Assembly (NCBI RefSeq): GCF_004010195.1
Contig: NC_057756.1
Location: 7,382,275 to 7,446,274, forward strand
Direction of reading: 5' to 3'
DNA: 64,000 nt
Source: Chiloscyllium plagiosum
Lineage: Eukaryota
Below the pieces are notes generated by a model. It saw only the letters and a list, made by a program, of their open reading frames with translations, searched no databases and was not told the origin of the DNA. A program made the position numbers and the translations under genes. How positions within the stretch are numbered: the stretch's first letter is position 1; each line of letters starts with the position of its first letter. Below, piece by piece: positions 1-64,000 of the stretch.

Positions 1-240
1 ACCTTCCAAACCCCATACATTCCCCATCGCTAACCCACTGTGCCTGCACATGCCTGAACACTACGGACAATTTAGTACAGACAATCCACCTAACCTGCAC
101 ATCTATGGACTCTGGGAGGAAAGTAGAGCATTCAGAGGAAACCCGTGCAAACTCTAGAGAATGTGCAAACTCCACCCAGACAGTCGCCCAAGGATGGAAA
201 CGATGAGGCATCAGCGCTAACTACTGTGCCATTGTGCTGC
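1..240 (-). mobile_element. HE1-type V-SINE, partial at window edge
   Basis: GTGCAAACTCCAC V-domain on the reverse strand. Confidence 0.8.
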
Positions 241-258
241 TCGATGCAATACGAAAGG

Positions 259-383
259 CGAAAGTGAGGACTGCAGATGCTGGAGACGAGAGTTAGAAAA
301 TGTGATGCTGGAAAAACACAGCAGGCCAGGCAGCATCCGAGGAGCAGGAGAATCGACGTTTCGGACGTAAGCCCTTCTTCAGC
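259..383. mobile_element. Penelope-like terminal-repeat fragment with a hammerhead-like core on the minus strand
   Basis: AAAGTGAGGACTGCAGATGCTGGAGA...GACGTTTCGGACGTAAGCCCTTCTTCAG; near-identical copy at 57660-57787. Confidence 0.7.
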
Positions 384-487
384 AATATGACAGGCAACAG
401 TTCAACAAATATTCAGTTTACACAGCAGTGACCTTCACTTTAGTGGCAAAACTGAACAATCAATCCATAACTACATCTTGACCTGAT

Positions 488-697
488 GTTGTGTTAGTTC
501 CATTGGCTGGATGTCTGGTTTGCAAATAAGTGATACCAATAAGATCATGTTAATTCATCCACAAAGTTGAGGTTACCATGAAGGACTGTCTTTCGCCTGA
601 GATGAGGAGAGCCTCAGGTCAAGCCATCACCAATTGATTACCTCAAATGGGACAGCAGCCCTACGATCAGGCAGAGCTATCGCCGTTTTACCTATTA
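488..697 (+). mobile_element. Decayed tRNA-derived SINE downstream of the gene 1 stop
   Basis: Degenerate tRNA-like head and GAGGTTACCATGAAGG...CCTCAGG body; family not named. Confidence 0.45.
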
Positions 698-784
698 CAT
701 GATGATCATTTTTTGGATTTATAATCACAGCAGTTTATCTGTATTTTAATTGCAGCAACATCATCTAATAATTGCACCAACCTT

Positions 785-846
785 TTATCTTCTTGGAATA
801 TTTTCATAGATCGCTTGTGAATTTTCATGGAGTGCTGCAGCACGAT
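785..846 (-). CDS. Gene 1, cytoplasmic tyrosine-motif exon: (D)RAAALHENSQAIYENIPRR*
   Basis: CTTGCTTTCTCAG acceptor; phase 1 compatible with exon 4717-4763; IYENI motif; stop TAA at 787-785; possible ATTAAA polyA signal at 750-745. Confidence 0.65.
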
Positions 847-1550
847 CTGAGAAAGCAAGATATTTAGTTTACCATGAACAGATTATGGTCGAGGCATAGA
901 ATACGAAAACAGCAAAGGAAGCTTTGTATTCTATCAAGCCGGTATCACCTTCCAGTATTATCAAGTTAGACCCATTCTCGTGCTATTTTACCACAACCTC
1001 GTCAACAGTTTTCTTTGAAGAATTTATTCATTTTTCTTGTGCGTTTCTATTCAATTTGCTTCCAACCACATTTCAGTCTGCACGTTCCAGGTCTGAGGAA
1101 CAAAAAGTCTGGAGGGAAAGCACAAAACCTCACAGCTCAACCTCATTTTAGAAAAATGACTCAACCTCTTTAGTTGCTATTTATTTAACGTTATATCCAG
1201 GCATTTTGTGCACATGTCAAATCTGCTAGATCACCTCCACGATCCAGAAAAATTTACCCACTGTCCTCACAGTTCCAATGAACTGCAAACCGACTTCGCT
1301 GAAACTATTATAATAACAATTCACTTTATTACATTCCAGGCAGTACCGTTGAAGCTAAAACAATGGACAATTCTAAATTTAAATAGATTTAGAATAATTG
1401 AGTTGCAATGTATGAAAATGAAACTACGAGTTTTCATTATTCCCCTGCTGCTTTTTGAATCAATTCTGTAACTTAACTCCTAACATAGTCATTAACAGTA
1501 GGTGCAGTGAATAGAGGATCAAAGTTTATACTTGGAATTGTTCCATTTCA

Positions 1551-3995
1551 AGAAGATATAGAACATAGAACATTACGGTGCAGTACAGACCCTTTGGCCC
1601 TCATTGTTGCGCTGACCTGTGGAACCAATCTGAAGCCTGTTTATCCCACACATATCCATTTTTGATCCATATGTTTATCCAATGACCATTTAAATGCCCT
1701 CAAAGTTGCCCTCAATGTTGCAGGCAGGGTATGTCATGCCCTACTACTGAGTAAAGAAACCACCTCTTACATCTGTCCTATATTTATTACCCCCTCAATT
1801 TAAAGCTATGTCCTCTCGTGCTCGCCATCACCATCCGAGGGAAAAAATCTCTCACTGTCCACCCAATCTAAACCTCTGATGATCGTCTATGTCTCAATTA
1901 CGTCACACCTCAACCTTCTTCTCTCTAGTGAAAACAGCCTCAAGTCCCTCAGCCTTTCCTCATAAGACCTTCCCTCCATTTCAGCCATCATTTTAGTAAA
2001 TTCCCTCTGAACGATTTCCAAAGCTTCTACATTCTGCCGATAATACGGTGACCAGAACTGTACACAAAACTCCAAGTGCGGCCACAGAGTTTTGTACAAC
2101 TGCAAAATGACCTCATGGCTCCAAAACGCAGAACCTCTACCAATAAAAGTGAACAAAACTATGCCTTCTTATTAACCTAGGTGGCAACTTTCAGGGGTCT
2201 ACTCAAATGAACACAGAGATCGCTCTGCTCATCTACACTGCCAATAATCTTGCCATTAATCCAGTACTTGTTATTCCTGTTGCTCCTTCCAAAGTGAATC
2301 ACCTCACATCTTTCCACATTAAACTACATTTGCCACGTCTTAGCCCAGATCTACAGCTTATCTATTTCGCTCTGCAAATTGCAATATCCTTCATCACTAT
2401 CCACAACTCCTTAGTGTCATCCGCAAATTTACTAATACATCCTTCCATCCAGGTCATTTATGAAAAAGACAAACAGCAGTGGACCCAAGACAGATGGTTG
2501 CGGTACACCACTAGCATCTGAACACCAGGATGAACACTTCCCATCAACCACCATCCTCTGTCTTCTTTCAGCTAGCCAATTTCTGCTCCAAACTGCTAAA
2601 TCACTCTCAGTGCCATGTCTCTGTATTTTGTACAATAGCCTATCATGGGGAATCTTATCAAATGGCTTACTGAATTCTATATAAACCACATCAACCACTT
2701 TACCCTCATCCATCTGCTTGTTCATTTTCTCAAAGAACTCAATTAGGCATGAACTATTATTCACAAAACTATTCTTAATCAACTTATTCCTTGATAGATG
2801 ATTATAAATCCTATCTCTTATAACCATTGCTAACACCTTACCTACAACCAAAGTTAGGCTCACTGATCTACAACTACCAGGGTTGTCCCTACTCCCTTTC
2901 TTGAACAGAGGGAAAACATTTGCAATTCTCCAGTCTTCTGGCACTATTCCTGTAGACAATGATGACATAAAGATCAAAGCCAAAGACTCTGCAGAATCCG
3001 CCCTGGCATCCAAGACAATCTTAGAATTATTTCCATTCAGCCCTAGGGGATCTATCTATTTTCACACTTTCCAGATTGCTAAAACCTCCTCCTTGTGAAC
3101 CTCGATCCTGTCTAGTCTAGTTGTCTGTATCTCAGTATTCTCCTCGTGGACATTGTATTTTTGAAGTGTGAATACTGACGAAAAATATTCATTTAGCACT
3201 TCTCCTATCTTCTCAGGCTCCACACACAATTTCCCACTACTGCTCTTGGTTGGCCCTAAACTTACACTAGTTATTCTTTTATTCCTGATATACTAATGGA
3301 AAGCTTTTAGGGTTTTTTCTTATCTGCCAAAACTTTTCATGTCCCTTCCTGGCTCTTCTTAGTTCTCTCATTAGGTCTTTCCTGGCTAACCTGCTACTCT
3401 CAAGCATCCTAACATGAACCTTCTTCTTCCTCTTGACAAGAGATTCAACTTCCTTCGTAAACCACGGCTCTCTAACTCGACCATTCCCACCCTGCCTGAC
3501 CAGTACATAATAATCAAGGACACGTGGTAGCTGTTCTTCAAAAACTCCACATTTCAATTGTACACATGCCTCACAGTTTTCTTCTCTATTCTATGCATCC
3601 TCAATTTTGCCTTATCGCATCATAATTGCCTTTTCCCCAGTTCAACTCTTGCCCTGCAGTATATATCTATCCTTTCTATCGCTAAAGGAAGCATAACTGA
3701 GCTGTGGTCACTATCACCAAACTGCTCACCTACCTCCAAACCTAACACCTGGCTGGGTTCATTACCCAGTACCGATTCCAATGGGCCTCGCCCCTTGTTG
3801 GCCTGTTTACAGACGATGTCAGGAATCCCTCTCACACACACTGGACAAAAATGGACCCATCTATGGCATTTCCAGTCAATATTTGGAAAGTTAAAGTCTC
3901 CCATAACAATGACCCTATTACTCTCGCTCCTATCCAGAATCATCTTTGCAATCCTTTCCTCTACATCTCTGGAACGAATCGGATGTCTATAGAAA
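1551..3995 (-). mobile_element. 5'-truncated CR1-clade LINE inside a gene 1 cytoplasmic intron
   Basis: MGDFNFP, DWRIANV, RT motifs and LERRRLR; AGAACAT-type tail at ~1551-1572. Confidence 0.9.
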
Positions 3996-4716
3996 GCTAT
4001 TCAGAAACCGACAGAAAACAAAGACAAGAAGGCTAACTACCCAAACAATACCCTCAATTTTTCCTGCACGTAATCATGTTAACTGAATGATAAGAGTCAA
4101 GACCCGAATTTGCAAAAACCTTTCTATGTGCTGTGAAGTAGGATGCTGATTCCTGGTCGTCCATTTAATACTCAAACCATTACAGTAATTACAAATAAAA
4201 CATAATGCAGTTGCATCAAAGTTGACTGAAGTTACACTCTGAATTCCTGACAGGTAAATAATAAACAATTAGATTGTGTATAGCATCCGTGTCAAGATAT
4301 GCTCTCTAAGCCACTAAAATCTGTTCTGTTTTGAGAATAAAGGAATATACAAGACCGTGAAAAAATGAAACAACAAAATGTGAAAGTAGATTAGAAATTG
4401 AGATGGCGTGATTTGAAAGTTGTAGGGTGTGCAATAAAATACACAAAGGACAGTTACTTGCTATTCTTCACAACTTAGCAACAAATATAATCGTTAAAAA
4501 GATTGATTCAAAGAAATGTTATGTTATATTTCTCAATTAATTCAATTGAAAAGCACATTACCGGGATTGTTGCATTAATTTATCTTAATGTAGCTGCACA
4601 CATGAACATTCAACAGTCAGTATGATTCATGATTTAGCAAAATAATTTCAAATCAGTAAAACCTTTAAGTCTTGTATTACCACAGCAACATGGAAATGAT
4701 GAAATAATTCACTTAC

Positions 4717-4763
4717 CACTTGCTACTGAACTAGTATTTTGTCCTTGTTTTGGAGTTTTCATG
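4717..4763 (-). CDS. Gene 1, cytoplasmic exon 1: (A)MKTPKQGQNTSSVAS(G)
   Basis: TTTGTTTAG acceptor, GTAAGTG donor, 47 nt; phase 2-1 matches the end of the TM exon. Confidence 0.7.
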
Positions 4764-5300
4764 CTAAACAAATGTATGCACAATAGAGAATTGTAAGCTT
4801 TTCATGACAATGTTGGTTGAAATAATTATGACCTGGAATAGAAACTGTATTGTTAACTCTTTATTGTTCATATAAACTAAATTCATTACTGGCTGGCTGA
4901 TTTGCATATTGGGAGCATGAACACATAACTTGAATTATTTTAACCTATCATTTACTTTGTTACAAAATTTGAAGCTGCTTTGAAGCAGTGTTCAGTTGAT
5001 GATGTCTAGGAGAAATTTCTGCATTGCCATTTCAATATGGGAGATTTAAAACCATGCCACTGCATCAGAAGCAGAAATTGAGCTTTTCATTCAACTGAAA
5101 CGAAGAGCTAACACAGAGAATATTCTGATATCAATACAAAATGTCAAACATCAGCATTGTCAGTGTAAATATGCTTTTCAATTATATATGTGTTATAGAA
5201 ATATTATGAATCTACTTTTCACAAATCTACATTACTTAAACTCACCAGGCCATGAAGAAAAATCGTAAATTTCAAGGAAAAACTTATATAATGTACTTAC

Positions 5301-5424
5301 GCTTCTGACTTTCTTTTGATTAACCATGCACTAATCCCAATGGCAAAACCCAGACAAAGAAGCAAAGCAATCGCTATGCCTGCTATGGCACCATCGTTCA
5401 AATTGTCCCTGGGATTTGATTGAT
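5301..5424 (-). CDS. Gene 1, transmembrane exon: DQSNPRDNLNDGAIAGIAIALLLCLGFAIGISAWLIKRKSE
   Basis: TTTTCAG acceptor, GTAAGT donor, phase 1-2; GAIAGI start of TM as in CEACAM1-type TM exons; KRK stop-transfer sequence; not in the ORF track. Confidence 0.85.
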
Positions 5425-6699
5425 CTGAAAATGCAATAGGAACAAGTCTTGAAGGTTCACGTAATAAAATGGCCACAACTTCATCCTCTTGAGCTAACAG
5501 TCATTTAATTTACATACATGGCTTGGAAGACAGGAAGATAGTAGTAATGTCATTAGACTTGTAATCACGAGGCCGGCTAATAAAATGAGAGTTGGTGACA
5601 TCTAACTTCAGTGAGTAAATCTCGAATACACACATCTGGCTTCTGTGATGTTGAATTCACAACTGTCATCAACTGTAAAAATCCTCTGGTTCATAAATTT
5701 TTTTTATAAAATGAACTCTGCTGTCCTTCACGGTCTGTCCTGAGTCTGACTTCAGGACTGCAGCACTGCGGATGAGTCTGAAATTCCTTCTGTAATTGGT
5801 GTGGAAGCTACACAGTATCAGGACAACACACGACGCACTTTGCAGTGGTGCCCACATTTCACGAAAAATAACAGAAGAAACTAACTTCTGTGAAAACCTA
5901 GTGTTGACCTCTTGTGCTCCTGTTAAAAACAGACATTTAATATGTCATTTTATAGATTTTGCAGGCTGAATCAAGTGCTGAGTTTCTTTGAATAAAATCC
6001 GAACTACTAGATAGATAGAATGTCAAAACTCCAAAAAGAAGCATTTCAAATCCTTTTACATTGCAGAATATATTAATATGTCACCTCAGTTACAATATAT
6101 GTTCCTCTTTGTTTCAAATTCCATTCTCTGAGTCTTACAATCTGGTGCATTGTTGACACTGAAGCTATATTAGATGTAATTGGCATTCTAATTGTCCTAC
6201 TGTTAAACATCCAAGAGATGTGGACATTGCTGGTTTGGCCAGCATTTATCTCCCAATCCTCTTTGACCATGAGAAAGTGATTGTGAGCTGCTGCCTGATC
6301 TACTGGGGTCTGTTTGGTGCAAGTAAACCCCAAAAATACTCTTTGGAGGGGAGTACAATGATGTTGACACGATAACTTTAATGGAAGAATAGTAAAGTTT
6401 CTGGTCATGATAATAAATAGATCTTGCAGGTGACAGTGTTCTGAAGAATCTGCTACCTATCTGATTCTAAATGAGAGCGGACATGGGTTTGGAACATGCT
6501 ATCCAAAGAATCCTGGCGAATGTTTGCAAAAACAAAATGAGCATCTAAGAGGCATTGCATTTCCAACAATGCACAACTTTACTGACATCGATTCTACAGC
6601 TCATTTTACACTTGGCTGCATTTACGTTTCAATGAAGCCAAAGAGGTACTGAACTTCCCAACCCTAGGGAAAGGGATTTTGTCAGTGAACTGATGATTT

Positions 6700-7325
6700 T
6701 ATAAACTTCCTACGCTCCAGTGAAATACGTCCCAGCCTTTCCAGTCTATTTTTGTAACTCAACTCCTTCCTTCCTGGCCGCAACTTGGGAAAATCCTTCT
6801 GAATCCTCTCCCGCTTAATAATGCACTTTCTACAACCGGGCGACCAGAACTGCACATAGCACTCCAGAAGAGGGCTCACCAACGTCCACACAATCTCATC
6901 ATGACACCCCAACTCCTACACTCAATGGTCTGAATGATAAAGTCGAGCACGCTAAATGTTTTCTTAATCACCCGGTCTAACTCTAGTGCAAATTTCAAAG
7001 AAATAAGTACCTGATTCAGCCTGATTGGGTTATGTTTTTTCCAAATCTTCTAAAATTGCTTCTATAATAATTAATTCAAATACTTGCCCAACAATAGATG
7101 TTAGGCTGACTGGTTCTGCATTTTGGCTCCATCCCTTTTTAAGTAGGGGTGCCACATTGGCTGTCTTGCAATCATTTGACACATCTCTATATCCCACGGA
7201 ATTTTGGAAAATTACAACCAATATATCCACTATCTTTGCAGCTACCTCTATTAGGATTGTAGAATGCAATGATCTGGACAAGAGGACTTATTTGCCTTTA
7301 ATCCCATTGATTTGTCTACTTGAAA
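6700..7325 (-). mobile_element. Degenerate CR1 fragments abutting the downstream flank of V-C
   Basis: ANVAPL, VSLTSIVG and YVQFWSP motifs. Confidence 0.7.
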
Positions 7326-7437
7326 CTCACCCTCCAGCCGCTCTGAGTGTACACAGAGCAACGTGTTCCTGAATATGACTTAGTCCTCTTTTAAAGCAGC
7401 CAACACCATACACAAAGCAATAGAATATGTTACTTAC

Positions 7438-7743
7438 CAAGGACTTGCAGGGTGAGGGTCGCTGAAGCTTTCTCGCCCACTTCAGGTACCATGGTAACAG
7501 TGTACTCCCCGCCATCTGAAAACGTCAGTGAATTCAGCAGGAGTGATCCATTTGGCAGCAAAATATGAGCACGTGATTTATATTCATAATTTAGAAAAAC
7601 AGATGAACTGAACCACAGCGCAATGTTTGTCCCATTGAAAGCCCAGTTCCCATTCTTCACTGCAGCTAACGGCTTCACTGTAAATAGTGCGGTTTCTCCA
7701 ACAGACACATTAATCCGTGTGCTTTCGGTCTGGAGCAGCGAAC
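7438..7743 (-). CDS. Gene 1, IgV/N-type domain exon V-C
   Basis: Open frame GSLLQTESTRINVSVGETALFTV...NGSLLLNSLTFSDGGEYTVTM...LTLQVL; donor GTAAGTA at 7437; ancestral acceptor position (7757-7756) reads AA, and an in-frame AAG acceptor lies 12 nt downstream (7745-7744). Confidence 0.75.
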
Positions 7744-10155
7744 CTTGGAGTCGAATTAAAGAAATAAAGATCATTAAGAGAAACTTGAACCAGGTAGAAT
7801 TCTCTAAAATGGCAATGACTTCTTTTTTAACATGACCTGCTTTTCCTTATCAACTGATTGCTGTCTTATGTTTCAGTCACTGAAACAAACAGGGTTTGGA
7901 TGTGACTCTCACTGACTGAGGACAGATGGAGTTAAGGAAAGCATTGGCTGCTGATTTGGATTGCAATGGTGAGCAGAGATATTGGCAAAAAGGCAGGAAG
8001 TTAACACTAAGGAAGAGAGACGTTGCGGGCAGATTTCAGAAGAACCTTCTCCCTGCAGTGTAACAATTGTATTGGCAATCTTATACTTGACATTGAAGTA
8101 ATCGTGTCCATGCTGAGTGTTAATTTCAAGGAAGGTTCAGGAGGAGAAATTAAACGTTGTTGCCAGCATATATGTTTCAGCTGTATGAAAGCAATTTGGA
8201 AAGTGATCCCATTAGCTTCCATTCTCTGTACCACGTGTAATTATCTATACATGTGTTCAATTTATATATTAGTGCCATAAACCTTCCAAGGTAGGTTCTT
8301 TGTTGCGAACAGATTTGCATCTGTTAGGATCAACAGCTTGTATAATGTTGCCAAACCCTGAGCTAGCCAAAGTCTCTTTCTGAAGACCACTGCAGAACAC
8401 TTTTCAACCTGCATCTAATGATTCGGATGTGTTCAGCCAGATGGAAGTTCAGATGTTGCAACCAATTAGGTCACAGAAGAGATTCTGCGACGTTTTCACT
8501 GAATCCCTGTCTCATGGTGGCAGCGGCCATGAACGACATTGAAACGTCACAAATCATTTAAATCATGTTTAGGATTCAGAAATATTAAAGTGAAATAAAT
8601 GTATCACATTTAAGCATATTCTGAGGGTTTTTGTGTTGTGTGAATTTTTTTTGACATTGTGGATGTCAATTGCCAATAACATAACTATGATTGTCACTCC
8701 TTTAGGTTCAGAAAAGGTGAAAGCAGAACTGTACCTCAGAGTAGCATTGTACTGCCCATAATTCACATGACTATAGAAGGAAAATGAAATGATTCGGAAC
8801 TTACCCCTCTTATTTATATGGCAGCGTCAGTTAGAAGAGTAAATGATAGATCGAGGCAGAGACACGATGATGGGCATTCTACTGATAAATATTGTACGAT
8901 GTACACAAAATATATAAACTCTTGCTTGTAGCAGATCCGGGCTGTGTAAAAGCCAGTGGAAAGTACAGTAGAAAAATATAGTGAATGGAAAGTGAAATCA
9001 ATTGAAAAAACAAATCATCTCGGGAGGAATCCTACATCATTTAATGGTTTTTCATACAGGTGACACCAGACATTCGGAAACATGAATGTCCATAAAATTG
9101 TCATTTTTAAACAAATTAGTCATTCACAGGATTTGGGCATTGCTGGTTTTGCCAGCATTCATTGTCCAGGCCCAACTGCTCAAAGGGCAGTTAAGAGTCA
9201 CCAAATTGCTGGTTTGCAGTCACATGTAGGTGAAACCAGGTAATAATGATAGGTATGATTCCCAAAGGACAGCACTGAACCAGAATCCCCCCGTCCTCAC
9301 CACAACCCAGATAATCAACAGTGCAGGAAATTTCTGGAAAAGCTCAACAGGTCTGGGGACTGAAACCAGAGTTAACAAGTGTCACTTCTTCAGAACATGT
9401 CTGAGGACTCGACCACAAAGGTTAACTCGGATTTCTCTCCACAGATGCTGCCTGACCTGCTAAGCTTTTCCAGCAATTTGGTTTTGCTTCTGATCTACAG
9501 CATCCACAGTTCTTCCGGGTTGTAATCCGCAATTGTTCAGGTACCCATGAGGCTATATATTCCGTATTTTTGTTGAATTAAATTTCCACAATTTGCTGAT
9601 TTGAACTCAGCCTATAGAAGAACCTCAGTTTCTGCATTGAGAGTCTAGCGATGATGCCTCTAGGGCATCTCCTCCTCAATAAATGTTCCTTAAGCTGAAA
9701 GGACAATTAAGGATGTTTACAATGCAGCCACCGTTTCAAGCTGGACCAATGAAGGAAACCTGCTCAGGTGTACTCACTGGTATCTTGCCTCACCAATTCT
9801 CCAAGTCTCATCTACCTTTCATCATCCCTCGCATGATCTCTGTTTTCCACCCTCACATTCTCACCACCTCACTCCAATCTCTGTTTCCATATTCCCATGT
9901 GAGGTTGACCTCCCCAGAGGGCGGCTGTGATGCGAAATATTGGAAGCAAGAGAGAAACTTGTTTAAATGTGCAGGATCCATGTGTCTCAGTGATATTATG
10001 GCACACATCTCTGGGTGAGTTGGACTCATAACGAGATTTAATCTCCCTCACCCACGCCATCCCGAGTGTACACAGAGAAAATCACTTCTGAACATCGCTT
10101 ACGCTCCTCTAACGCAGACAACCGCATGCACAGAGCAATAGAACATACAGCTTAC

Positions 10156-10473
10156 CAAGTACATGCAGGGTAAGAGTCTCTGACGCTGGGTCGCCCACTT
10201 CAGGGAACATGGTAACATTGTACTCCCCACTGTCTGAAAACGTCACGGACTTCAGCAGGAGTGATCTATTTGGCAGGAAAATCTCAGCACGGAACTTGTG
10301 TTCATTGCTAAGACATACAGATGAACCAATCCATAACCCAATGTTTTTCCCTTTGAATTCCCAGATCCCATTCTTCGCTGCAGCTGATGGTTTCACCGAA
10401 AAGATTGCCGTTTCTCCAACAGTCACATTAATCTGTCTGTGTTCGGTCTGGATCGTGAACGACTGGGGCTCAG
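10156..10473 (-). CDS. Gene 1, IgV/N-type domain exon V-B (intact)
   Basis: 318-nt open phase 1-1 exon with AG and GTAAG sites; V-set pattern G-x-x-A-x-F, W in C strand, R-A-E, SLLLKSVTFSDSGEYNV, LTLHV; no canonical disulfide cysteines, as in CEACAM N domains. Confidence 0.85.
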
Positions 10474-10659
10474 CTGGAGAAATCAACATCATTAAGGAAG
10501 TTGCAATCAGAAACTCTCCACCATGTATACTTCTCCAAAATCCAAAACATAAATCTGATATTTTCTCACAGTCGTTTGCTGGCTTGGTTTGCCAAGTTCC
10601 CAAATAGAATGTGTTAGTATTCCTAACTCTGAACCACGACACCCAGGTACAATTCTTAC

Positions 10660-10686
10660 CTTCCGTGGGGGTCTGTAATGGCATCT
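10660..10686 (-). CDS. Gene 1, 27-nt microexon of cassette B: (E)MPLQTPTE(G)
   Basis: TTGCAG acceptor, GTAAG donor, phase 1-1; 24/27 nt identical to copy A. Confidence 0.5.
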
Positions 10687-10744
10687 CTGCAACGGTTGCG
10701 TTGCAAAATCTCTAGAATAGTAGGTAAGAGGAAGTGTACCTCAC

Positions 10745-10796
10745 CTACTGCCATTAATAAGCAAACAGAGATCGTGGTGAGTGGCAGTTTCGCCCT
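10745..10796 (-). pseudogene. Duplicated leader exon of cassette B with start codon lost (ATG>AGG)
   Basis: Colinear with 13079-13130: AGG GCG AAA CTG CCA CTC ACC ACG ATC TCT GTT TGC TTA TTA ATG GCA GTA G, followed by donor GTGAGG. Confidence 0.75.
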
Positions 10797-12486
10797 CCCA
10801 ATTGCAACCCTCACCCATCCAGTCTGTTACATTCAGAGACCGATTGGAACATTACAAATCATTTACTTTATGCTTAGGATTCAGAAATATTACAGTGAAA
10901 CAAATGCTGTATCACATTTAAGGATATTCTGACGGTTTCTGTTTTGTGAAAACAAAATTGTTGTATTGGTACTGTGAATGTCGATTGCCAATGACATTAT
11001 GAGGATTGTCACTCCTTTAGGTTCAGAAAAGGTGAAAACAGAACTGTAACACAGAGCAGCATTGTGTTGCTCATAGTTCACATGATTGTGGAAGGAAAAC
11101 ACAATAATTCAAAAGCTACCACACTTATTTACGTGACAGCATCAGTTAGAAGAACAAATGATAGGTCAAAGCATAGACATGATGATGGACATTCTACTGA
11201 TAAATATTGCATCTTGCACACAACATATATAAATTTTCGCTTGTGGCAGATTTGTAATGTGTAAAAGCCAGTGGAAAGTACAGTAGAATAACACAGTGGA
11301 TGAAAGGTGAAATCAATGGAAAAATTCAGATGTCGATCTAGGGAGAAATCCCACCTCATTTATTGGTTTCTTGTACAGGTGACACCAGACATTCAGAAAC
11401 ATGAGTGTCCATAAACTTGTCTTTTTTATTATTATTAGTCATTAACAGGGTTTGGGCATCGCTGGTTTGGCCAGCATTCATTGCCCAGGCCTAACTGCTC
11501 AAAGGGCCACTAAGACCACCAAATTGCTGGTCTGCAGTCACATGTAGGTGAGACCAGGTAATGATGCCAGGTATCCTTCCCAAAGGACAGCACTGAACCA
11601 GAATCTCCTCAACCTATTCATAACCCGGATAATCAACAGTGCTGGAAATTTCTGGAAAATCTCAACAGGTCTGGGGGCTGAAATCAGAGTTAAAATGTCA
11701 GATCAAGTGTCCCTTCTTCAGAACGGTTCTGAGGATGAGTCACTCAACTCCACACGTTAACTCTGATTTCAGTCCACAGATGCTGCCTGACCTGCCAAGA
11801 TTTTCCAGTAATTTGGTTTAGTTTCTGATCTATAGCATCCACAGTTCTTTCGGCTTGTAGTCTGCAATGTTTCAGGGTCAACATGAGTCTATTCATTCCA
11901 GATTTTGGTTGACTTAAATTTCCACAATCTGCTGAGTTGAACTCAGCCTTTCGAAGAACCTCAGTTTCTGCTTTGAGAGTCTAGCGATAATGCTTCTAGG
12001 GCATCTCCTCCTTAATAAATGTTCCTTAAGCTGATGGTGCAATTAGGGATGGTTACAATGCAGCCACCGTTACAAAGTAGAACAATGAAGGGAACCTGCT
12101 CAGGTGTATTCACTGGCATCCTGTCTCACCAATTCTCCAAGTCTCTTCTACCTTTCATCATCACTCACAAAATCTGTATCGTCCTCCCCCACCTTCACAC
12201 AACCTCACTCCAATCTCTGTTTCCATGTCCCATGTTGACCTTTCCAGAAGCCAACCTCTGATGGGAAACATTGGAAACCAGAGAGAAAACTTTTTTGGTG
12301 TGCAGGATCCTTGTGTGACAGTGATAATATGGCGCACAGATCTGGGTGAGTGGGATTTAGAGTGAGATTGAATCTCCCCCACTCGCGCCATCCTGAGTGT
12401 GTACACAGCAAATCACTCCTGAACATCACTTACACCCCTCTAATTCAGACAACCACATACACAGAGCAATAGAACATGCAGCTTAT

Positions 12487-12801
12487 CAAGTACATGCAGG
12501 GTGAGAGCCGCTGACACTTGGTCACCCGCTTCAGGAACCATGGTAACAAAGTACTCCCCACTGTCTGAAAACATCACTGACTTTAGCAGAAGTGATCCAC
12601 TTAGCGTTAAAATCTCAGCACGCAACTTGTAATCATTACTTATTGAAGCAAATGAACCGATCCATAACCCAATGTTTCTCCCTTGGAAATCCCAGTTCCC
12701 ACTCTTCACAGCAGCCGATGATTTCACTGAAAAGTTTGCCGTTTCTCCAACAGTCATATTAATTCTGTGTTCGGTCTGGATCGTGAATGACTGGGGCTCA
12801 G
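12487..12801 (-). CDS. Gene 1, IgV/N-type domain exon V-A (no B/F-strand cysteines); splice donor mutated to ATAAGC
   Basis: 315-nt open phase 1-1 exon AEPQSFTIQTEH...GSLLLKSVMFSDSGEYFVTM...LTLHVL; TTTCTCCAG acceptor; donor position homologous to GTAAGC of V-B reads ATAAGC (12486); read-through stops at 12442-12440. Confidence 0.75.
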
Positions 12802-12994
12802 CTGGAGAAATCAACATCATTAAGGAAGTTACAGACAAAAACTCTCCACTATATATATTTCTCTGACATTTCTGACATTTTCTGACATTCTGACATTTTC
12901 TAACAATTGCTAGATGTCTTGGTTTTCCAAGTTCCCAAATAAATGGTAAAGTGTTTGTATTCCTACCACTGAGGCTCCCAGGTACAAGTCTTAC

Positions 12995-13021
12995 CTTCTG
13001 TCGGGGTCTGTAATGGCATAT
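12995..13021 (-). CDS. Gene 1, 27-nt microexon of cassette A: (D)MPLQTPTE(G), phase 1-1
   Basis: TTTGCAG acceptor and GTAAG donor; all 3 differences from the copy at 10660-10686 fall at third codon positions; upstream intron is only 57 nt. Confidence 0.55.
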
Positions 13022-13078
13022 CTGCAAAGGGTGAGTTGCAAGATATCTAGAACAGTTAGTAAGTCAACGTGTACTCAC

Positions 13079-13130
13079 CCCCTGCCATGAATAAACAAAC
13101 AGAGATGGTGGTAAGTGGCAGTTTCGCCAT
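13079..13130 (-). CDS. Gene 1 (CEACAM-like Ig receptor), leader exon of cassette A: MAKLPLTTISVCLFMAG|G, phase 1
   Basis: ATG at 13130-13128; 52 nt (17 codons + 1 nt); hydrophobic signal-peptide-like sequence; strong donor GTGAGTAC at 13078; paralogous copy at 10745-10796. Confidence 0.8.
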
Positions 13131-14779
13131 TTTGAATGCAACCTCACTCCTCCAGTCTCTGTTACATTCAGAGACTGACCCTCTCCCCCTGGTGCAGATC
13201 AATGAAGATAGTTTCGGAAAAGGCAACGCTAATTGGTCCAAATTCTGGTCATCTGACAGGAAACTCATTGCACAGTGTACAGTGAGAGGATAACAGCTGG
13301 TAACAAAAATCAGTAGAAAAATCAGATTCCCGCTCGTTCAGAAATCTAAATATTGTTCCTCTATTCTACAGTCATGTCAATATGAGGCCTACTTATCCTT
13401 CAACCGGGACACCCATGGTTCAATTTTCACTTTAGCTACTTGTGCATGGACTTTCTGGATGGCGTTCAGAACCATTCCTCAAAGAAAGCAGCTAGATCTG
13501 GGCAGCTTCAGTGGTGGAATACGATGGAAAAAAACATTCATAGCACAGAAGAGTCAGACAATGACCATTTTAAACAAGAATGTGCAACTCGTCCATTGCT
13601 TTCAGTAGCATTGTCAAACCTCTCGAATTCATCTCTCAACATGGTGCTCATCTCATCCCTTAAACACACTGTATTCAGCGAATTGTTAAAGTATCACTCT
13701 TTGCCAAAGAAAAGACTTTTCATCAGTTACAGTGTACACGTTGAACGTTGGTTGTAATATTCTGGACAAGCCTGGACATATACAGCGAGGATAAACAACG
13801 TTGTCTAGGATAAAGTCATTGGCTAGGATTGAAAGATAATCAACAAAATTAAACGCTCGTGCACTATGGATAGCAGTCGACATTGCCCACAATTCAACTC
13901 ATCACCAAACCTTCTCCCACAAGTCATTGCAAACATATAACCTCTATTTTTTTTCTGTGGAAAATCTCTTCCCATTGCTTGAAGAATTGAAGGCACCAGA
14001 CATTTGCTACGCTCAAAAAAAACCAAATGAAACCATGATGATAGGAAGCAAAGGTTGTTTACAGAATGACTGGTTGTCATCTGAAGTGCTTTTTCTGAGG
14101 GTTTAGTGGAGGGATATTGATCAAAAGAAAGTGGAGTCACTGTCTGAATTGAAATATCTGCAGGGTGTGAAGCAACAGCCTTGCTACATTGTTATTTCTG
14201 AGAGCAAGGAGAGACATGATGGACCAAATGGACTTCTTCTATGATGGAGCCAGCTATGTTGCTTCAGTCTATGAGGGGCAACAGCATGAGGTTCAGAGCA
14301 AGTTCAGCTTTAATCACTACAACCATGTATGTGCCAGAGCACCGTGAGAGATTGTCATCCAACTGCTTTTAATCAGAATCTTCCCTTCTATCCTAAATAC
14401 GGCAGTGAAAATGCCTATTCCATTGTAATTTTTATATAGAGAGAATGTGGGATAAGGGATCGCTGGCAGGACCAGCATTTGGTGGCTGTCCTTTGTTGCA
14501 CTTAAGGTGATGGTGAGCTGCTTTCCTGAACCACTGCAGTCCATTAATAGTTATGGAGGCAGTTCCAGGGAATTCCACTGAAGGAGATGTCATATAGTTC
14601 TAAGTCCAGGTGGTGTGTGGGAACACAAACATCATCATAATCCTGTTTATGTTCAGCCTTTGTCCTTCAAGATGGTTGTAGTCGTAGTTTGGGAAGATGC
14701 TGTCTAAGAGTTGTTGGTGAGTTCCTGCAGTGCACCTTGCAGACACTGCTGATGCTGAACGTTGGTGATGGAGCAGTCA

Positions 14780-15505
14780 GAGAGTCATACAGTCATAGAG
14801 ATATACAGCATATGGAAACAGAATCTTTATTCCAACTTGTCTATGCTAACTAATTGCTCTATATCAATCTAGTCTAATTTGCCAGCATTTGGCCCATATC
14901 CCTCTAAACGGTTCCTATGCATACACCCATAAAGTGCCTTTTTAATGTTGTAATTATACCAGCCTCCACCACATCCTCTGGCAGTTCAGTCCATACACAC
15001 ATCCTCCTTTGTCTAAAAAAGTTGTCGCTTATGTCCCTTTTCAATCTTAGTCTTCACCTCAAACCTATCCCCTCTAGTTTTTAATTTCCCATCTGGGTAA
15101 AAGAATTGCCTATTTATTCTATCCATGGCCCTCATGATTTTATATATCTCTATTAGGTCACCACTAGGCCCCAAAACTTGGGGAAAAATAGCTTCAATCT
15201 ATTCTGCCTCTTCCTATCGCTCAAATGCTCTAACCCTGGCCAAATCTTCATGCATCTTTCTGAACCCTTTCTGGTTTTACAACATCCTTCCTATAGGAGG
15301 GAGATAAGGATTGCATACAACACTCCAAAAGTGGCATGACTAAGGTCCTGTACAGCCGTAGCATGATCTGCCAACTCTTATATTTGATGTTTAGACTAAT
15401 AAAGGCAAGCATAGAAAACACCTTCCTCACTATTCTGTCTACATGTGACTCCACTTTCAAGGAACAATGAACCTGCACTCCAAGATCTCTTTGTTCAGGA
15501 ACACA
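14780..15505 (-). mobile_element. CR1 3' fragment
   Basis: EQRDLGVQVH and LYRTLV motifs; AGTCATAG-type tail. Confidence 0.8.
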
Positions 15506-15509
15506 CCTT

Positions 15510-16250
15510 TTGATGTTTGTGGATATGGTGCCCACTAAATGAGGAGCTTTATTCTGGATGGGGTCAGACTTCTTTAGTATTGTTGGGGTTACATTCATTC
15601 AAGTAGGGTTGGAAACTTCCACCTTGCCCTTCACTTAAGCCTTGTGTGCAGGCTTTGAGTCGTCAGGAGGTGAGTTGCTTGCTGCATTATTTTGAGCCTT
15701 TGACCTACTTGTGATCGAATGATATTCATATGGAGAGCTCAATTCAGTTTCTCTTCAATACCAGGATCACAATAACATCATTTAAAGTCCATGTCCGGTG
15801 GTTAGATCGCCTCCTATTAGAGATGGTCATTGCCTGATATTTGTTTGGTGCCAATGTAGTTTGCCACTTTTCCGTCCAAGTCTGGATATGGTTCACATTG
15901 AGGCGCATTTGGGCACGGACTGCTTCGGTATCTGAGGAGTTGCGAATGGTGCTGAACATTGTGCAGTCATCAACCAACATCTGCTTTTCTGACCTTGTCC
16001 TGGAGGACAGATGTCTGATCGAGGAGCTGAAGACGTATGGCCATGGGATACTACCCAGAGGAACTCCTGCAGGAGCATCCTGCAGCTGAAATGTTGAATC
16101 TCAAATAATCATAACCTATTTTCAGATGTGCCAGGTATGAATCCAACCTGTGGAGTTCTCCCCTGATGATCTTTGACTCCAGTTTCGCTGGGAATTCTTG
16201 CTACTACACACAGTCAGATACAGCTGTCATATCAAGGGACATCACGCTCA
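15510..16250 (-). mobile_element. Older LINE RT fragment (CR1/L2 superclade); related pieces at ~31900-33140 and ~37160-37440
   Basis: Degenerate FADD-type motif (LVDDCTMFSTI) and W-x-x-K-W-Q motif. Confidence 0.6.
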
Positions 16251-17642
16251 CTTATAGAGTCATGGAGCCATAGAGATGTACAGCGTGGAAACAGACCCTT
16301 TGGTCCAACCCGTCCATGCCAACCAGATATCCCAACCCAATCTAGCCCCACCTGCCAGCACCCGGCCCACATTTCTCCAAACCCTTCCTATTCATATACC
16401 CATCCAAATGCCTCTTAAATGTTGCCATTGTACCAGCCTCCACCACATCCTCTGGCAGCTCATTCTCTGTGACTTGCTGTCACTATCTAAATATGCTATT
16501 TTAGCAAGACCTCACTGCTAATTCAGTTCCAACAACGGCACAAGTATCTGGAATCAAAAACTTGTATCTGTGAATAAACTTACTTTTCAGAATGAAACAC
16601 TTGCTGCAAAACTTTTACTGTTGTGTAGTTGCATACAATTGTGCTCCTGTGAGTTGTATCACAGAGAGATGACAATATGTTGGTGAAAAACGGCAGGTCA
16701 AGTATTTCTGATGCTTGAGGAGCTCAGGAGTTTGAGAGTTGTTAGGGTTGTCCATAGATCAGCAGTACAAAATGGCCGACAGCTGCCCATAGCTGGAAAC
16801 AATATGGCTGACAACTTCAGATGGTTGATGCAGCAGAACCATACTGACAGTAAGTTTTTCAAGGTTGCTGATTTGTATGCGATATAGAGCTGAATTGAAC
16901 ATTTGACTAATCACAAGTAGGACAAAACAGCTTTGTAAGAACATTTGTTTCAGCTAACATTGATGATACAAAAAAAATAACTTTTGCATTAAACAATAGC
17001 AACTCTGTAGGGAGCTAACATATAAGACATTGAACGTTTGACCTATCCCAAATAGCATAACAGCAACCCTGTAAGAACACTTGATTCAGCTATAGTTAAC
17101 ACATAGCTCTCGGATTGTTAATCAATCTGTAACGTACTAAGTAGTTTCATACAGTAAAAATGACCCTCCTCCACACCCCTTATCATTGTTCTTTTGTATT
17201 TCTTGTAATGAAAAAGTCAAAAATTAGCAATTTTTGAGGAAAAGAACCGGAAATGGCGTCACCCAACTTAAGAAACCAAGACCTATAATTACAGAGGCGG
17301 GACATACCACCAGAACTTCACCAGAGACTCTCACTGATTGATGTTACCTAGTCATGTGACAAAACATCTGAAAACAAACCTCCCAGCTGAGCGAGCTAAT
17401 ATACATCCAAATTTAAAAGTTTCTCATCTAATCAAATGCTAAATAACACTTGCAGAAACTTACGAAAGTTTTTGAAAACACCACGATCGGGGTGGACAGC
17501 AAGCCTCAGTTATTAGCAATTCAGAGCTAATTACAGATGGACATTTTGTTCTGCTGACCAATAGTAATCAAATGGCGTGTGCACTCTAAGTTTAAATTGT
17601 ATAAGTCAAGATGCTTTTGCGCCTTTATTGCCTTTTCTGCTG

Positions 17643-18609
17643 TGTGGTGGAACTGTTCTGTAAATCACAAATAACAATCACCCGAATCCATGCCGTGACT
17701 CAAACTCTCATTGAAAATATGAGATCTAACAAGTATCAAGGGTATGACTGTATACTGTCTTTGACCAGAATAATGCAGTTCCGCTGTCAGTGAATGTGAA
17801 GTCTTGTCGAGTGACTGCAGGGGTGTTGGTATGGTAGGAGTGTAGCCAGACAAAATGGCGGATTTCTGAAAAATCGACAATTAATGAAGCATTCTTGGAA
17901 CTTGGGACAAGCCTTGAGCAAGGTTCCTGTGCTAATAGACAGGCTGCAGCTGCAGATGGACAGCATGCAATTAACCCAGCAGCTGCAGACGATACATTAT
18001 GCACTTCAATTTGAATTGAATAGCATCAAGCTGAATGTCTACCCCAGGACAATCGAAAGATCAAGTTGTTGCCAGACACAGGGTGCTGCCTCACAGCCTT
18101 ATTTGGAGAGGGCTACCTGACCTATGTTCACCTAACACCTTCAGTAATGGATGCCCAAGGACCACCTTGCCATCAACATGTCAACGCCTGGTTGGGTCCG
18201 ATTGATCAGGATCAATCTATTACAGGACACTAAGACCCTTCCAAAAGGGCCAGAACAACTACTAAGTGTAAGTATTGCCGCAACACCATCCACAGCAGCA
18301 GTAACTCGAGACCAACAACTGTGGAGGAAAGACACCCCTGAGACCACGAGGAGAAGGCTAAGAGATGATCATCGTTACGTGGATCAAAGCCAAGATGTTG
18401 AGTGGTGGTATATGATCATCCAGAGTTCAGTTAAAACCAGGATAGTTGATTAGATTGATAGTGTGAATTTTTAATTTATAATATATTTTATTGTTACAGT
18501 ATTAATTATGGAAAATAAATAAACATTATCGTTTCTTGTTATTGAGCATCGACTCGCAGTCTCTTTGCTAGATATAAGAGTTAAAATACGCTGTGTGGCA
18601 GTCACAACG
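17643..18609 (+). mobile_element. Possible solo LTR-like element
   Basis: TGTGGTG start and CACAAC(G) end; AATAAA ~90 nt before the end; no clear TSD. Confidence 0.3.
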
Positions 18610-20021
18610 GGAATAATATGATTACTTTAACAACCTAAGTATAATATTGCAAATAAAGGGTATCACTATAGTTTGCCAGTTCTTAAAGAAAAACAGAATA
18701 ACATATATATAAAACACTTGGCAGTGAAACTAATAGCTGCTTCCACGTTGAATATTTGTTCTATCCATAGAAAGGTGACAGCCAGAAATGCATTAGACCA
18801 TTTGACCCCCTCTCCATATTGCAGTTCCTTCAAAGGGATTTGAAAGATACTTCCATCAATGTACATTTGATCACTTTTTCGTACTTATCCATACATGCTT
18901 CAGTGATGTCTTGATACCACTCCTCAAAAGAAATAGTTTCGATTGTAGACTAGTTATTTTCACATCTCTGAATAACAACAAACTGTATGAACATTGCCAA
19001 ACACTGAGCCACCCAAAGTTTATCTCTGTAAGTCTGTGTACAACTGAGGCTGGAACTTTATTTTTACATTTTAACAGTTGCAACGTGGCCAGTCACAATG
19101 AAGATCAAATGTTGCAACGAACTGGGTGCCGAAGACGTCGAAGTCTTATTTCACTCCTTCAGCTGTCCTGGAATATATATTAATATTTGAGCACTACATA
19201 AAATTAAAAATATCCTCAAGGTCCTGTTTGCCCTCAATATCAGTTCAGCCAATATCTGAACCAAATCAAGTTTGTTTTCAGAATTCATCATGTATACCGT
19301 TAGTGAATAGTCTCCTTTAGACCTAATTTATCAAATGACTAATGCCAGTCAATGTAAATAGTATCTGGCATTATCCATTACTTCAGTTTTGTCTTCAAGG
19401 AACTCAGGTTTTCCAGTTACAACAAGTGCTCAAAAACTCTTGGTGACTTTCTGTCATCCACCAAAGATGGCTAATGTCTCTGCCGTGATCTAGATGGCAG
19501 CAGTTTTAAAGAAATAACCTGTTTGGCTAACTAACTTGGAGTACAAAATATTAGAAGCGACACACATACTAAAAAATCTCACCTCCAGAAACATAAGTAG
19601 AAATGATGAAAATGCCAAGTAAAATCTTCATTTTTACTTTGTTCTTTGATAAAATCGTACAGTGCAGTTACATACAGTTCTTCTCAAAGTTCTGTGTCAG
19701 TCAGTCAGTTTGTACTCACAAGAAAGTACAACGCCTCAAACAAATAGAACCTTTGACTGGTTCAGAGGTGTCATTATGCAACATATTAGCTTCATTCTGC
19801 CTGACAGTAGTGGCATTCTGCCACACATGATCAGTCCCAGTCATACACTGCAACCAATTGTTTCAAAATAACTACATCATTCAACAACACTATCAACTCC
19901 TTGTCACTTCAACTCCTTCCTGTTGAAGTGACAAAGTCTCGCAGCTGGAATTCAGAAATGTTGATGCATAGAAAATATAAGCAGGAGTAGGCCATTCGAG
20001 CCTGTTCCACCATTCAATATG

Positions 20022-20330
20022 TGTGCAACACGGTGGCTCAGTGGTCAGCCCTGCTGCCTCACAGCGCCAGGGCCCTGGGATTGATTCCCACCTTGATGAC
20101 TGTGCGGAGTTTGCAATTTTGCCCCGTGTTTGCGTCGGTTTGCTCGGGGTGCTCCGGTTTCCTCCCACATTCCTAAGATTTGCAGGTCATGTGAATTGGC
20201 CATACTAAATTGACCATAATGTTAGGTCCATTAGTCAGGGGAATGGTTTGGGTAGGTTACTCTTCAGAGGGTCGGTGTGAACTTGTGGGCCGAAAGGCCT
20301 GTTTCCATACTGTAGGGAATCTAATTTAAT
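20022..20330 (+). mobile_element. HE1-type V-SINE
   Basis: tRNA-like head and V-domain. Confidence 0.85.
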
Positions 20331-20339
20331 CATAATCAT

Positions 20340-21390
20340 CGCTAACCATCGTGCACAATTCCCTCATCCCACCATAACCAATATCTCCCGATTCCCTCAG
20401 CCACAAGACCGATATCTGCCTCCTTCTTGAAAACACATACTCTTCCGGCTTCAATCACTTTCTGTGCTGGTGAATTCCACAGACTCACCATTCTATAGGT
20501 GAAGACGTTTCTCTTCACCTCAGTCCTGAAAGATTTATCCTGAAACTTTGACCCCGGGGGAAGTTAGGAATGTCCTCCCCGCATCCAACCTGTCTACATC
20601 TGTTAGAATTTTAAAGGTTTCTATGAGATTCCTCCTGCATTCTTCTGAACACCACTAAATACAATACCATAATCACCTTTATCAGTTACATCCTCAAAGA
20701 ATTCCAATAGATTTGTGAAGTATGATTTCCCTTTTGTAAATCCATGCTGAATGTCTTTGAATCTAACACTGTTTTGTCAGTTCTTCGATATAAAATCCTC
20801 GATAATGAACTCTGGCATATTCTACACGACTGACATCAGACTCACTATTCTCGAGATCACTGGTTTCTCTCTACATCCCCTTATAAATAGTGGAGTTAAA
20901 ACAGTCACCCACAAATCAGAATGGATGTTCCTGAGTCTAAAGAATCAGGGAAGATGGCCGTCAATGCAACCATTATTCCTAGCAACACTTCCTTAAGTAC
21001 TCTGGGATGTGGATTATCAGGCCCTGTGGATTTACCAGTCTTCAATTTCGCCAACAACATTTTTCTGTTAATGCAGATTCCTGTCAGCTCCTTCACCTCA
21101 CTAAACCTAGTGTTCCGCTTCATTTCTGGTACATTATTCATTTTTTCTTTTGTGAAGCCAGAAACAAAATTTGAGGTTAGTTTGTCAGCCATTTCTTTAT
21201 TCTGCATTATACATTCCCCTCTTCTGACTACAAAGAACCTACAACAGTATACATCAACCTTTGTTTCTTTGTATACTTAAAGAAACTTTTCTGATTGGTT
21301 CTTATCTTCCCCATAAGCTTAATCTTATAATCAATTATCTCATTCTCATAAATCTCTTGGTCTTCCTTTACTGATTTCTAAACTGTTCCT
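20340..21390 (-). mobile_element. Degenerate CR1 fragments
   Basis: KSTGPDNPHPRVLKEV motif. Confidence 0.65.
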
Positions 21391-21394
21391 GATC

Positions 21395-21735
21395 CATTGA
21401 ATCGCTACAGTGTGGAAACAGGCCATTTGGCCCAACATGACAATACCAATCCTCTGAAGAGCACCCCATCTCCCTACCCTATCCCTGTTACCCTGCAATT
21501 CCATGGAAAATGCACCTAACCTGGAATACATCCCTGGACACAGTAGACAGCATAGCATGGGCAATCCACCTAATCTGGACATCTTTTGAGAAAATCAGAG
21601 TACCCAGTGGAAGCCCACTGCGACTCAGGGGCAATGTGCAAACTCTACACAGACAGTGACCCGAGGCTGGAATCGAACCCAGATCCCTGGCACTGTGAGG
21701 CAGCAGTGCTATACACAGAGCCACTGTGCCGACCC
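21395..21735 (-). mobile_element. HE1-type V-SINE
   Basis: V-domain and head on the reverse strand. Confidence 0.8.
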
Positions 21736-22167
21736 CGCCCCCAACCCAACTTGTCCATGCCAACCAAGTTTCCCAAACTGAATGAGTCCAGTTTGACAGC
21801 ATTTGCACCATATGCCCGTAAACCCTTCCTGCTCATGTACCTAAACAAGTGTCTTTTAAATGTTGTAATTCTACCTGCATCTACCACTTCCTCTGACAGT
21901 ACATTCTACATAGGGACCATCTATGCGTGAAAAAACTGCCCCTCAGGTTCCTTTTAAATCATTCTCCACTTAAAATTGTACCATCTAGGTTGAACTCCAC
22001 TACACGAGGGAAAATACACTTGTCATCCATCTTATCTATATTCCTCATGATATTTCAACCTCTATAAGCTCCCTTCCTCATAATCTCCGGTGAAAAAAGT
22101 CCACGCCTTTAAAGCCTCTCCTTGTAACTCAAATCTCCAGTCCCAGTGACATCCTTGTAAATCTTTT

Positions 22168-22910
22168 AGAACATAGAACATAGAACATAGAACATAGAAG
22201 AATACAGCGCAGTACAGGCCCTTTGGCCCTCGATGTTGCGCCGATCCAAGCCCACCTAACCTATACTAACCCACTATCCTCCATATACCTATCCAATGCC
22301 CGCTTAAATGCCCATAAAGAGGGAGAGTACACCACTGCTACTGGCAGGGCATTCCATGAACTAACGACTCGCTGAGTGAAGAACCTACCCCTAACATCAG
22401 TCCTATATCTACCCCCCCTTAATTTAAAGCTATGCCCCCTCGTAATACCCGACTCAATCCGCGGGAAAAGGTTCATACTGTCGACCCTATCTAACCCCCT
22501 AATCATCTTCTACACCTCAATCAAGTCACCCCTAAACCTTCTTTTCTCTAATGAAAACAGCCCCAAGTGTCTCAGTCTTTCCTCATACGATCTTCCTTCC
22601 ATACCAGGCAACATCCTGGTAAACCTCCTCTGCACCCGTTCCAATGCCTCCACATCCTTCCTATAGTATGGCGACCAAAACTGCACACAATATACCAGAT
22701 GCGGCCGTACCAGAGTCTTATACAACTGCATCATGACCTCAGGACTCCGGAACTCAATTCCTCTACCAATAAAAGCCAGTACGCCATATGCCTTCCTCAC
22801 CGCACTATTTACCTGGGTGGCAACTTTCAGAGATCTGTGTACATGGACACCAAGATCCCTCTGCTCATCCACACGACCAAGTATCCGACCATTAGCCCAG
22901 TACCCCATCT
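22168..22910 (-). mobile_element. Young 5'-truncated CR1 3' end with (AGAACAT)n tail, adjoining an older CR1 fragment (~21745-22167)
   Basis: Nearly undegraded RT C-terminus (RVDEQRDLGV...LEKRRFRGDLIEV...RFFTQRVV); 4 perfect tail repeats. Confidence 0.9.
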
Positions 22911-23004
22911 AAAGGCATCGAGAGCATTGATACATACCACATGCTCCTTCTCCAAGGACACCCTGCTTTATCCTCAATCATAGAATAGCCTTTATCCTCA
23001 ATCA

Positions 23005-23290
23005 TAGAATAGAATCCCAACAGTGTGGCATGAGAGAATTGACCCATCAAACCCCACCAACCATCCAAAGAGCATCCCACCTGGAGCACTCCATCCTTGT
23101 ACCACTGCATTTCCCATGGCTGATCCACCTATTCTGCACAATCCTGGACACTGTGGACAATTTCGCACAAATGACCCACCTAACCCACAAATATTTGAAC
23201 TGTGCAAGGAAACCAGAGCACCTGGAGGGGGCCCACACAATCATAGGGGAATGTGCAAACTCCACACTGGCTGTTGACCAAGGCTGGACT
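23005..23290 (-). mobile_element. HE1-type V-SINE, partial
   Basis: V-domain on the reverse strand. Confidence 0.7.
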
Positions 23291-23995
23291 CCAATTTAAA
23301 TCAAAACAGATGATCCCTGTGCATTGTCACATTGCTGTTTATTGGAGACATATTGCCCAGAGAGACATCTTGAGATTCAGAAAGAGACAATATAAATTCA
23401 GTCAACTCCTGCCGAGTTAATGTGATTAACAACAACATCAGTACTCCAACAGTGTCATCAGACCTCGTACCTACTCTATCATTTACGATTTTGAAACCAT
23501 GGGAAGTTTGTTACCAGCTTCGATGACAGCCATAATGCTCTGACCACTTTGAGCCACTGCAAGTCAGTTCTAATAGATATCAATAGATTGAATCTAAACA
23601 GGATGCCCCACAACAGGAAGTGCTCTGACACTCAATGCCCGTAAGTCAAGGTCATTTTCCTAAAACCACTCACGTCTGGCAATAACATTGAAGATATTTT
23701 ATACAGTAACCTTTCAGTCTCAATTGTCAGTTCCAGTCCACGAAGCAGCCAGTAACATGCACCAGTGAATTGAATACTAACAGCAGCATTGCCCTGGCAG
23801 GAGAGATTGAGGAGCTTGAAGCTGTCTTCTCTGGAGTATCTAAACATGAAACACTTCAAATGAACAAAAATCTTCAAGAGCTCGAGAGGATAGATACAGG
23901 AAGGATGTGCTCCTAGGCTGGTGTGCCTGGAATAAAATAAGCACTAACTACGGTATCTTTAACCAACATTCCCTTTAGCTGCATAAATGTTTAAG

Positions 23996-24837
23996 NNNNN
24001 NNNNNNNNNNNNNNNNNNNNNNNNNNNNNNNNNNNNNNNNNNNNNNNNNNNNNNNNNNNNNNNNNNNNNNNNNNNNNNNNNNNNNNNNNNNNNNNNNNNN
24101 NNNNNNNNNNNNNNNNNNNNNNNNNNNNNNNNNNNNNNNNNNNNNNNNNNNNNNNNNNNNNNNNNNNNNNNNNNNNNNNNNNNNNNNNNNNNNNNNNNNN
24201 NNNNNNNNNNNNNNNNNNNNNNNNNNNNNNNNNNNNNNNNNNNNNNNNNNNNNNNNNNNNNNNNNNNNNNNNNNNNNNNNNNNNNNNNNNNNNNNNNNNN
24301 NNNNNNNNNNNNNNNNNNNNNNNNNNNNNNNNNNNNNNNNNNNNNNNNNNNNNNNNNNNNNNNNNNNNNNNNNNNNNNNNNNNNNNNNNNNNNNNNNNNN
24401 NNNNNNNNNNNNNNNNNNNNNNNNNNNNNNNNNNNNNNNNNNNNNNNNNNNNNNNNNNNNNNNNNNNNNNNNNNNNNNNNNNNNNNNNNNNNNNNNNNNN
24501 NNNNNNNNNNNNNNNNNNNNNNNNNNNNNNNNNNNNNNNNNNNNNNNNNNNNNNNNNNNNNNNNNNNNNNNNNNNNNNNNNNNNNNNNNNNNNNNNNNNN
24601 NNNNNNNNNNNNNNNNNNNNNNNNNNNNNNNNNNNNNNNNNNNNNNNNNNNNNNNNNNNNNNNNNNNNNNNNNNNNNNNNNNNNNNNNNNNNNNNNNNNN
24701 NNNNNNNNNNNNNNNNNNNNNNNNNNNNNNNNNNNNNNNNNNNNNNNNNNNNNNNNNNNNNNNNNNNNNNNNNNNNNNNNNNNNNNNNNNNNNNNNNNNN
24801 NNNNNNNNNNNNNNNNNNNNNNNNNNNNNNNNNNNNN
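23996..24837. other. Assembly gap (842 N)
   Basis: Run of N. Confidence 1.
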
Positions 24838-25537
24838 TTGTAGGCCTGTCTACATACTGTGTCAGGAATCCCTCCTGCACGCACTGGACAAAAACTGACC
24901 CATCTATATTACTCGTACTGTAATGATCCAAGTCAATATTTGGATAGGTGAGGTCCCCCATGACAACTACCCAGCCTGTCTCACTCCTATCGAGAGCCAT
25001 GTTTGCTATCCTTTCCTCTGGGATTATTCGGAGACCAATAGAAAATTCCCAGCACGGTGACTTCTCCTTTCCTATTCCTAACCTCAGCCCAAACTACCTC
25101 AGATGGCAAGTCCTCATCCATCGTCCTTTCCACCGCTGTAATACTATCTTTGACAAGCAATGCCACACCTCCCCCTCCTTTATCCCCACCTCTGACCCTA
25201 CTAAAACATTTAAATCCTGGGACCTGCAACAGCCAATCCTGTCCCTGTTCTATCCATGTCTCCGTAATAGCCACAACATCGAAGTCCCTGGTACCAACCC
25301 ACGCTGCAAGTTCACCTCCCTTATTTCGTATACTTCTTGCATTGAAGTATTCACACTTCAAGCCACTTTCCTGTTTACAGGCACCCTCCTTTGAAATTGA
25401 TGCCATGTTCCTAACCTCCCTACACTCCAGGTCCTGCACCCTAAAGCTACAGTCTGGGTTCCCATGCCCCTGCAGAGTTAGTTTAAACCCCACCCAAGAG
25501 CACTAGCAAACCTCCCCCCAAGGATACTGGTGCCCCT
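24838..25537 (-). mobile_element. CR1 ORF2 endonuclease region running into the gap
   Basis: YFNARSIRNK, VAITETW, GGGVALL and VMGD motifs. Confidence 0.9.
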
Positions 25538-25896
25538 CTTTCCGATTTAATAATATCATTCCTAAAGCAGGGCCACCAGAACTGTACATTGTAGTCCCGC
25601 ATTGGCCTCACCAATGTATTGTACAATTGTGACATGATGTTTCAACTCTTGTACTCAAAAAGTCTGAGCAATGAAGGTAAGAGTGCCAAAAGCTGTCTTC
25701 ACCATCCTCCCAACCTGTGACACACTTTCAAAGAACGATGCAACTGAACCCCGAGGGCTCCCTGTTTGGTAACACTCCCCAGAGCTCTACCATTAACTAT
25801 GTAAGTCTTGCCCTTGCTTGCCTAAACAAAATGTATTAATTTACATTTATCGAAATTAAACTCCAACTGCAAATCCGCATCCTGTTATCCCAATTA

Positions 25897-26250
25897 GGGT
25901 GGCGGATGGCTCAATGGTTAACCCTGTTGCTTTATACTGACACGGACCTGATGCAGAAACATTCCCAACTCGGGCGACTGTCTGAGTGGAGTTTGCAGAC
26001 TCTGTCGGTGTCTGTGTGGGTTTCCCCCGGGTGTTCCAGTTTCCTCCCACAATCCAAAGATGTGCAGGTTAGGTGAATGGCCGGGCTAAATTGCCCCATA
26101 GTGTTCGGGGATGTGTATGTTAGGTGCATTAGTCTGAGGTAAATGTAGAGTAGAAGGGGAAATGGGTCTGAGTAGGTTACTATTCGGAGGGTCGGTGTGG
26201 ATGTGTTGGGCTGGAGAGCTTGTTTCTACACATAGGGATTCTTTGATTCT
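25897..26250 (+). mobile_element. HE1-type V-SINE
   Basis: tRNA-like head and V-domain. Confidence 0.8.
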
Positions 26251-26334
26251 ATGAATTTATCAAGATCCCTTGTAGCTGAAACTTTATTGCTGGAGCTTTG
26301 ATCTCCAGCGTCTGCAGACCTCACTTTCTCCTCC

Positions 26335-28020
26335 AAGATCCCTTGTAACCTTAGATAACCTTCTTTAATGTCCACTGTGTTACCAATTTTGGATTCATCT
26401 GCAAACTGACTAATCATGCTTCCTAAATTCCTGAACCAAATCATTTATATAAATGACAAACAGCAGTAGATCCAGCATTGAGCCCTGCAGAAGCTCACTG
26501 ATCACAGGCCTCCTGTCCAAAAAGCAACCGTCCACCAGTACCCTCTGACTCCTACCATCAAGCCAATTTTGCATCCACTTAGCAAACTATCCCTGATGCC
26601 AATGTGATCTAAATTTGCTAACCAGTCTAACATGCAGAACATTGCCAAAGGCTTTACTAAAGTCCATGTGGACAATGTCTAACACTCTACACTCATCTAT
26701 CTTCTTGGTTACATAATTTTAAAAACTCAAACTGGTTTGTGGGACACAATTTTCCATGCACAAAACCATGCCGTCTCTCCCTAATCAGTCCTTACCTTTC
26801 CAAGTGCGTGTGAACTCTGTCTCTCAGAATCCCCTCCAGCAACTTATCCATCACTGATGTCAGACACACTGATCTATAGTTCCCTGGCTTCGCTTTCTCA
26901 CAAGGTAAAACAGGATTCTGGCTGGATATATGAATTCGGAAAGAATCTTCCAAGTTAGTAAGCAGTGCACAGCTACTTGTCATGAGTGCTCTGATTACAC
27001 TTTGGGTGTTTCTGGAATGTTCTTTGCTGAGATGAGGTCTAATACGAACAAGGATCAACAGGGATGTGGAGTAATAGATTGGTCAAGGCCTGCTGTACTG
27101 AAAAGCAAAGCCCTTTGGCCTACCGAGTGAGCACCAATCAAAAGCAAGCACCTAATTATTTGTACCTTACTTTCTAGCACCTGACCCATCATCAAGAATT
27201 CCTTGGCATTGCAAGTGCACATCTATAGACTTCTTCATGATGGTTTCTACCTCTACTGCCTTTACAGGCTGCGAGTTTTCACACACTCTGGATGACAAAA
27301 AATGATTCCTCTCACCCCTCCAAACCTCCAGCTCCTTCTATAAATCTGTGCCCCTCAGCTCCCCATCTTCACACGCAGTCATTAACCCATTCAACGAGGG
27401 GAAACATTTCTTTCCTTCTATTTTATGTATGCCCCTTATACTTAGATATCCCTGAATTATGCCGGCACCAAATGTCCTCTCCTTCAAGAAATATAAGCCC
27501 CTCAAGAAAAAAAAAGGCCCTCTTCTGACCTAAAACTCGCCAGCCCAGGCAAATCCAGGGAAATTTCCAAGGTATCCACCCCAGTGCAATCACAATTCTT
27601 CTATCATGTGGATTTCAGGACTGCATGCAATAATCTATCTGTAATTTCTCTACTCTGCCTTACTCGGCTAATAAGGATAAGCATTCTTAACCACTTATCT
27701 ACCTGTCCTGATACCTTACGGGACAGTTGGACATGCACACCAACGTCCCCCAGATCCTCAATGCTTCCCAGGTTCCCACTATTCATCATGTATTTATACA
27801 GACCACAAACAGCAATGGTCCCAACATGGACCCATGTGGAGCTCCAATGGACACAACATGCCAGTCACAAAAGCATTCTTCGATCATCAATCTCTGCTTC
27901 TGGTCACTCATCGAAATCTGGCTCCAATCACCACATCTCCTCTGTACCTTTGCTATCTTTCTTGGATGCAGTACCTTATATATAAAAAAAAGGCTGTTGT
28001 CCAAATGCATTGCCTTGCAT
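26335..28020 (-). mobile_element. Cluster of degenerate CR1 RT fragments
   Basis: QFADE, GNYRSVCLTS and GSMLGPLLF motifs. Confidence 0.65.
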
Positions 28021-28539
28021 TGTGGGAAGGAATTGGAGCCAAGAAGAGGAAGTATTGTTGGAATCTATAAATGTATAACCTTAAAGTAATAAACAACTAA
28101 ATTGCTACAAAGTCCACAAGTCTAAAAGTGGAAGTGAATAGTATTGTTGTTGAAAATTACTGTGATCTGAGAGGGGAAAATGGGCAGGGAAAGTAGTATC
28201 ACAGTGCAAATTGGGCTTTCTGAGAATCAGCACATAAACTATGGCTGTCAATGCCTTTTCATACACTGTACAATCCAATAATATCAATCAGCTTTGCATC
28301 CATTGTTCAATATTTTAACACTTTCACTCACTGTCAGTGGTGCTGAATTGCTCCTCCTCACTTTCTCCTTTAATCAAGGTTACAGTTAGAGTGATTGGAG
28401 TGAGGTCCAGCCAGATCCTGTCTTCACAACCCTAAAATGGCTGGTGTTCATAAACACTTGGAAGCTCTACTTGATGTTCAGCAGATTTGACATTAATGAT
28501 TGGGAGGAGCTCGCAATCAATTACTTAAAATGGTGGAGT

Positions 28540-30325
28540 ACAGTGTGCAGTTTTGGTCTCCAGATCTGAAAATGTTCTGGTTGTGGGGAAGTGTGGCAAA
28601 GCTTTACTAGACTGATTCCTGGGATGGTGGGCTGACGTATGAAGAGAGACTGGGTTGGTTAGGAATATATTCGCTGGCTTTTAGAAGGTTTTTATCTAAA
28701 TCTGTGAAAATGCAACAGGATTAGGTAGGGGAAATGCAGGAATGATGTTACTATCTTCAGGGACTCCCGAACAAATTTTCCCAGTCTAAGCATACGGGTA
28801 AGCTATTAGGATAGAGATGAGGAGAAATGTCTTCACCCAGAGAGTGGTGAGCCTGTGGAATTCTCTACCACAGAAACTGCTGAGACCAAAACAATGAGGG
28901 TGCTGAGACTCTTTCTGCTTGTCATCTACATTAATGACTTGCATGTGAATGTACAAAGTATAATTAATAAATTTGCTGACAACACGGAAATGGGTGTTGT
29001 TATTGATATTGAGGAGGGTGGTATCAGGTAGCAGTCTGATAATGGCCCACTGGTAAATTGGAAAGAGCTGATGGGATTTAGTGCTGACAAGGGGTGGCAC
29101 AGTGGCACAGTGGTTAGCACTGCTGCCTCACAGCGCCAGAGACCCGGGTTCAATTCTCCGCCTCAGGTGACTCTCTGTGTGGAGTTTGCACATTGTCCCC
29201 GGGTGCTCTGGTTTCCTCCCACAATCCAAAAAAAAATGTGCAGGTTAGGTGAATTGGCCATGTAGTGTTAGGTGAAGGGGTAAGAGTAGGGGAATGGGCC
29301 TGGGTGGGTTGCGCTTCGGCGGGTCGGTGTGGACTTGTTGGGCCGAAGGGCCTGTCTCCACACTGTAAATAATCTAAACAAAGTGCGAGGTGATGCATTT
29401 GCGAAGGGAAAGATGTGCACACTGGATGGGAGTATCCCGAGGGAGTACAGAGGAACAAAGGGACCTTGCTGTGCACGCCCATGGATCTCTGAAGGTGTCA
29501 GCACAGTAGACAGGATGCTGAAGAAGGCTCGTGGCATGATTGCCTTTATTAACCTGTGTGTGGAATATAGCTGCAAAGCAGTCTTGCTATGATGTTATTA
29601 AATATTGGTTCGGCCTCAGATGGAGTAATGTGTGCAGTTGTGGTCACCATGCTATCAGAAGGATGTCATTGTATTGGAGAGGGTGCAGAGGAAATTCACC
29701 AGGCTGTACCAGCAACATTCAAGAAGCAGCTGAACGAATCGATGAATAGGAAGCGAATAGAGGGAGATATATCCTGTAGGTGAGGGCACTTTAGTATGGA
29801 AGGCTAAAATGTGTTGGCGCAGGCTTGTAGGGTGGAAGGGCCTGTTCCTGTGCTATATTGTTCTTTGCTGTTTGCTGCCTGGAACAAAAAGTGTCAGTTA
29901 TGAGGAGAGACTGGAGAGGCTGGGTTTGTTTTCCTTGGAGCAGAGGAGGTTGAAGGGAGATCTGGTTGAGATGAACAAAATTAGGAGAGGCATAAACAGA
30001 GTAGATAATGACAAATTTTTCCCCACAGCAGATTGCCGAAGACCCAAGGGCATAAGTAGAAGGTGAGCAGTCAGTGGTTTACAGGAAACCTGAGAAAGAT
30101 GTTTTTTCTCAGGTGGTAGAAATATGGAACGTACTGTCTGACAGGATGGTGTGAGCAGGTATTCTCACAACATTCAATAAGCCTCTGGATGTGTCCTTAA
30201 AATGCCAGGGCATTTTAGGCTATGGACCACATGAAGGTAAATGCGATTAGTGTCATTGGGTATTTATGAGTCAGGATAGGCATAGCGGGGAGGGGCTAAG
30301 GGCCTGTTTCTCTGTTGCACGACTC
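28540..30325 (+). mobile_element. Cluster of CR1 3' fragments with an HE1-type SINE inserted at 29092-29376
   Basis: VQFWSP and LEQRRLKGDL motifs. Confidence 0.7.
29092..29376 (+). mobile_element. HE1-type V-SINE
   Basis: Same head, V-domain and tail as 48143-48455. Confidence 0.9.
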
Positions 30326-33300
30326 CATTCCTCAATTAATCAATGTTTTCCAAAAAACGTTTACAAACAAAGGACGGCGTGTTTGGAAATCACGTCCACA
30401 AGCGGCAGTGGATATTGAATTAATCATCACGTTGACCATGAGGAGAATAAATAACTCAATTTATTATAAATACATTCACTTTAACAAGATAACAATGATG
30501 ATTTATCAATTACTAAAGTATTTTAGTAATTGCCTATACCCCTTTAAGGTCAAATGCACATTAATTCAGAAAGAACACAGAAGGCACACAGTTTGTCACA
30601 AATACTATGGCTGAGGAGGTGGGGTATTTGTAGCCAGTGGAAAAAAAAGTGGTTCTGTATCACTAATCTAAACCACAAGAGTAGAATAAGCCGTTCTCAC
30701 AGTCCTCTTGGTTCTTATCGATGGTGTCTGCAAAGCGATGGGCATTCTTCACTGGTTGATTGGTTGGACCTGATGTCTTTCCTTTCCCTTTACATTTCAG
30801 AGTTCTTTCTTTCAGTGTATCTGTTTCTTTCAACGATAGAGAGTGGGAAACAGCGCACAGAAAAGTCTGGGACAGACTCAGCTCTTGGAGATTACCATTC
30901 GCATTTCACTCACGGAGTCTGTGTTAAACTGCAGCCAGACCAATCAGAAATCTGTTACTATGCAGAGCTTTCCTGAATTGATATCAGATAGCCCCAATTC
31001 TCCCGGACTCTCTGTCTCCAAAAAAGTAACATTATCTTATTTGCATCACTTAACTGTACTTGTTTTGTTTACACAGTGCAAAGTATTTGCATGCTTTAAA
31101 AAAATACATCATTTCATTTTGAGCGTGGACTGAAAATCAGAAAAATGGATGCTGTTATTAAAGAAAAGCATTGGAAGGATTGGTTTATGTGTAGCCAAAT
31201 AGCAGAGGTACAACGGGGTATTGTATCAATCAGGAACTTCGTGCAGTATGGCATTGGTTACATAGAAATTAAGAATGATGTCAATCTGTGTATAGACTAG
31301 CAATAATTATCAGTGTCAATGCTGTGATGTATGAGTTTCAGGAGTATGCCAGGTATGGTTTTCTGGAGCAGTGTATTAATGAATCGACAGGCTGTTTGAG
31401 ATTTAATATTATGTAATGATAAAGTGCCAGTTAATAATCTCATTGTAAAAGAACCTTTGGGGATGACTTGACCATAATATTATAGAATCCTACGTTCTTT
31501 TTAAATGTGAAGTCATTCAATTCGAGGCCAAGGTGTTAAACTAGAACAAAGGAAATTGTGAAGGATGATGGTCAAATTGGCTGAGGTGAATTGGGACTGT
31601 ATGTAAAAAGATATGACAGTCTGTAAGCAATTTATAAAAAAAAGAGAAAATCAGCAGCAGGCGACTGAGATGGATGATCAGCAATGATCATTATGAGCAG
31701 ATTCAATGGACTGACTGGCCTACTCTTTCTCCTACTTTCTGTATAAATACATATATAATTTATAGCAGCAAACACAGCCATTTTGACTCTGCAAAGGTCT
31801 CTTCATTAGCATCAGGAGGGGTAGTGCCTGAAACTGGGAGCGCTGTCTGATAGATTCATCAAGCAATGGCCTGACAGTCATGCTCAAAGGATCACATCTT
31901 AGAGACCATGCCCCAGCCACCACCATCACCATCTCTAGGTACATCCTGACCCACAGACAGGACAGGCCCAACAGGGGCTGCAGCACAGTAGGGACACAGT
32001 TGGGAAGGAGTTGCCCTGGGAGTCCTCAACATTGAGTCTCAATCCCACGAAATGTTGTAACATTGAGTCAAACCCGGGCAAGGAAGCTTCCTGCTGGTTC
32101 CCCTCTTCTGGCTGATGAATCAGCACTCCTCCATGTTTAACACTACTTGGAGGGAACACTGAGTGTGGGAAAGGGTGCAGCATGTATTCTCGATGGAGGA
32201 TTTCCATATGTATCGACATTGGCTCAGCAGCGACAATACTGATTGATTCCTGAAGGCAAAGCTGCTACACTGGGTCTGCGGCAAATGGTGCAAGAATCAA
32301 CAAAAGGGACAAATATACTTAACCTCACCCTGAACAAACTGCATGCTTAAGGTGCATCCATCCATGACCATATTGATAGCAGCTAGGACCCCACAGTACT
32401 TCTGGAGACAAAGGATACCCTCCATGAAGATGGCTGGTATCACCTATGTGCTAAATGAGATCAGCTTTGTATACATTCAACACCTCATGACTGGGCATCC
32501 ATGAGGTATTGTGTGTCATCAGGAGAGGCAGAATTGCATCCCAATGTAATGTGCAACTTCAAGGTTTTGCATATCGCCAACTCAATGATCAAGCCAAGGG
32601 AAAGAAAAACACGGTTCAGTGAACAGCACAGGATGAGCAGCGCCAGGCATAACGAAAAATGAAGTGACCAAACTACCAAACAGGATCACTTGTCTGCCAA
32701 ACATCATACGCAGAAAATGACAGTCAGGGTGAAGTGATTCTCCAACCAACCAATCAGATGTAAGCTCTACCATCCTGTCACATTCAGACATGGGTGGGAG
32801 TGGTAAATTAAACAGCTCAGTGAAGGAAGAGGCTCAACAAATATCCCCATTCTCAGGATGGTAGAGCCCAGCACATTGGTGCAAAGGATAAGCCTGAAGT
32901 ATTCGTACCCATCTTCAGCTACAAGTGAAAAATGGATGATTCAACTTGACCTCTTCTAGTGGTCCCCAGCATCACAAATACCAGTCTTAAGCCAATTTGA
33001 TTCGTTCCGTGTAACAGTCATAAATGGTAGAAGACACTGAATACTGCCAATTCTATGGGTCCTGACAATATTCTGGCAATTGTACTGAAGACCTGTGCTC
33101 CAGAATGTGTCTCTTCCTGAACCAAGCTTTTCCAGCACAGTTATGACAGGTGGAGTTAGTGTCGGATGGAGGTTATAATTTTAGTGGAGCCATTGGACAG
33201 AGATGCTGCTGCCCAGATTCAGCTGGTGAGTAAATGACCAAGGAAATACGTACATCCGCAGAGTGCCTTGCACACCCTCAGGGCATTCCATCTTGCTTCG

Positions 33301-34299
33301 CAATTGGCAAGGGCTTTTCAGAAGTGGTGACCCTGCTGTAACAATAAGAGAGGCAAGAGGTTAGTAAATGTGCACAATCGCAAACAGGAAGTCTGGGTTT
33401 TGTTTCCACTTTAACTGTTTGTGGGTTAAGGTAGGTACTGTGGGGGAGCATCCAAGCCCCTCCGCCTAATGTTTCATGTTCAACGCCACTCCACACCTTG
33501 AAATCCAAGGAATGTGCATTCGGAATGATTTGTGGCCTTTCTATGTCCCTCAGCCTTGCCTGCAGGAGGCACTATCTATGCAAGAGCCTGCTGTAAGCCA
33601 GGCTTTATTTCCAGCAGTGCTCCTCAGCAGTAGCCTCTGGTGACTACCTCTAGGAAGTATGTGCTTTGTCTGTCTCATACGCCCCAAGGCAAGAAAGGGC
33701 AGATGTTAATTGAAAGATGGGCCATGGCATCTGTTCTGCTTCAGAATTCTGCCTGTGGATCCATAGCATTGACCTGAGGAATTGCTGGTAAAACATCTTC
33801 ATCCAAAGGACACTATGGCACTACCACGCTACTGCCTTCGCATGTCAGTTTAGATTGCATACAAAATGGGTAAGACTTGTCTCAAAACATTGGGACTGAA
33901 AGGATGAGAAGGAGTAGTTGATTGGTGTTGTTCTCAAGTTCCCCAAGCCTACATCTACTTGGAGTGGTTGATTATAGGCTCATAGAGATGTACAGCACGG
34001 AACAGGCCCTTCAGCCCATTGAGTCTGTACTGACCAAAGAAGAAACCATCTCCGATCTACCCTAATTCCATTTGACCCAAGGATATTCCAAGTGCTCATC
34101 CAGGTACTCTTTAAAGGTTTTGTGGTTTCCCACCTCAACTACTCTCTGAGACAGCACATTCAGACCCACCCACCACTCACTGAGAGAAAACAATTTTCTT
34201 ACGTCCTTCCAAAATCTTCTGCCCTTCATCTTAAACTTGTTATTGACTCTTCAGCACAGCGATGCAGCCGCTTCCTACCACCCATCATGTACACCCCTT

Positions 34300-34620
34300 A
34301 GGCAGCACAGTGGCTAGCACTGCTGCCACACAGTGCCAGGGTTCGATCTTACCCTCAGGCAAATGTCTGTGTGAGTTTGCACATTGTCTCCGGATCTGCG
34401 TAGGTTTCCATGGGTGCTCCGGTTTCCTCCCACAATCCAAAGACCTGCAGATTCGTTGGATATTAGCCAGAGATGTGCTGCGTGGATTAACCATGGTTAA
34501 TGTGGGATTATGGGGATGGGGTAGGGACCTGGAATACTGTAAGAGTGGGATGTTTTTCAGAGGCTCAGTGCACGCACTCTCTTTGAGCTGTATGGGATAT
34601 TTCTACAGTGTAGGGATTCT
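34300..34620 (+). mobile_element. HE1-type V-SINE
   Basis: tRNA-like head and V-domain. Confidence 0.8.
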
Positions 34621-34974
34621 ACCATCTCTATCAGGTACCCTCTCAACCTTTTCTGCTCTAAAGAAAACAACCTGAGCTTATCCAGCCTCTCTTCATAGTT
34701 AAACTGTGACATCCTGGTGAAGGCACCCTCTCTAGTGCCATCACATTCTTCCTGTAATGAGGTGAGTAGAGCTGCGCACAGCACCCCAGTTGATCAGAAG
34801 AGACCCTTTGGAAGAAGACTCACCCCTGGACTCGTGGTGTTAACTCTGCTTTCTCTCCGTAGATACTGCAAGACCTGCTGAGTTTCTCTAGCAATTTCTG
34901 TTTTTGTTTGTTTCAGATTTCCAGCATACACAGTTCTTTGTTTCATTTCATCCATATATTCAAATATATGTAAG

Positions 34975-35440
34975 GCCCCTTTTGGAATACTGCATCCAAT
35001 TCTAGTCTCCCTGCTATTGCAAAGAGTTGTTTAACTTTAGAGAGTGCAGAAAAAAATTACAAGGATGCTGCCAGGATAGTTTGAGCTATAGGAAGTGACT
35101 GAATAGGCTTGGAGCTGTTTCCCTGGAACGTGGGAGGCTTAGAGGTGACCTTATAGAGGTTTATAAAATCATGAGGGGCATGGATAGGATAAGGAGTCAA
35201 GGTCTTTTTCTCCAGGGGACGAGAGTCCAAAATTAGTGGGTCCAAGTTTAAGGGGAGAGGAGAAAGATTTAAAAGAGACCTGAGGGACAACATTTTCGTG
35301 CAGAGGGTGGTGGGTGTATGGAATGAGATGCCAGAAGAAGTGGTGGACGCTGGTACAGTTACAACATTTAAAAGGCATCTGAATATGTATGGGATGGGAA
35401 GGGCTTAGACAGATATGGGCCAAGTGCTGATAAATGGATC
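34975..35440 (+). mobile_element. CR1 3' fragment
   Basis: LRGDLIEVYKIMRG-type motif and CR1 3' region. Confidence 0.75.
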
Positions 35441-35769
35441 TGAATCCATTATTCGTAATTACAAAGATAAACGCACCTTTCCAAGTGTTCATAGACTGAT
35501 CTGTGAGGAGAAAGTGAGTCATACACTGAGCTGAAGGTCCCAGAGGAAAAATAAAAGATATCATAGCCAATTCAAATCAGTCTCAACAGCAATAGTGTCT
35601 GAAATGATTGAAATTCAGAGAAACGTACTGTGTAGTTTGAACTGGACTGATCCTGATTTCCACATTATTTCTGTAAAGATAATTAATATACTAAATGTTA
35701 ATAGTGTCACAACTGCATTGAAGCAGCTGAGAGTGTAACATGCAGTATGGAGACGTACTGCCTTTATTC

Positions 35770-36100
35770 TCATAGAATCCCTGCAGTGTGGAAGCAGGCC
35801 ATTCAGACCACGGAGTCCACACTGACCCTCCGAAGAGCATCACACCCAAACCAACCCCCCTGTTACCCTATATTTCCCATGGTGAACCCATCTAGCCTGC
35901 ACATCCCTGGACACCACGGGGCAATTTAGCATGGCCAGTCCACTCTAACCTGCATATCTTTGGACTATGGGATGAAATCGGAAATCCCGGAAGAAACCCA
36001 CGCATTGACTGGGAGTATGCGCAAACTCCACACAGACAGTCACCGGAGGGTTGAATCGAATCTGGGTCCCGAACGCTGAGAGGTCACAGTGCTAATCTCT
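35770..36100 (-). mobile_element. HE1-type V-SINE
   Basis: V-domain and head on the reverse strand. Confidence 0.8.
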
Positions 36101-36751
36101 GACCCCCTTACTGACGTAATTTTTAAATCATTGTTTTGTTTTACAAATTTAAAGAATAAAGTAGATTCATGGAGTGGGGATTTAGAGAGGGATATAAAAC
36201 TTTCAAGCATAAGAATTGTCATAGTCTCAGGTATGTCTCTTGGGACATTTCATTCTATGATTTACATATCCTGAACATTAACAATGTTGAAATGCAAGGA
36301 CTGCTATCACTGTGCCAGATTTCCTCATTGCAAATTTATTCCACCCATTCCCTCTGTTGGAGGTGCTGTTGCACACTAGCCCTTGCTCTAGTCTACCCAG
36401 TCTCCAACACATGCAAGTCAATGAGATGTACATCGTAAGGATTTCTGGACTCACATCTTCTGCAGTACTGTGTGGACTTGTGGTTGCCCTGTTATAGGAA
36501 GGATATTACTAAACTGGAGATATTTCAGAAATGATTTATCAGGGTATTGCCAGGAGTGGAGAATTTAGATGTAAAAAGACTTTGGAAAGGCTGGGATGTA
36601 GGAGGTTGAGGGGTGACCTTACTGAGGTTTATAAAATCATGAGTGGTTACTTTAAATAACAATGGTCTTTTCCATAACGTAGAGGAGTTCCCAAACTAGG
36701 GGACATACATTTCAGACAAGAGGAGAAAGATTTAAAAAGGACACGAGGGGC

Positions 36752-37159
36752 AACATTTTTACATCTGTGTGGAATGCCCTGGCAGAGAAAGTCATGGATG
36801 GAGGCACGTTTAAAACGCATGAAAGACAGTTGGAGCGATATAGGTAAAACACAGGGACTAGCTCAGCTTGGGAACATGTTTGGCATGGAGTGTTTGCAGC
36901 TAAGGGTCTATTTCTATGCTGTAGAATTGAATGGTATTGAGTTTCTTGAGCATTGAACATTTTTGCATCTGTGTGGAATGCCCTGGCAGAGAAAGTCATG
37001 GATGGAGGCACGTTTAAAACACATGAAAGACAGTTGGAGCGATATAGGTCAAACGCAGGGACTAGCTCAGCTTGGGAACATGTTTGGCATGGAGTGTTTG
37101 CAGCTAAGGGTCTATTTCTATGCTGTAGAATTGAATGGTATTGAGTTTCTTGAGCATTG
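36752..37159. repeat. Tandem duplication, 2 x 204 bp, near identical (CR1 3' end plus junction)
   Basis: 36752-36955 and 36956-37159 differ at only about 4 positions. Confidence 0.95.
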
Positions 37160-37456
37160 TTGGAGCTGCACCGATCCAGGCAAGTGGGGAGCATTCCATC
37201 ACACTCCAAACATTGCCTTTTTAGATGCTGGACAGGCTTTGGCATGTCAGGAGGTGACCTACTCACTGGAGGGTTCCTAACCTCTGACCCAATCTTGTAC
37301 CAACAGTATTTCTGTGACGAGTCCAGTTGAGTTTCTGGTCGATGGTGACCACCAGGCTGCTAATAACGTGGGATTCACCGATAGGAATGAACGTCAATGG
37401 CAATGTTGAGATACTTTATTGACTGGAATCATCCTATCTGCCTCATCCACCCCTTG

Positions 37457-38082
37457 TGTTACGGATCAGACCAGACCTTCTTAACATATATTAAAAAGGT
37501 AGCCTCGACCCTTAGGTTTTTTTTTTCTTATTTTAAAGGTAAAAGTAAAATGTTGTGTTCCTGATGCAATTTGATTAGTCAAATTACTCGACATCAAGCA
37601 AAATACAATTTATTCAAACACTATGAATAAAATATAACAAAAGAAAGCAGAACTTAGAATTATTTAACTCTGCTGGAAAACTTAACAGATTAATAGATAC
37701 AGTAACTACTGATAATTAATTGTTCGAATATTATAACATCCCATAAACGTATCCTTTTGTAAAAAGAGAAATTCAGGCACAGATTCTCACATTATGAAGA
37801 GAAATCCCTGATTCCAGCTGTAATTGAGAGAGAGAAAGAGAGGAAAAAAGATAGGTTCTACTTCTTGAAAACTCCCATCACTCCTGCTGAATTTAAAAGC
37901 TATAAAGAAAATTAGAAATCTCTGTCTGTGAGAGCCGGTCACACCCATCAAGGCTGCTTTTATTGTTCCAACTTTAAAGAAAACCGCCAAGGAATCACAC
38001 GCTATTTACATCATGATAGACTGCTCGGTGTCTCTTGTTCAATCTCTTTCTTAAAAGAAACTCGGACAAAACACACCTCACA
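37457..38082. mobile_element. Probable solo LTR (~626 bp)
   Basis: TGTTAC...CTCACA termini; flanking CTTG/TTTG imperfect 4-bp TSD; TTTATT (minus-strand AATAAA) inside. Confidence 0.45.
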
Positions 38083-38174
38083 TTTGTGATTGTGATTCAC
38101 AGGTCAGAAAGGACAAGCTGTATCTGGTAATAATCACCCATCCTCCTTCTTCTGTCCAATTATTTGAAATTTTT

Positions 38175-38199
38175 CTACTCATCACTGAAGCTCCTACTA
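38175..38199 (-). pseudogene. Gene 2, putative next cytoplasmic exon (D)SRSFSDE*, followed by KNFK*
   Basis: TGTTTCCAG acceptor in compatible phase 2; TAG at 38177-38175 may be a decayed Tyr codon of a Y-x-N-F motif. Confidence 0.35.
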
Positions 38200-38302
38200 C
38201 TGGAAACAGTTTCTCAAGAGTTCTCTTGTTTCAAAAATTACAATAATTGCAATATCTCTTGATTAACTGATCAATAACAGTAGCGATAAAGTGAACACTT
38301 AC

Positions 38303-38381
38303 TCGTCATTTACTGATGGCAGGAAGGTTTCGTTCATTGGCGTGCTGATGGTGCCACTCACTGTAGGTAGAATGTATCTTT
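38303..38381 (-). pseudogene. Gene 2, putative cytoplasmic exon (E)RYILPTVSGTISTPMNETFLPSVND
   Basis: TGATTTCAG acceptor, GTAAGTG donor, 79 nt, phase 1-2, open frame. Confidence 0.55.
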
Positions 38382-38442
38382 CTGAAATCAATCCAGCAAC
38401 AGGTGTGAGTAAACCAAGGAGGAAGAGAATTGGATTAATTAA

Positions 38443-38710
38443 ATGCAGGGAATATTAGCAAAACTCAGCAGATCCAGCAGCATTTCTGTGAGAGAGAAAA
38501 ACAGAGTTAATGTCCTGAGTCCAATATGGCTCCTCTTCAGATCTGAAGGATGTTGGAAATTAGAAACTTTTCAACATTTGTCAGCTCTGAGGTAAGGTCA
38601 TTAAAAATGTTAATTCTGTTTCTCTCCATATTGCCATACTTGCTAAGTTTTTCCAACCTTCTCTGTTTCTGTTCAGATTTCCAACATCCACAGTATTTTG
38701 CTTTGTTTCA
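38443..38710. mobile_element. Inverted pair of Penelope-like terminal-repeat fragments (imperfect hairpin)
   Basis: Arm AAACTCAGCAG...GAGAGAAAAACAGAGTTAA (~38460-38510) is complementary to TTAATTCTGTTTCTCTCC...TGCTAAGTTT (~38610-38650); related single copies at ~9290-9522, ~11610-11855, ~34810-34950 and ~46800-46890. Confidence 0.6.
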
Positions 38711-39568
38711 AGAAATTGCTGAGCTCACCTTCCTTGGCAAACTCTGCTCTCGTAAACATTTGAACCAAGCGAAGGTTGTCGTGGATAATAAGAATCTCTA
38801 CCTTGTCTCAGTATTAGCCCCCTGATGTGTTAAAGGTAAAGGCTACCATCCATCAGATGCAGGAATAATCAACACTTGAACTCATGTTTCCATAGAAACT
38901 TTTAACAGGAACTGCTACTCATATCTCCAGGGATATATACGCAAGGTGGATGTACTCCATTTGTATTGGAATAGACTTAATACATCTTTTTATTAAAGTT
39001 GGTCAATAGAATACATGTAATTACAGACCAGTTACTGTCCCTGTTTTCATTTCTTGCACAGCCTCACTAGAATTAATGAACAACAAAAAACCTTCAAGGG
39101 CCAAACTTGCAAAGTTGAGCACGGCTGTATAAATTATCCCCCAGATGGGTACCCTCACAGAATTGTTCTGGAGCATAAAGTGGTTTTTCGGCCCATCATG
39201 TGAGTCCTGGTTCTCCTGCTCAAAATGCCAATCTCCTACCTTTTACCCCATATCCCTTGGCACACCAATGTTCCCTCTTGATTGCCTCCGGGGAACCTGC
39301 CTCCAGCACATTTGCAGGCAGTGCATTCCACACCCGAACTGCTCCCTGGATAAAAACGTCTTTTTCCAACATCCTCCTTGTTTTGCACATCACTTTAACC
39401 CTACAGGCTCTGACTCGTGTTACTTTTAGGAGCAGGAACAGCTTCTCCCTCTCTGCTGTATCTCGCCCCCTCATCATTTCCTTTCCTCCCTGCCCGATAT
39501 CCCATTCTGATGGACGTGTTGACACAATTCATGGGAATAAATTGAGTTTTGTCACTCTATTCACTTAC

Positions 39569-39706
39569 CCGTTTCTGTCCTAGATATTTTCTGGATTTTG
39601 AAGAGTAACACAGTGATACCCATGAGTTCTGTGATGGAGATGACGGTGGCAATCACAGCCACAGCTTTCCATTCATTATTGCTGCAGCTATCTGACTGGG
39701 TGTATA
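39569..39706 (-). pseudogene. Gene 2, transmembrane exon VYTQSDSCSNNEWKAVAVIATVISITELMGITVLLFKIQKISRTET|G
   Basis: TTTTGCAG acceptor, GTAAGTG donor, 138 nt, phase 1-1; ~22-residue hydrophobic segment containing one Glu, followed by basic residues. Confidence 0.7.
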
Positions 39707-39780
39707 CTGCAAAACATAAACAGCTACGTACGTCAGTGTCCTCATTGCGCTTGCTCATTTTCACGTGACCTGTCAAACCT

Positions 39781-42075
39781 TAGAACATAGAACAATACAA
39801 TGCAGCAGAGGCCCTTCAGCCCTCGATGTTGTTCCGACCTGTGAATTAATCAAAGCCCATTCTCCTACACTATCCCATCATCATTGACGTGCTTATCCAA
39901 GGATAGTCTAAATCTCCCTAATGTGGCTGAGTTAGCTACGTTGGCAAGCATGGCATTTCACACCCTTATCACTCTCTGAGTAAAGAACCTGCCTCTGACA
40001 TCTACCTTAAATAAAACACCCCTCGTTTGTAGCTATCCCCCTCCGTATAAGCTGATGTCATCATCCTAGGAAAAAAAACTCTCTAGCCTATCTATTCCTC
40101 TGATCATCTTGTATGTCTCTATAAAATCCTCTCTTAGCCTTCTGCTTTCCAATGAAAAGAGACCCAAGTTTCTCAGCCTTTCCTCATACGACCTTCCTTC
40201 CAGAAAAGGGAACATCCTGGTAAATCTCCTCTGCACATTTTCCAATGCTTCCAAATCCTTCCTGTAATGGGGCGACCAGAACTGTACACAATATTCCAAG
40301 TGCAGCCGCACTAGATGTTGTATAGTTGCAGCATGATATTATGGCTCTGGAACTCAATCCCTCTCCCAATAAAACCTAACACACTGTATACCTTCTTAAT
40401 AGCACTCTCAACCTGAGTGGCAACTTTGAGGGATCTATGCACCTGGACTCCAAGATCTGCCTGCAAATCCACACTACCAAGAATCTTTCCATTGTCCCAG
40501 TATTCTGCCTTTTTGTTGTTTTTCCCAAAGTGCATCACCTCACATTAATTTGCATTGAACTCCCTTTGGCACCTCTCAGCCCATTTCTGCACTTTATCCA
40601 AGTCCCCCTGCAACCTGCAACATTCTTCCACACTGTCCACTACTCTACCGACTTTAGTGTCTAACTTACTAACCCATCCACCTATGCCTGCATCTAAGTC
40701 ATTTATAAAAATGACAAGCAACAGTGGTCCCAAAACAGATCATTGTGGCATACCACTAGTAACTGGACTCTAGGCTAATATTTTCCATCAACGAACACTC
40801 GCTGCCTTCTTGCAGAAAGCCGGTTTCTAATCCAAACTGCTAAATCAACCTCAATACCATGCCTCTGCATTTTCTCCCACAGCCCACCACATGGAACCTT
40901 ATAAAAGGCTTTACTGAAGTCCATGTACACCACGTCAACTGCCCTACCCTCATCCACATGCTTGGTCACCTTCTTAAAAGGCTCAATGAGGTTTGTGAGA
41001 CATGACCTGCCCTTAACGAAACCATGTTGACTGTCTGCAATCCTATTTCTTATAATCCTTTCCAAAACTTTTCCTACAACAGACGTAAGGGCAAGGGCAC
41101 TACATTTGCAATCCGCAGTCTTCTGGGCATAGAGTTATAGAGATGTACAGCATGGAAACAGACCCTTTGATCCAACCAGATATCCCAACCAAATCTAGTC
41201 CCACCTGCCGGCACCCGGCCCATATCCCTCCAAACCCTTCCTTTTCATATACCCATCCAAATGTCTCTGAAATGTTGCATCTGAACCAGCTTACACCACT
41301 TCCTCTGACAGCTCATTCCATACACCAACCACCCTCTGTGTGTAAAAGTTGCCCCTTAGGACTCTTTTATATCTTTCCCCTCCCACCCTAAACCCATGCC
41401 TTCCAGTTTTGGACTTTGCCTACTTACCCTATCCATGCCACTCACAATTTTGTAAACTTCTATAAGGTCACCCCTCAGCCTCTGATGCTCCAGGGAAAGC
41501 AACCCCAGCTTGGTCAGTCTCTCCCACAGCTCAAATCTTCCAACCCTGGCAACATCCTTGTAAATCTTTTCTGAACCCTTTCAAGCTTCACAACATCTTT
41601 CCGATAGGAAGGAAACCACAATTGCACGCAATATTCCAACAGTGGCCCAACAAATGTCCTGTATAGCCGCAAAATGAATTCCCAACTTCTGTACTCAATA
41701 CTCTGACCAATAAAGGAAAGCTCTGGTACTAAACCTGCAGACAATAATGACCCAAAGATCAAAGCCAAAGGCTCCAACACCTCCTCCCTAGCTTCCCAGA
41801 GAATCTTCGGATAAATTCCATCTGGCCCAGGGGACTTATCTACTTTCACTCCTTCTAGAATTGATAACACCTCTTCCTTACTAACTTCTTTACTAACTTC
41901 CTTACTAACTATTTCATTATTCTCCTCAACAATATTCTCCTTTTCCTGAGAGAAAACCAATGAGAAATATTTGTTTAGCACCTCTCCGATCTCCACAGGG
42001 CCCACACACAACTTCCCCTTCTGTCTTGACTGGCCCTATTCCAACCCTAGTCATCTTTTTATTCCTCACATACCT
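39781..42075 (-). mobile_element. CR1 LINE fragment(s) with a second CR1 3' end nested at ~41130-41720, in the gene 2 V-TM intron
   Basis: KSPGPDG, YMDFSKAF and LERVQKRFTRMLP motifs; two separate 3' tails. Confidence 0.85.
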
Positions 42076-42779
42076 GTAGAAAGAGATCACACAGTTACTG
42101 CAGAGGGTTATCATTGGGAGCAGAATCTTGATCAGTCCCATGTTCCCAAAGAGATACAACGCTGGTATTTACCTGGAAATGCGAAAAATTGCCTAGATGT
42201 ACCAAAATCAGAACAAATCCAACCCCAGCAGCCTCCTCATGATCACCAGCAGAGTGGTTTATGTGTGGCAGTGGCTAGCAAGTGGCATTTATAGAGTCAT
42301 ACAGCACGGAAACAAACCCTTCAGTCCAACTCATCCAGGCAGACTAGACATCCCCAATCTGACCTAGATCCATTTGCCAGCACTTGGCCCATATCAACCT
42401 AAATCCTTCCTATTCATGTTGCCATCCACATGCCTTTTAAATGTTGTAATTGTGCCAGTCTCCACCACTTCCTCTTGCAGCTCATTCCATACACGCATTA
42501 CACACTGCTTGAAAAGGTTGCCCCTTATGTCCTTTTAAAAATATTTTCATATTTTAAAAATATGAAAACTTCATATGCTTTTACATTTTCCATGGCATTT
42601 AGAAGACTAAGAGGCGATCTTATTGAAGTCTTCAAGACATTAACAAGAAACGTCAGGGTCGATTAAGATTAATTATTCTCAATGGTTGAGGATTCTAGAA
42701 CTACATGGCATAGTTGGACAGCATTAAAATAAAATGAAAAGCACGCAATATGGTGAAGATTAGTGGGAAGCCAGCGGAT

Positions 42780-43405
42780 TGGGCATTCTTTTAAAGGCAT
42801 CAGAGGATAATGAATAAAACAATAGGGGAGGAGAAGATAAACTCAGGGTGAAGTCGTGATATTAAAAAAAATGCACGAGTTTTGTTAGCAATATGACAGG
42901 TAAGAGAGAGTTAAGAGTGGACATTGGGCAGCTGGAAAATGAGGCTGGAGAAGTTGGAAAGGGGGACAAAGAGGTCGCAGAGGAACTGAATAGGTATTTT
43001 GCATTTTCACAGTGGAAGACATCAGTAAAGTACCAGAATTACGAGCGTCAGGGGTCAAGGGTGAGTGAGTTGGATATCACAAGAGATAAGATGCTGGGAA
43101 GGTGGAAAAGTGGAAAAATTACTGGACCAGATGGACTACAACTTAGTGTTCTAAAGAAAATAGCTGAGGTGATTGCAGAGAAATCATTTGAGTCATGGAT
43201 GGTCCCAGAGGACTGGTTAATGAGTAATGTAAAACACTGCTTAAAAAGGGAGGGAGGCAAAAGACAGGAAACTGTAGAGAGGTGAGCCTGACCTCAGTTA
43301 TTGGTAAGATTTTAGAGTCCATTATTCAGAATCAGATTGCAGAGTACGTGGAAGTCCCTGGTAAAATAGGGTGGGTTCATCAAGGGAGGTCATGCCTAAC
43401 AAACC
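42780..43405 (+). mobile_element. Degenerate CR1 ORF2 fragment
   Basis: ELNRYF, GPDG, PEDW and SLTSVIGK motifs. Confidence 0.75.
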
Positions 43406-43885
43406 TGTATCTTTGTGGAGCAGAGAAACCTTGGATTGATATTTTCAAGTGGGTAAAACATCTCTAACATAAAGGTTGACTGAGGGAAAGGAAAATGAAG
43501 AGAGAGTGAGAGCATGCTGGAAAGTCTTCTCCAAGGTTCTGGGTACTCAGGGAGAAACTGACCTCAAGCATGTTCCAGTAGAGAGGGAGAGAGAGAGAAG
43601 GACTCAGTGGTCATTTAAACTGTTGCCCGTGTGTTGCCCTCCCTCTCAACCCTTTCCCCGGAGCCAGGTAATGATATCTGCTTGCAGCGTTTACCCAATC
43701 TCCTTTTAGAATCGACTTCACAAATCAGTCTGCCAATCGCTCCATCCTCCCCTCACCACCCCACCCCCCAAAAAGTTAACTTCTTTGATTAATGGTGAAA
43801 CTCTCTCATCTCACCAGGTCGTCAGTGATGGTAAGCTTCATCATTTCATGATGTCTTGGATAAAGAAAACATGCTTCTTACTCAC

Positions 43886-44196
43886 CAAACACAGAAAGGA
43901 TTATTGTTGTATCTGCTACAACACCAGTCAATGAGTTCATGGTAACGCTGCACTGTCTGAAGCAGTCACTGATTTGAGCAGGAGAGAGCCATTAATTAAT
44001 AAGAACTCCACCCGCCCGAGGTAAACATTATTAATGTCTGCTGTTTTGTTAATCCACATAAGTACATCTGATCCGTTGTGTTTCCAAGATCCACTCCTCA
44101 CCCTCTCCGACGGTCTCACTGACAGGAGCACAGGGTCTCTGACTGCTGCATTAATCCGCCTCTCACTCACTGAGATGGTCAAAGCCTCAGAGTCAA
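43886..44196 (-). pseudogene. Gene 2, cysteine-less IgV exon with a 7-nt frameshifting deletion in the D-x-G-x-Y motif
   Basis: CCCCTTGTAG acceptor, GTGAGT donor; VDSEALTISVSERRINAAV...NGSLLLKSVTASDS, then frameshift, then VTMNSLTGVVADTTIILSVF|G; 311 nt = 318 (V-B length) minus 7. Confidence 0.85.
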
Positions 44197-44366
44197 CTAC
44201 AAGGGGAAGAAAAATCCCAGGTTAATGTTCAGCCAGTTTAACTCCAAATGGAGACAGGGAAAGACTGTGAAACCCTTTGTATTTAACATATCCTCACCAG
44301 CACCCCCGCCCACCCCACAGTCTTCCTGCCTCAGCCTCAATACCAACATGAGAAATTCACTCTCAC

Positions 44367-44415
44367 CAAGAGATAGTGACCAGACAGTAATGGCAGTGAG
44401 TCAGGTTCTCACCAT
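44367..44415 (-). pseudogene. Gene 2 (CEACAM-like paralogue, pseudogene), leader exon MVRT*LTAITVWSLSL|G
   Basis: ATG at 44415-44413; donor GTGAGA at 44366; phase 1; resembles the gene 1 leader; in-frame TGA at 44403-44401. Confidence 0.7.
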
Positions 44416-45264
44416 CCTGTGAGAACAGCGTCGGTCCCTGTACTAAATGATGTCCAGCCAGCAGTCCCTGGTCAATGAACCAGGTTAATTTTTAACTAAA
44501 GCAAACACGGCTCTGAATTGGGTCAGAGTTATTTCACTGCAAGGACTGGGTGAGAATTAGAATATTAATGTAGTGACTCTCCAGTTCAACATCTGGAGCT
44601 GACAACACGAGTAGTGAAGTAGTGTATAAAACTTTCACCAAAAGCGGGCAGAATGTTGATATATGAGCACTGCTCAGGCAGTTCAATATAGGTTTACAAG
44701 AATGACACCTGGAAATCAGGAGTTGAGTTTTGAAATGAGACGACACAAATTAGGTTTGTTTTCTCTTGAACTTAGAAGTGATCTTATTGAAGTTCTCAAG
44801 GTATTAAGAGGAAAAGACAGGGTAGTCAAAACAACACTATTTCCACTGTTTGAACATTTTAATCGAAGGAGCAGAGCCTAACAATCAGGACCAGAACATT
44901 CAGGAGAGTTGTGAGGTAGCATTTTCACTCACAATGAGTGGGAAAGGTTTGGAACTCTCTTCCAAAAATTGTAGCGAATGCTGAATCAGTTGCTCATTTT
45001 AATTAATTAATTTATTTATTAGATTCCCTACAGTGCGATATATTTTTGTCAAGCCAAAGATAATGAGAAATATGGAACTAAGCCGGTGTATAAAGTTAGG
45101 TCACTGATTGACCGTGCATTCATTTAATAGAGTAACAGGCTAGGGGCTGAATGGTTGCCTCCTGTCGCTATAGTCGTAAGTGAACTCAACAATGTAGTAT
45201 TTGTTCTGCCACTATCTGATGGGCATTAACTAATGGAGAATCTTTCTTCCTGTTTTTCTGCTTT

Positions 45265-46345
45265 TATCAGTGCACTGCAATGGTAGGGCCTTGGGTAGTG
45301 TTGTAGAACACAGAGAACTAAAGGGTTAGGTACATTATTCTTTGAATTTTGCATCACTTGTAGACAGGGTGGTTAAAGAGGTGCTTAGCACAGTGGGGTG
45401 GCACAGTGGCTCAGTGATTAACACTGATGCTTCACAGCTCCAGGGACCCGGGTTCAATTCCTGCCTTGAGTAGTTATCTGTGTCATTCTCGTATGTTGTC
45501 CCTGTGTCTGCATGGGTTTTCTTCAGGTGCTCCAGTTTCCTCCCAAGAGTTTGCATGTTAGGTAAATTGGCCATGTTAAATTGCCCATAGTATTCAGGGA
45601 TGTGTAGGCTAGGTACATTAGTTAGGGGAAATATAGTGTAACAGGTGTTGGGGAATGGGTCTGGGTGGGATACTCTTCGAGGGTGGTTTGCGCCTAATGG
45701 CCTGTTTCCAAAATTTAAGATTTATAATTTACATTTCCTTCACCCTTCATTGCTCATTCATTTGAGTGTAGGAGTTGGGAAGTCAAGGCTGTACCAGACA
45801 TTAGTGACGCCTGTCACAGCACTGTGTTTAGTTCTGGTCGCTCTGTTAAAGGCAGGATATTATTAAACTCGGCAGGGTTTGGAGCAGACTAACCAGGGTG
45901 TTTCTAGGTTTAGAAGCTATGCACTATAAAGTAAGGCTGGGACAATTCTCATTGAAACAGGAGGTTGAAAGATGCCCTTATAAAGGTTTAAAAATCATGA
46001 GGGGTATAGATAGGATTAATGATAGGTGTCTTGTCCCTAGTATGGGTAATTTCAAGACTAGGGGATATACTTTTAATGTGAAAGAAGAAAGATTTAATGA
46101 ATTCATGAGAAGAATTTTTGTTGCACAGATAGTAGGTCGAGTGTGGAATGAACTTCCAGAGGAAGTCGTGGATGTAAGTACAGTTACAACAGTTAAAAGG
46201 CATTTAGATAATAACATGAATAGAAAAGGTTTGGAGGGCTACAGACTAGGAGCAGGCAGGTGGGATTTGTTTAATTTGGGATTATGGTCAACATGGACTG
46301 GTTGGACTGAAGGATTTGTTTCTGTGCTGTATCACTCAATCACTC
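45265..46345 (+). mobile_element. CR1 3' fragment interrupted by an HE1-type SINE (~45395-45710)
   Basis: KIMRGIDR and RVWNELPEEVV motifs. Confidence 0.7.
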
Positions 46346-46944
46346 AGATGCACTGACTGCTTGGAGAGAAGAGCAAACAAAGCACAATTGATTTTGCACT
46401 TGTTTTCCTCCATATGATATTGTCGCTGACACTGGTTAATGATATAAGAACGAAAAAAACCCACACTGCTATTTATATCCAACAATATCTGATCTGGCTC
46501 ACCAACCAGGAAATGGTCTCACTCAGCGTGGCAGGGCCATTCCCAGAATTGCTCGAATGTGCCAAGTTTTTGATTCAAGGCACATAGTTCATGGGTCGTA
46601 TGTGATCGACCAGAAATTGCTTTGGGATGTCATGTGTGTATTTTACTCAGGCTGTGTGTTCCACAATCTCATGTTAAGAGGGACAATTTTGATAAAAAAA
46701 TTAATTGTTAATTGATAGTCACGCCATACAAATTGGGATCCACTGACAGGCTTTTAGGAGCAGGTCAGAGCAGCACAAGAGGTTGGAAAAAGAATCCAGA
46801 AATGATGAAGAGTCACTGGACTGGAAACGTTAATTCTGCTTTCACCTAACAGTTGCTGCCAGACGTGCTGAGTTTCTCCAGCAACTTCTTTTTTTTATAA
46901 ATAAGGAACCCAGAGAATTTGGCTTGTGTGCAGGAGACAAGAAT

Positions 46945-47235
46945 CAGAGAATTCTTACAATATGGAAGCGAGACTTTCAGCCCATCAGGTCCTCACTGAA
47001 GAACACCCCACTCAGACCCACCTCCTATCCCATCCCCATAACCCACCTAGAATACACATCCCTCGACACTATGGGGCAATTTGGCATAGCCTGCACATCT
47101 TTGCAATGTGAGAGAAAATCCACACATACACAGGGGGAATGGCAAATTCCACACAGATAGTGATCCAAGCCTGGAATCAAACTCGAGTCCCTGGTGCTAA
47201 GAGGTAGCAGTGTTAACCTCTGAGCCACTATGTTG
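46945..47235 (-). mobile_element. HE1-type V-SINE
   Basis: V-domain and head on the reverse strand. Confidence 0.75.
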
Positions 47236-47670
47236 GCTGAGTCCATGAACTGGTGATATCAAATGTGCCATGAAACAGGTCTAGATGAGGGACTGATTTT
47301 TCTTCTGAATTTTGTGTTCATTGGTGACGTCCTACCTTGGAATAATTACAGTGCAGAAGGAATTAATTCCTGTGATCAAAACTAGCTCTCCGAATGAGCA
47401 TTTTACACTGTGTTATTTTTGTATCCTCACGCTGTAATCCTGCACCGTTCCATTTCAAACAATAGTCTCACTTTTTAATGTTTTGTTGAAATGTGCCTCC
47501 GTCATTCTCTCAGGCAGTGCATTCCAGACCCAGCTACCTACTGCCCAAAGAAATCTTTCTCACATGACTTACATTTGCTTCATCCAGTACTTTAAAGCGG
47601 ACTTGGTCTCAAACCCATCATGAGTGGGGAGTTTCTTCCACGCTACCCTGTCTGACCACACTCCTCACGA

Positions 47671-48144
47671 TATTGAATACCTCCATCTAAACTTCTATTG
47701 AATACCTCTATTTATGCTTCAATTGAATACCTATGTCAGCACATTTATTGAATACCTCTATCTGTACCTCTATTGAATATCTATCTATGCCTGTATTGAA
47801 TACCTTTGTTTATACCTCCACTGAATACCTCTATCTATAACTCTATTGAATACCTCTATTGAATACCTCCATCTATATCTCCATTGAATACCCCTATTTA
47901 TACCTCAATTGAATACCTCTGTCTGTACATTTAATGAATACCTATTTATTCGTCAACTGAATACCTCTATCTGTGCATTTATTGAATACCTGCCTATACC
48001 TCTATTGAGTACCTCTATCTATTCCTCTATTGAATACCTCTGTCTATGCTTCTATTGAATATCTCTATCTATACTTCTATTGAATACCTCTGTATGTACA
48101 TTTATTGAATACCACTGTCTATACCTCTATTGAATACCTCTATT
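47671..48144. repeat. Minisatellite, ~25-bp unit TATTGAATACCTCTATCTATACCTC, about 19-20 diverged copies
   Basis: Recurring ATTGAATACC core at mostly 25-nt spacing. Confidence 0.95.
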
Positions 48145-48455
48145 AGATTAGATTACTTACAGTGTGGAAACAGGCCCTTCGGCCCAACAAGTCCACACCG
48201 ACCCGCCGAAGCGCAACCCACCCATTTCCCTACATTCACCCCTTACCTAACACTATGGGCAATTTAGCACGGCCAATTCCCCTGACCAGCACATCTTTGG
48301 ACTGTGGGAGGAAACCGGAGCACCCGGAGGAAACCCACGCAGACACGGGGAGAATGTGCAAACTCCACACAGTCAGTCGCCTGAGGCGGGAATTGAACCT
48401 GGGTCTCTGGCGCTGTGAGGCAGTAGTGCTAACCACTGTGCCACCGTGCCGCCCA
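48143..48455 (-). mobile_element. HE1-type tRNA-derived V-SINE, well-preserved copy
   Basis: A/B-box head GTGGCACAGTGGTTAGCAC...GGTTCAATTCC, V-domain GTGTGGAGTTTGCACATTCTCC, (TCTAA)n tail; close to the copy at 29092. Confidence 0.9.
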
Positions 48456-48604
48456 CTATATATATATACCATTGCTGAATAGCTTTGTCTGTAACTCTCT
48501 CTATATCTCAATTAAATATCTCTATCAAATCTCCTCCAGGTCTTCTCCAAGAATAAATAAAGAAGTACTACCTTCTGGAATCTATTTTAATAACTAACGT
48601 TATT

Positions 48605-49282
48605 AAGGGTAGGGTCCTGAAGAGTGATGCTAAATAAGGAGACGTTGGAATGCAGGTTCATATTTCATTGAATCTGGAGTCAAAGATAGACCGGGAAGTG
48701 AAGAAAGCATTTGGTATGCTTGACTTTATGGCCAGTGCAATGAGTATAGGAGTTGGAATGTCATGTAATAGCTATACAGGACATTGGTGAGGTCACTTTT
48801 GGAATATTGCATTCCGTTCTGATCTCCCTGCTCTTGGAAATATGTTGTGACATTTGAAAGGGTTCAGAAAATATTTACAAGCATGTCGCCGGTGTTGGAG
48901 GATTTGAGCTGTAGGGAGAGGCTGAATAGGCTAGGGCTAATGTCCCTGGAGCATCAGAGGCTGAAAGGTGACCTTATAAAGGTTTATAAAGTCATGAGGG
49001 GCATGGATAGGGTGAAGATTCATGGTCTTTTCCCCTGGTTAGCAGAGTGCAGAACTAGACGACATAGGTTCAAAGTGAGACTGGAAAGATTTAAAAAGGA
49101 TCTCAGTGGAACATTTTCATGCAGAGGGTGCTGCATTAATGGAATGAGCTGTCACAGGATGTGGTGGAGGTTAGTACAATGACAATATTTAAGATGCATC
49201 TCGATGAGTATACAAATGGGAAGGGTTTAGAGGAATATGGGTTAAATGCTGACAAATGGGAATAGACTAATTTAGGACATCT
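48605..49282 (+). mobile_element. CR1 3' fragment immediately upstream of the long CR1
   Basis: ERVQKIFT and RLKGDLIKVYK motifs. Confidence 0.8.
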
Positions 49283-52200
49283 GATTTTGGATTATTGGAT
49301 AAATGAGGCTCTTTCTGGGTAGGTGGGACCTCTACAAGCAGGATGGTCTTCATCTGAACCAGAGGGGTACCAATATGTTGGGGGAGGGGGGATATTTGCA
49401 AATGCTATTGGGGTGGGTCTAAACTAATCCAGCAGTGGGGTGGGAACCAAAACTGTTGTTCGAGTATAGAAAAGGTTGAGAGTAGGGAGGTCCAAAATCA
49501 AGTTTCAGGGTTGCACGATGGCACCAGCAAATAAGAAGTTAGTTTGAAGTGTGTCTACTTCAACGCCAGGAGCATCTGGAATAAGGTGGGTGAACTTACA
49601 GCATGGTTGGTATTTGGGACTTCGGTGTTGTAGCCATTTCGGAGACATGGATAGAGCAGGGGCAGGAATGGTTGTTGCAGGTTCTAGAATTTAGATGTTT
49701 CAGTAAGAACAGAGAAGATGGTAAAAGAGGGGGAGGTGTGGAATTGTTGTTCAAGGGTAGTCTTACAGTTGCAGAAAGGATGCTTGGGGACTCGTCAACT
49801 GAGGTAGTATGGTCTGAGGTTAGAAACAGAAAAGGAGAGGTCACTCTGTTGGGAATTTTCTATAGGCGTCCGAATAGTTCCAGAGGTGTAGAGGAAAGGA
49901 TAGCAAAGATGACTCTCGAAAGGAGTGAGAGAGACAGGGTAGTTGTCATGGGGGACTTCAACTTTCCAAATAATGACTGGGAACACTATAGAACGAGTAC
50001 TATAGATGGGTCAGTTTTTGTCCAGTAAGTGCTGGAGGGCTTCCTGACACATTATGTAGACAGGCCAACGAGGGGCGAAGTCACATTAGATTTGGTACTG
50101 GGTAATGAACCCGGCTAGGTGTTAGACTTGGAAGTAGGTGAGCACTTTGGTGATAGCGATCACAATTCTGTTATGTTTACTTTAGTGATATAAAGGAATA
50201 GGTGTATACCACTGGACAAGAGTTACAGCTGGGGGGAAAGGCAATTACGATGTGATTAGGCAAGATTTAGGAAGCATAGGATGGGGAAGGAAAGTGCAGG
50301 GGATGGGCACAATAGAAATGTGGAACTTATTCAAGGAAAAGCTCCTGTGCCTCCTAGATAAGTATGAACCTGTCAGGCAGGGAGGAATCTGTAGAGCGTG
50401 GGAGCCGTGGTTTACGAAGGGAGTGGAAGCTCTGGTCAAGAGGAAGAAGAAGGCTTATGTCAGGATGAGATGCGAAGGCTCAGTTAGGGCGCTTGAGTGT
50501 TACAAGGTAGCCAGGAAAGACCTAAAGAGAGAGCTCAGAAGAGCCAGGAGGAGAAATGAGAAGTTGTTGGTGGATAGGATCAGGATAAACCTAAGGCTTT
50601 CTATAGGTATTTAAGGAATAAAAGAATGACGAGCGTAAGATTAGGACCAATCAAGGATAGTAATGGGAAGATGTGTGTGGAGTCAGAGGAGATGGGGGAA
50701 GCACTGAATGAATATTTTTCGACAGTATTCAATCAGATGAAAATGACAATGTTGTCGAGGAGAATACTGAGATACAGGCTACTAGACTAGGTGTGAATGA
50801 GGTTCACAAGGAAGAGGTATTAGAAATCCTGCAGAGTGTGAAAATAGATAAGTCCCCTGGACCGGATGGGATTTATTCTAGGCTCCTCTGGGAAGACAGG
50901 GAGGAGATTGCCGAGCCTTTGGCATTGATCTTTAAATCGTCATTGTCTAGAGGAATAGTGGCAGAAGACTGGAGGATAGCAAATATGGTTCCCCTGTTCA
51001 AGAAGGGGAGTAGAGATAATCCTGGTTATTATAGACCAGTGAGCCTTACTTCAGTTGTTGATAAAATGTTAGAAAAGGTTATCAGAGATAGGATTTATAA
51101 TCATCCAGAAAAACATAATTAGATCAGGGGTAGTCATCACGGTTTTGTGAAGGGTAGGTCATGCCTCACAAACCTTACTGAGTTCTTTGAGAAGGTGACC
51201 AAACAGGTAGATGAGAGTAAACCGGTTGATGTGGTGTATATGGATTTCAGCAAGGCGTTCGATAAGGTTCCCCACAGTAGGCTATTGCACAAAATATGGA
51301 GAAATGGGATTGTGGGAGATATAGCAGTTTGGATCAATAATAGGCTTGCTGAAAAAAGACAGAGGGTGGTGGTTGATGGGAAATGTTCATCCTGGAGTCC
51401 AGTTACTAGTGGTGTACTGCATGAGTCGGTGTTGGGTCCACTGCTGCTTGTAACTTTTATAAACGACATGGATGAGGACGTAGAAGGGTGGGGGGGTTAG
51501 TAAATTTGCAGACGACACTAATGTCGGTGGAGTTGTGGATAGTGACGAAGGATTTTGTAGGTTACAGAGAGACATAGATAAGCTGCAGAGCTGGGCTGAG
51601 AGGTGGCAAATGGAGTTTAATGCGGACAAGTGTGAGGTGATTCACTTTGGTCGGAGTAACCAGATTGCAAAGTACTGAACTAATGGTAAGATTCTTGGTA
51701 GTGTAGATGAGCAGAGAGATCTCGGTGCCCATGTACACAGATCCTTGAAAGTTGACAGGGTTGTTAAGAAGGCATATAGTGTTTTAGCTTTTATTAATTG
51801 AGGGCTCGAGTTCCACAACCATGAGGTTCTGCTACAGCTGTACAAAACTCTGGTGTGCCGCACTTGGAGCATTGTGTACAGTTCTGATCACCGCATTATA
51901 AGAAGGATTGCAAGCTTTGGAAAGGGTGCAGAGGAGATTTACTAGGGTGTTGCCTGGTATGGAGGGAAGGGCTTATGAGGAAAGGCTGAGGGACTTTAGG
52001 CTGTCTTCGTTAGAGAGAAGAAGGTTGAGAGATGACTTAATAGATACACATAAGATAATCAGAAGTTTAGATAGGGTGGACAGGGAGAGCTTTTTTCCAA
52101 GTGTGGTGGCGGCGAGCACGAGGGGCCATAGCTTTAAGTTGAGGGGTGATAAATATAGGACAGATGTCAGAGGTTGTTTCTTTACTCAGAGAGTAGTAAA

Positions 52201-52390
52201 GATATGGCATACTTTGCCTGCAGCGGTAGTAGATGCACCTAATTTAAGTACATTTACGTTGTCATTGGGCAAGAATATGAACATACATGGAATAGCATAG
52301 GTTCGGTGGGCTTCAGATTGGTATGACAGGTCAGCGCAACAACGAGAGTCGAAGGGCCTGTACTGCGCTGTAATGTTTTATGTTCTATGG
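49283..52390 (+). mobile_element. Near full-length CR1-clade (HER1-like) LINE: ORF1 3' end plus degenerate ORF2 (APE endonuclease and RT) and (TATGTTC)-type 3' tail
   Basis: DGLHLN motif at the end of ORF1; ISETW, MGDFNFP, KSPGPDG, YRPVSLTS, YMDFSKAFDKV and KFADD motifs; scattered stops and frameshifts. Confidence 0.92.
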
Positions 52391-54299
52391 TCGGCATTAG
52401 GTCCAAGAGTCGGTTTCTGTGCTGTGGAACTCTATGATTCTAAGTTCCTTACTACTGGAGTCTCACTTTCAAAAATATCTTTGCATTCTTTTGAAAGTAT
52501 GGCACCCAAAAAATTCTAGCTGAGGCTAAACTGGTGTCTTATAATTGTTACACACTCAGAGATCAAGAGAAATTGGGACACTAAAATTCATTAGAAGAGA
52601 AATATTCAGCCATTGCTAGAGCTGGATGGAAGCTGCAAAATTGGGAAAAAACTGATTAGAAATCTGCTGTCGGAGGTCAGGGGTTCCCTTTGAACAAGGA
52701 TACTGATTCACCGGAAGAAGATAAGGCAACTGGACCCTGCTATTCTTTATTTTACCCTCTCTTTGTGTGTTGCTTTCTGCTGTCACCATTGGATCAGGAA
52801 ACACCTCATGTTCCTTCTCCGAGTTTTAAAGAGTCCATGGATCACGGTCACGGAGCAGCCCTTCAGTTAATGGACTGCAGCGATTCAGGGAGATCACCTT
52901 CTCAGGGATTAGTGCAACCAATCCTAGGTTGAGATTTCCCAATTTCTGTGAATATGCAAAATTATTATTCACCTTCTCCCTTATATGATCTCAACAAGTT
53001 TAATTAGAAAGAATCCTTGTGGATACGTTTCTCCCAGACCAACCAAACTTACATTTTCCAAGCAGCTAACTAAGTTCTGCTTGACTTAAAGAAATAAATG
53101 CATTAGTAATTACTAAATGCAGTAAGTAATGACAACGAGACATGCATGCACGCATATTTGAAATGTGACGTGGTTTCAAAGCATGATAAAAGTTAAAAAA
53201 ACATATCATTATTCATGAAAGATACATTTTGGAATGTAGTCACCACAACATTAGTGATATGGGTAGTGTTGGTTTTTGTAGTTGAGCAGTCTATATTGAG
53301 ATGATTGGCTTTACAAGTTGGCTGTGAGTTTTCTTCCTGCTTCCTTTGATGGTGACGAGCCTACAACACTCAGAGCAAGCTTTACTTTTCTTCTTGTCTG
53401 CAGTGCAGGGTTGTTTAAGAGCTTCATTCAAACTATGACCTTCACAGCACAATGCTCCAGGCTGTCTAATATCATGCACACACAAACTAGGGGTTGCAGT
53501 TGATTTTTAACTCCTCCTTTGTCCATACGTAGACAAAAAAAACATGCCAACACTCTAGAATACAACCCTTTTCTGTTGACAGGAGGTGATTTGATTGCCC
53601 TGTACTTCTGCCCTTTGAAGTCCTTCCCTTTGCGGCTTTTGTTTTGACAACTTACAACGTGCTACGAGAATGTTCCAGAGAATCTTAGCTACTCATGAAT
53701 TTCAACCCTAGAAGATTGCCTTATTGGCTTGACTTGGCTTGAGGTCTTTGTCTTCTGAACAACACATCTTGTCACAATATAACAGCTGGCAGTTTTACCA
53801 CTTTATGAGTTTACTTTTAATAACAGTTCCAATGGATCAGACATCCATTGCTTGTAATCGCTGTTAACTCCAACCCTCCTGCAAGTGACTATGGTCATGT
53901 CTGGTTTCTCTTGTCAGCCTGGTTGGTCAATGCTGGGGCATTCTGGATGCTTCGTGTATGGTTTGGACAGGCTTGATTTCTGTGTTCTGTGTGGCCATGC
54001 TGTAGATAGGCAGGGTGGCAGATCTTTTCCCACATAAGACAACCCTTTCACCTCAGGAGTCAGCGAGTGAATCTTTGGAACTGCCTCCAGTGTAAATAAA
54101 TCCTTCCTTAAGGTGATCCAACTGTACTTTGTCTCCAGAATTCAGTCTCTCTAAGACTCCATACAATGTCATAAAGAGGATCCTACCTTTAGATTTCACT
54201 CCTTTTATAATAAAACCCAACATTCCATTTGTCTTATTTTTTGCTGGACGTGCATGTCAACCCTTTTTGAGATTTAAGCACAAGGACATGTTATATCTG

Positions 54300-54865
54300 T
54301 ACCGTTATGCTGTACAAGACATTGGTGAGGCCACATCTGGAGTGCTGCCTACAATTCTAGTCATCCTATTATACGAAGATGTTATTCAACTCAAAAGGGT
54401 GCAAAAAGGTATTACAAGGACATTACCGAGACTGGAGAGTTTGAGTTATAAGGAGAGGGTGGATACCCGGTACTGTTTTCCCTGGAGTGTCGGAGGTTGA
54501 GCAGTGACCTGACAGAGGTTTATAAAATCATGAGGGGCAGAGATTAGATGAATAGCTAAGGCCTTTCTCCCAGGATAGGGGAGTCCAAAACTAGACGGCG
54601 TGAGTTTAAAGTGAGAGGGGAAAGATTGAAGAGGGACCTGAGAGGCAACTTTTTTACGCAGAGGATAGCGCAGATAGGGAACGAGCAGCCAGAGGAAGTG
54701 GCAGATGTGAATTAAATTATAACATGTAAAACACGTTTGGACGGGTCCATGAATAGGAAAGGAGCAGAGTGATATGGACCAACCAAATGGGACTAGTTCG
54801 GGTTGAGAAACATGGTCAGCATGGAGGACTTGGGCTGAAGGGCCTGTTTCCGTGTTGTATTATAT
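54300..54865 (+). mobile_element. CR1 3' fragment
   Basis: KRVQKGITR motif and CR1 3' UTR similarity. Confidence 0.7.
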
Positions 54866-57659
54866 GATGGCATTCAGATCCTTCTACATTGCTACATCTT
54901 CCACCATGTGATTTTATGATACAGCATACCATTGCTGTGTTGACCATAATTACAGTGACATTAATGGTGTTTGAAATAAGTTTGCTTCCAACTTTAGATC
55001 TTGACCTCTTACATGTACAAATTACACACCTGCTCAGGACCAGTAGGGGATCTCACAAGAGGCAATTGATTCATGCCAATGAAAGCATTAACTTAAAATA
55101 AAAATGGATTCTGTTCAAAACGTCGGATCTTCTTCACAGCTGGAAGATATGTCAATACTAATTGTTTGTTTGCAGGCAGGTAAATTAATAATTTTATATA
55201 GGACGTATACTGAGTCGAATATCTTTGAAGCGGCAGGAAATGTCACTTTTCCACTACAAAACAAAAGAAAAAGATGCTGGAATTATTTGGGTGCTCAGAA
55301 ACTGTCAGTAGCTCTTATTGTTTGCTTTGGTTTCCTTGACATTATTTTAGGTTGGGTTTCAATTGGTGCCAATCTGGAGAAGTGTCCTAACTGTCTAAAG
55401 CAGACAAGATATTCCTCTTACCATCCACCCTCCCCTCCTTCATTATCACCTTCATCCTTCCCTGATTCCATTGCCTCAACTCTTCCCCATCCAACAACAA
55501 GCTGCATTTATCTAACAGCTTTAAAGGAGGAAAAATTACCCATGGTGCTTTGCACCATTTCAAGAAGATCAAAAATAAACTGCCGCCAAGTTTAAAGAAA
55601 GAAAAATATTGCAGGTTTTGGGGCCAGTGTCTGGATGTTGCAGGTTTGTATAATGACAGAGAGGTTCACCCAGCTGAAAAACAAATGGATTAACATTAAC
55701 TGAACTATTGTCAAAGATTAAGCAACACAATCCAAAATTCAGCCGACACTTTTACACAATTCTCTATAGCACTGTATACCTTTTTCTATCTAAACAGTGC
55801 TGGTTCAAGACTAGAATTCAGGCATTACACTTAGCCACGTTCCTGTTGTACACTAAGCTACCTCACTGAGTTCACTAGGATGAACCCTGGTATGGCAGGA
55901 TTGTCTTTGTGACAAAGATTAAAGAGATTAGGGCTCTCCTCCTTGGAATTTGGAATAATGAGAGGTGATCTCATTGCAACATATAAAGGATTCTTAAGGG
56001 TGTTTTACAGGGAAAGGACTGTTTCCCACTACTAGAGAGTGTAGGACCAGCCTAGTTTCAGCGTAAATGGGCAGTTTAAGACTGAGATGAGGAGGAATTT
56101 CTTCTCTCAGATGGTTGTGAATCTTTGGAACTTATTGCTGCAGAGAGCTGTGGGGGCAAAGTATTTCTGTATGTTTAAGGCTGGGGTATTTTTATTAATT
56201 TATGGTGACGTGGGTGTCACTGGCTAGACCAGCATTTATCGCCCATCCCTAATTACCCAGAGGGCAGTTAAGAGTCAACCACATTGCAGTGGGCCTGGAG
56301 TCACATGTAGGCCAGACCAGGTAACGATGGCAGTTTCCTTCCCTATACATTATATAGATTCTTGGTCACTTGGATCTTTAAGGGTTGTGGGGAAAGGGCA
56401 GGAGAGTTTACATGATCAGCCAATGATCCATTTGAATGGTGGTGCAGGACTGAGGGGCCTACTGGCCTCTGGCTGCTCCTATTTCTTACAGTCTCATTGT
56501 CTACCTGTTCCTCGCTCGTTGGTTTACCGCTGCTTAAGGTACGTTATGAAGCTTGTCAGCAAAATGGGAGCAATGTCAGGAACACAGAATGTCCACACGA
56601 TGAAATGTCTTTCACTGTGGTTAATGCCAGGATTGGTCGAATATTAGGCCTCACCGCAGTCTCACCGAGCTCTCACAGTTGCTTATCAAAACCAGCTGGT
56701 CAGACATATCTCAGAACACACTGAAGAAACAAATTACAGATGAGGTTGCCACCACTCATGTCTATCTGCCTCTGGACTGGATTTGGATCTGGAGTAGAGA
56801 TTGATACAAGAATTTTAATTGATTTCTGTTGATGTGCAGTGAAAGAAATGTCATCATAAAAGGCCGGCCAGTCAAATGAGCTAATTGACTCATACTTAAA
56901 GTTACAGTACACCCATGTCTTCATAACAGTAGGACTCTGGGAAGGTTCAGGCTATTGGGCTCATTCTCTCAAGATGGCTGATCTCTCCCTTCTTTCCTTA
57001 TCTTTTTTGTTAACTTCATTTTTCTTTTCCTTCTTACTTTTCCAGTCAGCGGCAGTGGAGGGGGTGACATTGTGGAATGGAGGGTCTGGAATGGGACTCT
57101 TGGCAGGGCATTGGCCTGGCCTGACAAGGAAGCCAGGGACTCCTGGTTGTGGTGAGGCCAGAGTCCTTTACTTTTGTCCTTGGTTAAACCCAAATCTAAC
57201 TTACTTGCTAATTCTAAAAGTTAAAAAGGCGTAGAGCATGCTTGCCTTTATTGGTGAGGGAACTGAGTTCAAGATTCAGGATGTCGTGTTACAGCTTTAA
57301 AAGATTTTGGTCAGGACACATTTAGAGTGTTCTGTTCAGTTCTGGTTGCCACATGACAAGAAGGATGTGAAGGCTTTGGATGGGTTGCAAAAGCGGTTTA
57401 CCAGTCTGCTGGTCCGATAAGAGAGTTTGAGTTACAAGGGAGTGGGGAGAGGGGGGTGTTGGACAGAAAGCTAATGAGATGATGCCTTACCCCTACCCCT
57501 GGATGCATTCCAGTTTGGTTTGTCAACTGATGTGTCCAAGACCACAAGAAATTACAGAGAGCTGCTTACACAGCCCAGTCCATCACACAAACAGCCTTTC
57601 TTCCATTGCCTCCGTCTACATTCCCTGCTGCCTCAGGAAAGCAACCAACATCATTAAAG

Positions 57660-57787
57660 AGGAGAAAGTGAGGTCTGCAGATGCTGGAGATCAGAGCTGA
57701 AAATGTGTTGCTGGAAAAGCGCAGCAGGTCAGGCAGCATCCAAGGAGTAGGAGAATTGACGTTTTGGGCATAAGCCCTTCTTCAGGA
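57660..57787. mobile_element. Penelope-like terminal-repeat fragment
   Basis: Same family as 259-383; short piece also at ~26290-26335. Confidence 0.7.
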
Positions 57788-60079
57788 CATCATTAAAGCG
57801 CCTTCCCACCGCAGTTATAACCTCTTCCACCCTCTTCCATTGGCCAGAAGATGCAAAAAAATTTGAAAACGCACATCAACAGATACATGAATATATTCTT
57901 TAATGCTGTTATAGAGTCATAGAGATGTACAGAATGGAAACAGAGGTTTTGGTCCAACTCATCCATGCTGTCCAGATATCCTGAATGAATCCTGTCCCAT
58001 TTGCTAGCACTTGACCCACATCTCTCTAAACTCGTCTTATTCATATATCCATCCAGATATCTTTTAAATGTTGTTATCAGACTTGCGATTGAACCTTTAT
58101 TCTTCAGAGTTGATTTTATTCTGCACCTTCTCTGTCGCTGTTACGCTACATTCTGCAATCTATTCTGTTATTCTGATTTACTTTTGTAAGGTATGATTTG
58201 TTTGGATAGCACGCAAAACAATACTTTTCACTGTATCTTGGTATATGTCAAAATATTAAATCAAATGAAATCAAATCCACTGGAGCAGATTAATGAGTGG
58301 TCTGTAGGGGTGGAACTTTTTGATACTTGTCAGTTCCATTGCAATGCAATGAATTTCAGGATATCGAGAGCCATAGCTAATTGGATGGTGATGGTGACGA
58401 TAATATAATGCAACAAAGACAAGGTTAAAATATCTGTTTTATTTGAAATGTCTTACATGGAAACAGACAGATTAAAAATGTGATAGGACAAGTGAAGAAG
58501 AACAATGGACGTGCAAAGACATTCAAATGTCTTGGCAACTAATTTGAAAGCTAGTCGATGGGAAGTCTTTCATGGTCTGAAAATAGTGGGGATGTAATAC
58601 GAACCATTATAAGTCCACTTAGGGTCAAAGTGCAAGATCTATGCTCAGAATATCAGGAACGGTATAAATTGTGAGGAATCATTGTACAGGTGTTTGATAA
58701 TGAAGGAGATGCTGATAAATATCAATAGAAGTGGAGACAACAAATTGAATGTGGTGTGAAATTTGTTTGAAAAGAGTTAACGGATATGTAGTCGAAGCTT
58801 TGAGTGGAATTAACGCCTGTTCTGGCCCATTTGGAATTACAGCTTTGAAAGGAAGCAAAGGGTGAATTATGAAATCAGCTGTTATCTTCAATTAGATTCC
58901 AGAAGTAGGAAGAATCTACCCAGAGAACTTGGGAGCAGAAAATTGGACGATTTTAACACAGAACAAACGGAGGATTTCAAATCATCCCAGTGTGACTATT
59001 TTTGCATGACTGATGGACGAACAGCACACATTGAATGGAAACATTAAAACAAAGGTCTTTGAGTTAATTGACTTTGAGTCCATTATAGATGTAGGAAGAC
59101 TATTCTCGCTGACTGGTGGTTGCAGAACCATAGGTTGCAGGAGAACAAATGTGAACAAGAAATGTATTCCCCTGAGTGGTGATCCCACTTTCTGCTAAAG
59201 AAAGTGGTTGAAGCCAAAATATTGACTATTTTCAAGAAGGCAACAGATACTTTTCTTCAGACAAAAAGGATTCAAGGATCAGGAGAAAGCTGGCGGCAGG
59301 GTTCTGATTTCTATGATCAGCCATGATACTATTAAATGGTAAAGTAGGTTCGAACTACCAAATACACTAATTGTGTTTGCATATTCTATGTCCCTATGTT
59401 CATTAAGATGCCTCCATAGAAGTAGCCACACCTTATTAGCTTGAGCTGCAGCATTACCTTGGTTGCTCAGGCTGCTGGATCTGTCAAAGACACTGGTTTC
59501 AGTCTCTGTGGGAGTTTTTTAAGTTGTATTCTTTCATAGACCTGAAAGTTAACTTATTCATGCGGAGAGTAGTCCATCTATGGAACGAGCTACCACATGA
59601 TGTGACGGAGGCCGGAGTAATTATAACATTGAAAACCGCATCTGGATGAGTATATGAATAGGAAGACTTCAGAGGAATATTGGTTAACTGCTGGCAAATG
59701 GGACAAGGACAGAATGGGATGTCTGGTCAGCAATGACAAGTTTAATCGAAGAGTCTGTTTCCGTGCTGTTAAGCTTATGACTCTATGGTTTCTGCAATCC
59801 ATTGCTCACAGAGATTGTCCTATTACTGAGTCACTAAGGCTGTATGTCTTCCCTTTGGTGTTTTCCTATGAAGTTGGAAAGAAATAATTTGAATGCAACA
59901 GTGACTTAACATCTCTGCGCTAATATAGTTTGCCTATCAGATCAGAAATAACAATGCTGCAACTTTACCATTCCCTTGGGAATCCAAAAGAATATAAAAT
60001 TGGTTCTGAACACTGTAATACTGTGTTCAACTCGAACGTTTTGGCTTCATCACCCAGGAACAGAACCTTCATACACAAA

Positions 60080-60146
60080 ATGCTGCACTTATTTACCATT
60101 GTTGATAAAGTATATTACATCACTATTGCTGTTATTGGTGTCCCAA
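60080..60146 (+). CDS. GPR139-like class A GPCR, exon 1: MLHLFTIVDKVYYITIAVIGVP|(I); donor mutated to ATAAGT (possible pseudogene)
   Basis: Short N-terminus plus TM1 start (YY-x-x-I-A-V-I-G-V-P) typical of the GPR139/142-like family; phase 1 fits exon 2; positions 60147-60152 read ATAAGT. Confidence 0.7.
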
Positions 60147-60175
60147 ATAAGTTTTAAAAAAATATTTTTTTCATG

Positions 60176-60490
60176 GGATGTGGGCATCGCTACCTCGTCC
60201 AGAAATTATGGCCCAGAGGGCAGTTGAAGAGTCATCCGCATTACTGCCAGTCTGAAGTGACATGTCAGCCAGTCCAGGTAAGGATAGCAGTTTCCTTCCC
60301 GAGAGGACATTAGTGAACAAGATGGATTTTTGCAACAATCCAGAATTACTTATTTTTATAATTAAAGTCTTAATTCCAGATTTTTGTTTTCATTGACTTC
60401 AAATTCCACCATCGACCATGGGAATTCTAACCTGGATCCCCAGTACATTGCCGGGGTCACTGGATTAATAGTTCAGTGATTATACCCCTT
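60176..60490 (-). mobile_element. tRNA-derived SINE resembling SacSINE1 (Deu-SINE); related copies at ~5535-5830, ~9130-9670, ~11448-12010 and ~56207-56345
   Basis: Shared block GGGCAGTTAAGAGTC...CACATGTAGGCCAGACCAGGTAAGGA...GGACATTAGTGAAC among copies; family name from recall. Confidence 0.6.
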
Positions 60491-61709
60491 TAGCAGAACT
60501 TAGAAAATTGCATCAATCCATGCAGTGGAATACCATGTCACTGTGTTTATATTTCGCTCGAAGTATTTGCCAGTTGGGTTCACAGTACGTCAGTCAGCAC
60601 TGCAATCAATGGACATGCATTGTCAGGATTGTTGTGAGTTTTGACTGGGACTGAATAATAGGAAATCCCTGTGAACAGCAGATTGCAGAGATCAGAGAAT
60701 CATAGGGTGAAATAGCACAGAAACACAGCCTTCAGACAAATCAGATGTTGAGACAGTGGCAAGGTAAGACAGTCCAGTCAGAGCTCCTCTCTCACCAGTT
60801 CCTTTTCCTTTTCCTTTCATTTCTCTTCTCCTCTTTGCGGCAGTTTTTTTCTTCCTCTCTCCCCCATACTATTAACTGACCGTACCTGGAGATGAGTCAT
60901 GAACAGAGACAGGGCGTGAGCTGAGCACACGGGCTGTGTTCCACAGCAGCAGCAGAGCGAGCAAGGACCAAGACATGGACTGAATTCCAGAGTGACGGCA
61001 GCAGGGAAATCTGGTGTCACGGAACTGCATGTGGGGGATCCTGAGTCCCAGAGTGGCATGTGGGGTATCCCAAGTTCCAGAGCAGCACGAGGCGAAGTGT
61101 GACAGACCTTGTTGCTGCTGAGTGCCGGTGAGAAAGCGAGCTAGAGGTAGGAGGGATGGGGGACACTTGTTGGAATTGGGCCCTGGCCCTATGTGCTGAG
61201 CTGCTGCTGTTGTAATTCTTTACCAGACTGGACTGTAAATAACTCTTTCATTCTTAACTCATTCTCAGGCACTGTCAGTAATGTTACTGCTTTCCTCATG
61301 ATCCTCTTTTGTCTAACAGCGCCATATATTTTTGAACTCTGTAAGATTTGTACTTGGACCAGTGGTGGCACCATTAAAAGGCAGCCATTGTAAACACTTC
61401 CCACTGTACTCCTGTACTTCTGTACTAGATGACAATTGACAATAAAGGATATTAATTGTGGATGGTTACATTGAGTTGATGACATGCAAAGAAACATTAA
61501 CTTGCATATAAAATCTAATTCCCTCCATTTCTTTGTTGAACAATTTTGGTTTTTCTTTCAAAGATTAGCTTAGAGGAAGAAGCGCTGATATTTCCTAATC
61601 CCAGGTAGTTGCACGAATGGAAAGCAGTAATAACGATTCAATAACTCATCACCAGTACTGAGTACGTTTTTCCAGTATCCAACATAATTAGTGATTACAA
61701 ATATAATTT

Positions 61710-62990
61710 CCCAGAATGTAGACAAATCTGAGGTGCGAAATTTTGGAGAAGCAAATCAGAGCAGGACTTCTACTCTGAATGATAGGGTCCCTGAGACTGT
61801 TGCAAACCATGGAGATCTTGGAGATCAGGGCCCTTGAAGATTGACTTGCATGTCGGCAGGGTTGTAAAGAAGATATTTAATGTACAGGACATTGAATAGG
61901 CCACTTTGGGAATAATGAGTGCAGTTCTGATCTCCTTCCTATTGGAAAGATGTTGTGAAAATTGAAAAGGTTCAGGAAAGGTTTACAACGATGTTGCCAG
62001 GGTTGGAGGATTTGAGCTACAGGGAGAGGCTGAACAGGCTGGGACTGTTTTCCCTGGAGCGTCGGAGGCTGAGGGGTGACTTTACAGAGGTTTCTGAAGT
62101 TATGAGGGGCATCGATAGGGTAAATAGGCAAAGTCTTTTCCCTGGGGTCGGGGAGTCCAGAACTAGAAAGCTTAGGTTTAGGGTGATGGGGAAAGATATA
62201 AAAGAGACCTAAGGTACAACATTTTCACGCAGAGAATGGTACGTGTATGGAATGAGCTGCCAGAGGAAGTGATATAAACTGGTACAATTGCAACATTTAA
62301 GGCATTTGAATGGGCATATGAATAGGAAGGGTTTGGAGGAATATGGGTCAGGTGCTGGCAGGTTGGACTCGATTGAGTTCGGATATCTGGTTAGCATGGA
62401 CGGGTTGGATAGAAGGGTCGATTTCCATGCTGTACATCTCTATGACTCTATGCGATGTGGCTATACAGGACATTAGTTTGGCCGCTTCTGGAAAATAACC
62501 TTCTTTTCTGGTCTGCCTGCTTTAGGAAAGTTGCTGTTAATCTTGAAAGTGATTGGAAAAGATTTACAAGGATGTCGCTGGAGATGTAAAGTCTGAGCTA
62601 TAGGGAGAGGCGGGACAGGCTGGGACAGTGTTCGCTGGAGCATCAAAGGTTGAGGGCCATAGATAGAGTGAATACTCAAGATCTTCTCCCCGCGGTAAGT
62701 GAGTCCAAAACGAAAGGACATAGACTTAAGCTGAGAGAGGATGGATTTAAATGGTTCTAAGCAGCAGCTTTTCCATACAGAAGTTGATATTTGCATGGAA
62801 TGAGCTGCCAGAGCAAGTGCTTGAGGCTGGTACAATGGCAACACTTAAAAGGCATCTGGATGACAAAATGAATATGAAGGATTTAGAGGGGTATTGGTGA
62901 AATGCTGGCAAATTGGACTTGATTAATTTTGGAAATCTGGTCAGCATGGATGAGTGGACTGAAGAGTCTATTCCTGCGCTGTTCTATAAG
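61710..62990 (+). mobile_element. Two tandem CR1 3' fragments in the GPR139-like intron
   Basis: LERRRLRGD and WNELPE motifs; two 3' tails. Confidence 0.8.
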
Positions 62991-63852
62991 TGATTGAAAG
63001 TAATTGTTGGAGTGTTGCGTGGACAGCCGGCAGGGTACAGGAAGAGGTGAAACCATTTGCAAGAACAAGTTCAAATTTGTATATTCTTCCTTGCATGAAA
63101 GATTTCTTCATTTATTTTTCTTATCCTTTGTTAAACTGCCAGCTCTGTTTGGTTATCTTGATATTCATCAATGGTTTCAGTTTTCTTACAGCACATTTCA
63201 GGTTCTCAATGGTGATCCCCTGTCCATCATATCCTCAGTCCCCAAGTTGTGGTCGACTTGTTGATTCGGTGTGGATATGATCACTTATTGTGGGTGCTGG
63301 TGTTCCCATATCCTTGTGGAATATTGTTTAAAATATGTCTGTCCTGTAATGCAGCATGACATAATGTAATGGTGTCAAATCCATGTTTCTGGGTACTATA
63401 TTTTAAATATGGATGTCATTTTATGTCAGCTTGCATTGTGACCATGTTAAAATGGAGCCTAACAACATTTAAATCCAGTGGTCCTTGGCTAGGAGATCAG
63501 CTTGGCTAATTATTGGGAACACGAAAGGGAAATGGACCGGTTTCTATACTCCTCATTTTTTTTCCTTCTATTAACAGAATGATGTCAATGAAACCAATAG
63601 AATATGTTCAGTCTGATTCTGTACACAACAATAACGTATTGAACTGACCATTTTCCACCTCCAAAGCCATTTTGCAGTACTTCATGTTCAACACCACACA
63701 CTCATTTCCTTTGTTCATTGGGCACAGCTTAACACGGAATGGAATTGGGATTAAAAATATTTTTACATTTTAATATTTTCCTGACTGCCCTAATGCCATC
63801 TCAACTCAAACAGAAGGCTATTCAAAACTAATTTCACTTCTCCCTCTCACAG

Positions 63853-64000
63853 TTAATGCACTGACAATTGTGATTCTGTCACTTGGAAAATGCGAGCTCT
63901 CCAAATGCACCACGCATTATTTGGTGGCTATGGCAACAGCAGATCTGATGGTCATTGTTACTGACGTCATATTGTATCAACAAAGTCAGTACTTTTGCCA
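63853..64000 (+). CDS. GPR139-like GPCR, exon 2 (5' part, runs off the window): NALTIVILSLGKCELSKCTTHYLVAMATADLMVIVTDVILYQQSQYFC
   Basis: CTCTCACAG acceptor; TM1 Asn, ICL1 and TM2 YL-x-A-x-A-x-A-D motif characteristic of GPR139-type receptors; open to the window end. Confidence 0.85.

Follow-up and report, generated by a model that had tools for sequence, protein, structure and literature searches.

The window, a stretch of 64,000 nucleotides from the shark Chiloscyllium plagiosum, carries on its minus strand a CEACAM-like gene whose protein ends shortly after a YENI motif. The exon chain runs leader, V-B, V-C, TM, cyt1 and cyt2, with either of two first exons (Table 1). The coding parts of leader A and cyt2 cover positions 13130-13079 and 846-785, respectively. 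An in-frame ATG at 13268, 46 codons before that of leader A, is the start of the RefSeq model. The paralogous acceptor position of V-C reads AA, and the AAG acceptor in use is found 12 nt further downstream. Past the stop codon, a donor after 782 links cyt2 to exons outside the window on its left, at -1754 and -1880, which are untranslated. Three sequencing runs show one unplaced mismatch in their cyt2 piece.

Table 1 Exons of the studied gene, exon-like stretches among them, and the ITAM paralog. Positions are those of the window unless given in Mb.
Feature	Position	Strand	Description
Alternative first exon	19583..19656	-	Own hydrophobic leader, ATG 19631, phase-1 donor
Leader A first exon	13079..13354	-	ATG 13130, 52 coding nt; run X5 contig and RefSeq mapping
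Microexon-like stretch, 27 nt	12995..13021	-	AG/GT ends; use not seen
V-A	12487..12801	-	Open IgV exon, dead donor (AT); skipped in junctions seen
Leader B	10745..10796	-	Duplicate of leader A, AGG replacing ATG
V-B	10156..10473	-	First IgV (N) domain of expressed protein; junctions in contigs
Extra donor exon	8805..8900	-	Donor 8805 to V-C; 5' end provisional; no open leader frame
V-C	7438..7743	-	Second IgV domain; junctions in contigs
TM exon (GAIAGI)	5301..5424	-	Phase 1 to phase 2
cyt1	4717..4763	-	47 nt; placed via mapping of XP_043539175.1
cyt2 with YENI	782..846	-	Stop TAA at 787-785; donor after 782
ITAM paralog	8.14-8.17 Mb, same contig		Same exons plus cyt3 and cyt4

The exons leader A, V-B, V-C, TM, cyt1 and cyt2 were all called correctly by an earlier sequence-only reading of the window, with AG/GT ends throughout. 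Its seven-part join, which includes the microexon, is reproduced at 936 nt and 311 residues with no internal stop, and the GAIAGI and YENI motifs that it had noticed are both present. Seven of the 19 listed runs were aligned, and four of the seven, from two studies, give spliced contigs. Run X9, about 2% of which was read, gave repeats only; X10 gave nothing; the listed pieces of X1 are unspliced, and single-cell reads do not cover the exons. Because the run records are not labelled as RNA (X2-X4 are RNA by guess, X5 is unlabelled), splicing rests on the junctions themselves. Junctions 846/4717 and 4763/5301 occur in contigs of all four junction-bearing runs, as does V-B/V-C, with a short side of just 27 letters in two of them. 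Junction 5424/7438, which connects the V exons to the TM exon, is present in three of the four. A retrocopy was considered as the origin of the spliced contigs and rejected, as searches with the V and TM sequences returned no adjacent intronless copy among the best candidates.

The microexon and V-A, both listed as exons by the sequence-only reading, are not used in the junctions seen. Leader A is joined directly to V-B (13079/10473) in run X5, the sole contig crossing this place, and the microexon is also skipped in XP_043539175.1; the ITAM paralog has a homologous stretch of 26 nt. V-A has the donor AT rather than GT, is included in no listed junction, and would on read-through meet a stop after 15 codons. 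Its nearest relative is the N exon of the ITAM paralog (91% nucleotide identity; tree). At 98% likeness, V-A is covered by one low-depth unspliced piece from X4 and by nothing from X2, X3 and X5. Leader B lies within an 82% tandem duplicate (8538-10843 / 10843-13178). The leader of the alternative first exon is unrelated in sequence to leader A, and has one further genome copy, on the same contig at 7.12 Mb. It is joined to V-B in run X3 (short side 74 letters) and, with V-B skipped, to V-C in run X4 (short side 27 letters); leaders of this type are used in C. punctatum and zebra shark models. The joint from donor 8805 (7741/8803) was seen in run X5 only, with a short side of 27 letters. Variable exons spliced to shared constant exons, as in protocadherins, were rejected as the main reading of the locus, as V-A lacks a donor and leader B an ATG, although two first exons and V-B skipping do occur. 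Broken relatives lie nearby, at window 43952-44194 and at 6.56 Mb of the same contig.

The gene was not hidden, as had been claimed, but already had a RefSeq model: the 302-residue join without the microexon is an exact substring of XP_043539175.1 (Chiloscyllium plagiosum, 'uncharacterized'). The RefSeq locus LOC122544186 (XP_043539175.1, XP_043539173.1) is named 'uncharacterized' or 'immunoglobulin superfamily member 22-like'. Unlike the gene as read here, none of its three cluster members has the alternative leader. The leader and first V of isoform X1 of LOC122544186 come from the paralog, at a distance of 0.78 Mb, and this isoform model is probably chimeric.

The V domains lack the cysteine pair, as predicted, and read D-S/G-G-E-Y-x-V. 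V-A and V-C are free of cysteine and V-B has one (residue 53); none of 49 shark domains compared has two. An IgV domain without the B-F disulfide is common to the CD2/SLAM family too, and is therefore not diagnostic of CEACAM. V-B is predicted to adopt an IgV fold (AlphaFold pLDDT 93.9). Pfam V-set and I-set scores of V-A, V-B and V-C stay under the curated cut-offs. Fold searches are led by TIGIT and PD-L1, with top Z scores of 14-16 in near ties and CEACAM absent among the matches listed. The best PDB sequence match of V-B is CEACAM1; single-domain scores are weak (best E 5e-4), and CD2 at E 0.13 is level with the isolated CEACAM1 N domain. We used a V-only alignment for the profile search, since full-length rows would score IgC domains too. 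CEA, CEACAM1 and CEACAM6 make up seven of the top eight among its 28 PDB matches, a ranking in which several CEA scores add up over IgC domains, and no CD2/SLAM chain passes E 0.001. In a tree of shark domains only, the V domains group with the N domain of a LIPE-linked N + IgC gene (100/98), and V-C groups with the third N domain of whale shark and zebra shark models. The domain exons are phase-1 symmetric behind a short leader exon, a layout common to many Ig genes. V-C joins TM directly, with no IgC domain in the transcript. The similarity ranking, the junctions and the LIPE-linked relative thus bear out a CEACAM-like, all-V receptor without an IgC exon in a cartilaginous fish, and the assignment to the CEACAM family holds by context. 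The all-V layout is not new, as it occurs in tuatara CEACAM1L4 and in several other sharks (one to six N domains, no IgC).

The LIPE-linked gene, a CEACAM1-like N + IgC sister gene, occupies 5.09-5.15 Mb of this contig on the opposite strand and has the tail VVYSQP...TAYAEL. LIPE is located at 5.24-5.26 Mb and the studied gene at 7.38-7.40 Mb, 2.1 Mb off. V-B and V-C share 69% and 64% of amino acids with the CEACAM1-like N domain. The dS to this domain is 0.85-0.97, and GC3 differs (0.62 versus 0.45-0.51). No high-identity tract with the CEACAM1-like N exon was found, which speaks against recent gene conversion in C. plagiosum. Paired CEACAM receptors of Xenopus have N identities of 80-93%. 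In basking shark models, the first N of an ITAM protein is identical to the CEACAM1-like N at 98 of 105 positions (93%), as in paired receptors.

The ITAM paralog is collinear with the studied gene and 70-79% alike over leader, V, TM, cyt1, cyt2 and introns. Its cyt3 and cyt4 encode the motif Y-x-x-L-x7-Y-x-x-L, split at phase 0 (Y-T|G-L). A CAA codon of the paralog corresponds to the TAA stop in cyt2 of the studied gene. The stop is positioned 3 nt ahead of the next junction; provided that no further junction follows, it should not trigger decay of the transcript. No cyt3- or cyt4-like exons were found in the 20 kb downstream of the studied gene, and a genome-wide search with the ITAM exons of the paralog gave one match, the exons themselves. 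ITAM tails with YEN[IV] were found in 6 of 17 proteins screened (six shark species). A whale shark protein likewise ends past YENI without an ITAM, in one automatic model; this model and the studied protein are the two matches among 68 candidates of the tail search. In marsupial ITAM CEACAMs, the cytoplasmic part comprises four exons, the second with YxN, and shows the phase-0 split (PMC2832619); YxN and a split ITAM also occur in Xenopus ITAM-type CEACAMs (PMC5112662). Judged by its sequence, YENI is the YxN motif known from these marsupial and Xenopus receptors. The earlier reading of YxN as a Grb2-type site matches, by analogy, the literature on ITAM-type CEACAMs. The residue at -2 of YENI is alanine, so neither the ITIM nor the ITSM consensus fits (consensus from PMC2832619). 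The tail of the studied gene is probably a truncated ITAM-type tail, the main point that the sequence-only reading missed; together with the ITAM paralog and the CEACAM1-like gene, the studied gene forms a set of three.

We propose, with a probability of roughly 55%, that the gene is a duplicate of an activating, ITAM-type CEACAM that lost the ITAM and would now bind CEACAM ligands without ITAM signalling. It would have arisen by duplication of an ITAM-type CEACAM gene, with loss of the ITAM exons and gain of the stop in cyt2. The predicted product is a type I membrane protein with a short tail behind two IgV domains that lack the cysteine pair. Through its N domains it may share a class of partners with the CEACAM1-like neighbour, either microbial adhesins or other CEACAMs. 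The retained YENI tyrosine could dock Grb2-type SH2 domains or drive uptake as a Yxx-hydrophobic motif, and the protein may work as a decoy or dampener alongside inhibitory and activating members. Points that count against this proposal are the N identity below that of Xenopus paired receptors, the lack of a sign of recent gene conversion, dN/dS values that never exceed 1, the lead of TIGIT and PD-L1 in the fold searches, the distance to LIPE, the single whale shark model and the mismatch in cyt2.

It is rather unlikely that the protein serves purely in epithelial or leukocyte adhesion through homophilic or heterophilic N-N contacts, with no pathogen link. Such a role would fit the absence of a diversifying signal among the all-N exons (dN/dS 0.47-0.75, below 1 in 10 of 10 pairs) and the retention of a V-C ortholog across carpet sharks; a teleost CEACAM is a gill ionocyte marker in the available part of PMC8274849. 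The descent from an ITAM-type gene and the paired-receptor identity in the basking shark argue against it. A decaying ITAM-gene duplicate, transcribed yet drifting, would account for the dead V-A donor, the AGG of leader B, the shifted V-C acceptor, the early stop in cyt2, the broken relatives and the stray splice from 8805. The open frame, the clean junctions in four runs of two studies, the placement of the stop and the orthologs modelled in C. punctatum, whale shark and zebra shark make decay improbable. Membership in another cysteine-pair-less IgV family (CD2/SLAM, HEPACAM or VSIG10L), only loosely CEACAM-like, is highly improbable given the profile ranking, the tree and the match of the tail exons to ITAM CEACAMs, even though single-domain scores are weak, fold matches do not single out CEACAM, and the same shark locus reportedly includes a VSIG10-like gene.

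The gene by itself is of modest interest, as it was already modelled and all-V CEACAMs are already published. It shows, under our preferred reading of ITAM loss, how an ITAM receptor can become a non-ITAM form and persist. The defined three-gene set makes ligand sharing and signalling testable, and Chiloscyllium plagiosum breeds in captivity. Our literature search found no shark inhibitory and activating CEACAM set with an ITAM-stripped member; Zimmermann and Kammerer stated in 2016 that family make-up and paired receptors of fish CEACAMs were not yet studied (PMC5112662). Marsupial ITAM exons were seen in 2010 as acquired separately from eutherian ones (PMC2832619). That a shark paralog combines a split ITAM with YxN in the second of four cytoplasmic exons speaks for an ancient origin of this tail type. 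We tentatively consider it possible that the CEACAM arms-race kit is already complete in sharks, with a CEACAM1-like inhibitory receptor, with ITAM decoys that follow the cytoplasmic exon plan of marsupials and frogs, and with a third, conserved class of ITAM-stripped multi-N decoys, the studied gene, driven by two promoters. On the same tentative footing, the origin of the activating CEACAM tail would lie in the last common ancestor of jawed vertebrates, and sharks would have widened pathogen binding by amplifying N exons in tandem.

ITAM-type CEACAM1-related receptors of marsupials, Xenopus and reptiles, and human CEACAM3, likewise have N domains without the cysteine pair and YxN in cytoplasmic exon 2. 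The shark ITAM paralog resembles ITAM-type CEACAMs in its four cytoplasmic exons and phase-0-split ITAM about 20 residues past the YxN tyrosine. The studied gene, in contrast, stops past YENI without an ITAM, and has two tandem N domains and two unrelated first exons; described CEACAM pairs are more alike in their N domains than this gene and the CEACAM1-like gene. According to the available part of PMC13278318, the ectodomain of tuatara CEACAM1L4 consists of three N domains alone, and is thus all-IgV as well. Signal-less CEACAM1-like proteins of turtles are proposed there as decoys, being, like the studied gene, membrane-bound members with signalling exons lost; they originate from ITIM genes via TM read-through and are 96-99% identical to the CEACAM1 N domain. 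Unlike these turtle decoys, the studied gene probably derives from an ITAM gene and retains one tyrosine motif.

The gene is real and represents a variant on a known CEACAM theme. The exons listed in the sequence-only reading exist on the minus strand, six of them (tabulated below) have AG/GT ends throughout, and the join it gave encodes 311 aa (936 nt) with no internal stop. The IgV exons V-A, V-B and V-C share the motif D-S/G-G-E-Y-x-V, and none of the V domains contains a Cys pair, V-A having zero Cys. The predicted product begins with a secretory-type leader, followed by two N domains (three N-glycosylation sequons apiece) and one transmembrane helix; its tail, some 40 residues long, contains a single tyrosine. 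Positions 8538-13178 form a tandem duplicate of 82% identity, which explains the AT donor of V-A and the AGG at the start of the second leader copy. The cyt1-cyt2 intron harbors a decayed element with reverse-transcriptase-like frames (1558-3995), which we take to be LINE-like. An N gap of 842 bases is located upstream of the gene (23996-24837). A fourth IgV exon (43952-44194, -) is 38% identical to V-B, has a frameshift ahead of the F strand, and belongs to a subtype common to open exons at 6.65 and 7.06 Mb of the same contig, C47.

Features of the gene (window positions) and of its chromosomal context (C47 positions)
Feature	Position	Strand	Remarks
Leader A	13130-13079	-	AG/GT ends
V-B	10473-10156	-	AG/GT ends; one Cys
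V-C	7743-7438	-	AG/GT ends; no Cys
TM exon	5424-5301	-	AG/GT ends
cyt1	4763-4717	-	AG/GT ends
cyt2	846-785	-	AG/GT ends
Alternative first exon	19656-19583	-	start of 1149-nt X3 contig
CEACAM1-like gene	C47:5.09-5.15 Mb	opposite to gene under study	one N exon, IgC exons, VVYSQP...TAYAEL tail
LIPE	C47:5.24-5.26 Mb

Seven of the 19 listed public sequencing runs were compared with the window. Junctions with canonical ends are present in X2-X5, runs from two studies that lack tissue labels and are either presumed to be RNA or not labelled as to type. Contigs of all four contain the cyt2/cyt1, cyt1/TM and V-C/V-B junctions, and the predicted joining of V-C to the TM exon is found in three, with no IgC exon in between, as had been proposed. 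Neither the microexon nor V-A is seen in use at this junction: the X5 contig goes from leader A directly into V-B, and the join in protein model XP_043539175.1 omits the microexon. The X3 contig runs from the alternative first exon through V-B, V-C, TM, cyt1 and cyt2 and 215 nt further. Splicing to V-C from the alternative first exon (X4) and from a donor at 8805 (X5) is supported by just 27 letters each. The alternative first exon encodes a hydrophobic second leader, which is present in C. punctatum and zebra shark models and has one further genomic copy. That copy (C47:7121588-7121932, -) has an open leader frame and a donor, and the V exon at 7.06 Mb lies about 64 kb downstream of it. X5 contig depth in the intron after V-B (8805-10156, -) is above that of most other introns; read-through of V-B would reach a stop after 15 codons and yield a truncated product that lacks the TM exon.

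The gene, previously described as hidden, is already modelled in Chiloscyllium plagiosum as "uncharacterized" XP_043539175.1, which contains the 302-aa microexon-less join exactly, preceded by 46 further residues that start at an upstream ATG. A protein search with V-B gave 20 proteins (201 candidates), from sharks only. In isoform X1 of the RefSeq locus, the leader and first V come from a paralog 0.78 Mb off. Since the first 20 aligned codons of V-B and this paralog are identical, isoform X1 is probably a mis-join.

Genomic context is stronger evidence for the CEACAM assignment than sequence or fold. AlphaFold models V-B as an IgV domain (pLDDT 93.9), and fold searches, led by TIGIT and PD-L1, leave the family undecided. 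CEACAM chains rank first, weakly (E 5e-4), in a single-domain sequence search, and constitute seven of the top eight among 28 matches to a V-only profile, none of which is a CD2/SLAM chain. The window occupies C47:7.38-7.45 Mb, and thirteen of 15 V matches lie at C47:4.95-8.17 Mb, a region that contains LIPE. Published studies define the CEACAM loci of frogs, reptiles and fish by LIPE as flanking marker (PMC5112662, PMC13278318, PMC3628338), and a preprint places VSIG10-like, CEACAM5-like, cxcl17 and lipeb side by side in catshark (bioRxiv 10.64898/2026.03.04.709523). In a tree of 49 N domains, restricted to sharks with no non-shark outgroup (the one weak teleost match had no domain above the cut-off), V-A, V-B and V-C group with the N domain of the CEACAM1-like gene in a carpet-shark clade (100/98).

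The ITAM paralog (C47:8140376-8169841, -), an intact-looking N-only CEACAM, matches the gene at 70-79% over leader, V, TM, cyt1 and cyt2, introns included. Its two extra exons encode Y-T|G-L-x7-Y-S-E-L with a phase-0 split. The paralog's cyt2 ends in AAA CAA AAG|GT, whereas that of the gene under study ends in AGA TAA AAG|GT. This donor is still used, but the exons that it joins lie outside the window, some 1.8 kb to its left, and contain no in-frame ITAM. The ITAM exons have no match within 20 kb downstream of the gene, and among the best candidates of a genome-wide DNA search they matched solely themselves. The cyt2 piece in X2-X4 has one mismatch at a position not placed; were it to remove the stop, the downstream frames would still encode no ITAM. 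A YEN[IV] plus ITAM tail occurs in six of 17 screened proteins, from six shark species; the whale shark model stops after YENI, without an ITAM, and in zebra shark and C. punctatum the ortholog models are missing this tail portion. Models of the ITAM paralog have three to four near-identical N domains in C. punctatum and one in epaulette shark, and an N gap at 8163846 together with a duplicate V on contig C82182 may hide further N exons. A third V-TM-cyt1-cyt2 copy (C47:6561377-6568636, +) has a broken V exon and retains YENI; the ITAM exons are unmatched in the following 17 kb.

ITAMs couple to Syk-type signalling. The ITAM-less protein would capture or sequester its ligand and set off no such signals; its N domains would bind CEACAM-type partners, and YENI would dock Grb2-type SH2 domains or serve as an uptake motif. 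Several observations argue that the protein is not a true paired decoy: its identity to the CEACAM1-like N domain is 69% for V-B and 64% for V-C, lower than the 80-93% given for Xenopus CEACAM pairs in PMC5112662; dS between the V exons and that domain is 0.85-0.97, and a search for a conversion tract between them found none; and dN/dS is below 1 in all ten pairs. Pairing as such does seem to occur in sharks, judging by basking shark models in which the first N domain of the ITAM protein and the CEACAM1-like N domain are identical in 98 of 105 residues (93%). The ITAM protein in question, model P0001, has six tandem N domains ahead of its ITAM tail.

Cartilaginous-fish CEACAMs have been published from skate ESTs (PMC4079198, PMC3628338). 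The abstract of PMC3628338 already claims that the architecture with an ITAM extends "from cartilaginous fish to humans", though the ITAMs presented in the paper itself are from teleosts. Reptiles likewise have published examples of all-V CEACAMs and of signal-less decoys. In their main texts, the papers covered by the literature search, largely from outside the subscription journals, describe neither a shark CEACAM set with inhibitory and activating members nor a YxN member that has lost its ITAM. As described in the literature, marsupial ITAM CEACAMs resemble the shark ITAM paralog in having four cytoplasmic exons, YxN in exon 2, and a phase-0 split (PMC2832619), and Xenopus ITAM CEACAMs share the YxN and the phase-0 ITAM split (PMC5112662). 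In reptiles, an upstream tyrosine is described 17-21 residues ahead of the ITAM; in shark protein model P0003 the distance is 20.
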